Positions 1 through 64,000 of a stretch of 64,000 nt of DNA are shown here, piece by piece (positions within the stretch are counted from its first letter, which is position 1; every line of letters starts with the position of its first letter). The DNA is from Candidatus Heimdallarchaeota archaeon. GTDB taxonomy: Archaea; Asgardarchaeota; Heimdallarchaeia; Hodarchaeales; Hodarchaeaceae. The notes below the pieces were generated by a model. It had not been told where the DNA came from, searched no databases, and worked only from the letters and a program-made list of their open reading frames with translations. A program made the position numbers and the translations under genes. The stretch spans positions 4,657,414-4,721,413 of the forward strand of contig CP070695.1 in assembly GCA_020353515.1 (NCBI GenBank), given 5' to 3'.

Positions 1-1315
1 CCATCTTTTGAACGCATTTGGAAATTATATCGTTTCCAGCTCCAAATAGTAGTGGAATACGATTTGCAAAACGGTAAATCTTTGGATTGCCAGATTCACT
101 TGAAAGAATTGGGCCACCATAAGCCAAAGCTGCCTCAACTATGAATGGATGTCCTGAATATGCAGATATATCTCCTGCTGCAGCTCGGACGAACTGAGGA
201 TTCAATTCTTTCTCGATACCCTTTGCTAGTAGTTCCCAACCTAAAGGTGCTAATGAATCACCACTCGGCCTTCTGAATGGAAAATACTTCTGTTCCCGTC
301 GTTTTTTTGGTTCAGAATCAGGCATTACAAATCCTTCATGGATTATTCGTCTAATATCGCTTGCGGAAAGTGTGCTGGGAATCTTTTCATGACTTATTTT
401 GACAAAATCTAGGAAATCTTGTGCAGTTTTTGGGCCAATTCCTTGGAAATGGTCTTGAAGAAAAGCTTCCATATTTTCACTGCGTGTAACTGCCAGTTCT
501 CGTTTAAATTGAGTTATATCAGTTCCCCAAGGGTGAACTTTAGCTATTTGAGGGTACGGAGGCATCTCTTCAACAACGCGTTCCATAACTATTGGTTCAT
601 CACTATCAGGATATTGAATGTATAAGCTAGCATATGGCGTAATCATACCTAATTGGGAAAAATATTCTCTAACCCAACGAGAAGCAAGGTTCCATGACCC
701 AGTGAAGGTAACACTCACTTCTGTTCCTGAATTTGGGATTGCCTCTGTTGTTTCTTGAGGAATTTCTCTTTGAGTTAATATTATGGGTTCATTCTCAGCT
801 AAATTTATCATTAATTCGTGATAACTAGTAAAATCTTCATTGATATACTTTGATTTTATTATCAGAGGAAGGTCAACTGATGACATGGCGTTTAATAACA
901 CCATCTTTGCACCAAGACCAAATCTACCTCGTGATTGACGAGCCCCATAATTACTTCCAGTCAACACCCTACCAAACAAGGGAGGTACAAATTCATTTTG
1001 GACACCACTCCCATTATCACGAACAGTTAATCGGATAAAATCGACTTTCTCATCTGATTCAAAAGTGCTTATATTAAGTAATTTTGCGATTTCTTCTTTC
1101 TTTAATCGTTGAATTGTAACATGTATTTCAGGAAGATTTCCAATTCGCTCAGCTGCATCTAATCCGTTTTCTACTAATTCTCTCACACTAGTGAAAACAA
1201 CTCTCATTGTGTTATCGAAACCAGCAATAGCTTTGTTATCCTGGAAGAAATCGGCTGCAGATCTACGTACAACTTTCTCTTTAGCAACTTTTCCTCTTTT
1301 GGCAGCCTTTGTCAT
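1..1315 (-). CDS. top6B: DNA topoisomerase VI subunit B (3' end runs off the window)
   Basis: Translated by hand from ATG at 1315: MTKAAKRGKV...SAADFFQDNKAIAGFDN...RELVENGLDAAE...RDNGSGV...FGRVLTGSNYGARQSRGRFGLGAKM. These are the GHKL motifs typical of Top6B. Not in the ORF track because the stop lies outside the window. Confidence 0.93.
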   Translation of the reverse strand, partial: MTKAAKRGKVAKEKVVRRSAADFFQDNKAIAGFDNTMRVVFTSVRELVENGLDAAERIGNLPEIHVTIQRLKKEEIAKLLNISTFESDEKVDFIRLTVRDNGSGVQNEFVPPLFGRVLTGSNYGARQSRGRFGLGAKMVLLNAMSSVDLPLIIKSKYINEDFTSYHELMINLAENEPIILTQREIPQETTEAIPNSGTEVSVTFTGSWNLASRWVREYFSQLGMITPYASLYIQYPDSDEPIVMERVVEEMPPYPQIAKVHPWGTDITQFKRELAVTRSENMEAFLQDHFQGIGPKTAQDFLDFVKISHEKIPSTLSASDIRRIIHEGFVMPDSEPKKRREQKYFPFRRPSGDSLAPLGWELLAKGIEKELNPQFVRAAAGDISAYSGHPFIVEAALAYGGPILSSESGNPKIYRFANRIPLLFGAGNDIISKCVQKM

Positions 1316-1328
1316 ATTTTATTTCCAC

Positions 1329-3812
1329 CTATTCTTTTTTTCCTTCAGAAAGTATGGCAACTGATGTTAGAGTAACTCCTTTTGTTTTATCTAATCGCAT
1401 CAATGTGACTCCAGAAGTGGATCTCCCAATTGTCCTAATATCCTCTATTGGAATTTGAATCAGTTTTCCATCACTTGCGACTAACAATAAGTCGTCTGTA
1501 TCTGCAACACTTCTTACAGCGATAACGTCACCATTTCTTTCTTTTGTCTTTATATTAATAACACCTTTTCCATTTCGACGAGTGATTCGGTAGAGATCAA
1601 ACATAGTTCGCTTCCCATACCCTTTTTCACATACCGTTAACAGAGTTTTATTTTTATCAACAATTGCCATATCTACTACAGAATCTTCTGGTCTTAACTG
1701 TATTCCTAATACTCCGATACTACTTCGTCCGACAGCTCGTACTTCCCCTTCAGAAAACCTTATCGCTTTACCTTTTTGAGTTGCCAACATTACATCTTTT
1801 GTTCCATCGGTGACTTTCACACCAACAATCATATCTTCCTCACGAAGCTGAATGGCTATAATCCCTGTAGAGCGTATATTGGCATAATCCCCGAGGGGAG
1901 TCTTCTTAATTAGACCATTTTTAGTTGCTAAAACTAGAAAATGAGTTTCATCGAATTCTGAGACTGGGATCATCGTTTCAATTTCATCATCTTTCTCAAT
2001 TTTTATTAGATTCACAATATTAACCCCCTTTGTGACCCGTTGTTTCGATAATGGAATTTGATACCCACGAACCCTAAAGACTCTTCCTTTGATGGTAAAA
2101 AAGAGAATACTGTCATGTGTTGAAGCAATAATCATTTCTTTCAGAAAATCGTCTTTTCCAATCTCCATCGATTTGATCCCTTTCCCTCCTCTATGTTGGG
2201 CAGAATAAGCTTCAGCAGATATTGATTTAATATATCCGTTTTGAGTTAAAGTAACTACAACATCCTCTCGTGGAATGAAATCTTCTTCAGTTTTCCCAGT
2301 CCAATCAGAATCATCTCTTAAGATTTCTGTTCGTCGAACATCACCATATTTTCTTTTTATTTCCTCTAATTCATCAGTAATTATAGTAAAAACACGTTCT
2401 TCACTTGCTAGGATCGCTTTAAATTCTTGAATCGCCTTTAAAATCTCATTATATTCATTAATAATTTTTTGACGATCGAAACGGGTCAAACTCCTTAATG
2501 GAAGAGACAAGATATCTTTTGCTTGAATTTCTGAAAAGGAAAATTGGGCAATTAACGCTTTTTGCGCTTCTGCTCCTGTCTCGGCGCTTCTAATTAGTGA
2601 CAATATTTCATCAAGGTTTTCTACAACAATTTTTCTTCCTTCTAAAATATGAGCTCGTTCTTGAGCCTTTTTAAGCTCGAATTCTGTACGGCGAACAACA
2701 ATCTCATATCTATGATCAATGAATTGAGTTATCAATTCTTTTAAATTAAGATTTTTTGGCCTAAACCGAATCTCATTACCCACACGGGCGTCTATAAGCG
2801 CCATATTTTTTATAGAATAGGAAATTTGCATTGGAGTGTATTTAAACAAACGATTCAAGACCAAATCAAGGTTAGCTGCTTTCTTAAGATTAATGACTAT
2901 TCGTGTGCCGTGAATAATGTTTGATTCGTTTTTTACTTTACCAATTTCTGGAAGTTTACCAGAGTCTTTCATTCGTCCAATTATATCAACTAAACCTCGT
3001 TGTTCAACCGTATCTTGACGTTTAACTAAATAAGGAACTTCTGTAACTATTATCTGAGTCTTACTCTTTTTCTCCACAATTTCATATTTCGCTCTTAAAA
3101 TAACATTCCCATTACCAGTGTGGTATGCTCGTTTTATCCCAGATGTCCCAAAAATAACACCGCCCGTAGGAAAATCAGGTGCCGGAATATATTCCATCAA
3201 TTCATCAATGCTGATTTGTGGATTTTTAATAGTTGCAATCACCCCATCTAAGACTTCGGTCAGATTATGAGGGGGCATTGAGGTAGCCATCCCGACAGCA
3301 ATGCCCATTACTCCATTAATTAAAAGTTGAGGAATCTTGGCGGGGAGAATGACTGGTTCTTTGTCCAATCCATCAAAATTATCTTTAAAATCAACTGTAT
3401 CCTTTTCAATGTCTTTCAACATTTCTTCGGTAATTTTTTGCATCCGAGCTTCTGTATATCGCTGAGCTGCCGCTAATTGCCCATCCATGCTTCCAAAATT
3501 ACCCTGTCCTTCAATTAAGGGGTATCGTAGAGAAAATGGTTGAGCCATCCTTACTAAAGCATCATAAACAGCTGTTTCTCCATGAGGATGGTATTTTCCG
3601 TGTGTTTCGCCAATAGTTCGGGCACACTTTCTGGGAGGTTTATTGTGTGCTAACCCCAGATTGTGCATGGACCATAAGATACGACGATGGACAGGTTTAA
3701 GTCCATCTCGTACATGTGGAAGAGCTCTACTTGTAATTACTGACATAGAATACTCGAGGTAACTCTTAGACATCGTTCTTTCGATGGGGGTTAATTTAAT
3801 GTTACTACTCAT
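1329..3812 (-). CDS. gyrA: DNA gyrase subunit A
   Basis: SYLEYSMSVITSRALP..RDGLKPVHRR, GKYHPHG, catalytic AAQRYTEAR, GyrA-box QHRGGKG and C-terminal beta-pinwheel repeats. Confidence 0.97.
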   Translation of the reverse strand: MSSNIKLTPIERTMSKSYLEYSMSVITSRALPHVRDGLKPVHRRILWSMHNLGLAHNKPPRKCARTIGETHGKYHPHGETAVYDALVRMAQPFSLRYPLIEGQGNFGSMDGQLAAAQRYTEARMQKITEEMLKDIEKDTVDFKDNFDGLDKEPVILPAKIPQLLINGVMGIAVGMATSMPPHNLTEVLDGVIATIKNPQISIDELMEYIPAPDFPTGGVIFGTSGIKRAYHTGNGNVILRAKYEIVEKKSKTQIIVTEVPYLVKRQDTVEQRGLVDIIGRMKDSGKLPEIGKVKNESNIIHGTRIVINLKKAANLDLVLNRLFKYTPMQISYSIKNMALIDARVGNEIRFRPKNLNLKELITQFIDHRYEIVVRRTEFELKKAQERAHILEGRKIVVENLDEILSLIRSAETGAEAQKALIAQFSFSEIQAKDILSLPLRSLTRFDRQKIINEYNEILKAIQEFKAILASEERVFTIITDELEEIKRKYGDVRRTEILRDDSDWTGKTEEDFIPREDVVVTLTQNGYIKSISAEAYSAQHRGGKGIKSMEIGKDDFLKEMIIASTHDSILFFTIKGRVFRVRGYQIPLSKQRVTKGVNIVNLIKIEKDDEIETMIPVSEFDETHFLVLATKNGLIKKTPLGDYANIRSTGIIAIQLREEDMIVGVKVTDGTKDVMLATQKGKAIRFSEGEVRAVGRSSIGVLGIQLRPEDSVVDMAIVDKNKTLLTVCEKGYGKRTMFDLYRITRRNGKGVINIKTKERNGDVIAVRSVADTDDLLLVASDGKLIQIPIEDIRTIGRSTSGVTLMRLDKTKGVTLTSVAILSEGKKE

Positions 3813-3832
3813 TATCGTCCAACATTCCTTGC

Positions 3833-5806
3833 TTAAATATCTAAATTTTCAACTTCTAGGGCATGAGTTTCAATAAATTCACGACGGGGAGGCACATTAT
3901 CTCCCATCAAGGTGTTAAATATTTGTTCAGCTTCGATAATATTTACACGTGTAACTTGTAATAAGGTTCGATTATTAGGATCCATGACTGTTTTCTGCAA
4001 TTGGATTGGATTCATTTCTCCCAAACCTTTGAAACGACTAATTTCAACATTTTTCCCCCAATCATTGACAATCTTATCTTTTTCCTGATCAGAAAGGACA
4101 TAGAGTTCTTTATTCCCCTTCTTGATACGGTATAACGGAGGTTGAGCTATGAAAAGATATCCTTCATCAATTAATTCCGGCATATAACGAAAGAAAAATG
4201 TTAAGAGAAGACAGACAATGTGGTGTCCATCAATATCTGCATCCATTAGCAGAATAACTTTATGATATTTAACATTTTCAATTTGAAAATTTTCGCGATA
4301 ACCAGCTCCGATTGCTCTTATTATCTCAAGAATTTCCTTGTTGCGCATTGCTTTTTCTAATCTTGCCTTCTCGACATTTATCACTTTTCCCCTTAGAGGA
4401 AGAATCGCTTGATATTCACTGAATCGTCCCTCTATAGCAGTGCCTCCTGCAGAGTTACCTTCTACTAGGAATAGTTCACGCTTCGCAGGATCAGTTTCTG
4501 AGCAATCAACCAGTTTTCCTGTTCCTTTGGCTTGAGTCTTCTTAACAGCTTCACGAATTTGCCTAAATTTCATCCGAATAGTCGCTGCTTGTTCGCATTT
4601 ATCGATTATCTCTCTTGCACTGTCAGGATGCTCTTCGAAGAATTTCAAGATGTTTTCATAACTGCAACGCTCAACAATTCCCTTGACTTCACTGTTACCT
4701 AATTTACTCTTTGTTTGCCCTTCGAACTGAGGATTCATAACTTTTACAGAAACGACTGCGACTAATCCCTCTCTAACATCATTTCCTGTAAAAATTGATC
4801 GTTTCTCTTTCAATCCTTTCTTTAAATGAGTGTTTCGTATCAGATGTTCATTCTTCAAAACATACGAATTTATTGCTCTAGTTAAACCTGATTTAAATCC
4901 TGATAAATGCGTTCCCCCGTGTCTAGTATTAATATTATTCGTGAAAGTATGAATTAAATCTCGTTCTGACCGGTCATACGCTAAGGCTACTTCAACTTGA
5001 GTAGTTTCGATCGTTTCATCAAAATAGGGAATATCTTCATGAGAACGGTTTGGGGCTAACTGTTCGACATACGCCTGAATCCCACCATCGTAATGAAAAC
5101 TCCAAGTATTCTCCTTTTCCGTTTCTAGGCTCATCTCTGATTCCAACTCCTCTCTTGCTTTACGATTATCGATTAAAGTAATAGTTAGCCCTTTATTTAA
5201 AAAAGCAAGCTCACGAAGCCGATTTTTAATTGTTGGAATGTGGAAATGAACAGCTTCAAAGATCTCATGGTCAGGAATAAAGGTAATATGGGTTCCTCCT
5301 CTATCTTTCCAATCTTCTTTTACCTCAATTAATCCGTGAGAAATAGTTTCTCCTCTAACATATTCTTGCATTAAAATTACCCCCCCATTCCTTCTAACTT
5401 TGACTTGCATCCAGCTGGATAATGCATTTACTACAGCAATTCCAACACCGTGCAGGCCGCCACTCACTTTATATGAGGAATGATCAAATTTCCCTCCTGA
5501 ATGTAGTCGTGTTGTCACGAGTTCTAGGGATGACATATTATAATGAGGATGAGGTTCAGTCGGGATTCCTCGACCATTATCTTGAATTGTGACAGACTCA
5601 AAACCATGTTCTGTCTGTCCCAAAATGACGTTTATTCTATCACATACTCCAGCCATTGCCTCATCGATTGAATTATCTACGATCTCCCAGACAAGATGAT
5701 GAAGCCCATATTCATCAATACTTCCAATATACATTGCTGGGCGACGACGTACCGCTTCAAGTCCCTCTAGAACCTGTATACTACTCGCATCATATTCTCC
5801 AGACAA
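3833..5806 (-). CDS. gyrB: DNA gyrase subunit B
   Basis: YDASSIQVLEGLEAVRRRPAMYIG, EIVDNSIDE, SGGLHGVG, TOPRIM VEGNSAGG / PLRGK / DADIDG, RFKGLGEMN. Confidence 0.97.
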   Translation of the reverse strand: MSGEYDASSIQVLEGLEAVRRRPAMYIGSIDEYGLHHLVWEIVDNSIDEAMAGVCDRINVILGQTEHGFESVTIQDNGRGIPTEPHPHYNMSSLELVTTRLHSGGKFDHSSYKVSGGLHGVGIAVVNALSSWMQVKVRRNGGVILMQEYVRGETISHGLIEVKEDWKDRGGTHITFIPDHEIFEAVHFHIPTIKNRLRELAFLNKGLTITLIDNRKAREELESEMSLETEKENTWSFHYDGGIQAYVEQLAPNRSHEDIPYFDETIETTQVEVALAYDRSERDLIHTFTNNINTRHGGTHLSGFKSGLTRAINSYVLKNEHLIRNTHLKKGLKEKRSIFTGNDVREGLVAVVSVKVMNPQFEGQTKSKLGNSEVKGIVERCSYENILKFFEEHPDSAREIIDKCEQAATIRMKFRQIREAVKKTQAKGTGKLVDCSETDPAKRELFLVEGNSAGGTAIEGRFSEYQAILPLRGKVINVEKARLEKAMRNKEILEIIRAIGAGYRENFQIENVKYHKVILLMDADIDGHHIVCLLLTFFFRYMPELIDEGYLFIAQPPLYRIKKGNKELYVLSDQEKDKIVNDWGKNVEISRFKGLGEMNPIQLQKTVMDPNNRTLLQVTRVNIIEAEQIFNTLMGDNVPPRREFIETHALEVENLDI

Positions 5807-6057
5807 AATCTAACACCGAATACCCTATTTCAAGAAATTTCCAAAAAAACATCATTGTAAAGCAATAAAATAGAATTTCATTCAGTTAAAATTTCGACAA
5901 AATGACTTTTAAGTTTTTTCTAAAGAAATAACCTCTTTCAGACAATATTTGCTGATTTTTTTCGTATTCATTCATTATTAAATAATAGGAAACAGTTTAG
6001 AATTCATTTTCAAAACTTTAAATCAAAAAGGTGATAAAAATCTACGTATAATTCCTT

Positions 6058-6795
6058 TTAATTGCCTGAAATTAACCTGTCACATAGATATTCATGTAAG
6101 TTTGCCTCTAGGAGATCTTTACAAGTTCTTTTGATATCATAATCAAGACGAATGATTTCTGCTTCGATTTTTGTTGCATTTATCTCTGCTATGGCATAAC
6201 TCGCTTTAGGATTTCCGTCACGAGGTTGACCAACTGAACCAGGGTTGAGAACGACCTTTTTTCGATATTTATAGACAAAAGGTTGGTGTGTATGACCTAT
6301 AACGACAAGATCCCATTTTTTAAGCCATTTACCAAGTCGAACTTTTTGTTCAGGAGGTGGATTATCAAGCCAAAAAGGGAAGAGGAAGTAATCCCATTTA
6401 TCTTCAGGTGTTCCGTGTGCAAGTAGAACTTTTCTACCTTCTATAAAAATCTCCTTACTGACTGGTAAGGACTCTATATAATGGTAATATGTTGCTGCAT
6501 CAGCCTCTAACAGTTTTTCTCGTGTCCAAGTCAATGCTGCTGCTGCAATTGGATTGAACCACGACTTTTGTCTATTGAAGTTGTTATCTGTAACAACTTC
6601 ATCATGGTTCCCTTTGATAACATGTTCACATCGCCTTCTAATTATATCAATGCATTCTAACGGATGAGGATAATATCCCACAACATCCCCAGTACAACAT
6701 ATAGAATTAATATCATTTCTCTGATCAATATCTCGGAAAACTGTAGAAAGTGCCTCTAAATTTCCATGCATGTCAGATATATAGGCCACTTTCAC
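6058..6795 (-). CDS. Calcineurin-like metallophosphoesterase (YfcE/MPP family)
   Basis: Motifs DMHGN, GDVVGY, GNHD, HG, GHTH and NPGSVGQPRDG. Confidence 0.9.
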   Translation of the reverse strand: MKVAYISDMHGNLEALSTVFRDIDQRNDINSICCTGDVVGYYPHPLECIDIIRRRCEHVIKGNHDEVVTDNNFNRQKSWFNPIAAAALTWTREKLLEADAATYYHYIESLPVSKEIFIEGRKVLLAHGTPEDKWDYFLFPFWLDNPPPEQKVRLGKWLKKWDLVVIGHTHQPFVYKYRKKVVLNPGSVGQPRDGNPKASYAIAEINATKIEAEIIRLDYDIKRTCKDLLEANLHEYLCDRLISGN

Positions 6796-6826
6796 AATTC
6801 TAGACTCCCAGATTCTAGCTAGTGGT

Positions 6827-7234
6827 TTAGCTAGTCTGCTGTCTTAATGAGGTTTTTAATTCTTCATTTTGAGACTCAAGAATGTGAATTCGATCATCTT
6901 TAGCTTTCAATTGATCTTTAAGCTTATTACTATCGTCTTTAGCAAAATCAAGTTCCCGTTCAAGAGACACGATTTTATTTTCAGTAGTTTCCAATTTTTT
7001 CTCAAAATCTGTTTGTTGCTCTGAAAGGGTGTGCTCAAGAGTGGAGATTTTAGTTTTGAGATCATTATTCATCATTTTGATCTCTTCTATTTTGTCTTCT
7101 AATTCCTTCTTCTCCTTTAGTAACCGATTAACTTTAGTGGGAACCTCTTTTGCTATGTTTACAGCTTGTGTGAGATTCTGTTGAATTTCTGTTAATTGTT
7201 CATTCACTTCATTGAAAGAATTTGTCATGTGCAA
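6827..7234 (-). CDS. Coiled-coil hypothetical protein
   Basis: 135-aa ORF with heptad-like L/E/K/Q composition throughout; co-oriented with the phosphoesterase. Confidence 0.7.
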   Translation of the reverse strand: MHMTNSFNEVNEQLTEIQQNLTQAVNIAKEVPTKVNRLLKEKKELEDKIEEIKMMNNDLKTKISTLEHTLSEQQTDFEKKLETTENKIVSLERELDFAKDDSNKLKDQLKAKDDRIHILESQNEELKTSLRQQTS

Positions 7235-7546
7235 ACACCTTGTCTATAGAAGCTCGCAATCCATTTAAAGCATTTGTCTTTTTCATCCCCATTATTTTTT
7301 CTCCCAACTAACGAAATACGTATGAAAACTATAGTAATGTCATCTATGATCTAATTATGAAAGTTATGACTTGGATTTTGACGATTTTTACAGAAAGAAG
7401 CAAGATAAAACTCTTTTTCTGCTGTTAATTGGACATTTATAAAGGCTAAAGGAATTTAAACTCATCTCTGGCCTAAGTTTAGACTCGAATTACATATTAA
7501 AATGAATGATTTTCAAGTAAATATTGAATTAAAGAGAGCAATTATA

Positions 7547-7726
7547 ATGAAACTAATTTCATTTAAGGCACCCAATACATATCTGGAAGGGCTAGACGAG
7601 TTAGTCCGAGCTGGGGTATATAGTTCGCGATCTGAAGCCATCAGAATGGCCATTCGGGACTTACTCAAACGAGAACTGAACTGGAAGGCTGGCAGTTCTC
7701 CTGCGTCTCTGGCGGAAGTTGAGTAA
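7547..7726 (+). CDS. Ribbon-helix-helix transcription regulator (CopG/Arc/MetJ type, CdrS-like)
   Basis: MKLISFKAP..YLEGLDELVRAGVYSSRSEAIRMAIRDLL fits the COG3609 RHH pattern. ATG 7547 is preferred over 7502. Confidence 0.85.
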   Translation: MKLISFKAPNTYLEGLDELVRAGVYSSRSEAIRMAIRDLLKRELNWKAGSSPASLAEVE

Positions 7727-7995
7727 AACTAAACGAGTAGGATAGACAACACTGACCTCGTCGTGGCTTTATTTTTTCTTGTTTTTCACATTGAATTTCT
7801 TCAAAAACCGAACCTGACGATTGATCAAATTATTATTAGGAACCAATACCTCATATTTTTATCAATATTGTTGAGTCTTTCAGGAAAACTTTTTTCTTTT
7901 TATTACTTAATAGATAAATAATCTCATTTATAGTTGGTCAAGGTAAATTTTACTCAGTTAAAAAGTCATTATAAGCTAAATTTTGGTGACAATTA

Positions 7996-9321
7996 TTGAA
8001 TCAAACCTCTGAACCAAAAAAAGGCAAGAAAGACAAGAAAAAGAAAAAAGACAAGCCAAAAGGCACAAAAAGAACTTTCAGAGATAATATGCGTCAATTG
8101 AAGTTTAATTTAACAACAATTAGGGCAAATACCAAGCTTGTTTTACGACTTGTCTGGCGAGAAATTAAATATTATATCCCCCTTCAAGATTTATTCCTTC
8201 TATTCTTCTGGATCGGCCTTATCATTGGACTTATCCTTATTCTTATAATTTGGGGTGCTCCCCTTGTCCTTGGGATCATTCCTGGAGACCCTTGGAATGC
8301 ATGGGGAGGATCCGCTTGGGCTGGATTATTTCAGGCTAGCGAACCAGATGTTGATGGTCTCCATCTAAGTTTAATGAGAGGAATTTTTAATGAGACGACC
8401 GTCCGATATGGTGCTGGTATCATCGGAACTATTACCATACTCGTTCGAGCAATGATTAAATCTCCTATTGCTAAGTACCGAGACAAAGTCAATACACGGA
8501 AAGGGGTAACTTATGTCTTTGGTACTTCAAGGCCAGCTGAACAGTTTTTATTCGAGATGATTTCGCAATTCGGGTATGAAGAAAGAGTATCCTTGATTGC
8601 TGATGTGGATCTCCTCTGGATACGTAGTTTGATGGGAATTGACATTTATGTCGTTGAAAATCAATTAGAATTTGCTAAACCAAATCTTTATGATATTATT
8701 GGGTTTAAAAACGCCAGTCGTGTCATGATTCTTACTGAAAGCATAGAGTTGAATCAGAATATTTTGACAAACATCCGACGTGTTCGTCCTGATGTTGAAA
8801 TCATCCTTCTTTCTCAATATGCACCTGCTTTCGTTTTTAGCGATCTTGTCCAGGATGAAAATCTTATAATCCTTGAAGATCTAGATGCAACTATTCAAGG
8901 TTTAGTTCATTCACTAAGTCTAGATTTCGATTACCCACCAACTGTTGAGATTGATGTCCCACGAACTTATATTGGCTCTACAGGAGTAGCAATGAGTTCT
9001 GATCTGTTTAAGCAAGTAGTTTTACTCATCCGTAGAGGAAAGGAACTTTTGTCTCCAACAGAAGAACTCAAACTTGGAGATCGTGTGGTCATTTATTTCT
9101 TCTCAAATTACTATATGAAACTCACTAATAGAGTGGTCACTGAGCTCCCACTACTTCCTAAGAAGAAGAAAGAAAAGAAAAGTAAAAAAAAGAAGAAAAA
9201 GAAAGAAATTCAGGAAATAGAATTTACAGGAGAAGAGACCGTGATACCAACAATCGATATTCCAGTAGTGGGAGACTCTATGATCTATGATTCAAAACGT
9301 CCTGATGATGAGGTGGATTAA
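7996..9321 (+). CDS. Membrane protein with RCK/TrkA-like cytoplasmic domain
   Basis: N-terminal hydrophobic segments, then a degenerate Rossmann-like region (YVFGTSRPA...IGFKNASRVMIL) and a TrkA_C-like LLIRRGKELLSPTEELKLGDRV; poly-Lys tracts at both ends. Confidence 0.6.
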   Translation: MNQTSEPKKGKKDKKKKKDKPKGTKRTFRDNMRQLKFNLTTIRANTKLVLRLVWREIKYYIPLQDLFLLFFWIGLIIGLILILIIWGAPLVLGIIPGDPWNAWGGSAWAGLFQASEPDVDGLHLSLMRGIFNETTVRYGAGIIGTITILVRAMIKSPIAKYRDKVNTRKGVTYVFGTSRPAEQFLFEMISQFGYEERVSLIADVDLLWIRSLMGIDIYVVENQLEFAKPNLYDIIGFKNASRVMILTESIELNQNILTNIRRVRPDVEIILLSQYAPAFVFSDLVQDENLIILEDLDATIQGLVHSLSLDFDYPPTVEIDVPRTYIGSTGVAMSSDLFKQVVLLIRRGKELLSPTEELKLGDRVVIYFFSNYYMKLTNRVVTELPLLPKKKKEKKSKKKKKKKEIQEIEFTGEETVIPTIDIPVVGDSMIYDSKRPDDEVD

Positions 9322-10032
9322 ATGTCATTCTTTAGAAGAAGGCGAGTTAGGAAATTCGCAGAGAAAGCAGTAGAACAACAAAACTCGATCTTTGTATTTG
9401 GAAGTAACATATTTGCCGAAGCTTTCATTGACCGATTAATCCAGATTGGTGCTCATAGTAAAGTAGCACTAATTTCGGACAAGAAATTAGCTTGGATAGA
9501 GGAAGTAAAAGAAGAAGTAAATGTTTTATATGAAAGTCAACAAGAGGAGTATGCAAAGAGAAACTTATATGAAACAATTGGCTTTCAGTATGCGGAAAAA
9601 GTCATCATACTCCATGAAGATCCTGTAATAATTCAGAATATCATGGCATTTATTTCAAATGACGAGTTAAAAGTTATTCTGTTGAAACAATTTGCTCCTC
9701 CTTTTGTGCAATATCTATCTGGACAAAAGCAAGGACAAATCATCATTGTTGATAATTTAAATCAAATTGTTAATGAATTATATCAACAGATGAACCTACA
9801 ACTAGTTAAACCACCAGTTATTTCCATCCCTGTTCCTAAAAGCAGAATAAACAAACCCATTGACGACCTTAAAATTCCAGGTGTTCGTATTCTAAATATT
9901 TTAAGGGAGGATTCCAAAAAAAGAATTTTCCCTCTAGATCAACCCACTCAAGAAAATGATCGCTTATTATTATATCTAGAGGATTCAGAGAACTCATTGA
10001 AAAGCTTAGTGGATTATCTAACGCAATTCTAG
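9322..10032 (+). CDS. Soluble RCK/TrkA-like protein, paralog of the upstream cytoplasmic domain
   Basis: IFVFGSN, KVALISD, LYETIGFQYAEKVIIL, ILLKQFAPPFV and ENDRLLLY align by eye with the upstream gene; starts immediately after its stop. Confidence 0.6.
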   Translation: MSFFRRRRVRKFAEKAVEQQNSIFVFGSNIFAEAFIDRLIQIGAHSKVALISDKKLAWIEEVKEEVNVLYESQQEEYAKRNLYETIGFQYAEKVIILHEDPVIIQNIMAFISNDELKVILLKQFAPPFVQYLSGQKQGQIIIVDNLNQIVNELYQQMNLQLVKPPVISIPVPKSRINKPIDDLKIPGVRILNILREDSKKRIFPLDQPTQENDRLLLYLEDSENSLKSLVDYLTQF

Positions 10033-10044
10033 TGTTATAGAAGC

Positions 10045-10668
10045 TTATCTAGAGCGAACCTCATAACAAATAAGCTTTTCATTTTCGATCTTTCTTTGTG
10101 AAATGACACGAAAAATAAATTCTTCTTTGAAATCTCTCTCTAATGACTCGTTTTCATTGAAAATAGATGAGAGAAAAAAAGCTTTTCCGAAAAAGAATCG
10201 TGTAAGATCTTTAAGAAATTCTTGGATTACAGTTATGCCCTTGGGACCTCCTGCCCAACTTTTTTCCAAGAATCCCTTCCTCATTTCTTCAAGACTTGTT
10301 CTTACATATGGAGGGTTAAAAAATATGATATCAGGAGAAAATTTTGATGGATTAAAGGATCGAAGACGATCCATACACACAATATCATATTGGTTACGAG
10401 GGAGATGATCTTTCATGTTTTTAAAACTTAAAATGGCAGATTGATAAGAAAGGTCTGTTCCTATGAAGTTAATCATTGGATATTTTTTAGCTAATACAAT
10501 GGAAATGAACCCACTGCCTATTCCCACTTCACACACTAGGATTGAACGATTACGATTCAATATTTCTCGATGTAATTGTGTTTCTAGGACATCAACCATA
10601 AACCAAGTATCTTCTTGAGGGGGGTAAACATTTGGATTTTTTTTCAACTTTAATTCAGGAAAGGCCAT
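10045..10668 (-). CDS. HemK2/Mtq2-type release factor glutamine methyltransferase
   Basis: VYPPQEDT, EVGIGSG, NPPY and WAGGPKG are hallmarks of the archaeal/eukaryotic HemK2 family. Confidence 0.85.
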   Translation of the reverse strand: MAFPELKLKKNPNVYPPQEDTWFMVDVLETQLHREILNRNRSILVCEVGIGSGFISIVLAKKYPMINFIGTDLSYQSAILSFKNMKDHLPRNQYDIVCMDRLRSFNPSKFSPDIIFFNPPYVRTSLEEMRKGFLEKSWAGGPKGITVIQEFLKDLTRFFFGKAFFLSSIFNENESLERDFKEEFIFRVISQRKIENEKLICYEVRSR

Positions 10669-10700
10669 GATAGGCGATCCAAGATATCATTTAGCAATAT

Positions 10701-13592
10701 TCAATTTGATACAATGGCTTTCTCAATCTCTCCCAAAATTTCTTCTAGGGACTCCTTTACTCGTACTGAATAGAATCCACTTGAATATTGCAATAAATTC
10801 ATGTAAAATGAATTGGTATTGAGGAGAGAATGCCAACTTAGCAGAAGTAAAACTTTCCGAAGTGTCCACTCCTTTTTCTTCCAAACCTTTTTTAATTTGC
10901 CATAATCACATCCAAAATCTGGAATTACCCCTGAAACATGGAAAAATGTCGTTTCATCCTGTTCATCGGATTCAACTGCAATTTTTGATCCTAATATTCC
11001 TCTTAGGGAATTCATAGCTTCAACACTTGAAAGAGCTCCCATTTCTATTGTTGGCACAGGTTTCTTGTCCCTTTCGATAAAGAAAATATCAAGATCTGTT
11101 TTTATATAGTCTTTATCGATTATTTTTCCAGTCTCTTGGAAGATTCTAGAGATAGTATCCTTAGTATGATTTTCTAACACTTCTGTATAGCTTCTGTAAA
11201 TATCTTGGTTAGGATTTGATTTTAAGACTTCAATTGCTTCTTTAAGAAAAGGATAGGATTTCTTATGAACTAATGCGTTTGAGATTTCTAATCGAATATT
11301 TGTTGGTAAGGATCTATTTTTGGAACTGAAATAGTACGCACCCACGTTTTTCCATGTTATAAATTCCTCTTTTGTGATGATTTGATTGATAGATGCATTT
11401 ATCTTGTTAATTTTAGACGTAGGATCTTGTAGAAAGGTTTTATCACCCTTTGTAAGCGCTTTCCTGTCAATATTAAGGAACGGACACGCTTGAGAATATT
11501 GTTTTTGGAAATCTTTTTCGAATTTATTTATAGTTTTCTCAATATTGCCTGGTAAAGATGCATAGATCTTATTGATTGATTCTTTTGTTTTCTGGAGGAG
11601 TTTCTGGAAATTATCTTGGAGTTTATTAAGAAAACCACGATTTGAGGTTACTGATTCGAACTTTTTTTCCGCAATTTTCCCGTCAACAAATTCTAGAGCT
11701 GCATTCTTTGCTTTATCTAGATCTGATTGGATTTTTTCAATTAATTTTGTATATTCCTCTTGCGTTTTTTGTAAAATTTCAATTGTGGATTTAACAGGTG
11801 CAGATGAAAATGATAGTAACTTCAACTCGTTAAGTTCTAGATCGTAACCTTTGGAGATATCAATGGGATTTCGAGAAAGATACTTATTCAAATCCTTGAT
11901 TCGGTTTTCATAAGCAGCTTTAAACTCATCTAATCGTCGTTCTACTAACTGATGTTCTTTCTGGATATGGGTGATGTTTGCTTCATTGAATGCTGCAATT
12001 ATTATTTGAACATCCATTGTTGTACTGTCAACTCCTCCCTTAAATGCTTCAGGTTCTGGAAAAACTAAATTGAAGTCTAGATGTGGTCGGACTCTTTCTA
12101 AATAAGAATAGATTGAGAAGATCGCAAAACTATAAAGAATTTGATTACTGAACTCTGAAATGATCTTTACTGTGTTATTAAGATAATTATCTGGATTTTC
12201 TTCTCCAAGTGCAACTTGACAAATAAGTGAATTAACCCCGTAGCTCAATGAAGAGAATAGAGCTCGATAGAAAGGGAGAATGTCAGTTGCTCTCTTCACT
12301 TGAAAAGAAAGGGGATCAAGCTTTGTAATTTTATACTTCGTTATCATTTTTTGAACTGTTGAGAAGTGAGAGTCAGGGATTTGACCTTGTAATGCTGGTA
12401 GAACATCCGTTACATCAATTTTGGTCTCCATAGTCACTATTCTGAAGAGAATTTGCATGTATTTCCATGCAGTGAGTGTTAAACCAGCTGCAAATTGATC
12501 ACAAAAATTCCTGATATAGGGGATAACCAAATTTTCCTCTGTTTTGTAATCTTTTAACATATCAACTCCAATACGAGATAATGTCCCTGCTACATCATAT
12601 TCTTCATTTATTTTTGCAGTAAGATCCTCTATAGCTTTTTCAAATCCATTAATTGTAGGATCGATAAGAAAAAGAAGAGGAAATTCTCGGCGAAATTTTC
12701 TGAATATCTCATCCTCAAGTCGGGCATGAAGATTGGCTTTCGTTACTTCATTGAGCGCAAAATCGGCAAGAACTTCTTGTAAGTCGTTTTCTTCAAAATC
12801 TTCAATTATTTCTTTGAGACCCTCTTCCACTTTATTTTGTTTCTGAAGATTATCGATTTCTGATAGTATATGCTTTAAAAAATCTTTTTTAACGGAATCA
12901 ACTTTCGGGAATGTTACTAATGCATGGGGATGTTCGCTTGTCAAAAATTCTAGCATATCATTTGATAATTCAGCAATTAGATTGTTCCTATCATTTCGAA
13001 TTCTAGGATGGAGATCACTATATTTTCCTTTGAATTCAGATACTTTTACTAATGTTGTTGAGTATTCATAATCATTAATGGATTTAATGACTACTTGACC
13101 GACAGCAAAAAAAAACGTGTCTTTATTCATGGGGATCGATTTTCGCTTTCGTGCTTTCTTGATACTCTCAAGGAATAAGTCTAGAACATCGTTAACTCCC
13201 AATGCTCTAAACTCTCTCATTGTACGCTCATAGACTTCGGTCTGAATTGTATCCTCTGCAAATATTGTTACAAGCTCTTCATAATATTCGACCAAATCTG
13301 GAGCAACAACTCGATTTTCGGGAGAAATTAGTAAGAATTGGCCAACTAACTCCCCTGTTTCGTTTTTAACGAGAAATCTGCCAGTTCTATTACTGTGACT
13401 CCCGCCTACAAATCGTTCAGTATCACCCCCAATCTCTCCACCCAGCATCGTCTGAACAGCAGTTAACCCGCCAGTATAGACCTGCTCATCAAGGTCAGTT
13501 CTTAGACCAGGTTGTCCTAAACTAATTAAACTTAAACCTGAAACTGAAGCTAAACTAACCCAAACTACAGGTTCATAATCGTAATCGGTCAT
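10701..13592 (-). CDS. Large helical hypothetical protein with an N-terminal longin-like domain
   Basis: 963-aa ORF. The N-terminus (SGLSLI...DEQVYTGGLTAVQTML..EI) resembles the Asgard longin/roadblock-like pattern; the rest looks helical/coiled-coil. Confidence 0.5.
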   Translation of the reverse strand: MTDYDYEPVVWVSLASVSGLSLISLGQPGLRTDLDEQVYTGGLTAVQTMLGGEIGGDTERFVGGSHSNRTGRFLVKNETGELVGQFLLISPENRVVAPDLVEYYEELVTIFAEDTIQTEVYERTMREFRALGVNDVLDLFLESIKKARKRKSIPMNKDTFFFAVGQVVIKSINDYEYSTTLVKVSEFKGKYSDLHPRIRNDRNNLIAELSNDMLEFLTSEHPHALVTFPKVDSVKKDFLKHILSEIDNLQKQNKVEEGLKEIIEDFEENDLQEVLADFALNEVTKANLHARLEDEIFRKFRREFPLLFLIDPTINGFEKAIEDLTAKINEEYDVAGTLSRIGVDMLKDYKTEENLVIPYIRNFCDQFAAGLTLTAWKYMQILFRIVTMETKIDVTDVLPALQGQIPDSHFSTVQKMITKYKITKLDPLSFQVKRATDILPFYRALFSSLSYGVNSLICQVALGEENPDNYLNNTVKIISEFSNQILYSFAIFSIYSYLERVRPHLDFNLVFPEPEAFKGGVDSTTMDVQIIIAAFNEANITHIQKEHQLVERRLDEFKAAYENRIKDLNKYLSRNPIDISKGYDLELNELKLLSFSSAPVKSTIEILQKTQEEYTKLIEKIQSDLDKAKNAALEFVDGKIAEKKFESVTSNRGFLNKLQDNFQKLLQKTKESINKIYASLPGNIEKTINKFEKDFQKQYSQACPFLNIDRKALTKGDKTFLQDPTSKINKINASINQIITKEEFITWKNVGAYYFSSKNRSLPTNIRLEISNALVHKKSYPFLKEAIEVLKSNPNQDIYRSYTEVLENHTKDTISRIFQETGKIIDKDYIKTDLDIFFIERDKKPVPTIEMGALSSVEAMNSLRGILGSKIAVESDEQDETTFFHVSGVIPDFGCDYGKLKKVWKKKEWTLRKVLLLLSWHSLLNTNSFYMNLLQYSSGFYSVRVKESLEEILGEIEKAIVSN

Positions 13593-13758
13593 TGTGAAAG
13601 ACTCCTCGCGCTCTATTCAAAGTATTTAATTATATACAATTATAAAGGATGCATAAATTATACTATTATAAATTTAACTTAAATTGAACTAGAACCACGA
13701 AAGCAAGTAATTAAATCAGTGAAATCTTAAAGAAAACTGCAATGAAGGCCATGATACT

Positions 13759-14160
13759 TTGTTTCGAAAAAGATTGCGTGAATTATTAAAAATGATGGGT
13801 GTTGGAGACATTGATGACGAATTACTCGATTCCTTACAACGTCAGCTCTTTCAGTTTCTAGAATTTGACGATTCTGCTTTAACGGGTGGTATAACGTTTA
13901 AAACTGGAAGCATTTTAACTACAGTTCAAGTGCATAACTATCAAGAGATTCGGGATCAATTGCACCGAAGTTATGAAATGGGTGAACAACCAGAAAAAAT
14001 GAATCTTCGCTTGATAATGACAAGTCTTTGCCTTTACTTAAAAGAAAACAACAAATGTCAGGTCACCGATGAAATGTGTCTATTTCAAGCAGGATCAGAG
14101 TGGTGGAAATGTGAAATTGTTCACGCATCGTGTCAGAGTAACAACGAGGAATGGAAATAA
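13759..14160 (+). CDS. Hypothetical protein with Cys-rich C-terminus
   Basis: 133-aa ORF filling the intergenic gap; five Cys in the last 45 aa. Confidence 0.6.
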   Translation: MFRKRLRELLKMMGVGDIDDELLDSLQRQLFQFLEFDDSALTGGITFKTGSILTTVQVHNYQEIRDQLHRSYEMGEQPEKMNLRLIMTSLCLYLKENNKCQVTDEMCLFQAGSEWWKCEIVHASCQSNNEEWK

Positions 14161-14190
14161 TTCTCATAAACTTAATTTAGTAACATAATT

Positions 14191-14736
14191 TTATTTTTTA
14201 GACACATCAATAATAATCTGAATGATATTCTGCATGAAAAGAGATTTTCCAATGTTTTCTCGAACAGAAACAGGATAAATCGCTAAGTTTTGTGATTTAA
14301 CCCAATTTGCTATTGTTTTAGGGATTTCTTTTTTCCCTGTTTCAAATTTGTTTCCAACAAGCAAAATTTGATTAGGGGGGAGATGATTACAAGCTATAGT
14401 ATATAATTGTTCAATCTCCATTTGAGAATCTTTATTTTTATAGTCAAAAATTAGGATGGCAATTGAAGCAGCCTTTAAAAAAGAAGAAATCGAATTTGAA
14501 TAGACATCATTGCCTGAGACATCACAAAGTTGTAGAAAATATTGATTATCTCCTAGAATTGTGTCTACATTGTAAAACCTTACTCCTATAGAAGGTTGAT
14601 ACTCCTCTGAAAACGGAAGATCAAGAATCCAGTGGACAATCGAGGTTTTTCCTACTTCTGGTCTTCCAAGAAAAACAACTCTAAAATAGTCCGCTAATGT
14701 TGCCTCTGACGAAGATAAACTCATTGAAAACACCAT
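14191..14736 (-). CDS. Rab/Ras-like small GTPase (divergent)
   Basis: G1 GRPEVGKTS, G2 YQPSIGV, G3 DVSG, G4 NKFE, G5 VSVRE. Confidence 0.85.
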   Translation of the reverse strand: MVFSMSLSSSEATLADYFRVVFLGRPEVGKTSIVHWILDLPFSEEYQPSIGVRFYNVDTILGDNQYFLQLCDVSGNDVYSNSISSFLKAASIAILIFDYKNKDSQMEIEQLYTIACNHLPPNQILLVGNKFETGKKEIPKTIANWVKSQNLAIYPVSVRENIGKSLFMQNIIQIIIDVSKK

Positions 14737-14741
14737 ATGTG

Positions 14742-15719
14742 TTAAAGTCGGATATTTTCAAAGATTATTTCAGGACGACCCTCTATAGCCTTTTCTTTCC
14801 AGAGTTCAAAGGGGATTGATCTTTTTTCACCATTTCCTCTTACTACAATCCCTCGATACTTTCGCATGATCTGTACTGCAACCCATGAAAACCCTTGTGC
14901 GACAATACAGATTTTAGATAGTCCTTTAAACTCCTCTAATTCCTGATTCAATAATGGACCAACGATTTTTTCGATATCTTTTGAATCAACTGTTCCACGG
15001 ACACAGAACACCCAGATTCGCATACCCTGTCCATCATAAGCTATTAAATCGTAAGGTCCTGATTCCACTAGAGAACGAGAAGGTTGGATAAACACTATAT
15101 CTGCAATATTGTTTGCAAAAACAGAAAAACGTAGTGGTAAACCTTCAGGGTCATGACCGATCAACATGGAATGAAGAATTTCAATAAACTTCGGTGAAAC
15201 ACTTGCTAGGGTTAGAAGAATTGCCTCATTATCACCAGAGAGATTTGAAATCACATTTTCTCCAATACCGAATTGCTCTTGAGCAAAGTTGCTAATAACC
15301 TGTGGTGTAAGACCAGAAATTCGAGTCATTTCTGTGATGAGGGATTGATGAAAAGCACTAGTTGTTTTGGTGTCATATAGCATAGAAAGGGTTTCAACAG
15401 GTCTTCCTGTTTTCTTTTGTAGAAGGGTTGATCTAAACTTTCCACTTCTGCTTAATTTACGGCTATCCATCAGGAAACGCGCTTTCTCTAAGGCAATTTC
15501 TTCGAGAGATTGTGTTATTAGAGATGTACTGCAATCAACACAGGAATATTGGATTTTATTAGACAAAAATTGTCGTACAACGCCTATTTCACAAAAAAAG
15601 GAGGATCTGCAATGAGGACAGAAATGAGCCATGAAAGCAGCGTTTTTATCGCTGAGATCCCGACTAGGCCCCCCTTCTAATACACAGGGCCGACAATTAC
15701 TATCACAGTGCATTTTCAA
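14742..15719 (-). CDS. Zn-ribbon protein with a C-terminal Mrr-like restriction-endonuclease fold (probably degenerate)
   Basis: N-terminal Cys pairs (CRPC, CPHC, CVDC). C-terminal YDLIAY..RIWVFC...VDSKDIEKI...IVAQGFS resembles Mrr_cat but lacks the (E/Q)xK motif. Confidence 0.45.
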   Translation of the reverse strand: MKMHCDSNCRPCVLEGGPSRDLSDKNAAFMAHFCPHCRSSFFCEIGVVRQFLSNKIQYSCVDCSTSLITQSLEEIALEKARFLMDSRKLSRSGKFRSTLLQKKTGRPVETLSMLYDTKTTSAFHQSLITEMTRISGLTPQVISNFAQEQFGIGENVISNLSGDNEAILLTLASVSPKFIEILHSMLIGHDPEGLPLRFSVFANNIADIVFIQPSRSLVESGPYDLIAYDGQGMRIWVFCVRGTVDSKDIEKIVGPLLNQELEEFKGLSKICIVAQGFSWVAVQIMRKYRGIVVRGNGEKRSIPFELWKEKAIEGRPEIIFENIRL

Positions 15720-16142
15720 GAGTCAATACCTCATATTTTCCCTTCTTAGACATAGTAAATTACCGATTATACAATGAACTCTGAGATTCTAAATCACTTA
15801 CTACGCTCTATTTCAAGAATTTAAAAGTAATTCCAAATGACTGCAGTTGTTCATCTTAAAAAATCTTTCTTTGAGTTTATTAAGTAAAACCTTGATAAGT
15901 GGCTAGACTCACATATCGATTAATTTACTTCGTAATCTAAGTTACAAATAATGCAAATGCTCCAATATCAACAGTTTTTTATCTTCTATTGCTGTAATTT
16001 TTATTATTGGATCAACGAGAGTTAAAAATGGTACTTAAATTGATTCAAAAAATTTGAGAAGAGATTTTCGAATGTTATATCAAGTACTTATCTAACTAAG
16101 TTTATTCGTGAAATCTTGTTACATTAAGGAGACCATAACAAA

Positions 16143-16574
16143 ATGAGATACGTTCACCAAACTAATCAAGAGAGTTATCTTCTCCGCCTTTTTCGGGGAG
16201 AGGATATCATTGAATCCTTACAAAAATTTTGTAAACACCACAATCACATTGGATCTGGACGAATACAGGGGATTGGTGCTGTTTCTGCAGCTAAGATTGA
16301 TTTCTTTAATGGAATTGAATACATAACAAATACTTTCTCAGAAAACCTTGAACTTCTGTCCTTAACTGGTAATATCGCTCAAGACAAGATAGTACACCTA
16401 CATGGAGTTTTTGGGAGATCTGATGGATCTTGTGTTGGTGGACATATCATGTCTGGTTGCATTGTATCTGTCACCTGTGAAATTCAAATTTTAGTTTTAG
16501 ATCCTCAGGTTACTCGGGAAGAAGACCCACACACAAAATTGAAACTATTAAACCTACCAAACGAAATTAAATGA
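16143..16574 (+). CDS. PPC/DUF296 domain protein
   Basis: LRLFRGEDI, GIGAV, ELLSLTGNI, HLHGVF, GGH, TCEI. Confidence 0.9.
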   Translation: MRYVHQTNQESYLLRLFRGEDIIESLQKFCKHHNHIGSGRIQGIGAVSAAKIDFFNGIEYITNTFSENLELLSLTGNIAQDKIVHLHGVFGRSDGSCVGGHIMSGCIVSVTCEIQILVLDPQVTREEDPHTKLKLLNLPNEIK

Positions 16575-16605
16575 ATTGTAATATACAAGAAAGAGATGAA
16601 ATATT

Positions 16606-16965
16606 TTGAGACGAGCAATTAAAGTAGGAAAAGTAGCAGGACCCTATTCACCTGCAATTGAAACTTCTAGAAAAAAACAGATTTTTGTTTCAGGACAAAT
16701 TGCATCCAATTTAGATGCTGATATTCAAACTCAAACAAGAGAAATAATTAATAAAATTGAAGCAATCCTTGGAGAAGCAGAGGCGTTTTTAAGTGACATT
16801 GCAAAAACTACAATTTATCTAGTAGATATGAATGATTTTTCTGCTGTAAATGAAGAGTACGCAAAATATTTTCCTTCAGATCCACCAGCTCGAGCAACAA
16901 TTCAAGTAGCAGCACTCCCATTAGGTGCTCGTATTGAGATTGAAGCAATTGCAGCCCGAGACTGA
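16606..16965 (+). CDS. ridA: RidA/YjgF family enamine deaminase
   Basis: GPYSPA, FVSGQI, KTTIYL.DMNDF..VNEEY, PPAR, LPLGARIEIEAIA. Confidence 0.92.
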   Translation: MRRAIKVGKVAGPYSPAIETSRKKQIFVSGQIASNLDADIQTQTREIINKIEAILGEAEAFLSDIAKTTIYLVDMNDFSAVNEEYAKYFPSDPPARATIQVAALPLGARIEIEAIAARD

Positions 16966-17011
16966 AACAGTACTTCTATAAACGATTCCTAAGGAAACCA
17001 TTAATGTTAAC

Positions 17012-18847
17012 TTAGGCATATTCTATCTCGAGCTGCCCACTCCCTTCTTGGATACTTTGTGCAAGTGTAACTAAAGTATAAGGGACCTCTCGTCGGCTTA
17101 AATAATCCAGAATCATTTCAAACCTTGTAGGATCGTAATCTAAAGTCACCTTATCCAACACGAAGAGCGGATAATCGGAAAGATATTCCTCACGTCCAGC
17201 TAACATAACAATTAATGCAATTGTTATTCTTTCACTATCACTTAAGCTTTCTATTGGTTGATCAATCATTTTTCCCTTCCGTTTTCGTTTAACGATTAAA
17301 TTGAAATTTGGATTGATACGAATATCTTCGAAATCTTGGTATGACATTAATTGATATACTTTCTTGATTTGGTGATTAAAGTTCTCTATGACACCTAATT
17401 TGACTGTTTTTTCTCGTTCTTCTAGGAAAGTTTGTAACTCACCATAAAAATCATATTCAGATTGCACTTGGTCAATCTGATCAATACGTTTTGATTTTTC
17501 ATCTATCTGTTTGTCGAGTTGTTCTATTTTCCCCAAAATTCTTTGAATCTTTGCATCAAGCTCATTTATCAACTTGATAGAATCAGCTCGTCCCTGATCA
17601 ATGGACTTCTCAAGAATTTTTAACTCAGATTCTTTTTTAGAATAATCACGCTCTGATGATTCAATATCTTTTTTCTTTTCTTTAATTTCTTTTTGTAATC
17701 GTCTAATTTCTTGTTTTGCCTTACTAATTCTTATCTGATTATCATTTTTTATTTTATGAATGAGGACTTCTAAATCTTCTTTCCGCCGTTCTGCATCATC
17801 GATTTGAAATTCTAATTCACGAATACGTTTACTGAGATGAGAATCATCAACGAGTAATTTATCTTCACGGGTTTTGGCGTGTTTTTCGGTATATGGTCGT
17901 CCACAAACGATACATTTTCGTAAATCAGGCATCCGTTGAGAAAGAGATATCCAGTTTCGTACCTCCTTAATTGATTTCTCAGTCTCTTTTTTCTCATTCC
18001 TCACTTCATCTAAATATCGTCTATATTCTCTGATCTCATCAGCTATCCGAGCAATCTCCTGATCAACGCTCGGGTGTTCTACCATGAAATTTTTTATTTC
18101 TTCTTCCATTAATTTAATTTGAACCTGTGTATCGCGATTTCTGGCCATATTTAATTTTATAATGTCAGAATCAGTTTCTATTTTATTCTTGAGAGCAAGA
18201 ACTTCCTTGGATAGTTTATGATAGCGATTTTCTATCTCTGAATATGATTGAATCTCTTCCATGTTGATATCAGGAAGCGTTTCTCTTTCGATTTTAGCTT
18301 TTTCTAGCTCATTCTCTAGCTGTGAATGTTCCTGTCGCATACTATCAATATCGGATTCATACATTAGATAAATACGGAGATCTTTCTTTAAATTTGTCAG
18401 AAGAGATTTAAGATATGATATTAAAAAGGTATAATACGTTACATCAGAATATTGAGTTAAGAGCTTCTCCAATTTCCTCCCAGTAGTGATTGCAGTAATG
18501 AGTTCATTATCTGGGGTTGCTAGAGTGAAAAGATTTGCTTTTTGATTTTCTGGATGAAAAGGATTTCCAGTAACATTTAATTTATTACCTCCTTTAACCT
18601 CAAACTTCCGCTCACAAACGACTTTTCCTTTTTGCTTAAGTTGAACACGTCCTTTATTCGCAAAAAGATTGAGATAATATCTTCGAGTTTCAATCTTTTC
18701 CTGAGGTAAGTTCAATAATTCGAATCCACGAACCAATGAACTTTTCCCAGTAGCATTTGGTGCTTTAATTAAGTTCTTACCTTCTTTGAAGTCCATCGCA
18801 ACTTTATCGATCCCTCCTATATTTTCCAAGATGATGTGCAAGGTCAT
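17012..18847 (-). CDS. Archaea-specific SMC-related coiled-coil ATPase (Sph/ClsN-like) with zinc hook
   Basis: ENIGGI, Walker A APNATGKSS, long coiled coils, central CIVC, signature LSDSE, Walker B variant FVLDK. Confidence 0.8.
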   Translation of the reverse strand: MTLHIILENIGGIDKVAMDFKEGKNLIKAPNATGKSSLVRGFELLNLPQEKIETRRYYLNLFANKGRVQLKQKGKVVCERKFEVKGGNKLNVTGNPFHPENQKANLFTLATPDNELITAITTGRKLEKLLTQYSDVTYYTFLISYLKSLLTNLKKDLRIYLMYESDIDSMRQEHSQLENELEKAKIERETLPDINMEEIQSYSEIENRYHKLSKEVLALKNKIETDSDIIKLNMARNRDTQVQIKLMEEEIKNFMVEHPSVDQEIARIADEIREYRRYLDEVRNEKKETEKSIKEVRNWISLSQRMPDLRKCIVCGRPYTEKHAKTREDKLLVDDSHLSKRIRELEFQIDDAERRKEDLEVLIHKIKNDNQIRISKAKQEIRRLQKEIKEKKKDIESSERDYSKKESELKILEKSIDQGRADSIKLINELDAKIQRILGKIEQLDKQIDEKSKRIDQIDQVQSEYDFYGELQTFLEEREKTVKLGVIENFNHQIKKVYQLMSYQDFEDIRINPNFNLIVKRKRKGKMIDQPIESLSDSERITIALIVMLAGREEYLSDYPLFVLDKVTLDYDPTRFEMILDYLSRREVPYTLVTLAQSIQEGSGQLEIEYA

Positions 18848-19017
18848 TTTTTAACAGCTCTCCAATTATTAATGTATTTTTGCAGAATACGTGCGATAGG
18901 ATCATTTTTTTTCGGAGGTTGCGTCGGTAAGGAGCTGAGCTGCTTAAGATGGTTGATCAACTCAGTTTCAGCTGAATGGAGAACACTCTCCCTATCATCT
19001 GCCTTTCTTTTAACCAA
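18844..19017 (-). CDS. Small hypothetical protein (57 aa), not in the ORF track
   Basis: GGAGG 8 nt before a TTG start; reads MVKRKADDRESVLHSAETELINHLKQLSSLPTQPPKKNDPIARILQKYINNWRAVKK. Its TGA overlaps the SMC-like gene's ATG (ATGA). Confidence 0.65.
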   Translation of the reverse strand: MVKRKADDRESVLHSAETELINHLKQLSSLPTQPPKKNDPIARILQKYINNWRAVKK

Positions 19018-19056
19018 AATTCCATCCTCCAGTTATCTGGGTCTTCCTCCTCAAAG

Positions 19057-19452
19057 TCAGGTTAGTTTCCATTGAACAGAGAAACGTTTTCTCTTCACTT
19101 GCTGTAAAAGGTTGGTTATTTCTCTTGGAAGCTGTTCGTTTTTCTCGTTTTGTAGTACTTTGTGAACTCGATTTTTGTCCTTTAGCCAAGAGGCCATCCT
19201 TCCTAACTCTGAATCTTCTAAAAAATCTTCTATTCGGAGCGGTTCGAGGATTGATACTTCAATGTTTCCTTTATGTTTTTGCATTTCGGGTAAAATTAAT
19301 GCCATACTATTCCCTGTATTCTTCATAAGGAATAGTCCTTCAACTAACTTACCTGCAAAGAGGTCAGGGTAGAGGTTAAGGTATCTAGCAAAGGTTCGAC
19401 GTAATGAAGTTGTTCTAAGATAAACCATTAGCATAACTATGAGAAGTCCCAC
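19057..19452 (-). CDS. Hypothetical protein, first gene of the putative SMC-like operon
   Basis: 131-aa ORF co-oriented with the 57-aa ORF and 39 bp upstream of it; start uncertain. Confidence 0.6.
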   Translation of the reverse strand: MGLLIVMLMVYLRTTSLRRTFARYLNLYPDLFAGKLVEGLFLMKNTGNSMALILPEMQKHKGNIEVSILEPLRIEDFLEDSELGRMASWLKDKNRVHKVLQNEKNEQLPREITNLLQQVKRKRFSVQWKLT

Positions 19453-19640
19453 CTTTTTTATTTTCAGTGGTTTTAATAATGCTTTAAACTGAATTATGGT
19501 CTTAAGTTGAGCTGGTAGAGTGACTGGATTTGATTCTTTTTAACTTTGTTGAAGAAGTCTATTTAATTCACCAACTTAAATGCATATTGAATTTCTTTGA
19601 ATTAGAATTCCTTTAAGCTGATCTTGGTAATTCAGGAGAA

Positions 19641-20177
19641 ATGATTGCTATGGTACATATAAATATAGAGTTTAAGGCGCAGTGTAATGATCCCGAAAAA
19701 ATCAAAAAAATTCTTACTTCAAGAAATGCTGACTATAAGGGGTTAGATCGCCAGGTAGATACGTACTTTAAAGTGAATACGGGAAGACTGAAGTTAAGAG
19801 AAGGAGACATTGAGAAAGCTTTGATTTTCTATAGTCGAAAAGACACTAAAGAACCTAAACAATCAAATGTTACACTTTTTCCTGTTGATTCCAATTCATC
19901 CACTCTTTTGAAAGAAATTTTGGTAAAATCTTTAGGTGTTCTTGTAATCGTTTCTAAACAAAGGAGTATCTATTTTATTGATAATATTAAATTTCACATT
20001 GATACAGTAGAGGAGTTAGGTTCGTTTGTGGAGGTAGAAGCTATAGATATTAATGGTACTATTGGGGTTACCAAACTACAAGAAGAGTGCCAGTTTTTTC
20101 TAAAATTATTTGAAATCCCTGAAGAAGACTTGATATCTACATCGTACAGTGATTTATTATTAAAAAAACTATCCTAA
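19641..20177 (+). CDS. CYTH family (class IV adenylate cyclase-like) protein
   Basis: NIEFKA, QVDTYF, RLKLRE, HIDTVEELGSFVEVE, SYSDLL. Confidence 0.9.
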   Translation: MIAMVHINIEFKAQCNDPEKIKKILTSRNADYKGLDRQVDTYFKVNTGRLKLREGDIEKALIFYSRKDTKEPKQSNVTLFPVDSNSSTLLKEILVKSLGVLVIVSKQRSIYFIDNIKFHIDTVEELGSFVEVEAIDINGTIGVTKLQEECQFFLKLFEIPEEDLISTSYSDLLLKKLS

Positions 20178-20189
20178 AAAGAAGCAATT

Positions 20190-21641
20190 TTAATATGGAC
20201 ATGATGGATCAGATGCAAGCCAGTCACCACTCTCTCCATATGCAGTCACACGGCAGCCTCCACAAATGAAATTGTGAGTACATTTTCCACATTTCCCCCT
20301 CACTTGAGAGCGATTACGTACTGTACGTAAAACAGGATTATTTATCCAAATATTTTCTAATCCATTTTCTAATATGTTTCCTAAATGAATATGAGTAACA
20401 GGTGCACAAGGTAATATATTTCCTTCTGGACTTAATCCACAATAGGTGATTCCTGTCGCGCACCCTCCTGCATACTCAGCAAATTGCCTGAAAAGCTTTT
20501 TCGCGGATTTTCCCATAATTTCTTCATGGCGCTTTTCAAAACCAATTACTATCTCACTTATTGGAAAGATCTCATAATTTGAAAGCTTGGCACATTGGGG
20601 AGCAAAGTAAGTCATTCCACGAGTCATTACAGCTACACCTTTCCCTGTCTTTGCATAATTTACGAAGAATTCGGATAGATCCTTTAATATTGATTTTTGT
20701 TCTGTAGGATTGACATTTAAATGAGATAATGCTTTACCTCTCCCCACTGGGAGTATTCTTGACACATATAATCGTGTTGCACCAAGTTCAGAAGCTAATT
20801 CAATTAGATCTGGAATTTCCTTTATATTCCTATTAGTGAGGGTTACTGCGATTATCAGTTCTTTGAATTGATCTATCTCTGAGCACACCTCTATTCCTTG
20901 GAGAGCCTTCGCATGAGCTCCTTTTACACCACGAAGTTCATCATGGAAAGATGAACTATAACTATCAAGACTGATTGAGATACCAGTAACCCCCGTATCT
21001 GCTATATCCTTAGCGACAGTCTGATCAATCATTGTACCATTAGTTGAAAGTGTACAAAGGAGTCTACGTTTAGAAGTACGTTTCGCAATTTCATAAAAGT
21101 CATCACGAATAAGAGGCTCTCCACCAGAAAAACTTAAAGAACCACAGCCCGATTTTGCTATAATATCGACTACGCGAAGAGCTTCGGATGTAGAGAGTTC
21201 TATAGAATGAGTGTTTTCATCGAAAACGGAGTGGGAATCTTGATAACAATGAATACATTTTAAATTACACTTGTATGTAAAATTCCACACTATTGCTATT
21301 GGAGGTAAAGTTGGTTGAGGTTTAGAAACCCCAAACCGTCCTACACCCCTTAACCATGCAACAACTGAACGTGTATACAAAGTATTAGACGTAAAACGTT
21401 GAAATTCTTCATCATTTAGCTTAAGAACCTTTCTAAGAAAAGTATTTGCTATAATTGTACTGGGATAACAATATAGGCAAAATGGCATTTCCCTCCTAAC
21501 CTCTGAAAGAATCCTAACAATAGGGGATTGTTGGCAATGAGGACAGATATTTACAAGACTACTTGCTAAAAGTCGGGCAAAAGCTGCTGCTGGACCATGT
21601 TCAAATATTTTTAACACTGAATTCAGCTGTAATAACTGCAA
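20190..21641 (-). CDS. Radical SAM/SPASM domain protein
   Basis: CNLKCIHC, SGGEPL, SPASM CATG...PC...CGKC.....CGGC...C; extra N-terminal CPHC/CLYC. Confidence 0.9.
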   Translation of the reverse strand: MQLLQLNSVLKIFEHGPAAAFARLLASSLVNICPHCQQSPIVRILSEVRREMPFCLYCYPSTIIANTFLRKVLKLNDEEFQRFTSNTLYTRSVVAWLRGVGRFGVSKPQPTLPPIAIVWNFTYKCNLKCIHCYQDSHSVFDENTHSIELSTSEALRVVDIIAKSGCGSLSFSGGEPLIRDDFYEIAKRTSKRRLLCTLSTNGTMIDQTVAKDIADTGVTGISISLDSYSSSFHDELRGVKGAHAKALQGIEVCSEIDQFKELIIAVTLTNRNIKEIPDLIELASELGATRLYVSRILPVGRGKALSHLNVNPTEQKSILKDLSEFFVNYAKTGKGVAVMTRGMTYFAPQCAKLSNYEIFPISEIVIGFEKRHEEIMGKSAKKLFRQFAEYAGGCATGITYCGLSPEGNILPCAPVTHIHLGNILENGLENIWINNPVLRTVRNRSQVRGKCGKCTHNFICGGCRVTAYGESGDWLASDPSCPY

Positions 21642-21766
21642 TAAAAGTCATCCTGTACCATTTGAAGCCTGCATAAATTTAACAATGCAAAAAAGATGTG
21701 ATTTATTAACTATTTTATGAGACTGCAAAATAGAATAAGTGAAAATATTAATTAGTAGATGGTTCT

Positions 21767-22576
21767 TTGATCTTCAAGATGTCATTAAAAACGACACATG
21801 CTAGCTATATTGATATCCATTGTCATTTACCTGAAAATTATTTTTTCAAAGATATTCATACACATATCACACAGTGGATTCAACAGGGTCTTATACATGT
21901 AGTTTCTGTCAGTCAAGACTTTAGAGAATCCCTCCGTTCAATTGAACTGTCGAAAAAATACCCTGATATGGTAATCCCTTCGATTGGGATTCATCCATGG
22001 AAAGCTCATAAAAAACACAATGAGTTAGAGCAGTTTGATCAGCTTCTTTCAGAAAATAGAAAAATCATTATTTTAGGTGAAATTGGACTAGATTTTCACT
22101 TTATTTCTCAAAAAGAAAGATATTCATATCAAAAGAAGGTATTGGACTTTTTTTTTGAACAAGCGGAAAAAAGAAATCTCCGAGTAATGCTTCATGTAAA
22201 AGGGGCTGAAGAAGAAATTGCTAGATACATTGAAACAAGAAGTCTTCCAGGTAAGAACTGCTGCATTCATTGGTATTCTGGTTCAATTCAAATTCTCAAA
22301 AAACTCATTGATCTCGATTGTTTTTTCTCATGTGGTCCAGCTTTGAACTATTCCCGTAACCATCAACAAATTCTCAAATCAGTCCCTTTGACTCGATTAT
22401 TGACAGAGTCAGATGGTAATGTCAAGTATCAGGGGCGAGTGGGACATCCTGGGATGATGCCAGAGGTTGTTGACCTAATTGCTACAATAACTAAGCAAAA
22501 GAAGCACGAGTTATTTCAATTTATAATCGAAAACTCTCTTTATTATTTAGGAAAAAAAGAGAAAAAAAGTGCGTGA
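21767..22576 (+). CDS. tatD: TatD family hydrolase
   Basis: DIHCHL, GIHPW, GEIGLD, IHWYSG, LLTESD. Confidence 0.9.
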   Translation: MIFKMSLKTTHASYIDIHCHLPENYFFKDIHTHITQWIQQGLIHVVSVSQDFRESLRSIELSKKYPDMVIPSIGIHPWKAHKKHNELEQFDQLLSENRKIIILGEIGLDFHFISQKERYSYQKKVLDFFFEQAEKRNLRVMLHVKGAEEEIARYIETRSLPGKNCCIHWYSGSIQILKKLIDLDCFFSCGPALNYSRNHQQILKSVPLTRLLTESDGNVKYQGRVGHPGMMPEVVDLIATITKQKKHELFQFIIENSLYYLGKKEKKSA

Positions 22577-22580
22577 TAAT

Positions 22581-23387
22581 TTAAGGGAAGTCTTTTCTGC
22601 GCATTGCAAACATTGATAGTAACAAGAAGCCTGCGACCAACGCGATACAGACAATAAGAGAATTAAAGGGCTCAAAATCAGGAATATTAAAGTTAAAGTG
22701 ATCCACTAAGAAATATTCTGCTGTAACATGATAGATATGATTAACAATTGAGTAGGGACTATTTCCACCAGCTGCGAATCCAAAGATGAATTGACTAAAA
22801 AAAACTTCAAAATAAGCAATGGCTAATCCCCAGCCTAATGCGTTCTTATCAATCACTATACCAAGGAGTAAAAAAATCGTACTATAAACTACGACCCATA
22901 ATCCTACGAATAACCACGTTCCAATCAAAATATCAAGCTTCAAAATTGTAAAATCATTTACTATGAAACACAATCCAAGATAAATGATCAACGCGTCAAA
23001 ACAGGCGATTACAACCCCAATAACAAGAACTGTGATCCATTTAATTAATACTATTTCTTCTCTTTTGACAGGTCTTGATAGAAATTGACTAATGGTTTTG
23101 TTCTCCTTTTCATCCGAAATAGCTGATATTCCTAAAATTAAACAAATAAGAGGCAGGATCAAGAAGTTGAAGATGTTAGTTTCTTCACCTATGGCGATGA
23201 TTTCTAGATAATCACGTATGGCTGCAGACGACATATTAAGATAGGGGAGAAGGGGGAGAATACTTACAAAAATCAGAATGTAGGTTTTTTTATCGAACAG
23301 GACTTTGCTAAAAAATATCTGTCCTAGAAAAACACTTCTGGTTAACATAGAAGGCGATTGTGATTCTTTTGTGGCACTAAAACTCAT
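22581..23387 (-). CDS. ABC-2 type transporter permease
   Basis: Multiple TM segments; ISDEKENKTI..FLSRPVKREEI..K motif. Confidence 0.85.
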   Translation of the reverse strand: MSFSATKESQSPSMLTRSVFLGQIFFSKVLFDKKTYILIFVSILPLLPYLNMSSAAIRDYLEIIAIGEETNIFNFLILPLICLILGISAISDEKENKTISQFLSRPVKREEIVLIKWITVLVIGVVIACFDALIIYLGLCFIVNDFTILKLDILIGTWLFVGLWVVVYSTIFLLLGIVIDKNALGWGLAIAYFEVFFSQFIFGFAAGGNSPYSIVNHIYHVTAEYFLVDHFNFNIPDFEPFNSLIVCIALVAGFLLLSMFAMRRKDFP

Positions 23388-23408
23388 TACTTTTTCACCT
23401 ATAACAAA

Positions 23409-24341
23409 TTATGTCAAGAAATCAAAAATTGCTTCAATATTATCGGTTTGACTCTCTAAGTGATTTATTAGCAGTCCATTCTCTGCGATCAATCGAGTAG
23501 CGGTGGGATAAAACGTACTTGGAGTATCTGTAACCACTATGAGATCTTCTGTTGCTTTATCTGATGGAAAAGTGATAGTCCTAATGATATCCTTTTCAAT
23601 CAAGAGTTTGGAAAGCGTTTGTAATTCATTACGTGGGGCTCGGAATAAAATTTGATGTGGAAATTGATCTATAAGGTTGAGAACCTCTTCAGGGGGTCCT
23701 TCTGCTAACGCTTGCCCCCTATGGATCAGAACCATTCGGGTTGACATTTCATCAAGTTCATATAAAATATGACTCGAGATCAATACAGTTACTCCCTCCT
23801 GGTTCAACTCGGACACAAGCTGCTTCATCTCCCGACGACCCAATGGATCAAGACCCCCAAACGGTTCATCCAAGATTAACAAATCAGGATCATGAACAAT
23901 AGCTGCTGCCACCTTAAGACGCTGTTTCATACCCTTTGAATATGACTTAATACGTTTTCCCTTGACAGCAAGTCCCACTTTTGCCAAAGCTTCCTTAGCA
24001 GCGGTTTCTGCTTGTTCCCGAGGAAGAATCAACTTAGCAAGTGATGAAACAAATTGCTTACCTTTCATCCATGGATAGAGATCCTCATGTTCCGAGACAT
24101 ATCCAATTCGTCTTTTTAATATGATATTATTGATAGGATTTTCATCAAACACTCGAACTGTTCCAGTATCAGGACGAATTTCTCCCATAATGAGTTTGAG
24201 TGTTGTTGATTTTCCAGCCCCATTTGGCCCAAGAAAACCTGTTACTCCAGTTTTCGCAGTCATAGTCAGGCGTGAAACTGCTACCACATCACCGAAGGAT
24301 TTTGAAACCTCATTTAGTTCAATCACTTTGAATGCCTCCAA
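23409..24341 (-). CDS. ABC transporter ATP-binding protein
   Basis: GPNGAGKST, YSKGMKQR, LILDEP, SSH. The true start is probably the GTG near 24326. Confidence 0.93.
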   Translation of the reverse strand: MEAFKVIELNEVSKSFGDVVAVSRLTMTAKTGVTGFLGPNGAGKSTTLKLIMGEIRPDTGTVRVFDENPINNIILKRRIGYVSEHEDLYPWMKGKQFVSSLAKLILPREQAETAAKEALAKVGLAVKGKRIKSYSKGMKQRLKVAAAIVHDPDLLILDEPFGGLDPLGRREMKQLVSELNQEGVTVLISSHILYELDEMSTRMVLIHRGQALAEGPPEEVLNLIDQFPHQILFRAPRNELQTLSKLLIEKDIIRTITFPSDKATEDLIVVTDTPSTFYPTATRLIAENGLLINHLESQTDNIEAIFDFLT

Positions 24342-25315
24342 TAAACCTGAAAAACGACAATTAAAAAACCAAGTAAAATGTAGAGACCTAATACTCCAAG
24401 GATCATCCAGCTTTCAATACCAACCCCATCTGTCAAATGTAATGTCTGAACACCTCTAAATGAATTATAATCGACCTCAGTTGTTCCAAGCAGAATGTAA
24501 GATGTTAATAACAAGAGAGTGAGCACATCAAGAAATATCTCATATCCAGCACTGTCTCCTGAGAATGCTAAGGAGCTGATAATCATATTACTCGTGAACA
24601 TAAGCATAAATGTTGTTAAACCAGCGTATAATCGTCGATTCGTGATAGAAGAAAAAGCAAGGATGATAGCTGAATAAGTTATAGTAATAATTTCTGTAAA
24701 TACAATTACATGCACTAGAACAGGGAGAGCGCTTATTAGGTCAATATTCCCAAGACCAACCACTAACAAGAAGAACTCAACGACATAGGGGAATGTTAAA
24801 ACAATATTACCGAAAATAAAGAATGCTAAGAATTTACCCAAAACATATTCATGTCTTTCTAGCTTACTGTAGTAAATTTCGGTTGTCTGGTTGGAAATAT
24901 CGTCAGCTATGAGCCCTGATCCTACCATAACAAACAGAATTAGTATAAATATACTTGTCCCCCCCAAGTTGAATGAACTTGAGGCACCATCACCAGTTTC
25001 CACAAAGAAAGATATTCCGAAACTAACTATTCCTCTTATCATAGTAAGGAGATTATCTTCTAATAAATCATTATTAGTAATTTGGTCAGAAAACATAAAT
25101 TCTCTCATTGAGAACAGGAACATGTTCATTATCACAAAAGTAAATATCAGGAAACTTATCAATACTTTGACAGCTCTAGAACGTTTCCATTCATGAATCC
25201 ACCATTGCCATGCAATTGCCCATAATCTATAAATTCTTCCACGACGAATCCCATCAAAAGGTCGGAAAGCGAATTTCCTAACGTATGCGTCAGAGCTTGT
25301 GGTTGGTTCACTCAC
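24323..25315 (-). CDS. ABC-2 type transporter permease
   Basis: Multi-TM; GSGLIADD...YYSKL.R.EYVLGK. Confidence 0.85.
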   Translation of the reverse strand: MSEPTTSSDAYVRKFAFRPFDGIRRGRIYRLWAIAWQWWIHEWKRSRAVKVLISFLIFTFVIMNMFLFSMREFMFSDQITNNDLLEDNLLTMIRGIVSFGISFFVETGDGASSSFNLGGTSIFILILFVMVGSGLIADDISNQTTEIYYSKLERHEYVLGKFLAFFIFGNIVLTFPYVVEFFLLVVGLGNIDLISALPVLVHVIVFTEIITITYSAIILAFSSITNRRLYAGLTTFMLMFTSNMIISSLAFSGDSAGYEIFLDVLTLLLLTSYILLGTTEVDYNSFRGVQTLHLTDGVGIESWMILGVLGLYILLGFLIVVFQVYWRHSK

Positions 25316-26244
25316 TGAATTTGAACCTCCTGTTCTTTAAATAGGCTAACAAAGACATCTTCAAGACTTCTTGACCGACTTCCAAGATATCGAATATCAA
25401 CTCCGAGTTGATATGCGGTCGTAAAAATTTCTTTTTCAATATCTGGAGTTTTTTCAACTTCAATAAATGCCCCATCAGTCCACACTTTCATCCCATTCGC
25501 TGCAAGTGCTTCTAATAATTTCTCACTCTCTGATTTCACTTTTACACTCACAGTTGAACGCTTATTTGCTGTCAATTCCTGTATTTTTCCTTTTGCAAGG
25601 ACTCTTCCTTCCGATACAACCAATGCATAATCAGTAGTTTGTTCGACGTCTCGAAGAAGATGTGAGCTTAGAATAACGTTCTTTCCTTCATCTTTCTGCA
25701 AATTTCGTATCAATTCAAGCATCTGAACGCGCCCTGATGGATCCAATCCATTAGTTGGTTCATCTGCGATGATAATTTCAGGGTCATGAACTAAAGCAAC
25801 AGCTAATTTTACCTTTTGTTTCATACCAAGAGAGAATGTATCTAACTTCCTATACCTCTCCTCTCCTAGACCTACGTAGAAAAGGGAGTCGCTAGCCCGT
25901 TGCTTACTCTCTGGATAAGACAACCCGTTCATCCGTCCGCAAAAGGCCACAAAACTCATGGCCGTAGCGTCAGGAATGAATGATGTGTTAAATTCAGGGA
26001 TGTAGCCAATTCGATCTCTCACCTGATTGATTTCGTGGCGAATGTCATACCCTAACACTTGTGCATTTCCTCGGGTTGGGCGAATGATACCAAGCAAAGT
26101 CCTGATGAGAGTAGTTTTACCGGCTCCGTTCGGCCCAAGGAATCCAACTCCACCAGCAGGAACCTTCACTGAAATATCCTCAATTCCTCGAATTTTACCA
26201 TAATATTTTGTCAGCGAATCTGTGGCTATTATTTCAGCTTGCAT
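25312..26244 (-). CDS. ABC transporter ATP-binding protein
   Basis: GPNGAGKTT, FSLGMKQK, IIADEPTNGLDP, SSH. Confidence 0.93.
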   Translation of the reverse strand: MQAEIIATDSLTKYYGKIRGIEDISVKVPAGGVGFLGPNGAGKTTLIRTLLGIIRPTRGNAQVLGYDIRHEINQVRDRIGYIPEFNTSFIPDATAMSFVAFCGRMNGLSYPESKQRASDSLFYVGLGEERYRKLDTFSLGMKQKVKLAVALVHDPEIIIADEPTNGLDPSGRVQMLELIRNLQKDEGKNVILSSHLLRDVEQTTDYALVVSEGRVLAKGKIQELTANKRSTVSVKVKSESEKLLEALAANGMKVWTDGAFIEVEKTPDIEKEIFTTAYQLGVDIRYLGSRSRSLEDVFVSLFKEQEVQIQ

Positions 26245-26408
26245 CTTCCAGTCACTCTTTTTTCGACTTATCTATTACAATAAGTGAGATTAGTTCGCTC
26301 TACTTTTTAAGATAAAGATAGAGGCAGATAAAAACATCGAAAAAGCATCTACTATGAAATCAAGAAATTACAGATAAACGAATACTATTTGATTTACTTC
26401 TTTCCCCC

Positions 26409-26693
26409 TTAGACAGACTCGGAGCATAAGTTGTTTAGACATTTATCCTCCTGCAGAGGATTTCCACAATTCAGGCAAAAATTCGGTCTAGTAAATACAG
26501 GAACACCTTTTTGTCTGATTTGAGTTATTCGATGCAATGGAATACTATCTACTTGGCGTCGCTTCATAAATTCATCGAAGCTGAGCTCAATATATTCATC
26601 AAAATCGCGAAAAATTATTGAAAATTCTTGACGAATTTCTGATCCATATTGGATTCGCGAGAACCACTCTTTTATTTCCCCTTTTCTTGTCAT
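26409..26693 (-). CDS. DUF504/MJ1316-like protein with C-terminal Zn ribbon
   Basis: IPLHRITQIR is typical of DUF504; followed by CLNC...CLNNLC. Confidence 0.65.
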   Translation of the reverse strand: MTRKGEIKEWFSRIQYGSEIRQEFSIIFRDFDEYIELSFDEFMKRRQVDSIPLHRITQIRQKGVPVFTRPNFCLNCGNPLQEDKCLNNLCSESV

Positions 26694-26957
26694 TTACCAA
26701 TATCCTTCTCTTTTATCATTAAACAGAAAAGTGATAATATTCAGCAGATTATTGGGGATGAATGCGTCTATAAGACGATCCACCCCTCATCTGCCTTCTA
26801 CTCTAGGGAAATAGGAGGATCAACAAAAGTATATTCCTTGATATAATAGAGGAAACAGGGATTTTTAAACTTAAAGAATGTGGCAATCATAAAAAAAAGA
26901 TGTAACGACTCCTGTAATTTGAAGATAAGAGAAACTACTTCCAGAAGGAAATCGTCA

Positions 26958-28823
26958 TTGCCTACCGTAGAAATCACGAATTTCAGTCTACACATTGAAT
27001 TTTTCCCAAATGAAAGTAATCTCTTAACGTTAATCCATGAAGGATTAGGGAGAAATGTTATCAATTCGCTTTGCGGTGGGAATGGTAAATGTGGAAAGTG
27101 TCGAGTTGAAATTCTAGGTAAAATATCAGAAGATCAGAAGAATTTTGAAGGAATAAATCCACCAACAGAAAATGAACGTCAATTTCTAGGAGATTCAATC
27201 CACAAGAATATTCGTCTTGCTTGTCAGGTGGTTCCGAATGATACAGACATAAAAGTCACTATTTTAGATTTAATTGAGTATCAAGACAGTATTTTCAAGA
27301 TTCAAGATTCATTTAGTGACTTCAAGTTGAATTTTCAGTTTAACCCTAGAATCTACAGTAATTCGTTAATTATTCCACCTGCTACCTTAGAAAGGCCTCT
27401 GGACGATTTTAACCGCTTATTGGATGCTCTAAAAGAAGCGACATCACTAACTCAATACAAACTCGAATCCTTGTCTCAGCTCGCAATTATTCTTAGAAAA
27501 ACTGATGGGAAAATAAATATAATCATTGATAGAGAGAAGAAAAAGTTAATAACCCTTAATAAGGAAGAAACTTCTATTTTAGGAGCTGTAGTGGATGTTG
27601 GAACTACATCAATTGTTGTTACGTTAATCGACCTTGAAACAGGCATTATTCTTGGTGCTGATTCAATAATTAATCCTCAAATCGAGTTTGGTAGAGACAT
27701 TATGAGCCGATTAACATATGCATTAATGTCTTCTTCAAACCAACAACAACTACAAGAAAAAGTCTTTAATGGAATATCGAAACTATTAATGAAGCTTATG
27801 TCATCAACAAAGTCATCTCTTGAGAATATTTATGAAATGGTGGTCGTGGGAAACTCAGCAATGCACCATTTATTCCTAAATTTACCAGTTGCTGGATTGT
27901 CTCGTGCTCCTTTTGTACCTGTCATTTCAAAAACTATTTCCTTTTTTGTTAAGGACATAGATAAAACTCAATCCCTTAACATCCCATCCCAAGCAATAAT
28001 AACAATGCCCCCGTTAATTGGTGGATTTATCGGTTCCGACGCCGTGGTGGACGTTCTTTATACTGGTTTCAATCGAAAAACAGGCGTGCATTTATTAATT
28101 GATTTCGGTACAAATTCAGAGATCTTACTTTCGAAAGACAATAACTTATATGCGGCATCTGTAGCTGCTGGTGGGGCCTTTGAAGGACAACATATCACTT
28201 GTGGTATGCGAGGAGTTCCAGGGGCTATTGAACAATTTCGAGTCGAAAATGGAAAGTATAATTTTCAAACAATTCAGTTAGATAAGCCAAAAGGAATTTG
28301 TGGAACTGGGATTGTTGACATTTTAGCTCAATTATTACTCCATGAACAATTAGATCATCGGGGACAACTCTTTACAACCTCAGGGGAAAAAATTAAGAAG
28401 CTAATTCTCGTTCCCTCTGAAGAAACTGACAATAATCAAGAAATTTACCTGACACGGAATGATATTGAAGCAATCCAGAAAGCGAAGGCCGCCACACTAG
28501 CAGCTATACGAACATTAGCCGATCATCTTAATATTGAAATAAAAAACATTGATTCAATCCACATTGCAGGAGTATTTGGTTCAAAACTGAATATAGATAG
28601 TGCAAAGGTCATTGGCTTGTTACCAAATATACCTAATGATAAGTTCATTATTCAGGGTAACACTGCAGAAAAAGGAGGAAGGGCGTTTTTATTATCTATG
28701 GAGGCTCGTTGTAAGGCTAGTACTATTGCTACAGCGATAAAACGACTTGAACTCACTCAATTTTCAAAATTTCAATCTTTTTTTACAGAAGGATTATTCT
28801 TTCCAAAACTTAGATCAAAATGA
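26958..28823 (+). CDS. ASKHA-domain reductive activator of corrinoid proteins (RACo/DUF4445) with 2Fe-2S domain
   Basis: CGGNGKCGKC...RLAC, DVGTT, NPQ..FG.DIMSR, GGFIGSD, DFGTNSE, AFEG, GICGTG. TTG 26958 after AAGGA is preferred over 26880. Confidence 0.88.
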   Translation: MPTVEITNFSLHIEFFPNESNLLTLIHEGLGRNVINSLCGGNGKCGKCRVEILGKISEDQKNFEGINPPTENERQFLGDSIHKNIRLACQVVPNDTDIKVTILDLIEYQDSIFKIQDSFSDFKLNFQFNPRIYSNSLIIPPATLERPLDDFNRLLDALKEATSLTQYKLESLSQLAIILRKTDGKINIIIDREKKKLITLNKEETSILGAVVDVGTTSIVVTLIDLETGIILGADSIINPQIEFGRDIMSRLTYALMSSSNQQQLQEKVFNGISKLLMKLMSSTKSSLENIYEMVVVGNSAMHHLFLNLPVAGLSRAPFVPVISKTISFFVKDIDKTQSLNIPSQAIITMPPLIGGFIGSDAVVDVLYTGFNRKTGVHLLIDFGTNSEILLSKDNNLYAASVAAGGAFEGQHITCGMRGVPGAIEQFRVENGKYNFQTIQLDKPKGICGTGIVDILAQLLLHEQLDHRGQLFTTSGEKIKKLILVPSEETDNNQEIYLTRNDIEAIQKAKAATLAAIRTLADHLNIEIKNIDSIHIAGVFGSKLNIDSAKVIGLLPNIPNDKFIIQGNTAEKGGRAFLLSMEARCKASTIATAIKRLELTQFSKFQSFFTEGLFFPKLRSK

Positions 28824-28857
28824 AGAAGTAGGAAAACATGAGGATAAGGAGATAACC

Positions 28858-29613
28858 ATGCGCGGTTTAGAAAATAAAAGAGTTCTCATTACTGGGGGAG
28901 CTAGGGGGATTGGTGCAACAACAGCAAAACGCTTCTTAGAGGAAGGGGCACGTGTTGTTATATTAGATATTGATGATCAGGCGAACCAACAGATTAAAGA
29001 CACGCTCCCAGCATTGAGTGGTACCATAACTGCTGATGTTTCGAAGCACGAAGAGGTTGATCAAGCTTTCAATGAATTAGATAATCTGTTCAATGGAATA
29101 GATATTTTGATCAATAATGCTGGAATCAGTATAAGGCATCCCTTTATGAAAATAACTCCCGAAGAGTGGCTCAAGACAATGAATGTGAACCTGAATGGTA
29201 TGTTCTTTGTAGCTCAACAAGCAGCCAGGAGAATGTTATCAAATGGTGGAGGAGTTATCTTAAACATGGGTTCGACTAATGGTATGAGGGGTTATCATTA
29301 TTATACTGATTATAATGCCTCAAAGGCTGGGGTTATAGAACTTACCCGCTCAATGGCACTCGAATTAGCCCCTAAAGTCCGAGTAAATGTCATATGCCCT
29401 GGGTTCATCTTAACACCAATGCAGGAGGCCGAATATACCCCTGAAATGCGTATAGAATTTGAAAACAAAATTCCATTAGGTAGACTTGGTAAAGCTGAAG
29501 AAGTCGCAGCCCTCTTTGTTTTTCTTGCCTCTGACGATGCTCTTTTCATTACTGGACAGTGTTTTGTTATCGATGGAGGGGAAATCTGTGGAGGATTGGC
29601 AAGTCAAAAGTAG
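28858..29613 (+). CDS. Short-chain dehydrogenase/reductase (FabG-like)
   Basis: TGGARGIG, NNAGI, YNASK; ATG 28858 preceded by AGGAG. Confidence 0.92.
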   Translation: MRGLENKRVLITGGARGIGATTAKRFLEEGARVVILDIDDQANQQIKDTLPALSGTITADVSKHEEVDQAFNELDNLFNGIDILINNAGISIRHPFMKITPEEWLKTMNVNLNGMFFVAQQAARRMLSNGGGVILNMGSTNGMRGYHYYTDYNASKAGVIELTRSMALELAPKVRVNVICPGFILTPMQEAEYTPEMRIEFENKIPLGRLGKAEEVAALFVFLASDDALFITGQCFVIDGGEICGGLASQK

Positions 29614-29646
29614 AAATACTTTTTCAGTTAATGAGAGAAAAGAAAA

Positions 29647-30081
29647 TCATTCCACTAGGACATCTACGTTGACTGGCACTCCAGTAGTTACCGCATTAGT
29701 AGCAATACAAAAATTTTTGAAGATCTTTATGCAACGTGTTTTCTTTTTCAACGTAATATCTGGATTCCATCTAGGGATTAGTTTTACTTCAATCTGAGTA
29801 ATTCTTAGATACCCTTCATTATTTCTGGTTAATGTGCATTTAGCTTTGGTTTCCATACTCTTAACTGGAATTCTGGCTTTGTTCAAACATAACGTGAAAG
29901 AAGCAGAAAGGCAGCTAGCAACAGCTGCAGTTAATACTTTGGAAGCATTAGGATATTTATCTTCTCCTCCAAAGTCTTTAGGTTCGTCAAACAATAACTC
30001 AGGATAATAATCTTTATCAAAAGTTGTTGTGAATTGCACTGGGCCCGTTTTTTTTATACTAATCACAAAAATTTCATCCAT
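29647..30081 (-). CDS. OsmC/Ohr family protein
   Basis: DEPKDFGG...PNAS..L.AAVASCL and the second Cys in FCIAT; ATG 30081 preceded by AGGAGG. Confidence 0.85.
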   Translation of the reverse strand: MDEIFVISIKKTGPVQFTTTFDKDYYPELLFDEPKDFGGEDKYPNASKVLTAAVASCLSASFTLCLNKARIPVKSMETKAKCTLTRNNEGYLRITQIEVKLIPRWNPDITLKKKTRCIKIFKNFCIATNAVTTGVPVNVDVLVE

Positions 30082-30259
30082 GAAAAATTTCCTCCTATTT
30101 AATTCTTTAAATTGTGAGATCATATTTCTTATTGGTTATGAGTTCAATAGCTATTGCTTCGGATAAATATATCAGAAACGATTTTGTTATAGTGAGTTTT
30201 TTCTTGATTAAAATATGTACCAAAACCAGACGATTTTACACTTTTATGGTGGATAACTG

Positions 30260-30988
30260 ATGAGTAATACAATAAAAACCGCAATTATTACTGGGGCTTC
30301 CAAGGGTATTGGGAAAGCTATCAGTCTAAATTTCGCTGCAAATAACATTGATGTTGTCTTAGCTGCACGGAACAAGACACAGCTTAAACAATTGCAAGAT
30401 GAAATAGAAGAAAATTATCAAGTTAAATCTCTAATTGTGCCCACTGATGTGACTGATGAAATCCAAGTGAAAACCCTAGTACAGAAAACACTGGATCAAT
30501 TTGGAAAAATTGATATTTTAATAAATAATGCTGGAGTGGGACGATTCAAACGAGCTGATGAGTTTACATTAGATGATTACAACTATATGTTTGATATCAA
30601 TGTCAAGGGAGTTTTTCTTGTTACTAAATACGTTGTTCCCCATATGGTGGCTCGGGAATCAGGTCAAATCATCAATATTGCAAGTATAGCAGGAAAAAAT
30701 GGATTTAAAACAGGAACCCTATATGCTGCATCCAAACATGCTGTAGTAGGCTATACTTGGTCATTACGAGAGGATCTTAAAGAATATAAAATAAAAGTAT
30801 CAGTAGTGTGTCCAGGTAGTGTCGTGACAGAGTTTGGGGGTAAGAAACCTGATAAGGTAGAATGGAGTATGGAACCTGAAGATGTCGCTTTTGCATGTTA
30901 CTATTTAGCTTCTGAATCAGATTATGTTAATACAGCAGAAATAATTATCAAACCTAGATTGAATCCACGAAAGATCAATCAAAGTTGA
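30260..30988 (+). CDS. Short-chain dehydrogenase/reductase
   Basis: TGASKGIG, NNAGV, YAASK. Confidence 0.92.
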   Translation: MSNTIKTAIITGASKGIGKAISLNFAANNIDVVLAARNKTQLKQLQDEIEENYQVKSLIVPTDVTDEIQVKTLVQKTLDQFGKIDILINNAGVGRFKRADEFTLDDYNYMFDINVKGVFLVTKYVVPHMVARESGQIINIASIAGKNGFKTGTLYAASKHAVVGYTWSLREDLKEYKIKVSVVCPGSVVTEFGGKKPDKVEWSMEPEDVAFACYYLASESDYVNTAEIIIKPRLNPRKINQS

Positions 30989-31158
30989 GTATCTGATTCC
31001 CACTTTTTGGTTTAGGATTATCCTACTTGCCAGACATAGATATGAGGATAATTCTGATTTGCCCTAAATCAATAAAAATGCAAAAATTGAAGTCTCTTTC
31101 TGGTGTATGAACAACGAAAGAGAGTAGAAGAGTAAATAATATATTAGAAGGATTTAAC

Positions 31159-32973
31159 TTGCAAGTAAATCACAAAGCTGAATTCCTACCCGAGAAAGAC
31201 AGGTTTATAAGGGCGAGAGAAAAAGGGCCACGACAATGGATCATTGCTCACATGCTTATTGGATCTAATAAGCTCATTGTATTAGCTATATTCATGGGAA
31301 CCATTCTAACTGCGACGATGAATTCTGGTTTGATGGTAATTATAGGAATAGCTTTAGATGAATTCACCAGAGGAGAGGGTTCAAATTTGTTAACATATGC
31401 CATCTTATTTATTGTTTTTGCGGTTGGTTCACCAATTCTTAACTTGATAACAAATATTATTCGAGAAACGTTAGCCCAGAGAATGGAGAAAGAGGCCCGA
31501 CACGAATTTTATGTCAATTTACTTGGAAAAAGTCAATCTTTCCATGATTCTCAACGCATTGGAGACGTCATGGCAAGAGCCACTAATGATGTCCGAATGT
31601 TGAATTTTATGATTAGTCCAGGCCTTTCGTTGATATTTGAATCTTTTATGAATTTAATCACACCAATATTATTCATTGCAATTTTATATCCTTCAGAACT
31701 CTTATTAGCTCCTTTTCTTTTCACTGTACTCTTTATTATTACTTTAAGAGGATATACTAGAAAATTAGGACCAGTTAGCGACCAATTACGATTTGAATTC
31801 GGTCAGATGAACACAATACTAAATGAAACCCTTTCTGGGATAGAAGTCGTTAAAGGAAGTACAACGGAAGAATATGAAATGAATCGTTATCTCATCAATG
31901 CTCAAGGCTATCGGGATGCGTTTGTACTTCAAGGAAAAATCATGGCAAAATATATTCCGGTATTATTGATCGGACTTGCGATAACTCTTGGATTAGGACA
32001 TGGAATATTACTATTCTTCAGTGGACGCATGACGGTCGGAATGATCATCTCTTATGTCGGATTAATCTCTAATCTGAGGTTTCCAACCTTTATATCGATC
32101 TGGGTTTTTGCATTAATTAAATTGGCTGTATCGGGGGCCGAACGCTTACTTGATATAATGGAAAAAGAATCTGATATTGATGAGAATATTCATGGTGTAG
32201 ATAGGACTATTGATGGTTTAATAAAGTTTGAGAACGTCTCATTTAAATACCCTGGATCGAGTAATAAGGTTTTATCTGATGTTAGTTTTGCAATAGCTCC
32301 TGGACAGACAGTAGCTATCGTAGGTACAACAGGATCTGGAAAAACAACATTAACTAAATTACTTTCGCGATTGTATGATCCGGACGATGGTCAAATTCTA
32401 ATTGATGGAAAAAATATCAAAGAATGGAAACTAGAGTCATTAAGAAATCAGATTTCCTATATTGAGCAAGATACCTTTTTATTTTCGGATAAAATTGCGG
32501 AAAACATCTCTTTTGGCCAGACTAGTTCTCTCGAAGAAATAAAGAGAGTAGCTAAGGAAGCTCAGGCAGATACCTTCATTGAGCAGCTACCAAATGGTTA
32601 TGAAAGTGAGGTTGGAGAACGCGGAGTCCAATTAAGTGGGGGACAAAGACAACGTATTGCGATAGCTAGAGCCTTTTTAACTGATCCACGAATTTTAATA
32701 CTAGATGATTCAACTTCTGCTATTGATTCAGACACTGAGGACAAAATTCAAAGAGCCATGACAAAAATACTTTCTTATCGAACTACATTTCTTATTACTC
32801 ATCGTCTGAGTCAGATCAGATGGGCTGATTTAATTCTTGTAATGAAGAAAGGAGAAATTATTGCAAAAGGAACTCATGAAAAGCTTATGAAAACGTCTGA
32901 GGAGTATCGGAAAATTTTTGTCAAAAGATTCGATCTAGATGAGAGAGTATTGCTGGAGGAGGCGGTAGTTTAA
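31159..32973 (+). CDS. Heterodimeric ABC exporter subunit (TMD-NBD, degenerate Walker B)
   Basis: TMD, GTTGSGKTT, LSGGQ, Walker B LILDD. Confidence 0.92.
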   Translation: MQVNHKAEFLPEKDRFIRAREKGPRQWIIAHMLIGSNKLIVLAIFMGTILTATMNSGLMVIIGIALDEFTRGEGSNLLTYAILFIVFAVGSPILNLITNIIRETLAQRMEKEARHEFYVNLLGKSQSFHDSQRIGDVMARATNDVRMLNFMISPGLSLIFESFMNLITPILFIAILYPSELLLAPFLFTVLFIITLRGYTRKLGPVSDQLRFEFGQMNTILNETLSGIEVVKGSTTEEYEMNRYLINAQGYRDAFVLQGKIMAKYIPVLLIGLAITLGLGHGILLFFSGRMTVGMIISYVGLISNLRFPTFISIWVFALIKLAVSGAERLLDIMEKESDIDENIHGVDRTIDGLIKFENVSFKYPGSSNKVLSDVSFAIAPGQTVAIVGTTGSGKTTLTKLLSRLYDPDDGQILIDGKNIKEWKLESLRNQISYIEQDTFLFSDKIAENISFGQTSSLEEIKRVAKEAQADTFIEQLPNGYESEVGERGVQLSGGQRQRIAIARAFLTDPRILILDDSTSAIDSDTEDKIQRAMTKILSYRTTFLITHRLSQIRWADLILVMKKGEIIAKGTHEKLMKTSEEYRKIFVKRFDLDERVLLEEAVV

Positions 32974-34862
32974 TGGGATTCGGGATTGGATTAGGTGCTG
33001 AGGAATATGATAGAATCTATAAAGATCGCGACTTAGTAAAGCGAGTTTTACAGTATTTCTCTCCATATAAAACCATTATGATTTTAGTGATAACATTCAT
33101 ATTTTTACAAAGCATAGTGAATTCCTTGATTCCAATTATCTCCAGGGAAGCAATTAATAGACTTGAAGTGACAACAGGCATTGTAGAACAACAGCTATAT
33201 GTCTTATTTTTAATAATCATCACTCTGATTTTGAATTCTCTTGGGTGGGTGTTTAATTATATTAGACAATCTTATAGTGCTCAAGTAATCGGCGACGTTG
33301 TTCTTAATTTACGTCGAGACGTTAACTCTGCTGTTTTAAATCACGATATGTCTTTTTTTGACAGGTATCCCTCAGGAAAGGTCGTTTCAAGAATCAACAC
33401 AGACTCCCGAGACTTTGGTCAAACAGCGAATCAGTTGATGATGACGAGTTCCTCTCTCCTTCTCGTTCTTATCATGTTTGGAGTTATGTTCAGTATAAAT
33501 GCCTTTCTGACACTTGTGGTTCTCTCTTTAGTTCCTTTTATCTTTCTCATCACATTATCTTTCAGAAAAATGGCACGAAGATTAACTTTATTAGGACAGC
33601 GGGCACTTGCAGTGGTAAATGCTTTTGTACAAGAATCTTTTTCAGGTATTCAAATAGCAAAGACTTTTCGGCAGGAAGATAAATTATTCAATAAATTTAA
33701 GGATGTTAATCAACAATCTTATATTGTCAATAGAAAAAGAGCATATTTGTTTAACTTTCTATTTCCTGCTTTAAGCACCATTCAAGGAATTGCCTTAGCT
33801 CTTCTCATCATCATGGGAGGTACCGCAACACTTAGTGGTGACCTTAAAGCAGGTGATTTTTTTCTCTTTTTGCAAAGTTTACAGCTTTTCTTTTTTCCAC
33901 TTTTCACGATTGCTTCTTTTTGGCCAAGTTTTCAGTCAGGTTTAGCTGCTTCAGAACGTATATTTGCATTAATCGACACACCACCTGTTGTTATTCAAGA
34001 AAAGAATATAATTCCAGAAAAGATAGATGGAGAAATTACATTTACCAATTTAGGATTCTCATATATTAAAGGAAAAGATGTTTTAGATCAAAATAATAGT
34101 ATAGAAGATGAAGTGGAAGGAAAATCCATTAGTACCAAAGTTTTTGACGGATTCTCTCTTAATATTAAACCAGGTGAATCACTAGCAATAGTTGGACATA
34201 CGGGGGCTGGAAAATCTAGTTTAGCGAAGTTACTTGCACGATTCTATGAATTTCAAGATGGTGAAATCCTTATAGATGGTGTGAGTATCCGTGATTATGA
34301 CCTTAAAGCATACAGAAAGCACATTGGAATTATTCATCAAGTCCCCTTCTTATGGGGAGATACTCTGGAGAATAATGTAAAATATGGGAAACCCGATACT
34401 ACACGGGAGGAAGTACTCTGGGCTTTAGAACAAGCTGGAGGAGCAAGTTGGGTTGAGGATTTACCACAGGGCCTTGAAACAAACATCCGAGAAAGGGGAG
34501 CTCTACTCTCAATGGGACAACGTCAACTTGTAGCTTTAGCACGAGTATTATTGGAAAATCCATCAGTCCTAGTTTTGGATGAAGCAACTGCTTCTGTAGA
34601 TCCATTCACAGAAACAAGAATTCAAGAAGCCCTTGAAAAGACGATAAAAGGAAGAACTAGCATCATCATTGCTCATCGTTTATGGACTGTAAGGCATGTG
34701 GATCGTATAATTGTATTAGACCACGGAAAAATTGTTGAAGAAGGGAATCATGATGAATTAATGCAATTAGGAGGGCATTATGCCAATCTCTATGACACAT
34801 ATTTCCGTCATCAATCATTTGAATATATTGAAAAGGTAAAAGAATTCAAAAACCTAAATTGA
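32973..34862 (+). CDS. Heterodimeric ABC exporter subunit (TMD-NBD)
   Basis: GHTGAGKSS, LSMGQ, LVLDEAT; 1-nt overlap with the partner gene. Confidence 0.92.
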   Translation: MGFGIGLGAEEYDRIYKDRDLVKRVLQYFSPYKTIMILVITFIFLQSIVNSLIPIISREAINRLEVTTGIVEQQLYVLFLIIITLILNSLGWVFNYIRQSYSAQVIGDVVLNLRRDVNSAVLNHDMSFFDRYPSGKVVSRINTDSRDFGQTANQLMMTSSSLLLVLIMFGVMFSINAFLTLVVLSLVPFIFLITLSFRKMARRLTLLGQRALAVVNAFVQESFSGIQIAKTFRQEDKLFNKFKDVNQQSYIVNRKRAYLFNFLFPALSTIQGIALALLIIMGGTATLSGDLKAGDFFLFLQSLQLFFFPLFTIASFWPSFQSGLAASERIFALIDTPPVVIQEKNIIPEKIDGEITFTNLGFSYIKGKDVLDQNNSIEDEVEGKSISTKVFDGFSLNIKPGESLAIVGHTGAGKSSLAKLLARFYEFQDGEILIDGVSIRDYDLKAYRKHIGIIHQVPFLWGDTLENNVKYGKPDTTREEVLWALEQAGGASWVEDLPQGLETNIRERGALLSMGQRQLVALARVLLENPSVLVLDEATASVDPFTETRIQEALEKTIKGRTSIIIAHRLWTVRHVDRIIVLDHGKIVEEGNHDELMQLGGHYANLYDTYFRHQSFEYIEKVKEFKNLN

Positions 34863-34876
34863 TAGAATATTTTCAT

Positions 34877-35995
34877 TCAACCAGAAGTTGGCTTTGATAT
34901 TCTCATAGCGAAGACAAATCCACCAAGATTAAGAAGTGTGGCGATTGATGCAACGATCATAATGTCAGTATAACCTCCTCCTACTGATGTAATAATTAAT
35001 GCAATAAAAGAACCGATAAGACTCGCAATAGGTAAAATGCTGGTAATTATCCCTGCAGCTGTTGATTTGTCAAAGAGACTTTTTTCTATGGAAAATCTCA
35101 ATGTTCCAACGTAAAGGAGCGCCCAGGATAATCCAAGAATGATTTGTAATGGAATAATTCCCCAGAAACTTTGGGGGATCGTAAACGAAATGAAGCTAAT
35201 ACTGGAAAATATTAATCCTAATGTTACCATTCTTTGACTATCCATCTTGTCAGTGAACTTCGTCATAATGATTACTTGTGTCCCTGCATTAGTGAATTGG
35301 ATAAATCCAACCCAGAAAGTGTTAGCCCCCAACTCCTCTATTAAAAATAAGGACCAAAATACCCATATTGCTGATGCAAAGCTATGTCTTATTACTAAGG
35401 CCAGGTATATCTCTTTTCGGTCCCAAAAGACGGATAGTACGGAATCTTTATATTTTTGGGAGTCAGATTTCTCTTCTTTGAGAGTAAATGCAATAAAAGC
35501 TGCCACAATGAACGCAAATGAAGCAAAAACAAATATTCCCTCAATCCAGAATAAACCTATTACTCCACTGATAAGAACTCCTATAGCCCATCCTAAAGAA
35601 CCGTATGCAGAGAAGTTTCCAATCTTGTCTCCTTTATCTGAAACTAATGCAACCAGAGCTGGAGCAAACATTCCTAATCCGATACCACTGAGGGCTCTAA
35701 AAAGAATGAACTCGAACTTATAGGGAATAATTTGACCTATTATGGTGACTGCGGCTGCAACTGAACCAATTATGACGAATATTTTCCTTACACCAATCAG
35801 GTCTGAGAGTCTTCCAGATAGAACCCCACAGCTAAAAGCAACAATGCCATAGAGAAGTGCAGCGAAAGCGATTTCAGGATCAGATAGACCAATTTGATGA
35901 CCCCAGTACGGGATATATGTAAATACTGAGAGTGTAGCTAAGTTTGCAAGAAACTGGATGATACCCTCTTTGGACAACATAAATAAACAAATCAC
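34877..35995 (-). CDS. MFS transporter
   Basis: About 12 hydrophobic segments; motif A GRLSDLIGVRK. Confidence 0.88.
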   Translation of the reverse strand: MICLFMLSKEGIIQFLANLATLSVFTYIPYWGHQIGLSDPEIAFAALLYGIVAFSCGVLSGRLSDLIGVRKIFVIIGSVAAAVTIIGQIIPYKFEFILFRALSGIGLGMFAPALVALVSDKGDKIGNFSAYGSLGWAIGVLISGVIGLFWIEGIFVFASFAFIVAAFIAFTLKEEKSDSQKYKDSVLSVFWDRKEIYLALVIRHSFASAIWVFWSLFLIEELGANTFWVGFIQFTNAGTQVIIMTKFTDKMDSQRMVTLGLIFSSISFISFTIPQSFWGIIPLQIILGLSWALLYVGTLRFSIEKSLFDKSTAAGIITSILPIASLIGSFIALIITSVGGGYTDIMIVASIATLLNLGGFVFAMRISKPTSG

Positions 35996-36148
35996 TGGAA
36001 TTTTTATGTAGAATCTGAAAAGTTATTCTTAGGAATTTTTGATAAAAACTGATATAAGATTGAAATAGATCATTTTATAATTAATACGTATTAGGAAAAT
36101 TGATTATTATCCTCTTTCTATTTTAGATTCGATGGACATTGAAGAAAT

Positions 36149-36883
36149 ATGGTAGTGGACAAAGGATACGAAAAATCTGCTCATTTATATGACATATTCG
36201 ATAACAAAGATAATATCACCTTTTTTCTTAAGTATGGGGAAGAGGCTGAGACGATATTAGATATCGGTGCTGGTACTGGAAGAATTGCAATTCCCTTAGC
36301 TGAAAGGGGAGTCAAAATTGTCTGTATTGAACCATCTCCTTCAATGCGAAAGGAATTTCTCAAGAAACTTCAGAATCGACCAGAGCTTGAGGATAGAATT
36401 ACTTTGGTTGCAGGGGATGTTCAAACTTTTAGATTGGCAGAAATTTTTTCCGTGGTATTTCTATCTGGTAGTTTTGACCATATCCCTAACAGGGACAGAA
36501 TCATATCGTTTCAGAATATTAATCGGCACTTAAAACCTAATGGGAAGCTTATTTTTGATATTCATATTGGTAATATGAAAGATTCTCCGTTATTGTTAGT
36601 TGATACAGTCAAAAGGAAAAACTATGAGTATAAACGATTCATTGGAACTAAAATTCTTCCAGATAATATGATAGATGTATTACTTGTCTTTGAAACGTAC
36701 AAACAAGGAAAATTAATTGAAAAAATTGAACAACGGTCATCAGCTTTTACTACAACCCAAACCAAAGTTCACCAATTATTAGAGGAGACAAACTTCATAA
36801 TTCAGAAAGAATATTCTGATTATCACTATTCACCCTTTTACAAGGGAGATTCACTTCTGATAATAGAAGCTATCAAAAATTAA
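36149..36883 (+). CDS. Class I SAM-dependent methyltransferase
   Basis: ILDIGAGTGR, GDV, HLKPNGKLIFD. Confidence 0.88.
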   Translation: MVVDKGYEKSAHLYDIFDNKDNITFFLKYGEEAETILDIGAGTGRIAIPLAERGVKIVCIEPSPSMRKEFLKKLQNRPELEDRITLVAGDVQTFRLAEIFSVVFLSGSFDHIPNRDRIISFQNINRHLKPNGKLIFDIHIGNMKDSPLLLVDTVKRKNYEYKRFIGTKILPDNMIDVLLVFETYKQGKLIEKIEQRSSAFTTTQTKVHQLLEETNFIIQKEYSDYHYSPFYKGDSLLIIEAIKN

Positions 36884-36887
36884 TTTC

Positions 36888-37381
36888 TTAAATTATAGGG
36901 CTGTTTAAGATTTCCTCAAATCCAGGTAATCGCCAGTCATCACTATGAAATCCCGTTGGAACATAAAGGATACTAAGAATACTCTTGTTGCCAATATTAA
37001 TCCTTTTTAAATTAATGTACTGCAATTTTTCAGCGTTTTTGATCTAGTAGAGAAAGTGGGAACATCTAAATAATATTCATCTATTAAAAAGTCAGGAAAA
37101 TACTCACGATTACCTGTTACGTAATAAACAGGTTTTCCAAGATCGTTAAAGACATTTAAGGTCTTGATAGAGGATTCAATTGATAAGTCAAGAGCTTGAT
37201 CCATTTTTGCGGAATAAAACATTTGGATTTTTTCTTCAACAGAGCGTGAAATGAGTGCATTTACGAAAATCGGTTCACTGGTATCGAAATATTCAGAAAA
37301 ATCGCCAACTAATAAGTACATTTCAGCAGAAGGAACTTCTCTAGGTTCACCATGTAAATCCCCAAAAATTCAGACTTTCAT
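36888..37381 (-). pseudogene. Degraded metallophosphoesterase
   Basis: ATG 37381 reads MKV*IFGDLHG...LVGDF...YVTGNRE with an in-frame TGA at 37370-37372. A stop at 37007 is followed by a plausible frameshifted continuation (KRINIGNKSILSI...) ending at 36888. C-terminal MPP motifs are absent. Confidence 0.7.
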
Positions 37382-37398
37382 TGCATCATCTGAGAGAA

Positions 37399-38109
37399 TT
37401 ATTCGATAGTGAAATAGAGTCTTCTATTATTTTTTCCTTTATTAACTAGTTTTTTAATGCTTATTTTCCCAATTTCCTTTAACGCTTGGATGTGACACCC
37501 ACCATCAGGTTGACGGTCAAAGTTTTTTATATCAACAATTCGAAGATTCTTGATACCTTTTGGAATCCCCATTGCAAGTTTTACCAGATCAGGATCTTTT
37601 TCCACTTCTGATCGCGTGAGATAATATACTTCCACAGGATGATTCTCTTGGATTATTTTGTTACTCTTCTCCACCTGCTCTTCTATCAATGACCGATCGA
37701 AGTGTTCAAGATTAAAATCGATCCGACCTTGCTCTGTGGATGCGATATCGTTACCTGTGATTTTGGCACCGAGATTCTTATAGAATGCACCACTTAGAAC
37801 GTGAGCACAAGTGTGATACCTCATCAATTTATAGCGTCTTTCCCAATCCAGTGTACATGAGACTTTATCTCCAACTTGAAGCCCTTCTTTATCAACTTCA
37901 TGAGAAATATCGCTTCCAAACTTCCCAACATATACTACATTAAAAACCTCAGATCCTCTTGTGAGGGTTCCCACATCGTTTGCTATCCCCCCAGATTTAG
38001 GATAGAACGCGGTTTGATTTAAAACTACATATTTACCATCCTTTACAGAAACTACTTCAGCCTCAAATTCTTTTAACAGCATATCATCTAAATAAAGTGC
38101 TTTAGACAT
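37399..38109 (-). CDS. alaXM: AlaX-M alanyl-tRNA editing protein
   Basis: LYLDD..LKEFEA, TAFYPKSGG, MRYHTCAH, DGGCH, GKNNRR. Confidence 0.92.
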   Translation of the reverse strand: MSKALYLDDMLLKEFEAEVVSVKDGKYVVLNQTAFYPKSGGIANDVGTLTRGSEVFNVVYVGKFGSDISHEVDKEGLQVGDKVSCTLDWERRYKLMRYHTCAHVLSGAFYKNLGAKITGNDIASTEQGRIDFNLEHFDRSLIEEQVEKSNKIIQENHPVEVYYLTRSEVEKDPDLVKLAMGIPKGIKNLRIVDIKNFDRQPDGGCHIQALKEIGKISIKKLVNKGKNNRRLYFTIE

Positions 38110-38164
38110 TTTTCTTTCCCAAAATGCATGAAGTTATTTTTTTCTAATATCAGTTTTCCCTGAA

Positions 38165-38686
38165 TTATGAATCCTTTCTTAGATGGAAATGAGTAAGACC
38201 TGGACATTCAGTAGATAGAGTATATGTACAATCTTGACATTCAAGCCACATGTTTTTTGATCGGATTCGATTTATTCCTATACCTAAATACAATCCAACT
38301 CCTAATATTAATTGAATTAATCCAATCAACACATGTGGAGCTTTGACTATGGAAGTTAAACCAAAAGCAACCCCAGCACCTAGCAATAATCGAAACAAGA
38401 ATCGAATATACTTGTCTTCAGAAGAAAATACTGGAATTTTCATCAAACGAAAAATGGTTGGGAGAAACATCGCTGCGCTGATACAGACTAAAGTGAACCA
38501 ATCAAGTTGAAACGCTCTCACAATCAAGATGATTAAACCACCGATTAATACTCCACTATAAAAACCTGTACATCCTAAACAAAGAAATAATCCTCCAACA
38601 GAGAAAGTGTGGGATCTGAATTGCCCACATATTGGATGGTGGGCTAAGGAAAGTTTCACAAATCCCTTCAATTGCTCTAGGTTCAT
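38165..38686 (-). CDS. Membrane protein, DUF2085-like
   Basis: HHPIC...SHTF...LCLGCTGFYSG followed by four TM segments and a C-terminal CQDC..C. Confidence 0.6.
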   Translation of the reverse strand: MNLEQLKGFVKLSLAHHPICGQFRSHTFSVGGLFLCLGCTGFYSGVLIGGLIILIVRAFQLDWFTLVCISAAMFLPTIFRLMKIPVFSSEDKYIRFLFRLLLGAGVAFGLTSIVKAPHVLIGLIQLILGVGLYLGIGINRIRSKNMWLECQDCTYTLSTECPGLTHFHLRKDS

Positions 38687-38940
38687 GAAGTTACCCTAAA
38701 AACATTATTAAATAGGTTAATAACCAGAAATGATCTGCTTTTGAATGATATTTCATTCGTTTTAATGATTATTATTGTAATTTATCATGGTATATCTCTA
38801 TATAGTAGATTAATCCAGAAGTATCTTATCAAATAAGAGTACTTCCTCAAAGCACATCTCCGAGTTAATTAATCCAAAAATAAAACAATAAACCTAATAT
38901 TTTAAGACTCGCACTTATGAATACTAATTGGTGTTTAGAA

Positions 38941-39005
38941 CCTGAACACTTTTAGAAAAAACTGTTCAGGCTCTGTACATTGCTGTTCAGAGCGTAGTTA
39001 TATAA
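38941..39005 (+). promoter_or_regulatory. Inverted repeat CCTGAACA-N14-TGTTCAGG upstream of a TATA box
   Basis: Perfect 8-bp arms at 38941-38948 and 38963-38970, an extra TGTTCAG at 38984-38990, and TTATATAA at 38998-39005 ahead of ORF 39052. Confidence 0.5.
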
Positions 39006-39051
39006 AGGATGAATTTTTGTCTTTACTTGCAACAAAGATTGCAATAAAAAG

Positions 39052-39594
39052 GTGTTAAAAATGAGTGTTATAACAAATTCATTTTTCAAGTCAGTAACAG
39101 TAACTGTTGTTGTAGTAATCGCTTCAATCGGGTTTGCATTCATAACAAATCCAACTGCAGTGTTTATACCTCGACATCAGTTTGAATTTCAACTAACGGA
39201 TGTAGCTGATGATGTCAATGTCAGTTATCTAGATATTATTGAATATGGGTCGTATAAGCAAGGGAAGAATGTTGTTTTGTACATAGAAGTTGCAACAGAA
39301 ATTAATCACAGTACCCCAGGGCCCCATTATTGGTTGACAATTGTGGCAAAATATCCTAATGATGATACTGCTCACATTTATTGGAATGAAGTTTATAATG
39401 GTACTGAACAGAATTATCAATCCGATGTGGCTATCACTGGTAATCGTCTAGAAGTTGCTTTCTCCATTGATAAATTTATCCCGAAATCTTATATGGTCGG
39501 TATTGAAGTTCGAGCATCAGGCTTTATTTCAGAAGATTCTAGCCCCTCTGCGCGAGATAATCCCTTGAAAACGCGTTTCTTGGGAATAATCTAA
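39052..39594 (+). CDS. Secreted or membrane-anchored beta-rich hypothetical protein
   Basis: N-terminal hydrophobic segment; D...DD...LDI motif followed by beta-strand-like segments. Confidence 0.65.
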   Translation: MLKMSVITNSFFKSVTVTVVVVIASIGFAFITNPTAVFIPRHQFEFQLTDVADDVNVSYLDIIEYGSYKQGKNVVLYIEVATEINHSTPGPHYWLTIVAKYPNDDTAHIYWNEVYNGTEQNYQSDVAITGNRLEVAFSIDKFIPKSYMVGIEVRASGFISEDSSPSARDNPLKTRFLGII

Positions 39595-39625
39595 TGCCAA
39601 CCTTCTTTTTTAGAGGTAATCAGAC

Positions 39626-40096
39626 ATGGAACAGATAGCTGAAAACGAAATGAAACTTGAGGATTTCCTTGTCAACAAACACGTTACATCGATTTTTCTA
39701 CATTTGAAGAACGAAAAGAAACCTTTGGGAGTTCGAGAAGTTCAGAGAAATCTTAATATAAGTAGCGTGGGTAGTACTCACTGGCATTTACAAAAATTAA
39801 TTGAAAATGGAGCTATCGAACAAGTTGAAGGGAATAAATATCAGCTAGTTGAAAAATATGCAAAGCTTAAGAGTATCCCATTAAGAGTGGTGATGGATCA
39901 TTATTTCGTTGGGAATAAACTTGTACCAAACATATTCTTCTTGATGTTTTTCCTGTTAAATATCTTAGTTCTCGCTATTTTAACAATAATACTTAATTTG
40001 TTGCCTATAGGATTTTTGATTTGCTTTTCTAGTACTATAGTCAGTTTAGTTGTTGTTTTTCGTTTTTATCATCATATATCAAGAAATGGATATTAG
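39626..40096 (+). CDS. Winged-HTH protein with C-terminal transmembrane helices
   Basis: PLGVREVQRNLNISSVGSTHWHLQKL..G followed by two TM helices. Confidence 0.8.
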   Translation: MEQIAENEMKLEDFLVNKHVTSIFLHLKNEKKPLGVREVQRNLNISSVGSTHWHLQKLIENGAIEQVEGNKYQLVEKYAKLKSIPLRVVMDHYFVGNKLVPNIFFLMFFLLNILVLAILTIILNLLPIGFLICFSSTIVSLVVVFRFYHHISRNGY

Positions 40097-40209
40097 AAAG
40101 GATAAACCTCTTAACCCACATCCTTTTCTTTTTTTGCCCCTTAACCTGTATTCGCTTATATGATTCTGGTTTTTATGATTGCTACTAAGAAATCAATTGT
40201 TTATTAGTG

Positions 40210-40689
40210 TTATAATTCCATATAACAGAGTAAGGAGAGAAAGAATAGTAAAATTCCCAATATTTTGAAACTTAAATTTCCCCAAAAGGAATCCCAATCT
40301 AGAAATCCTTTCACACGAAAAATCCCTATCCACACTCCACTATGATTAAAAGCGTCAACAAAAGAATGGATAAAAATTGCTCCAAAAATTGATCCAACCA
40401 ACGTAATCAGTAATGAACCTACTATCGGTATACCTTGGATGACAATCAAAAGAAATAATGGAATACCGTATAATAAATTGTGTGTTCCTTTACCTCGGTG
40501 AGGAACAATCTGATTAAATGTGATTCGTGCAATTTTTTGATCTTGATCTGGCAATCGTGAAAAAATTGGTGCGATCAAGAATGTTCCGATTCCCCACAGG
40601 ATGATTGGCGTTTTGAAGATCCCTAGCAACAGACTAACAAACCCAATCCCGAAAAAAACATGAGTCAAACCTCTCATATTAGATCCCAA
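40210..40689 (-). CDS. YdjM-like membrane metal-dependent hydrolase
   Basis: THVFFG, LPDQD, HRGKGTH, HSFVDAFN..GV. Confidence 0.8.
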   Translation of the reverse strand: MGSNMRGLTHVFFGIGFVSLLLGIFKTPIILWGIGTFLIAPIFSRLPDQDQKIARITFNQIVPHRGKGTHNLLYGIPLFLLIVIQGIPIVGSLLITLVGSIFGAIFIHSFVDAFNHSGVWIGIFRVKGFLDWDSFWGNLSFKILGILLFFLSLLCYMEL

Positions 40690-40746
40690 GAATTTCTTCG
40701 AATTCTGAATTTTAGAATCTAGGTCATAATACAGTAATACTCTATT

Positions 40747-41070
40747 CTAGTATTGTCGTATCAGATTAAATACTCGTGAGATTCTATCATTCTTATCGAT
40801 ATAATGGGAATATTTTAGATGCCCTAATAATCCTGTCTTGCTGAAAAGTCCTTTATTGCACACATAACAAGAAAACTGCCCAAGGTTGCATGGTGAATGT
40901 TTTATATGGAGTCGTAAGTTTTTTATTCTAGAAAATGGCTTTCCACACCATTCACAAAGATATTCTTCTTGAGGGAGAACTTCTAAGATCATTTTTCGTT
41001 GCTTTTCACTTAATGGTTTCTGATATATTCCCTTCTTAATTGATATCGGATTGAAAAGGTTCAGCTCCAA
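40747..41070 (-). CDS. Tandem C2H2-type zinc-finger protein
   Basis: YLCEWCGKPFSRIKNLRLHIKH..C and FSCYVCNKGLFSKTGLLGHLKYSH. Start uncertain: TTG 41070, or the internal ATG of MILEVLP. Confidence 0.7.
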   Translation of the reverse strand: MELNLFNPISIKKGIYQKPLSEKQRKMILEVLPQEEYLCEWCGKPFSRIKNLRLHIKHSPCNLGQFSCYVCNKGLFSKTGLLGHLKYSHYIDKNDRISRVFNLIRQY

Positions 41071-41844
41071 GTTTCAGGTGTATCTAATGACGAGGCTTTA
41101 GAAGGGGAAATATCAATATCCTGTACTGTTGATGATGTAGCATTCACAAACATCTCTATCTCAGTTGGGGGTCGGAACTTTTACCCAGACTCCTGGGATT
41201 ATTCAAACGCTGAATTTCTAATTGATACAACAATCGTAAATGATGGTTTTTACACACTATCTGTCTAAGTTAGTGATGAAGTAGGGCATGAAACCGTAGA
41301 GGAATTTGAGATTGCCGTAGATAACGATGAAGCAAGCGTTAGTTCGATAGAACACAGTCCCACAGCTCCCACCCGTGATGATAAAGTGATAATAGCAGTA
41401 ACCATCACTGATGCAGTTGGAATTGATGAATCCTCAGTTACTCTTTACTGGAAACTCGCTTCTGAAGATGAATGGCAAAGTATCCCCATGACTTTGGTTG
41501 ATGAGAGAGGTGATGAGTGGGATTTCGAAGCAGTTATCCCACCCCAAGCACAAGGAGAAGAAATCATATATTATGTGACTGTTAACGACCTCAAAGGCCG
41601 ACTAAGTGAATCTGATGAGGAGCACTATTTTGTAGAGGAAGTTCCTCCTGATGTACTTGGCCCTCTAATTGGACTTGTGGCTATTCTTGGAATTATTGGA
41701 GCGCTTGTTGGATCTGGTATCTTTTTCGGACCGAAATTTCTTAAACCAATCATTCAAAAGCAGTTACAAAAAACTCAAGAAGTGAAAGTCGAGGAAAGAA
41801 AAACCCGAATTGATGATCTTTTTGATTTTGAAATTGAGGACTGA
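41044..41844 (+). pseudogene. 5'-truncated Ig-like repeat surface protein with C-terminal TM anchor
   Basis: The frame of ORF 41386 extends back to 41044 as ...FLIDTTIVNDGFYTLSV*VSDEVGHET..., with an in-frame TAA at 41266-41268 inside a Big-type Ig domain. No start codon with signal peptide is present. Confidence 0.7.
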
Positions 41845-41960
41845 TATCGAATGTTTTAATCTTCTCAATGGACATCTTTCCTCTCTTCAGACATTCCTCT
41901 ATATTTAAAGTCAGAGTACTTATGTGAGACAAAACAAGACAAAGGGCGAAAAATATCGAA

Positions 41961-43697
41961 ATGGATTCCCAAACCCGACACAGGAAAAATTTAGGCGCTT
42001 TTTATACTCCAACCCATCTAGCGAAATCACTAACACAAGCAGCCCTTAAACAGTTTCTAATTGCACAAATAAACTCTCAAACTAACTCGAAGTTTTCTTC
42101 TCTTGAAGATATCTTGAATACATCCGATTTATTAATTTTAGAGAAATTAAGAAGTACCTTAGAAAATATTAGGATACTTGACGGGTCAGCAGGGGACGGA
42201 GAATTCTTAAAAGCATGTTTGATAGCTATAATACCGCTTAAGGACAAAATTAATGATTTATTGAGCTTAGAAAAAGAAAATCCTGAAGAAGCCTTTTTTA
42301 ACATCATTCAACACAATCTTTTCGGGATGGAAATTGATTCCGAAACTACCTCTAAATGTCATAAAACCCTCGGTACGGTTATTCCCAATCTTAATCTAGC
42401 ATTTGTGAATACAATCTTACATGATAATATCATCACTGGGGACTTTTTAGAGAGTTCACATTCAGATTGGATTAAACTTCCTCCTACTTCAAAAGGGTTT
42501 GATATTATACTTGGTAATCCTCCTTGGGGAGGAAAATTAACTAAAACACAAAGAGATCATTATCAACGTAAGTATAAGCTAAAAAGTCCAAAAAGAAATC
42601 TCAATACTTTCTCGTTATTCGTTTATCAAGCCACTCGTCTGCTTAATCCAGACAATGGGATATTGGCTTATCTTCTTCCTAAAAATGTCACGCGATCCAA
42701 TCAGTATACCAATCTAAGAGAATTTCTTGTTAAGAATTTTAAAATCCTTTCTATCAATTTTCATGGACTTTTTCAAGATGTCACCCAGGAATTTATAACG
42801 ATAATTGGTTTACATAATAATGAAATTCCTCCAGAACACTTTGTTGTTATTGATGGTAAAACACATGTTCCTCAAACCTCTTATTTAACAAATATAGATT
42901 ATATCTTTTCTAAGGATTTTGATCCACAATCCACCAAATTAATCCAGCTTATCAATAAAAATTCTACCGCTTTGGACCATTTTCTGACAATTCGAAGAGG
43001 AGAAGAACTTTCTAAACGAGGTGGAATCATGTTTTGCCCCAATTGTACAGAATGGGTCCCGTTATCAAGTAGAAAACCTAGTATAATTTGTTCGATTTGT
43101 AAACAACCACTATCTCAAGGTGACTTAAAAACGAAATTTTTGATATCTAATGAACCTACGTCTCATCACACTCAACCTATTTTGACAGGAGACGATTTTG
43201 AAGCTTTTTTAATTCCTGCTACTCATTTCATTAATCCTACATTTAAATTTAGATCCAAGAAAAATCCCTCTATCTATACTTCACCCAAGATTGTAATTCA
43301 AAAAATCAAGCCTTATCTCTGTGCTGCATATGAGTCAAATAGTTATTGGACTACTCAAAATGTCTATAATTTGACGTTAAAACCTGAATACAGTGATAGC
43401 CCTGATTTACTATTCTTCTTTCTTTCCGTTCTCAATTCTTCTCTCTACCAATGGTTTTATGAGACTCAATTCAACTTAGGTTCAAGATACACAAATGCGA
43501 TATCAATTCACAATCTTAAACGTCTTCCACTCAAGAATCCTGATTTTTCTGATCCTTTGTACCACCAAATTGTGCAATTAGCTAAGAAAATTTCAAAAGG
43601 TCAATCCACAGAAGAAGATTCAATTCTGCAGCTTAACAAATTGATTCTTCGTTATTACGAGATAAGTGAGACCCTTCCGTTCTCTGATCTTCAATAG
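41961..43697 (+). CDS. N6-adenine DNA methyltransferase, gamma class (TaqI/Eco57I-like) with TRD
   Basis: GAFYTP, ILDGSAGDGEF, GNPPW, TaqI_C-like KIVIQKI...VLNSSL; CPNC/CSIC insertion. Confidence 0.87.
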   Translation: MDSQTRHRKNLGAFYTPTHLAKSLTQAALKQFLIAQINSQTNSKFSSLEDILNTSDLLILEKLRSTLENIRILDGSAGDGEFLKACLIAIIPLKDKINDLLSLEKENPEEAFFNIIQHNLFGMEIDSETTSKCHKTLGTVIPNLNLAFVNTILHDNIITGDFLESSHSDWIKLPPTSKGFDIILGNPPWGGKLTKTQRDHYQRKYKLKSPKRNLNTFSLFVYQATRLLNPDNGILAYLLPKNVTRSNQYTNLREFLVKNFKILSINFHGLFQDVTQEFITIIGLHNNEIPPEHFVVIDGKTHVPQTSYLTNIDYIFSKDFDPQSTKLIQLINKNSTALDHFLTIRRGEELSKRGGIMFCPNCTEWVPLSSRKPSIICSICKQPLSQGDLKTKFLISNEPTSHHTQPILTGDDFEAFLIPATHFINPTFKFRSKKNPSIYTSPKIVIQKIKPYLCAAYESNSYWTTQNVYNLTLKPEYSDSPDLLFFFLSVLNSSLYQWFYETQFNLGSRYTNAISIHNLKRLPLKNPDFSDPLYHQIVQLAKKISKGQSTEEDSILQLNKLILRYYEISETLPFSDLQ

Positions 43698-43713
43698 AAC
43701 ATTTAACAGAAAT

Positions 43714-44046
43714 TCATTCTTCTTTCGTTTTATACCTCTCTGGTTCTGCAAAAAAGTCAAGCGCACGAAAATAGGTATGGAATTCGGCTTGATGAATAAC
43801 TCCCTCAGGTATATAATAGCTATCTCCCTTCTGATATTTCTTGGTTTCCTCTCCTATTGTCAAAGACATCTCTCCTTCTATAACTATCCCCCACTGGGCA
43901 GAATGGTTATGTGGGGGGAGATTTCCTGGTTCTATCTCAAAAAAAGCGATTTGAAAATCTTCTCCTTGAGCAATCCAACCTTTAACACCTTCTAAAGGAA
44001 TAATTGCTTCTGGAAGAGATGTAATAATTTCTGGAAATTTTACCAC
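43714..44046 (-). CDS. Cupin domain protein
   Basis: PPHNH..QWG.V.EGEM...GDSYYIPEGVIH. Confidence 0.88.
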   Translation of the reverse strand: MVKFPEIITSLPEAIIPLEGVKGWIAQGEDFQIAFFEIEPGNLPPHNHSAQWGIVIEGEMSLTIGEETKKYQKGDSYYIPEGVIHQAEFHTYFRALDFFAEPERYKTKEE

Positions 44047-44086
44047 TTGACTCTCCTCGTGTATTTCTTTAAGGTAACACAGTTGT

Positions 44087-45028
44087 TTATTCTGTTTTAC
44101 TCATTCTAATTTTTCTTTTAATATAATAACCTGCTTTCTGTGCTGCAACGATACCCTCTCCGACTGCCGTTCCAATTTGCTTAATACCACCTGTAACATC
44201 CCCAGCAGCATATATACCCTCAATATTTGTTTCTTGATTGTTATTAACAATTATACTACCAGAAGGATCTGTTTTTACTCCAATTAGTGTTGCGAGTTTA
44301 AAGGGGTCTTCCCCTATAGCGACAAAGAGTGCTTTTACCCGAATTTCGGAAGTCTCATCAGTGTTTTGATTTCTAATGACTAGTTTTCGTATGCTTTCAT
44401 GTTTAGTAATAACTTCATCAATCTTGCTGTTGAACATTGGTACAACTTCGTTATGCGACAAGACTTGGTTGGCAAGAGCATCATCAACATCGAGTTTTTC
44501 TTCTTCATGAATCAGAAAAACCTTTCGAGCAACGCCAGCTAAGTAGATTGCATCATGAGCAGCAGTGTTTCCACCGCCAACAAGACCAACAACTTTTCCT
44601 CGGTGTAATGGTGCATCACACATAGCACAGTAGGATAATCCTGTCCCTTCTAGTTCCCTTTCATTTGGTAATCCGAGTTTTCGACGCTTAGATCCTGTAG
44701 CGATAATTATAGCTTTTGTTTTCCAGCGATCCTTTGAAGTATTGACGATCATCTCTGCTTTGTCAATTGTTGTTACAGTATCAAGTATAATATTAGCTCC
44801 ACAATGCTCTGCTTGAGCTTTCATCTTATCCATTAATTCTGGCCCAGTTATCGATACAAATCCCGGATAATTTGCTATCTCTTTTGCTGTTAAAGCAACA
44901 CCCCCTACGGCCTCAGCTTCAAAGACAACTGTGTTTAGACCCATTCTAACCGCATATATTGCTGCAGTTAGTCCAGCTGGGCCTCCTCCGACTATTACCA
45001 AATCAGTTTCTTGAACCATCGTGATCAT
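44087..45028 (-). CDS. trxB: Thioredoxin reductase-like FAD oxidoreductase
   Basis: GGGPAGLTAAIY, NYPGF, SYCAMCD, GGGNTA, YAAGDVTG. Confidence 0.88.
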   Translation of the reverse strand: MITMVQETDLVIVGGGPAGLTAAIYAVRMGLNTVVFEAEAVGGVALTAKEIANYPGFVSITGPELMDKMKAQAEHCGANIILDTVTTIDKAEMIVNTSKDRWKTKAIIIATGSKRRKLGLPNERELEGTGLSYCAMCDAPLHRGKVVGLVGGGNTAAHDAIYLAGVARKVFLIHEEEKLDVDDALANQVLSHNEVVPMFNSKIDEVITKHESIRKLVIRNQNTDETSEIRVKALFVAIGEDPFKLATLIGVKTDPSGSIIVNNNQETNIEGIYAAGDVTGGIKQIGTAVGEGIVAAQKAGYYIKRKIRMSKTE

Positions 45029-45159
45029 TATTCCATTTAACTATTACAGTTTAATAACATATACTTAATCAAGAAAAAAAAAACCACTTGACAGTGAAAA
45101 TCTGTAAATCAATAAAACTTTTGTTCTAAATCATTCATCGATTATTCTGTAAATTCAAA

Positions 45160-45936
45160 TTATTCTTGTAAAAACCTTTCTAAAGTGGATTGTTTTTTTG
45201 AAGGGGTAACAAGTTTTCCGAATCGTGCTTTCTGCTGGATAATTTCTTTGTATTCTTCTCTAATTTCAAATCCTACTACGTCTCGGCCTGTTTGACGTGC
45301 TGCTAATATCGTACCACCACTTCCTGAAAAAACATCACCCACAAGATCACCAGGTGAGCTAGAGGTGAGAACTAATTTTTCTAAAAGAACAATTGGTAAT
45401 TGACACGGATGTCCTTTAATTCGGTGAGGATCATTACCCCGATTATACTCTGGCCAGAAGAATACGTCTTCATCATAATGTTTCTGCTTATAGAACTGAT
45501 AATTCTTCTTATTTTTAACCAATAGAAGGATATGATAATGACTTGTAACGAATCGTCTCTTTGTATACACCCCCCACGAAAAATACCATATTGCATGGTT
45601 TAACACATGGAATTTTGATTCATCGATGGCATTCAAGATAAATTGTAAATTAGTCCATCCTGAAATAATATAAAGACTCCCATTTTCTGTTAAAGCTTCA
45701 TGACAAGATTCAATCCATGCTTTAGAAAACTGGAAATATGATTCTGGAGTGAATTTGTCTTCATATAAATCATAATCATCAGCTCCATACTCATGACTAG
45801 ATTTATTAAACGCAATTCCGAATGGAGGATCAGCAATGATTAAATCAAAGAGTCGTTCTCTTGCTTTCCATGGTAATGTTTCAAGTACATCTCCAATTAT
45901 GAGTTCGTATTTTGATTCACTTATCATTTCGAACAC
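45160..45936 (-). CDS. DNA methyltransferase, beta class (N6-A/N4-C)
   Basis: DPPF precedes HPCQLP and DVFSGSGGT (motif IV before motif I). Confidence 0.88.
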   Translation of the reverse strand: MFEMISESKYELIIGDVLETLPWKARERLFDLIIADPPFGIAFNKSSHEYGADDYDLYEDKFTPESYFQFSKAWIESCHEALTENGSLYIISGWTNLQFILNAIDESKFHVLNHAIWYFSWGVYTKRRFVTSHYHILLLVKNKKNYQFYKQKHYDEDVFFWPEYNRGNDPHRIKGHPCQLPIVLLEKLVLTSSSPGDLVGDVFSGSGGTILAARQTGRDVVGFEIREEYKEIIQQKARFGKLVTPSKKQSTLERFLQE

Positions 45937-45937
45937 G

Positions 45938-48070
45938 TTAAGATGATGGAGCGACTAGGTCATAACACGATTCCCAAACCTCTTGTTGAGGTAGAAGATT
46001 CCCTGAATGTGTAACAACCTGATATTTAGAATCCATTTCGAGAAGTATTCCTGAATAAATTGCTAAGTAATCAAAATCTTTAACTACAATATCTGCTTTT
46101 CTGAATGTTTCAAGCCGTTCTTTGTACTGCTGTTCAAAAATATTCATGAATTCATCCAAAATAATGTGTTGGTGTTGCTTTTGAATCTTAATACGACAAA
46201 CGACAACTAAATCAAAAGCGATGGCTCTCTTTTTTTGAATGTTTAGGACATTACGAGCTTCACTCGGAATTGGATGTGTTTTAACTACCTGAAATCCAGA
46301 TCTTAAAATAACATCAGCTAGTTTGAGCCATATTCGTTTATCAGAGTGATGAAAGGTAAAAACTAATAAACCGCTAGGCTTAAGCTTCGATTTTATAACA
46401 CTAAATATCTCAACTAGTTTATCGTAGTAGTTTAAGAGCCGATCAGGACTAACAATAGCTTCATCTTCCTTCGGTGTTTCTTCTGCTACAAACCATTTGT
46501 ATTTATCTTTAAGAACTAAACGTAACCATACATAGAAAAAATCTGATAATTCTGAATAGTTTATATTATCAGCATAGGGAGGATCTGAAATGATGAGATC
46601 AATAGATAATGGAAGATCTTTGATATCTTCCGAGTCTTGGCAAAGTAATAATAATTTTTTATCAATTGATGGAAACTCTTTAGAATATTCAGAAATAGCT
46701 TTTCCATCAATTTTTCCTGAGAAAAATTTCTGTTTGACTGATCTTCCTGTTGATGAAAGACTTCGTTGATAGTTAAAAGGAGTAAGATTATATTCTTTTC
46801 CCTTCAACAGGCGACTAAGACATTTTTTCCAAGTCCCTCTTCCATATTTTGTTCCCCAAACATTATTCTCAGCAAATGTGGAGAGAGGATGAAAGTCGTG
46901 TCGGGCAAAAATCCCCTCTACTTTCTGACCTTTAGGAGAATACCTTGTAAAGACATTATTATGATTTAGAAGATTTATAAATGCCGCTAAGAACATCTCT
47001 TGATAACGAGAATCAGGAATCTCATGAATATATTGGAGGATCAATGTGAGAGTTAATAATTGACGTTCATTAAATAAATCAACCCATTTTTTGTAATTAT
47101 GGTTATGAAGGGTCTTTGTTGCTACTCCAAATGGAACCGATTCTCTTGGCCACTGAAATTTAACTGAAGAACGTATCCAATACTCTTTTGCAGCATTAAA
47201 TAGATCAAGATCAGAATTAGAAATCCCTTTTATGAATTTGAATCTGGTGGTTTTGAGAGGCGAGTCTTGATCATTTGCACAATTTTCACAAAAACCTTCG
47301 ATAGCGTATAATTTACTTTTTAAAATTTGTTGATTATTCTTTAGAGCGTCAAGTATATTGGTTGTGTCACCACACTTCGAACATTTACAGGAATTCCGTC
47401 CAATCCGATTCCCCATTAGTGGATTGAATTTAAATTGGCATTGTGGGCATTTTAGTGACGTTGGAATAGAACCTAAGTGATTAAAAACAGTAACACATGA
47501 AGGACATAATATAGAGGAAATTTCACCTTTTATGGCAACTAAGAAATCTCGAAATAGAGAAATCTGGTTATTACATGTCAAACAGGGAACCAATTTAACC
47601 CAATGTGCATATATGATGTCAGCTTGGTGGTTACATATTGGACATTTAGTTATGTACCATTTTTTGATTTGAGGTTTAATCTTCTTTTCGCAGTCTTGAA
47701 TCCATTGTTGAAGTTCCTTTAAATTCACTAGTTCAGCTTCTGTTTTTGTAATAAACCATGCAACAGGGTTAATATCTATACCAATACAATTTAAACCTAG
47801 ACGTAAACTTTCGATGACAGTAGTCCCTCCTCCCACAAAAGGATCGATCACAGTAACATTGGAAAAGTCGTGATCGTCATAGAAGTTTGCCATAAGGTCT
47901 GCAGACGGGGGTAATAACGCTCCCAAAAGTAAGGCTCGAAAAGTAGAGGAGGACCGTCTAGCAAACCATTTTGAAATTTGATAAATTGGTTTATAACTAC
48001 TTCTTTCGGGGATAGCTAGTTTGCTAACCTCATAAATAGGAAATCTTTGTTCTATCAAACGACTAGTCAT
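45938..48070 (-). CDS. DUF1156-like adenine DNA methyltransferase with multiple Zn ribbons
   Basis: KWFARR, DPFVGGGTT, several CxxC pairs, SDPPYADNINYSELSDFFYVWL, FTFHH. Confidence 0.85.
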   Translation of the reverse strand: MTSRLIEQRFPIYEVSKLAIPERSSYKPIYQISKWFARRSSSTFRALLLGALLPPSADLMANFYDDHDFSNVTVIDPFVGGGTTVIESLRLGLNCIGIDINPVAWFITKTEAELVNLKELQQWIQDCEKKIKPQIKKWYITKCPICNHQADIIYAHWVKLVPCLTCNNQISLFRDFLVAIKGEISSILCPSCVTVFNHLGSIPTSLKCPQCQFKFNPLMGNRIGRNSCKCSKCGDTTNILDALKNNQQILKSKLYAIEGFCENCANDQDSPLKTTRFKFIKGISNSDLDLFNAAKEYWIRSSVKFQWPRESVPFGVATKTLHNHNYKKWVDLFNERQLLTLTLILQYIHEIPDSRYQEMFLAAFINLLNHNNVFTRYSPKGQKVEGIFARHDFHPLSTFAENNVWGTKYGRGTWKKCLSRLLKGKEYNLTPFNYQRSLSSTGRSVKQKFFSGKIDGKAISEYSKEFPSIDKKLLLLCQDSEDIKDLPLSIDLIISDPPYADNINYSELSDFFYVWLRLVLKDKYKWFVAEETPKEDEAIVSPDRLLNYYDKLVEIFSVIKSKLKPSGLLVFTFHHSDKRIWLKLADVILRSGFQVVKTHPIPSEARNVLNIQKKRAIAFDLVVVCRIKIQKQHQHIILDEFMNIFEQQYKERLETFRKADIVVKDFDYLAIYSGILLEMDSKYQVVTHSGNLLPQQEVWESCYDLVAPSS

Positions 48071-48080
48071 TTAGGTTGAC

Positions 48081-48716
48081 CTATTGCTTAGACACGAAAT
48101 GCATTAGCTCTTCTGGAGTTTTAAAGATATAATCTGGTTGACTTGCAATAAGTTTTGATTCTTCAATGGTTCCCCAAAGGGCAGCAGCAGTTTTTATTCC
48201 AGCAGCTTTTCCAGCTATTACATCTAGAGGGCTATCCCCAATAAACAAAATTTCAGCTTTATTTAAGTTTAAAACGCTTATTATACGAAATAACGCGTCT
48301 GGATAAGGTTTTGAACGTTCTACATCATTTCCAGTTAGTACCATATCAAAAATTTGAGTAATTCCGAGTTTTTCTAAGGTCATTTGCATTGTTTTTCTTG
48401 ATTTCCCAGTAAAAATTGTTAAGTGCTGAACATGCTCTTTCATGTCATTTAATTGATCAATAGAAAAAAAACCTTTGGTAGGATGGATTGTATTATACTG
48501 ATATAAGAATTCATTCCAAGCAGGGGTCAAAACATTAGAGGGAAAAACATTTTTGAATATTTCATCACCAGGAGGTCCCCATAAAGAAATTACATCCTGT
48601 TTACTCATTTTTTTACCAAGATACTTCAAAACTACCTCTTGAAATAATCGAATAATGAGATTGGCGTTATCAACAAGTGTACCGTCCACATCAAAAACCA
48701 GACAGCTAAGTTTCAT
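48081..48716 (-). CDS. HAD-family phosphatase (Gph/PpaX-like)
   Basis: FDVDGTL, TGK, KPYPD, IGDSPLD..AG. Confidence 0.9.
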   Translation of the reverse strand: MKLSCLVFDVDGTLVDNANLIIRLFQEVVLKYLGKKMSKQDVISLWGPPGDEIFKNVFPSNVLTPAWNEFLYQYNTIHPTKGFFSIDQLNDMKEHVQHLTIFTGKSRKTMQMTLEKLGITQIFDMVLTGNDVERSKPYPDALFRIISVLNLNKAEILFIGDSPLDVIAGKAAGIKTAAALWGTIEESKLIASQPDYIFKTPEELMHFVSKQ

Positions 48717-48799
48717 AACAGAAGAACATCCATTAGGAGACTAAAAATAGGATGGTTTAAATATTTTTAAACACGAGCCCAAATGAGTAAAGATGGTTA

Positions 48800-49603
48800 G
48801 TGATGGGTGACGAACCAAAGATTGACTCCCGAAATAAGCTCAATAGCCTTACTGGACGTCAATGGATCCGTTTCACAAAATCATGGTATATAGCTGATGG
48901 AAAATCAAGTGATATTTCCCATGAAATTGACTTACATCCCGCTTCATTTCCTCCACCAATGATTCGTGAATTCATTGAATTTTTCACAAAACCGGGAGAT
49001 AGTGTCTTGGATCCGTTTTTAGGCACAGGATCAACCTTAGTTGCCTGTGATGAGTGTGGACGACAAGGAATAGGGATAGAACTTTATGAAAAATACGTGA
49101 AGACAGCACGGGCTCGTACAGACCTTCCTATTCATCAAGGTGATTCCCGAGATATTGTGAAAACTCTAATCCAAAATGGAGAGAAATTCTCTCTCTGTAT
49201 CACATCACCTCCATATTGGCGTATATTGAAGAAAAAAAAGGATTATAATCAACAAAAACGTCTTCAAAAGGGATTAGATCTTAAGTATGGGGAACATCCA
49301 AAGGATTTGGGAATGATTGAGGAGCGAGTTACTTTCCTATCAGAACTTGTCATTTTTTTCAAGTTGATCAAAGATTTATTGCTAGAACATGGACATTTAG
49401 TGATCTTTGTCCAAAATATTCGAGATAAGGGGGAAATAAATCCTCTAGCCTTTGAGTTAGCCCTTAAATTAGCAAAAGATTATAAATTCTTAGGGGAACG
49501 CATCTGGCTTCAGAATCAGAAGACTTTACGGCCATATGGGTATCCCTACTCTTTTGTACCGAACATTCACCATCATTACGCCTTAATTTTTCAAAAGCGG
49601 TAA
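48800..49603 (+). CDS. N4-cytosine-type DNA methyltransferase
   Basis: HPASFP, DPFLGTGST, catalytic TSPPYW. Confidence 0.85.
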   Translation: MMGDEPKIDSRNKLNSLTGRQWIRFTKSWYIADGKSSDISHEIDLHPASFPPPMIREFIEFFTKPGDSVLDPFLGTGSTLVACDECGRQGIGIELYEKYVKTARARTDLPIHQGDSRDIVKTLIQNGEKFSLCITSPPYWRILKKKKDYNQQKRLQKGLDLKYGEHPKDLGMIEERVTFLSELVIFFKLIKDLLLEHGHLVIFVQNIRDKGEINPLAFELALKLAKDYKFLGERIWLQNQKTLRPYGYPYSFVPNIHHHYALIFQKR

Positions 49604-49635
49604 AAGGAGAGAGTTACTATTTACAAAGGAAAGAC

Positions 49636-50991
49636 ATGACAATGCAAGTAATACCTTATGGTGGGGTTAATGAGATAGGTGGAAACACGATCCTTGTTGA
49701 GACAAACAGTACAAAAATATTGTTGGATTTCGGGAAAAGTTTTAAACAAGAGGGAACCTATTTTGAAGGCTTTTTACTTCCACGTACATTCCAAGGTCTT
49801 AAAGATTTTCTTGAATTCGATATTTTACCTAGAATAAAAGGCCTCTATGCTCAAGAATATGCATTGGACAATGAATTCTCTGAACATACTGTTGATGCGT
49901 GTCTTTTATCTCATGCACATTTAGATCATTTTGGAAACTTGAATCTCATTGATAAGAGTATCCCTATCTTCATGGGGGAAACTACAGCAACAATTATTCA
50001 GTCAATCCAAGATACAACACGAACCCGCTTTGGACGGCCTTATATTTGGCAAGCAACTGCTGAAAATCCCTCTAATTTTAGAACGTTTCGGACTGGCGAC
50101 GTAATTCAACTAAAGGATTTTGAAATAACTCCCATACATGTCGACCATTCTCTACCTGGTTCTTATAGCTTTATTGTTGAAGGTCAGCAAAAAAAATTAG
50201 GATATACGGGTGATCTTCGTTTACACGGTTGGAGAGAAGATTTAACTAAGGATTTTATTGAAGTTGCAAAGCAAAAGAATCTGGATGTTCTGTTGATTGA
50301 AGGTACGAATATTAATGAAGATTTTGACATGAATGAGAGAAAAGTACAGGAAGAACTGTCACAAGCGATCACAAGGACTGATGGTTTAGCGATTGCCAAT
50401 TATAGTTTACGAGATATCGATCGTTTTCGTTCTTTCTACTTAGCTGCTAAAGAGAATGGCCGAAAACTGTTGATAAACGTTAAGCAAGCATACCTGCTTC
50501 GACTATTACAGGATGATCCTCATCTTGAGATTCCCACGTTAGATGATCCTCTTATTGAAATCTATAAACGACCTAAGAGAAAATACTACAAATGGGAAAA
50601 TTTTCTTTTTAAAAACCACTCTATGGTCGAATCGTCAGATTTTGATCAAACCGAATATATCTTTCACTGTGAGTTCTGGAACCTGACAGATCTCATTGAT
50701 ATTCAACCTCACCCTAAAAAATCTACCTATTTCTACAGTCATGGAGAGCCATTCGATGAAGAGGGAGCTATCGATTTCAGGAGACTTCAGGAATGGGTTA
50801 ACCATTTTCAATTGGATTTTAAACAATACCATGCAAGTGGCCATGCTCCCCGTAGTGATCTTAAAAGAATCGTAGAGGAAATTCAACCACAATTAGTGAT
50901 CCCAATTCATACAGAACACCCTGAAATGTACCAGGAAATCTTAGACATACCAATACTTCTTGCTACGCGAGGACGAACGATTTCAATCTAG
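49636..50991 (+). CDS. MBL-fold beta-CASP nuclease (RNase J-like)
   Basis: GGVNEIGGN, DFG, SHAHLDH, VDHS, YTGDLR, HASGH, PIHTE. Confidence 0.88.
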   Translation: MTMQVIPYGGVNEIGGNTILVETNSTKILLDFGKSFKQEGTYFEGFLLPRTFQGLKDFLEFDILPRIKGLYAQEYALDNEFSEHTVDACLLSHAHLDHFGNLNLIDKSIPIFMGETTATIIQSIQDTTRTRFGRPYIWQATAENPSNFRTFRTGDVIQLKDFEITPIHVDHSLPGSYSFIVEGQQKKLGYTGDLRLHGWREDLTKDFIEVAKQKNLDVLLIEGTNINEDFDMNERKVQEELSQAITRTDGLAIANYSLRDIDRFRSFYLAAKENGRKLLINVKQAYLLRLLQDDPHLEIPTLDDPLIEIYKRPKRKYYKWENFLFKNHSMVESSDFDQTEYIFHCEFWNLTDLIDIQPHPKKSTYFYSHGEPFDEEGAIDFRRLQEWVNHFQLDFKQYHASGHAPRSDLKRIVEEIQPQLVIPIHTEHPEMYQEILDIPILLATRGRTISI

Positions 50992-51004
50992 AATATCAAT
51001 TGAA

Positions 51005-52192
51005 CTACATAAAAAATTCAAGAAAAACTGGGATACCAACAGTCATTTGGATGAAGTCTATTAAACCAATAGTGAACGTAAATCCAAGTAGAATCATGAA
51101 TAACTTACGATCCTGGCATGGAAGAATGGTTAGACAAGCGAAAAACCACATCCAATACCATGGGAATGCAGTACTATAGATTTTAAGGAAAATTAGTAAA
51201 AGAATAAAAGGTAACCAATATATACGTTCTAATATTCCATTAAAGCTCCTCTTCATGGTTTTATCTTTCGGAAGATAACCTACCCAGAATATAACAGCTA
51301 GAATTAAAATTCCAGAAGATAAAACTGATGAAATGCTGGGATAGAATATGAAAAAGGGATTGGATGGAAGTTGGCCTGAATATTCTCCTAAATTTCCAAA
51401 TGAACTGAGGTATCTCAGTATAAAACTAGAGTAAAGAAGGGGAAATGAAAGTAGTACAATGCTGAATATCGAGGTTAAAAACCCCAGTAATGCCTGTTTA
51501 ACTAACTTCCGATCTAATATCAAGAGATAAGGAAGTACAAGAACAGAAACGTATTTCCAGTGAAATCCAATTCCAATACTCAAATAACTGACTATCTGAT
51601 ACCGATTATATAAAAATAAGGGGAGTAAGAGAAATAAGATGGTTATTGCAGTCGCTTGTCCTTCAATAGCTGAAAAAGGAATAGATAAGAGTAAGTATGA
51701 AAATGCAAATCCTTTTTCCGATAGGGTACACTCATTTTCTTCTCCTTTTCTGCTCCTTATTAAAGAATAAATAACAAAGAAATTAAATACATCAACACAC
51801 GATAAAAACCACTTTGCGATTACTGATGAAAAGGGTAAAATAGATAATCCAGCCCAGAAAAGTAATTGTATAGTAGGATAGTCATAAGTGGTGTTGGGGT
51901 AGGAATATTCCCCCGTTAGAGTATCCCTGACGTTATATAGAGGATCTATTTCCAAAGGTGTCATATCATAAACACTGAAACCATATTCCCAGAAATATTT
52001 CCCATAGAAAAGGTTTCGTTCAAAATCACTTGTTACTAAAGGAGGAATAAACAAAGCTAAAGTGAAATGAACTAAAAGGAAAAATGGAATAAGGTATTTT
52101 AATGATCCTAAATCATCTATTATAGTGAACAGATGAGAGTAACAATGATGTAACAATGATCGATTTGAGTTCTGCATAATAGAATGTTCCAA
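51005..52192 (-). CDS. GT-C/GT87-like polytopic membrane glycosyltransferase
   Basis: SDF, YDYP, EGQ, K(Y), PWYWMW and many TM segments. Confidence 0.6.
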   Translation of the reverse strand: MEHSIMQNSNRSLLHHCYSHLFTIIDDLGSLKYLIPFFLLVHFTLALFIPPLVTSDFERNLFYGKYFWEYGFSVYDMTPLEIDPLYNVRDTLTGEYSYPNTTYDYPTIQLLFWAGLSILPFSSVIAKWFLSCVDVFNFFVIYSLIRSRKGEENECTLSEKGFAFSYLLLSIPFSAIEGQATAITILFLLLPLFLYNRYQIVSYLSIGIGFHWKYVSVLVLPYLLILDRKLVKQALLGFLTSIFSIVLLSFPLLYSSFILRYLSSFGNLGEYSGQLPSNPFFIFYPSISSVLSSGILILAVIFWVGYLPKDKTMKRSFNGILERIYWLPFILLLIFLKIYSTAFPWYWMWFFACLTILPCQDRKLFMILLGFTFTIGLIDFIQMTVGIPVFLEFFM

Positions 52193-52614
52193 TAATGTTT
52201 CTTGAAAGAAATAAGTACTCTCTATGTGTTATAATGCGACCCCAACAAGGGAATTTCCCATCTAAAAGTATTTATCTCACATTGTTACATTGTGTACATC
52301 TTTTGCATTATTAACTCTTTTTACTATAGAAAAACAATAACGTCCTTTTCTATGGTTAAGAATGGAAAAAAAAAGGATAATTATGATCTAAATTGTCTGT
52401 AAGAAATTAATTATATACTTAGATCTCTTTTTGTAAATATCAATCTATATTTAACCAAAAACTCTCATGATTTCAAAGCATGTTATGTGGATATAGATTA
52501 TTGTCGGATATTTCAAATTTCAAACATTTTAAAAGGTTCAATTGATACAAACCAGGTGGGTTCCTTTGAGTAAAATTTTCCTAAAGCATTCAAGTCCTAA
52601 GGAGAAATACTACC

Positions 52615-53799
52615 CTGCCTTCAATTTATGACGCTTTCAAAGAAGGGAAATCACAAGCAGCTGATTGGAAGCAATTATTCGAAGAAACACGTTCTTTAGC
52701 TGATGCTTTCAAAGATGATTTTATTTTAAAATCTCCTGATTCTTTCGTTTTAACAAGTGAGGTCCATAAATTAAGCCAAATTTTGGGTCAAATTCTGAAT
52801 GCCTCTTCCTCAAAAGATGAATTATACTCACAGCTCATAATTATCGGGCCTCAACGAAGTGGGAAGAGTACCTCTGTTCAACAGATCGCTAATGAACTCA
52901 ATAGAAATCTTGGAGAAGATTATACGCAATACAGAGCTTATGATTCTCACTTCTGGAGTTGGTGGGAGGAAGCTGATTTTAATCCTACTCAACTCTTTTT
53001 TTTTGATAATATTTACCCTATATGGAGTCATTTAACACAACAATCCCTGAAGAATCTTACTGATCGTTCAAGGCACGAAAGGATCCTCGTTGTAACGATT
53101 TTAAACTCAATAGAACATTACTGGTTACGATTTTCTCATAAAACCTCAAGAATTAAAGTCTTTGATACAGAGCCGTTTGAATATCATTATAAACGTCCTT
53201 CTCCCCCTGAAATAGAAAATATCATCAAAAAAAGGGCCGAATGTTTGGGAAAACCAAGTTTATTTTCACCAGTAGTAGTAAACGCTATACAAAAACGCTC
53301 ATTAGGATTGCCAGGGCTAGCACTTTGGCTTACTAGAAATGTGATTTTAGATCTTGAAAACCAAGAAAAAGGAGAGATAACTCCAGGATCAATACACAAA
53401 ACAGCCCAATACTTAGGATTTGACCCTGCGTTAAAAATTATTTACGAACATGATCTCCAGTCTTCACAATCTAACGATGATAAAATCTGGCCTGAATTAC
53501 AAAAAGATAATAATATAGATTCCTCACCACTCATACAATCTCTTACACAATTAAAAAGTATTACAACTTCTTGGAAACCTTTACTCGAAGAAATGCTCCT
53601 CTTAGCGTTACAAAATAATAAAATTAAGCGGTCAGATTTACAGGAACGAACTGGAATTAAGGAATCCTCCCTCACGTATCAATGTCAAAGTCTTATAAAA
53701 GAAAAAATTATCAATTATTCGAAAAAAGGGCGGGAAGTTTTCTATCAATTAAGAACTCCTGTTAAAGAAGCTTTAGAACTCACATTATTTGCTTCTTGA
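52615..53799 (+). CDS. AAA+/P-loop ATPase with C-terminal winged HTH
   Basis: GPQRSGKST, FFFDNI, SLGLPG and C-terminal RSDLQERTGIKESSLTYQC..L...GREVFYQL. The frame is open from 52585; a CTG at 52615 follows AAGGAG. The track start at 52783 is probably too late. Confidence 0.7.
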   Translation: MPSIYDAFKEGKSQAADWKQLFEETRSLADAFKDDFILKSPDSFVLTSEVHKLSQILGQILNASSSKDELYSQLIIIGPQRSGKSTSVQQIANELNRNLGEDYTQYRAYDSHFWSWWEEADFNPTQLFFFDNIYPIWSHLTQQSLKNLTDRSRHERILVVTILNSIEHYWLRFSHKTSRIKVFDTEPFEYHYKRPSPPEIENIIKKRAECLGKPSLFSPVVVNAIQKRSLGLPGLALWLTRNVILDLENQEKGEITPGSIHKTAQYLGFDPALKIIYEHDLQSSQSNDDKIWPELQKDNNIDSSPLIQSLTQLKSITTSWKPLLEEMLLLALQNNKIKRSDLQERTGIKESSLTYQCQSLIKEKIINYSKKGREVFYQLRTPVKEALELTLFAS

Positions 53800-53805
53800 T
53801 GGTTT

Positions 53806-54888
53806 TTACTCCCCATTATTTATTGTATCTTGCGCTTGTACAACAGCTGTCCCAATACGATGAATATTTCGATGTGCTGCCCGTGGAATGGCATCTAATA
53901 ACCATAAAGTTCCCTCATTGTCAAAAATAAACTCAATATCATAATCAACCTCAAAATCTCGACGCACTTTCTTCGCAAGTTGGACAAGAGTTGTAATATC
54001 TTGTTGATTCAAAGACAGGGCATTTCTTTGCTCTGGTAAATTGTCAACGACAACCGCGTGACGAGTATTAGGGGGAATATGAGAAATTTTATGTTTGTAA
54101 GAGGCAAAAGTCTCGAGCGGTTCTCCAACCTTCTGTTCATCGACAATAAAGTGATCACAATAGATACCGTTTTTCTCCTCATGTACTTGTGTCCCCCAAT
54201 TAGCTCTAATATGGAGATCTTTGACATCATTTTTTACACTTATAACTCCACAGACTTTTGCTAAAACCATTTCCTCTACAATGATTGCAATTCTGACGTT
54301 ATCTGGAGGTAAACCAGCCTGTATTAGGTCAATAAGCACATCTGCCGTAAAAGCGGATGCCCAACAACTTTTAATAACTTGTATAATATCATGAATCTCT
54401 TTAAGATGAAAGAAAACCCCTCGACCAGAACAGATATGTCTGGAGGAGTCTTCAACATGAGCAGACGTTCTGATTACAACAGAATCTGATTTAATTATAT
54501 CTAGTAACTTATAAATCTCCTCAGCAATCGGATTTGCCATTTGCATTGGCATTGGAGAACTTATTATAGTTTCTTGAATTTCTTCAGCAGTTTCCCCTGA
54601 ATTCTCTGGAGTAGCATGAGCAATTAGATGATCTATTCGTTTTGCACCTGGCATATTATTTAAAAATCGTTTAAAAATTTTAGTTGTGATTACTACTCCT
54701 TTTGGGACATTATATCCTTTTGATAGTAGACGAGAAAGTGAACAGGCTCTTTCCCCAAAAGTTTCAGCTCTGGAATAGTCAACATCAGCTAATCTTTGGA
54801 TAGGATTTGCTTCATACATTGTTAAGATCGTTCCTACAATGTGAAAAGATTCATCAAAAGACATTGAAGAGTTTTTTTTTGAATTCAA
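53806..54888 (-). CDS. Stand-alone PEP/pyruvate-binding (PPDK N-terminal, ATP-grasp) domain protein, degenerate
   Basis: VPKGVVITT, IRTSAHVED, CWASAF, DIEF; no His or PEP domain. Confidence 0.75.
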   Translation of the reverse strand: MNSKKNSSMSFDESFHIVGTILTMYEANPIQRLADVDYSRAETFGERACSLSRLLSKGYNVPKGVVITTKIFKRFLNNMPGAKRIDHLIAHATPENSGETAEEIQETIISSPMPMQMANPIAEEIYKLLDIIKSDSVVIRTSAHVEDSSRHICSGRGVFFHLKEIHDIIQVIKSCWASAFTADVLIDLIQAGLPPDNVRIAIIVEEMVLAKVCGVISVKNDVKDLHIRANWGTQVHEEKNGIYCDHFIVDEQKVGEPLETFASYKHKISHIPPNTRHAVVVDNLPEQRNALSLNQQDITTLVQLAKKVRRDFEVDYDIEFIFDNEGTLWLLDAIPRAAHRNIHRIGTAVVQAQDTINNGE

Positions 54889-55024
54889 TCACACTATAAT
54901 GTTAGTGATGTCCAGTTTTCTTGAGAGGCTTGGAATTTATAATTCTGTCGTAATTACACAATCTAAAATAAGAAGATTCACATACTCATACATCAATATT
55001 AACTTGTTTATATTTATAAAAAAA

Positions 55025-57847
55025 TTAAGTAGGAACACTTTTTTGAATCTTGGGGGTGAAAAACCTTAACAAAAGACTATTAGTAACGACAGAAATAGAA
55101 CTCAGTGCCATAGCGGCTCCAGCAATTTCGGGAACCAGAGTGATTCCGAAAGGAATGAATAAGATGCCAGCAGCGATTGGAATTCCCACCAAATTATATA
55201 TGAAGGCCCAAAAGAGGTTCTGCTTAATTTTAGAAATGGTTTTTTTGCTTAGCTGAATACTGGCGACTACATCGCGGAGATCCTCTTTTATAAGAACAAT
55301 ATCCCCTGTTTCAATGGCCACATCTGTACCACTGCCTATAGCTATACCAATATTTGCTTGTGCTAGTGCCGGGGCATCATTTATCCCATCACCAACCATA
55401 CCAACAAATTTTCCCTTGACTTGTATTTCTTCCACAATTTTTGCTTTATTTTCTGGTAAAACTTCAGCAACGACGTTTTTGATACCTACTTGAGAAGCAA
55501 TTGCCTTCGCTGTACGTTCATTATCCCCTGTTACAAGGTATACCTCTATCCCCATCTTCTGTAATTGTACAACCACTTCTTTGCTGGTTTTTTTCAGTGG
55601 ATCAGCAATCGCAAGTAATCCGAGGAATTTGTTGTTCATTGTGGAAATGACGACAGTTTTAGCTTGGCTTTCTAATTTCTGTATATTTACTTCAAAATCA
55701 TCTAAAGATATTCCTATATTTTCAAATAATCTACGATTTCCAACAGTAATTATATCCCCATTTATTCGAGCTCGAATACCATGACCAGGAATTGCCTCAA
55801 AATCTTTGGGCTCATAGAGATCGATTCCTCTTTCTTCAGCTGTTTCAATGACAGCTTGAGCAAGAGGATGTTCAGATCCTTTTTCTGCAGAGGCTACCAA
55901 TGCCAGAATTTCATCTTCTACTTTGTCCTCCATGAGAACTATTGTATCTGTAACCTTTGGATTACCTTTCGTCAATGTACCTGTTTTATCGAATACAATT
56001 GCATCTATTTTGTGAGTACCTTCCAAAGCTTCTGCATTTTTAATAAGAATTCCTTGTTCAGCACCCTTTCCTGTGCCAACCATAATAGCAGTAGGTGTAG
56101 CTAGTCCTAGAGCACAGGGACAAGCAATTACAAGTACTGCTATCATTAGTTTAAATGGGAACACGAAACTGTTAATTTGTTGACCCCATAAAGTGGTTGG
56201 TAAAAAACCAATTAAGCCTCCGGTATACCAGAAAAAGAAGGTTAACAATGATATTACAATCACTGTTGGAACGAAACGTCCTGCTACAATATCAGCGAGT
56301 CGTTGAATCGGAGCTTTAGAAGCTTGGGCATCTTCAACAAGTTTTATGATTTGAGCTAATGCAGTGTCCGCTCCAACACGAGTAGCTTTAATGGTAAGTA
56401 ATCCATTTTTGTTGAGAGTTGCACCGATAACTTGGCTATCGATGGTTTTTTTTACAGGCATCGATTCACCAGTAATCATTGATTCATCGACAGTAGAACT
56501 TCCTTCAATAACAATTCCATCGGCAGGAATTTTCGCTCCTGGTCGAACTAATAGCAAGTCCCCAACCATTACTTCCTCGATTGGAATCTTTTCCTCTTTC
56601 CCATCACGAATTAATGTAGCTTCTTTAGCTTGTAAATCTATTAGCTTTCGAATAGCTTGAGATGTCTGTCCTTTCGCTCTTGCCTCCAAATATTTTCCTA
56701 AGAGAAGAAAAGTAATTAATAATGCAGCAGTCTCGAAAAATATTGCTTCTGGATCTTGAATTAGGATTCCAAGTATTGAATACCAAAATGCAGCATTAGT
56801 TCCTAAAAATACAAGGACATCCATGTTAAATTGTCCATGACGAAGCACTTTCACGGCACCATAATGAAATTGCCATCCTGCAACGAACATCACAGGAACG
56901 GTGAGTATCATAATTATCAAGATATGATTTGCTACTCCTGGGACCATATTTTCTGGAAAAGGTAATGGAATCGATAACCCTATCATAGGTCCCATACTAA
57001 GTATTAAAATGGGCACACTAAGGATGAGTGCCCCCAACAGTCGTAATTTTTGGAGTCGGAGCTCTCTAGCTCTTTCAAGACTTTCTTTATCTTCAGAAGT
57101 CATTCTATAAGAAGATATTTTCTTTGCTTCATACCCTACATTTTTAATAGCATCAATAATTTGATTTTCTGTAATATATCCTGGATTAAAGACTACACGA
57201 GCTTTTTCTGTTGCAAGATTGACACTTTGTTCAATAATTCCATCCTGTTTAGTCAATGCTGTTTCTATTGTATTAACGCAACTTGCACAAGTCATTCCTG
57301 AAATTGCTAGATTTACAGTATGCGAAGATCGAGATGCATCTTTAGCTCCATATCCCACGTTTTCCACTGCTGTAACTAAAGAGTCAATATTAGTTTTTCT
57401 TGGATTGTATTGAACCTGTGCTTTTTCGGTCATTAGGTTGACAGAAACGCTTTCAACCCCTTCCACCTTGTTTAGCTCATTTTCAATTGTTGAAACACAA
57501 GAAGCACATGTCATCCCTGTGATCCTTAAATTTGCTAGTTGAAGCTCAAGAGCTGGTATTTGTGTTTTAGGAATTTTTTCTATTGTATGATTGACGGCAT
57601 CTGGTGATGAGGAGGCTCGAATATCATCTACTTGCTTTATTTCCAAGGGTTCATCATCTTTTATAATTTGCATAGGTTTATTATGATGAATGGGAATATC
57701 CTGGACTCCACATTCGGGCCCCATCCAACAGACCAACCTCGTTTCATCATCAACATTTTCAATATGCATCGGTTGTTTACAATGCATTGGAACAGGTTCT
57801 GCGTAATCGCATATCTGACACTGTAACTGCTGGGGCATAAAGATCAC
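55025..57847 (-). CDS. copA: Cu(I)-exporting P1B-type ATPase with two HMA domains and an extra N-terminal Cys/His domain
   Basis: GMTCASC x2, TGES, CPC, DKTGT, SEHP, GDGIND, YN, MALSS. The likely start is ATG 57838. Confidence 0.95.
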   Translation of the reverse strand: MIFMPQQLQCQICDYAEPVPMHCKQPMHIENVDDETRLVCWMGPECGVQDIPIHHNKPMQIIKDDEPLEIKQVDDIRASSSPDAVNHTIEKIPKTQIPALELQLANLRITGMTCASCVSTIENELNKVEGVESVSVNLMTEKAQVQYNPRKTNIDSLVTAVENVGYGAKDASRSSHTVNLAISGMTCASCVNTIETALTKQDGIIEQSVNLATEKARVVFNPGYITENQIIDAIKNVGYEAKKISSYRMTSEDKESLERARELRLQKLRLLGALILSVPILILSMGPMIGLSIPLPFPENMVPGVANHILIIMILTVPVMFVAGWQFHYGAVKVLRHGQFNMDVLVFLGTNAAFWYSILGILIQDPEAIFFETAALLITFLLLGKYLEARAKGQTSQAIRKLIDLQAKEATLIRDGKEEKIPIEEVMVGDLLLVRPGAKIPADGIVIEGSSTVDESMITGESMPVKKTIDSQVIGATLNKNGLLTIKATRVGADTALAQIIKLVEDAQASKAPIQRLADIVAGRFVPTVIVISLLTFFFWYTGGLIGFLPTTLWGQQINSFVFPFKLMIAVLVIACPCALGLATPTAIMVGTGKGAEQGILIKNAEALEGTHKIDAIVFDKTGTLTKGNPKVTDTIVLMEDKVEDEILALVASAEKGSEHPLAQAVIETAEERGIDLYEPKDFEAIPGHGIRARINGDIITVGNRRLFENIGISLDDFEVNIQKLESQAKTVVISTMNNKFLGLLAIADPLKKTSKEVVVQLQKMGIEVYLVTGDNERTAKAIASQVGIKNVVAEVLPENKAKIVEEIQVKGKFVGMVGDGINDAPALAQANIGIAIGSGTDVAIETGDIVLIKEDLRDVVASIQLSKKTISKIKQNLFWAFIYNLVGIPIAAGILFIPFGITLVPEIAGAAMALSSISVVTNSLLLRFFTPKIQKSVPT

Positions 57848-57858
57848 CTTCTCCTATG

Positions 57859-58056
57859 TTAACCTGATGGCTCAATTTGCATTGGTTTGTCGTGATGAGA
57901 GGGTAAATCTTGGACTCCACATGAAGCCCCCATCCAACAGACTAATTTCTCATTTCCATCAATCTTTTCAATATGCATTGGTTGATTGCAATGAACTGGA
58001 ACAGGTTCTGTATAATCACATATTTGACATCTTAATTGCTGGGTCATTAATATCAT
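57859..58056 (-). CDS. Small Cys/His/Met metal-binding protein, putative copper chaperone
   Basis: CQIC...HCNQPMH...CWMGASC...HHDKPM; 42 of 58 residues identical to the CopA N-terminus by hand alignment. Confidence 0.8.
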   Translation of the reverse strand: MILMTQQLRCQICDYTEPVPVHCNQPMHIEKIDGNEKLVCWMGASCGVQDLPSHHDKPMQIEPSG

Positions 58057-58426
58057 CTCACTTAAATTGATTATTTGTTATTTTACATATATTAAATTCT
58101 TCATTTTTTGAATTCAAACACTTCAATTGGTTATTAATGCTTTCTTAAGATCAAACAGGCAATATTTTCTAAATGACCTAGAGTTTCTTTAGCTTAAGGA
58201 ATTATGTACTTAAAAATTAAACCTTTGATAACTCTCTGAGAAGGGAATTATATTGAGATTAGAGTGAGGGTCTGCTTTATTTCACATTAATCTGTTAGAT
58301 GTAAAAGCCTTATGTTGTTTTTTTCGTAGTATAGTTTTAATATCCATCAATCAATATAAAATATATATATTTGGAATAAATTTCACTTTTCATAACATGG
58401 AACCTAAATAAGACAAGATTTTAACG

Positions 58427-58462
58427 AAAATTAGATGAAACCTTATCTAATTTTATCTAATT
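58427..58462. promoter_or_regulatory. Inverted repeat AAAATTAGAT-N8-ATCTAATTTT with tandem TTATCTAATT, candidate CopR operator
   Basis: Perfect 10-bp arms at 58427-58436 and 58445-58454 in the divergent copR/cop intergenic region. Confidence 0.5.
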
Positions 58463-58535
58463 TATTTTGAAAATTAGCTTTAAATTTTAAAAATTATACA
58501 ATAACACACTAAATTCAGAAGGATGATGTGATTGA

Positions 58536-59138
58536 ATGGTGAAAATTGAATTGGATAATGCCGATCTAACTATTCTAAACCGTTTAAATGAGAATGGTCG
58601 AATTACTTATTCCGAGTTAGCGAATGAGCTTAATCTTACAGTTCCTACTGTGAAATCTCGCATTGATAAGTTAACAAAAATTGGAGTTATCCATCACATT
58701 GGTGTCTATTTAAATCCACATTCATTGACAAACGAGAGTGCTGCGTTAATAAAGGTTAAAGTTGATAAAGAAGAAAAGAAAGAGTTCATTAAGTTCTTAA
58801 CTTCAGTAAATGAAGTAAGAGAGGTATTTGAAGTCTTAGATGAGTTTAATCTTATGATGATAACCCAAAATCAACCACTTAATATGCACCACATTTTGTA
58901 TGAAGAAATCAAAGCTCATTCTTACGTCAAAAACGCAGAAATCAATATACTTGTGAAGGAAGTTTTCGCGAATCCTCATCGTATTCCTAAACAGAGTCAG
59001 CTCCTAAACGTTCGGTGCGAATATTGTGGTAAACAGATAAGTGAGAGTTATGAAACCGAAAAATTTGAAGAAATTCGACACTATTTTTGTTGTACAAGCT
59101 GCTTAAGGAATTACAAGAAGTGGAGAGAGTCTCAATAA
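58536..59138 (+). CDS. copR: Lrp/AsnC-family copper regulator with TRASH domain (CopR-like)
   Basis: LDNADLTIL..L.ENGR.TYSELA HTH and C-terminal CEYCGK...YFCCTSC; divergent from copA. Confidence 0.85.
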   Translation: MVKIELDNADLTILNRLNENGRITYSELANELNLTVPTVKSRIDKLTKIGVIHHIGVYLNPHSLTNESAALIKVKVDKEEKKEFIKFLTSVNEVREVFEVLDEFNLMMITQNQPLNMHHILYEEIKAHSYVKNAEINILVKEVFANPHRIPKQSQLLNVRCEYCGKQISESYETEKFEEIRHYFCCTSCLRNYKKWRESQ

Positions 59139-59190
59139 ACCTATATCATTTCTAGGAAATTTAAACCTAGTGTATATTCCGTGATTTAAC

Positions 59191-60012
59191 TCATTTTTGG
59201 AGATACCAAGCGCACGTACAATTTCTTTGCTCTGGTAACTGAGTGATAACGTCATGAAAGATTTGTTTTAGACTTGCTGCACGAGAGTTGAAAATGTCAA
59301 GAACCTCACTGTGACTAAGTTGCTTCTGGAGGCCTGCTGCCATATTTGTCACCACAGCTAAAACGCCGTAACAAATCCCAAGTTCACGACATAAAATTGC
59401 TTCGGATGAATTGGTCATACCAACCACATCCGCTCCCATTTGTTGTAGCGCTTTAATCTCAGCTGGTGTTTCGAAACGAGGGCCCATTGTAGTTGCGTAA
59501 GTTCCTGCAGTGTGTGTATCATGATCATCCTTGAGAACTTCTGAAAGAATTTTACGAATCTCGGGACAATAGGGTTCGCTCATATCAAGATGAACAACCC
59601 CTGATTTCGTTATTCCTTTCTGAAATTCAACACTAAAGTCTCCATCAAAAAAAGTTATTGGACGGACAAAATCAATAAATTGATCAAGGAGAACATAATC
59701 TCCAGGGTTTATTAAGGGTCGTAAACTACCTACTGCACTCGTGGCAATGACTTTGGGGATAGCTAATGAATGAAGAGCATATATATTAGCCTTAAAATTG
59801 ATTTTGTGAGGAGGAATGTTATGAAGACCTCCATGCCGAGGTAAAAAGAATAGAATTTTCTCCTCGAATTCTTGTTGGTAGATAGTTACAGGTTTAGAAT
59901 CAAACGGGGTAGTAATGGAGATCTTTGACGGTTCTTCTAAGAAGTCATAAAATCCTGATCCTCCAATGATACAAAATTTATTACTTGTTTCCATACCATT
60001 AAGAGTCTCCAT
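59191..60012 (-). CDS. MTAP-family purine nucleoside phosphorylase, probably 6-oxopurine/methylthioinosine type
   Basis: IIGGSG, RHG..H, SAVGSL, GPRFETPAE, VGMT; VTNMA instead of VTDYD. Confidence 0.88.
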   Translation of the reverse strand: METLNGMETSNKFCIIGGSGFYDFLEEPSKISITTPFDSKPVTIYQQEFEEKILFFLPRHGGLHNIPPHKINFKANIYALHSLAIPKVIATSAVGSLRPLINPGDYVLLDQFIDFVRPITFFDGDFSVEFQKGITKSGVVHLDMSEPYCPEIRKILSEVLKDDHDTHTAGTYATTMGPRFETPAEIKALQQMGADVVGMTNSSEAILCRELGICYGVLAVVTNMAAGLQKQLSHSEVLDIFNSRAASLKQIFHDVITQLPEQRNCTCAWYLQK

Positions 60013-60071
60013 TACGATTTGTTGGGATGTATATTTTAGAGATAATGAATTGAATGTCTAAAATTAGTTTT

Positions 60072-61253
60072 TTACCTTTTCTTCTTCTTTCGAATTGGTA
60101 TATAAAGTATTATACTGATTATAGCTAATATTTCGAAACCATTGGTATTTTCTGCATGTTTGATGTCCGTGGGTATAACTATCTTATTGACCACTATATC
60201 AGTATAGATTCTTTCCATGTTTTTAGTGACATTTCCCCATCCACTTGGATAGAATACATTTTCTTCTAATCCCAGAGAGTGGATTCCTGGAAAATTATCC
60301 TCACTTCGGTTGAATTTTTCAAACAAGGTTAGAATGGCTTTTGTGTTATTCTTAACAACACTTGGTACTGAAGTCCGATTTGAATCAACTGTGACAACAG
60401 TATTTGTGAAACCCTCAAGAATTCCTAAGGTATTATTATTCTGCAAAGCAGAGAAAATTAAATCATAACCTTGCTTGTCCAAATCTTCTGCTAATTTCTT
60501 TGCTTTGTCAGAATCAGTCCAGCTTTCCCAGAAATAGTCTACATAATATATCGAAATATCTACTTCAGTAGTGTTGCGCAAAAAACCACTCTGAAATCCC
60601 GAAATTAGCTGCCACGAACGAGGGTCTGATTTAGGATTTGATATTTCGCTCGGCCAAGTATTTCGATAAGTACAGACCATTGCAATTTTTTCTGGTGTGG
60701 GAGATATTGTTTCCGCTGTTAAAGTTCCTGCAATGAAACCGACATGACTTTCATTGAAGCTAAAAACCGCAGCATTATCACCCAAGGTATTCCCTAAATA
60801 CGAAGGAACCTGTCCAGATAAATCGTAAAAGAGAAACTTTGTATCGGGATAACGTTCTGGTAAGTAATTAGCTTTTTTCTCACGTCTAAGCTCATAACCC
60901 ATCAGTACAACTAAGTCATATTGATCCGTTTGTGCAAGCTGATCTGCTAATTCCGTATGATTAGTCTGTGTTCCGTCGTAATAATAAGTTATAGGTGGTC
61001 TAGAGTATTTCGTAAGTGGGAATACGGTATAGTTCATATTATATGTTTGGTTGACAAGATCGAACCCATTTAAAACATCATTAATGAAAGAAGAATCGTA
61101 CAACTCTGGAGAATCCAAGATTACAGCAATATTCCTTATTGCTTGGTTACTACTAGCTGTTCCTTGTTGAGGAAGAGCAACATCAAAGCTAGTTGAGACA
61201 AAGCAAAAAAGCAGTACAATTACTAATAAAATCTTCTTGTGTTGGTATTTCAT
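60072..61253 (-). CDS. BMP/PnrA-like substrate-binding protein with C-terminal sorting/anchor tail
   Basis: D.SF, F.E..VGFIAG, GF.SG, W.D..KAK.LA, VDS, SVVK; ends NGFE-TM-RKKKKR. ATG 61253 followed by a signal-like segment is preferred over 61388. Confidence 0.75.
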   Translation of the reverse strand: MKYQHKKILLVIVLLFCFVSTSFDVALPQQGTASSNQAIRNIAVILDSPELYDSSFINDVLNGFDLVNQTYNMNYTVFPLTKYSRPPITYYYDGTQTNHTELADQLAQTDQYDLVVLMGYELRREKKANYLPERYPDTKFLFYDLSGQVPSYLGNTLGDNAAVFSFNESHVGFIAGTLTAETISPTPEKIAMVCTYRNTWPSEISNPKSDPRSWQLISGFQSGFLRNTTEVDISIYYVDYFWESWTDSDKAKKLAEDLDKQGYDLIFSALQNNNTLGILEGFTNTVVTVDSNRTSVPSVVKNNTKAILTLFEKFNRSEDNFPGIHSLGLEENVFYPSGWGNVTKNMERIYTDIVVNKIVIPTDIKHAENTNGFEILAIISIILYIPIRKKKKR

Positions 61254-61430
61254 GTGCGTGCCCCAATATGACTTAGATAGTAAGAGTGATCTTATTTTTG
61301 TTATAAAAATAATTTCTTTTGATTGTTTAGTTTTGGATTGGTAACTCATCAAATATTTGTTACTAATTCTAAATGTTTTGTTCAACAATAATATATTATG
61401 AAAAATGATTGATAAAAACTATTCATGTAA

Positions 61431-62714
61431 CTAATTAGATTTAGAGAGAATTATTTCTACTACTTGTTTCACGCCATGAGTGACGCCTTCAGTCATCATC
61501 CAACCATCGTTTCCTTTGAAACCATCGCCAATGAAAAAGAGATTGGGGATAACTGATGAATTTGATAGATCATTGCCTTGAGTGGACCAATTCACGGGCC
61601 ACTCTTTATGAAATGTATGAACACACAATTCATCCTCCTCTTTCAGTTGGGGAAATGTTTCTAGTAGTTCATCCCGTGCACGACGGGTATCATGGATGAT
61701 ATCAGAGGAATGGAAAACTTGATGAGTTAATAACAAATGCTCACCAGGTGGGGCGAGATTAGGGGAAATATTTGTTGGTTCTACTGCCCCTTTTATATAT
61801 TTATTTCCAGGAAATTGGGCCACAACCGAGGTTCTAAGAATTGGCACTTTAGATCGGTAAGCAAAACCACCACCTCGAGCAATTGGCATGGTAGGCAAAC
61901 GAAAAGGGATATGACTTCTTGATAATAATTCATTCACCTGAAAATAACCAATATTGAGGACAAAATCATTTGCATAAATTGCGAATTCTTCTTTTGTTTT
62001 TCGATCACGACAAATAGCTGATTTAATTTCAGTACCGTCAATTTCTAGTCGAACCAATTCACAGCTCTTTCGAAGAATCGAGCCTTTTTGACGAATATAT
62101 TCTACTAATCCAGTGGTAACAGCTTTACAACCTCCAATGGGAACCCCTGGTCGTCCTCTTTGGTATAACCTTCTAAAAAAGCGAAACATGCTTGCTGTGG
62201 ATATTTGGGAGATATCGATACTTAAAGCAAAACCTGTTAGTGCATTAAAGAAGTTATAAATTTGAGGATCTTCAGTCCTAGCTTCTAAAAACTCATGAAA
62301 CGATTCATTTCGACGTTCTGAATGACGTAAACTTGGAAATAATTTGCGAAAAATAAAAATCCGTTGACTCATTTTTGGAAACGCTTTCAAAATTCCCCAA
62401 AACTTTCTATGTTGAATCGGTTCGTGTTGAGGCCAATACCAAGCTGTAAAATATTCATTTTCGATGATTTTAAGAGATAAATTCAGATCCTGTAAGAGAG
62501 TCACTCCCAAAGGGCCATTACGGGAATGTGGGATCATATGAACCGCTCCAGTAGGTATTTCAAATCCATCATGTTTGATTGATGTGAATCGTCCTCCAAA
62601 AAAAGGCAGTTTTTCTACAAGAAAACTCTTCTGACCACGTTGAGCCAATAAGCTTGCTGATAATAATCCACCAATTCCTCCTCCTGCTATAAATTGATCA
62701 TAATGTTCTGTGAT
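61431..62714 (-). CDS. Phytoene dehydrogenase-like FAD-dependent oxidoreductase
   Basis: EK..FFGGRFTS....GF..PTGAVHM. The FAD-binding AGGGIGG lies upstream of the track start in the same frame, so the gene must start near ATC 62714. Confidence 0.8.
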   Translation of the reverse strand: MTEHYDQFIAGGGIGGLLSASLLAQRGQKSFLVEKLPFFGGRFTSIKHDGFEIPTGAVHMIPHSRNGPLGVTLLQDLNLSLKIIENEYFTAWYWPQHEPIQHRKFWGILKAFPKMSQRIFIFRKLFPSLRHSERRNESFHEFLEARTEDPQIYNFFNALTGFALSIDISQISTASMFRFFRRLYQRGRPGVPIGGCKAVTTGLVEYIRQKGSILRKSCELVRLEIDGTEIKSAICRDRKTKEEFAIYANDFVLNIGYFQVNELLSRSHIPFRLPTMPIARGGGFAYRSKVPILRTSVVAQFPGNKYIKGAVEPTNISPNLAPPGEHLLLTHQVFHSSDIIHDTRRARDELLETFPQLKEEDELCVHTFHKEWPVNWSTQGNDLSNSSVIPNLFFIGDGFKGNDGWMMTEGVTHGVKQVVEIILSKSN

Positions 62715-62717
62715 ACT

Positions 62718-62897
62718 TTACCCCCCCCAATTTGTTTTTATTGCTGAGACAGGACAACTCATTATGCAAAGACCGCATTTATTACATTTTTGTAAGAATT
62801 GTGATATCCCTTCTACTCTAAAACCTCCAACAGGACAGATCATTGAGCAATATGCACAACCAACACACTTTTGAATATTAATCTCAATATTTTGCAA
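62718..62897 (-). CDS. 2x[4Fe-4S] ferredoxin (59 aa), not in the ORF track
   Basis: TTG start; MQNIEINIQKCVGCAYCSMICPVGGFRVEGISQFLQKCNKCGLCIMSCPVSAIKTNWGG has two CxxCxxCxxxCP motifs. Confidence 0.9.
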   Translation of the reverse strand: MQNIEINIQKCVGCAYCSMICPVGGFRVEGISQFLQKCNKCGLCIMSCPVSAIKTNWGG

Positions 62898-63062
62898 AAT
62901 TTTTCGACCATAGGTTAAATCAGGAGGTTCAGAATCAATTTTCTTTAGTTTTTCTTTCAGTCCATCACAATTCGAAAGTTTCTTAAGATATGCGCGGAGT
63001 CTTGTATATACATTGAGCTTAAAATATGATAATCAAATCTCATAAAAGAATTAATCAGAAGG

Positions 63063-63905
63063 GTGACCAAGATGGTATCAAAACTTATGGTAGCAGGAAT
63101 CATTGTATTAATCCTAGGTGGCTTTTTATTTGTGTTATTTACTCTTTTATTCCCGATGCTTGGAATTGCACTTTATCCTTTCTATACTACAACTGGAAGT
63201 CAAGCTCGAAATGAGACCATCAGTCGAAACGACAGAGTCCAGATAGATCTGACTCCAGGTAGTCCTGGAATCCCCAGAGTTCTACTTCCATTATTGGGAG
63301 TTCAGTTAAAAGCCTCCTTCTATCTTCAAGGGGTTGGTGGTGGGTGGGAATGTGATGCAGTGCTTGTTTACAATGGTGATCAGGATATTGACATCGATGG
63401 AACAGACAGAACATTCTCTGGCAATACTGGAGGAGAGGGTGGACGAGTTTTAGCTACTATCTACACCTCTATCAATGCGGGTGCAGCATCAGCTAATTAT
63501 GACCTGTCTGTTGAAATTGACAATACTGGAGATAGTCGAATTTCCATGCTTGCCAGTCGAGTAGATATCACATATACTCTTTTTGCTCAGATCATTCCAG
63601 CACTTCTTGCCATCGCTGGTTTGGTTGTGACCATTGTGGGAGTTGTGACAAGTCGTAGACCTTCTGTACCCAAAGCAAAAGCTGCTCCTGGTGGATGGGA
63701 ACCTACATTACAATGGGGTGGTGGTGCAGCTGCGAAACAACCTAAAATGGCAATAAAGTCGACTACGGCGCAACCGAAAAAAGTCAAGAAAGTTGTTAAG
63801 AAAGCTGCTCCTGCGGGAGGAGCACAACAACCTTGTAAATTCTGTGGGAAACCAGTTCCAGCTTCAGCTTATTTCTGTCCTCATTGCTATGGAAAACTAC
63901 GTTAA
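63063..63905 (+). CDS. Two-TM membrane protein with extracellular beta domain and C-terminal zinc ribbon
   Basis: N- and C-terminal TM segments, an Ala/Lys/Pro-rich linker, and CKFCG...FCPHC. Confidence 0.75.
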   Translation: MTKMVSKLMVAGIIVLILGGFLFVLFTLLFPMLGIALYPFYTTTGSQARNETISRNDRVQIDLTPGSPGIPRVLLPLLGVQLKASFYLQGVGGGWECDAVLVYNGDQDIDIDGTDRTFSGNTGGEGGRVLATIYTSINAGAASANYDLSVEIDNTGDSRISMLASRVDITYTLFAQIIPALLAIAGLVVTIVGVVTSRRPSVPKAKAAPGGWEPTLQWGGGAAAKQPKMAIKSTTAQPKKVKKVVKKAAPAGGAQQPCKFCGKPVPASAYFCPHCYGKLR

Positions 63906-64000
63906 ATAGCTTATAACTACAAGATCAAAAGAGAAGACGTTCGCCTTAGTTATAATTATCTAGGTTCAGGCGGACAATATCTTTTTACTTCCATATTTGT

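Follow-up and report, generated by a model that had tools for sequence, protein, structure and literature searches.

A two-site Cys/His domain, free-standing and fused to CopA, as a possible copper-handling module in an Asgard archaeal cop cluster

The way in which P1B-type ATPases obtain copper and sense it is, to our knowledge, a matter of continuing debate, and the metal-binding domains investigated in that context are of only a few types. In Streptococcus, the chaperone is a non-HMA protein, CupA, which is membrane-anchored and displays a cupredoxin fold that is duplicated on the N-terminus of CopA. The archaeal cop cluster consists of a regulator (CopR, which combines an HTH and a TRASH domain), the pump gene copA, and an optional small chaperone gene, which encodes either a TRASH protein (CopM or CopT, in Saccharolobus) or CopZ (in Ferroplasma and Pyrococcus) (PMC7830388); the [2Fe-2S] N-terminal domain of Archaeoglobus CopZ has been reported to reduce Cu(II) to Cu(I) (cited in PMC7830388). 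The N-terminal domain of Legionella pneumophila CopA (LpCopA) has a core (PDB 8OVL) that is described as a small all-beta rubredoxin knuckle with a Cys/His/Met ligand inventory, which resembles zinc-binding folds and binds Ag/Cu through sulfur ligands (PMC11970713).

The window analysed here, a 64,000-nucleotide stretch of a Candidatus Heimdallarchaeota genome, contains a cop cluster of this archaeal type. Its CopR-like regulator (58536..59138, plus strand) is divergently transcribed, carries an Lrp/AsnC winged helix-turn-helix and a C-terminal TRASH domain (Pfam matches HTH_24, HTH_AsnC-type, Arc_trans_TRASH and TRASH_HVO_1752_C), adjoins copA as in the described archaeal clusters, and is kept beside the same pair of genes in 10 related loci, so that the arrangement of divergent regulator, small protein and CopA proposed in the initial annotation is borne out. 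The pump gene (55025..57847, minus strand) encodes a Cu(I)-exporting ATPase of the P1B-1 type, as indicated by its matches to TIGR01511 (copper-translocating ATPase; 634 bits against a cut-off of 397) and TIGR01525 (667 bits), and by the presence in its translation of the motifs that define that type, namely CPC in TM4, N-x6-YN-x4-P in TM5, P-x6-M-x2-SS-x5-N in TM6, and DKTGT. The protein comprises 940 residues if read from a GTG, and its true start is likely to be the ATG at 57838, which is preceded by GGTGATC. From its N-terminus, CopA contains the new domain described below, a linker of approximately 45 residues, two HMA domains (57350..57529 and 57128..57310, minus strand; PF00403, each with GMTCASC) that had been correctly recognized as ordinary members of that family, and the ATPase core.

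Immediately upstream of copA, in the chaperone position of the archaeal cluster, is a small gene (57859..58056, minus strand) whose translation consists of a single copy of a two-site Cys/His domain, and residues 1-61 of CopA (57664..57847, minus strand) form a paralogous copy of that domain, as established by BLASTP, by a family profile, and by a tree. The reading that we favor, to which we assign a probability of about one half, is that these two copies represent a new Cu(I)-binding domain and chaperone pair that fills the chaperone slot of a copR-copA cluster. The small protein is 65 residues in length from its first ATG and 62 from an ATG at 58047; the latter, which has the better Shine-Dalgarno match and is preceded by a conserved GAGGTGAT-like element, is probably the start. 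The two proteins align without gaps at 43 of 61 identical residues (E 1e-35), essentially in agreement with the 42 of 58 noted initially; over residues 5-62 the copies are 71% identical in amino acid sequence and 76% identical at the nucleotide level (a similarity of the DNA that had also been noticed), and all of the cysteines and histidines of the pattern C-x2-C-x8-H-C-x2-P-M-H...C-W-M-G-x2-C-x7-H-H-x2-P-M are indeed common to both. Read-through of the small ORF into CopA was considered and rejected: the small ORF ends in a different frame from that in which CopA starts, and the two are therefore separate genes rather than one read-through product, each with its own Shine-Dalgarno sequence. 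In a marine-sediment metatranscriptome, one 265-nucleotide contig covers positions 57365-57629 of copA and none covers the small ORF, and a single contig of this kind is not taken to indicate expression.

The arrangement resembles the CopZ/HMA pairs of Cu(I) P1B-1 ATPases in several respects: a small soluble protein is accompanied by a homologous domain at the cytosolic end of the pump, the two are encoded by adjacent genes under a copper regulator, and free and fused states interconvert between species. Unlike those pairs, the domain belongs to an unrelated sequence family, is predicted to consist of all-beta knuckles rather than a beta-alpha-beta-beta-alpha-beta fold, would harbor two four-ligand Cys/His sites in place of one MxCxxC, and occurs here on a pump that also has two genuine HMA domains. 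The CupA system provides a second parallel, in that a non-HMA chaperone fold is again repeated on the N-terminus of the pump, and no sequence or fold similarity of the new domain to cupredoxins or CupA was detected. LpCopA provides a third, as a Cu(I) pump with a small all-beta knuckle domain of similar ligand inventory; unlike the new domain, that of LpCopA is about 37 residues long with a single site, and the part of the source consulted describes no free-standing paralogue for it (PMC11970713). The 8OVL structure shows no similarity in PDB sequence or profile searches, and is absent from the fold matches.

The domain is not annotated in curated sources. Searches of Pfam, NCBIfam and PDB sequences, and four fold searches, returned no significant match, which upholds the earlier claim that it lies outside of the known chaperone families; PDB sequence and profile searches gave nothing below E 0.07, Foldseek against the PDB gave nothing at E<0.5, and relatives in the source databases are annotated as "hypothetical protein". 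HMA (PF00403) matches neither the small protein nor CopA residues 1-100 (CopA residues 107-240 score 110 bits). The small protein, unlike CopM/CopT or CopZ, has neither an HMA match nor one to TRASH/YHS (PF08394, PF04945 and PF24273, or the motif C-x19-22-C-x3-C), and where family members are fused to TRASH or YHS domains, the latter match separate segments upstream of the new one. Literature searches on desulforedoxin together with P-type ATPases, and on the motifs of the family, found no paper. In the ESM Atlas the nearest named clusters are Desulfoferrod_N, at 0.81, which is taken as a lead only. An AlphaFold2 model of the small protein has a pLDDT of 90 and is all-beta, with six strands and no helix, in contrast to the ferredoxin-like fold of HMA domains; a predicted complex of the free protein with the CopA N-terminal domain, made with alignments as input, scored 0.01 and constitutes evidence in neither direction. 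The domain is small (55 residues), confidently predicted and apparently soluble.

An exhaustive HMM search recovered about 118 clusters at E<=1e-3. Across 105 full-length instances of the domain, C10, C13, H22, C23, M27, C40, G43 and C46 show little or no variation. Position 54 carries H in 90 instances and C in a further 12, and for position 55 the counts are 52 for H and 49 for C; the exchanges of H and C at these last two positions represent ligand-for-ligand swaps of a sort typical of metal sites. The first site ends in HC in 101 instances, and the second in HH, HC or CC in 51, 37 and 11, respectively. Comparison of the two halves by hhalign (86.5%, score 37.5, against a maximum of 9.8 for shuffled sequences) identifies them as a true internal repeat, and the pseudo-repeats of the initial annotation are accordingly retained. 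The family comprises putative metal-binding, all-beta domains of approximately 55 residues that represent a tandem duplication of a knuckle unit of approximately 27 residues (C-x2/5-C ... P-x-H-[C/H]-x2-P-M), itself apparently a distant likeness of desulforedoxin. Each half would supply four ligands to a site, these being Cys-Cys-His-Cys in the first half and Cys-Cys-His-His/Cys in the second.

The relationship to desulforedoxin, which had been suggested initially, stands as a likeness of profiles and falls as a matter of family membership. The first half matches a desulforedoxin profile (64%, score 30.7 versus a shuffled maximum of 6.7), with CxxC aligned over CxxC, and HCGQPM over the CCGQPM of Asgard desulforedoxin domains; like the N-terminal domain of desulfoferrodoxin (PF06397), it presents a CxxC knuckle, after which come two neighboring ligands and G-x-P-M. 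Desulforedoxin functions as a dimer of two knuckle units, and the new domain carries two such units within one chain. Membership in that family is excluded by the absence of a PF06397 match and by ligands other than Cys4 (the CxxC...CC set of desulforedoxin): hmmscan found no match at E<=1 on the small protein or CopA, and a six-frame search of the whole genome matched neither cop-locus copy and reached 15 bits at best, against a cut-off of 23 for membership, with a profile that finds genuine members in 111 of 201 Asgard genomes. The methionines had been regarded as substitutions suited to Cu(I), a view that is not supported, since genuine Asgard desulforedoxins likewise have PM after the second knuckle, and the Met thus appears to have been inherited rather than acquired for Cu(I). 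These same observations bear upon the idea that the protein is an iron-binding redox partner of the desulforedoxin or rubredoxin kind, which might, for instance, supply the pump with Cu(I) by reducing Cu(II); the Archaeoglobus CopZ domain offers a precedent (cited in PMC7830388), and the profile likeness, the subfamily with CC at the last ligand pair, and three loci in which the free gene adjoins an FTR1 iron permease all lean towards it. We regard it as quite improbable, given that His replaces the first Cys of the CC pair at nearly every first site, that the second site is mostly HH or HC, and that the hairpin is shorter than that of desulforedoxin by seven residues in a domain without a PF06397 match.

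The genomic context of the family was surveyed in 59 loci, drawn with two peptide patterns from Asgard members (a seven-sequence alignment), and the sample is for that reason biased toward Asgard-like members. A P1B ATPase is fused to, or lies directly beside, the domain in 44 of the loci (16 with an N-terminally fused copy or free and fused copies, 22 with a C-terminally fused copy, and 6 with a free copy directly downstream of the pump); an FTR1 permease lies beside it in 3, and in 12 the domain is unlinked, with no ATPase nearby. The linkage of homologues to P1B ATPases that had been anticipated therefore holds for the majority, and fails both for those 12 loci and for five bacterial genomes that contain a single lone free copy and no fused one; the latter demonstrate that a matching docking domain is not required in every case, and that association with pumps is not a property of the whole family. 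The partner pumps carry HMA domains and often YHS domains as well, and the possibility that the new domain is the sole metal-binding domain of Binatota-type pumps was dismissed when Pfam showed one N-terminal HMA domain there. Further fusion partners are TRASH and YHS metal-binding domains and proteins that combine a Longin-like domain with TRASH, and further neighbors include FTR1 permease, ArsR and PadR-TRASH genes. Structural Zn(II) is classically bound by Cys3His and Cys2His2 sites. The domain could be a two-zinc ribbon for protein-protein contacts or folding, with a secondary link to pumps and no dealings with the transported metal; that the majority of loci are linked to P1B ATPases, in addition to the TRASH/YHS fusions, would be hard to explain for a generic ribbon, and we consider this explanation unlikely. 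The ligand pattern, the unlinked loci, and the PM shared with desulforedoxins are nonetheless counted against a Cu(I) chaperone.

The duplication that produced the free and fused copies appears to be old. Orthologues of the small protein occupy the same position in at least seven other Asgard genomes, and seven genomes display a homologous free and pump-fused pair arranged as it is here; in the tree, the cop-linked free copies from seven genomes cluster together and apart from the fused copies, which form orthologous groups of their own, indicating an old and maintained duplication. A recent duplication or gene conversion in this genome was rejected, because the copies group with their orthologues and are separated by a dS of approximately 0.9. 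Against their orthologues both copies display dN/dS values of 0.08-0.19, indicative of purifying selection. In related species (loci L009, L011-L013 and L019) the first copy is instead fused in tandem to CopA, such that the free gene may encode a regulatory domain that has become detached, and not a carrier. The corresponding alternative is that the fused domain is a metal sensor governing autoinhibition of the pump, and that the free copy acts as a metal buffer or adjusts the pump in trans, without delivery of copper. It draws strength from this interconversion of free and tandem-fused states, from the presence of the domain at pump C-termini and on the regulatory-looking Longin-like and TRASH proteins, and from LpCopA, whose knuckle domain was shown to act as a copper sensor and not a donor; that work argues that N-terminal domains of this sort sense metal without delivering it, a point that counts against a chaperone (PMC11970713). 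That a separate free gene with its own Shine-Dalgarno sequence has been kept under purifying selection in at least seven genomes, and that the genome has no other candidate chaperone, argue in the opposite direction, and we judge this alternative to be the strongest of the three, at considerably less than even odds.

The inventory of conventional chaperones bears directly on that last point. In this genome (96% complete, in one contig) no free HMA protein and no YHS domain were found, and the only TRASH domain is that of the CopR-like regulator; no free HMA ORF was found in 18 of the 22 genomes of the genus, all 22 of which contain the new domain. The domain probably represents a copper-handling module of a new kind, and the favored Cu(I) chaperone pair would operate as follows. 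Family members would serve chiefly as cytosolic modules that bind metal for Cu(I)-exporting P1B-1 ATPases; the small protein, expressed along with CopA from a promoter that CopR controls in response to copper, would take up Cu(I) in the cytosol and would then either enter into exchange with the homologous domain at the start of CopA or hand the metal on to the pump; and the fused copy would serve as an acceptor, or as a sensor that relieves autoinhibition, as HMA domains, the CupA cupredoxin and the Legionella rubredoxin-knuckle domain do. We infer the identity of the metal as Cu(I), its transfer, and the direction of that transfer alike. If correct, this scheme would explain how copper is supplied to the pump in an Asgard genus where CopZ and free TRASH proteins are mostly absent, and the natural occurrence of free, N-fused, tandem and C-fused forms offers a ready-made comparison of chaperone and sensor roles. 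A bolder extension, which we put forward tentatively and as somewhat less probable than the chaperone pair itself, is that the domain represents a fourth structural class of copper metallochaperone and pump domain (after HMA, TRASH/YHS and cupredoxin-like): a pseudo-dimer in which two desulforedoxin-like knuckles share one chain, converted from Fe(Cys)4 to Cu(I)-carrying Cys/His sites, that may have taken over from CopZ in Hodarchaeales-like Asgard archaea and, in separate events, have been recruited to pump C-termini in Promethearchaeota and Binatota. Should the desulforedoxin link hold, an iron-site fold would have been reused for copper trafficking.

Two further observations concern the genome itself. 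The family profile, searched against it, matches both cop-locus copies, and a third, diverged free copy lies elsewhere, among neighbors without recognizable metal-homeostasis genes, a setting that counts against the Cu(I) chaperone reading. Finally, alignment of five intergenic regions revealed a 29-bp block upstream of the small gene (58193..58221, minus strand) that contains an inverted repeat, TTAAG...CTTAA, together with a T/A-rich stretch; this block is found in loci L001, L002 and L004, is identical in three other, otherwise diverged genomes and nearly so in a fourth, matches once in the window (0 expected), is unique in the 4.9-Mb genome, and is a candidate promoter or CopR operator of the small gene-copA unit.

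Within the window, the small gene upstream of copA and the amino-terminal end of CopA itself were found to carry two copies of a single Cys/His-rich domain. The free-standing copy is encoded by a 65-residue open reading frame at 57859-58056 (minus strand; identified from the ORF list and its translation), and the fused copy by the 940-residue CopA frame at 55025-57847 (minus strand), which starts 11-20 nucleotides after the small frame. Residues 1-61 of both proteins align without gaps and are identical at 43 of 61 positions (BLASTP, E 1e-35), and every Cys and His of the ligand pattern described in the initial annotation is common to both; across residues 5-62, identity between the free and fused copies is 71% in protein and 76% in DNA. 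The two reading frames differ and thus correspond to two genes. On the minus strand, the small frame ends in a TAA stop codon, followed by GGTGATC, a match to a Shine-Dalgarno sequence, and then by ATG 57838, which is probably the start of CopA in place of GTG 57847. The equivalent of that box, a GAGGTGAT-like element kept in related genomes, precedes ATG 58047, so that the small protein is probably 62 residues long. The larger protein, which scores 634 bits on TIGR01511, contains two HMA domains (Pfam) and displays in translation the transmembrane signatures CPC, N-x6-YN-x4-P and P-x6-M-x2-SS-x5-N, is by these features a P1B-1 copper pump. The product of a divergent gene (58536-59138) combines an Lrp/AsnC winged helix with a C-terminal TRASH domain (Pfam), as does archaeal CopR (PMC7830388).

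The spacer of 479 base pairs between copR and the small gene contains a 29-bp block (58193-58221, minus strand), in which a stretch rich in T and A is combined with the inverted repeat TTAAG...CTTAA, that is identical in three other genomes (L001, L002 and L004) and altered at one position in a fourth (L007), with diverged flanks on either side. The block occurs once in the 4.9-Mb genome and represents a good candidate for a promoter or CopR operator. Separately, a single 265-nucleotide contig from a marine-sediment metatranscriptome matches copA at 57365-57629 (the region of the first HMA domain) with one difference and ends short of the small frame; this match may correspond to DNA carry-over.

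Searches of Pfam and NCBIfam at E<=1 returned no family for either the small protein or residues 1-100 of CopA, the one exception being a 15-bit match of a knuckle to the PriA zinc ribbon, and searches of all PDB chains using phmmer and a 54-sequence profile gave a best E of 0.07. An AlphaFold2 model of the domain (based on 54 homologues; pLDDT 90) displays six short strands, and a Foldseek search with that model produced no match at E<0.5, the best rows being desulfoferrodoxin-type superoxide reductases (E 0.56). Relatives are labelled 'hypothetical protein' in their source databases, and full-text literature searches returned no paper on the motifs of the domain. The earlier proposal that the domain is an unfamiliar one was borne out: the family is real, and is without annotation, a curated family or a clear structural match.

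A word-indexed search recovered five closely related free proteins together with thirteen longer proteins, almost all of which are Asgard copper ATPases, including some with two N-terminal copies and one with a C-terminal copy; an exhaustive HMM search across 1.84 billion cluster representatives yielded 118 clusters at E<=1e-3, of which 52 reach E<=1e-10. Realignment of 105 full-length domain instances established that C10, C13, H22, C23, M27, C40, G43 and C46 are nearly or fully invariant, and that position 54 is occupied by H in 90 and by C in 12, and position 55 by H in 52 and by C in 49, such that the final ligand pair is HH in 51, HC in 37 and CC in 11. Such exchange of H and C at the last pair is, as judged from the alignment, the behaviour expected of metal-coordinating positions. 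The two halves of the domain are homologous by profile-profile comparison (86.5%, with a score of 37.5 where column-shuffled controls averaged 3.3 and reached at most 9.8), and a side branch of the family consists of two plain CxxC...H[H/C]xxPM units; the domain is thus a tandem duplicate of a unit of about 27 residues, in agreement with the two pseudo-repeats recognized originally. Among individual members, P0013 (134 residues, on a 725-nucleotide contig) places a sigma-70 region-4-like segment (precomputed PF04545/PF08281) after the domain; this represents a rare fusion or else a chimera created in assembly, the contig being very short. P0083 (189 residues) places the domain behind a Cys-containing N-terminal region of about 125 residues that has no Pfam hit.

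The initial annotation had further described these repeats as desulforedoxin-like, with His and Met substitutions suited to Cu(I). When genuine Desulfoferrod_N domains were gathered from Asgard genomes (consensus CxxC-x15-CCGQPM), hhalign placed the CxxC of half 1 on CxxC and its HCGQPM on CCGQPM, with a 7-residue hairpin deletion (64%, with a score of 30.7 where shuffled controls averaged 2.4 and reached at most 6.7), and gave no alignment for half 2 (2%). The description is therefore reasonable as a statement of remote similarity. Membership in the desulforedoxin family fails, in that the domain goes unrecognized by the Pfam Desulfoferrod_N model and has not retained the Cys4 ligand set of desulforedoxin. 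Pro-Met after the ligand pair is also found in true desulforedoxins, and the methionine is thus an inherited feature rather than the copper-specific change that had been proposed.

The genomic linkage of the domain was examined at 59 loci, obtained from a scan of one genome per species and sorted according to their open frames and to tblastn matches with the core of CopA; the scan patterns were two peptides from Asgard members, and the proportions of the arrangements are therefore biased. A free gene accompanies an N-terminally fused CopA, as in the window, at 7 loci; a tandem pair of copies is found at the CopA N-terminus at 5 and a single N-terminal copy at 4; a P1B ATPase carries the domain as a C-terminal fusion at 22; a free gene lies directly downstream of a P1B ATPase at 6; at 3 more, a free gene immediately precedes that of an FTR1 permease and a P1B ATPase is located at a distance of 1.2-5.7 kb; and 12 have no ATPase nearby. 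Genomes with a C-terminal fusion belong to Promethearchaeota, to Binatota-like bacteria and to other bacteria, and the partner pumps carry N-terminal HMA domains, often with YHS ahead of the new domain. Further partners are YHS alone and a Longin-like plus TRASH protein, and genes for ArsR and for a PadR-TRASH regulator are among the other neighbours. The breadth of these independent fusion architectures argues, despite the sampling bias, for a real functional tie to metal pumps; linkage of homologs to P1B ATPases holds for most of the loci and breaks down at 12 of 59, and the family is tied to copper pumps strongly, but not exclusively.

Six metagenomic proteins of 220-260 residues from the exhaustive search (P0034, P0039, P0044, P0059, P0068 and P0137) display an N-terminal Longin-like or roadblock-like region, then TRASH, then the new domain, and may represent a metal-sensing regulatory architecture. 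A Promethearchaeum genome encodes a PadR-family regulator with C-terminal TRASH divergently from a free copy (L058:709-1621). The FTR1-linked copies, in three Asgard genomes (L017:8001-9356, L029:8001-9355 and L034:8001-9352), adjoin in the latter two an HMA-bearing P1B ATPase of about 700 residues, and suggest that the module also serves metals or systems besides CopA.

Archaeal cop clusters comprise CopR, CopA and an optional chaperone of the TRASH or HMA type (PMC7830388), and the new small gene occupies the slot of that chaperone. In the window's genome (one contig of 4.94 Mb, 96% complete), HMA domains are found only inside CopA and one 711-residue ATPase, TRASH only in CopR, and YHS nowhere; across the genus, the new domain is present in 22 of 22 genomes, usually with three matches each, and 18 of the 22 have no short open frame that contains an HMA domain. 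In a tree of 42 domain sequences, whose 58 alignment columns are too short to settle the deep order, the cop-linked free copies of the window, L001-L004, L007 and L008 form one group (SH-aLRT 84) and the fused copies form separate well-supported groups, with L006 the only genome whose free and fused copies cluster together. Values of dN/dS against orthologues (free copy 0.08-0.19, fused copy 0.12-0.16), together with a dS of about 0.9 between the two copies in the window, indicate an old duplication of which both products are maintained. In related species the first copy is tandem-fused, so that fission and fusion both occur, as they also do for CopZ/HMA.

We assign a probability of about 0.5 to the reading that the small protein and fused domain are a putative chaperone and metal-binding-domain pair, which is a known pairing built on a domain without a curated family. 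The most economical scheme is that rising copper would lead CopR to activate the small gene-copA unit, whereupon the small protein would capture Cu(I) at one or both Cys/His sites and either exchange it with the homologous first domain of CopA or deliver it to the pump, with the fused domain acting as acceptor or sensor. The best experimental analogue is the N-terminal rubredoxin-knuckle domain of Legionella CopA (PDB 8OVL; PMC11970713), which has the look of a zinc-binding fold, binds Ag/Cu via three sulfurs, and senses copper, whereupon an autoinhibitory tail is released. A purely regulatory role is a minority possibility, a structural zinc ribbon is unlikelier still, and an iron or redox role is the least probable of the four.

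Copies away from pumps are found in Binataceae-like genomes, where clpP precedes them or gltX is close by, and in other bacteria, where they follow a hydrolase gene; five bacterial genomes with an unlinked copy contain that single copy and no fused one. At two Binataceae-like loci (L044:709-1534 and L045:7223-8183) a lone free copy follows a gene that is ClpP-like by eye, and neither genome has a copy fused to a pump. The window's genome itself encodes a diverged, free third copy of 62 residues with 'CC' at the last ligand pair (L062:1513-1701, plus strand; chromosome 4876125-4876304), adjoining a membrane protein and a putative flavoprotein-like frame, and equivalents exist in most genomes of the genus. 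These unlinked and diverged copies point to the family as a small, predicted metal-binding module of general use that is most commonly employed in pump-linked form. The same genome also harbors a 113-residue frame with two half-units (CxxC...CGEPM twice; L063:1246-1587, plus strand), situated between two large membrane proteins of transporter-like appearance.
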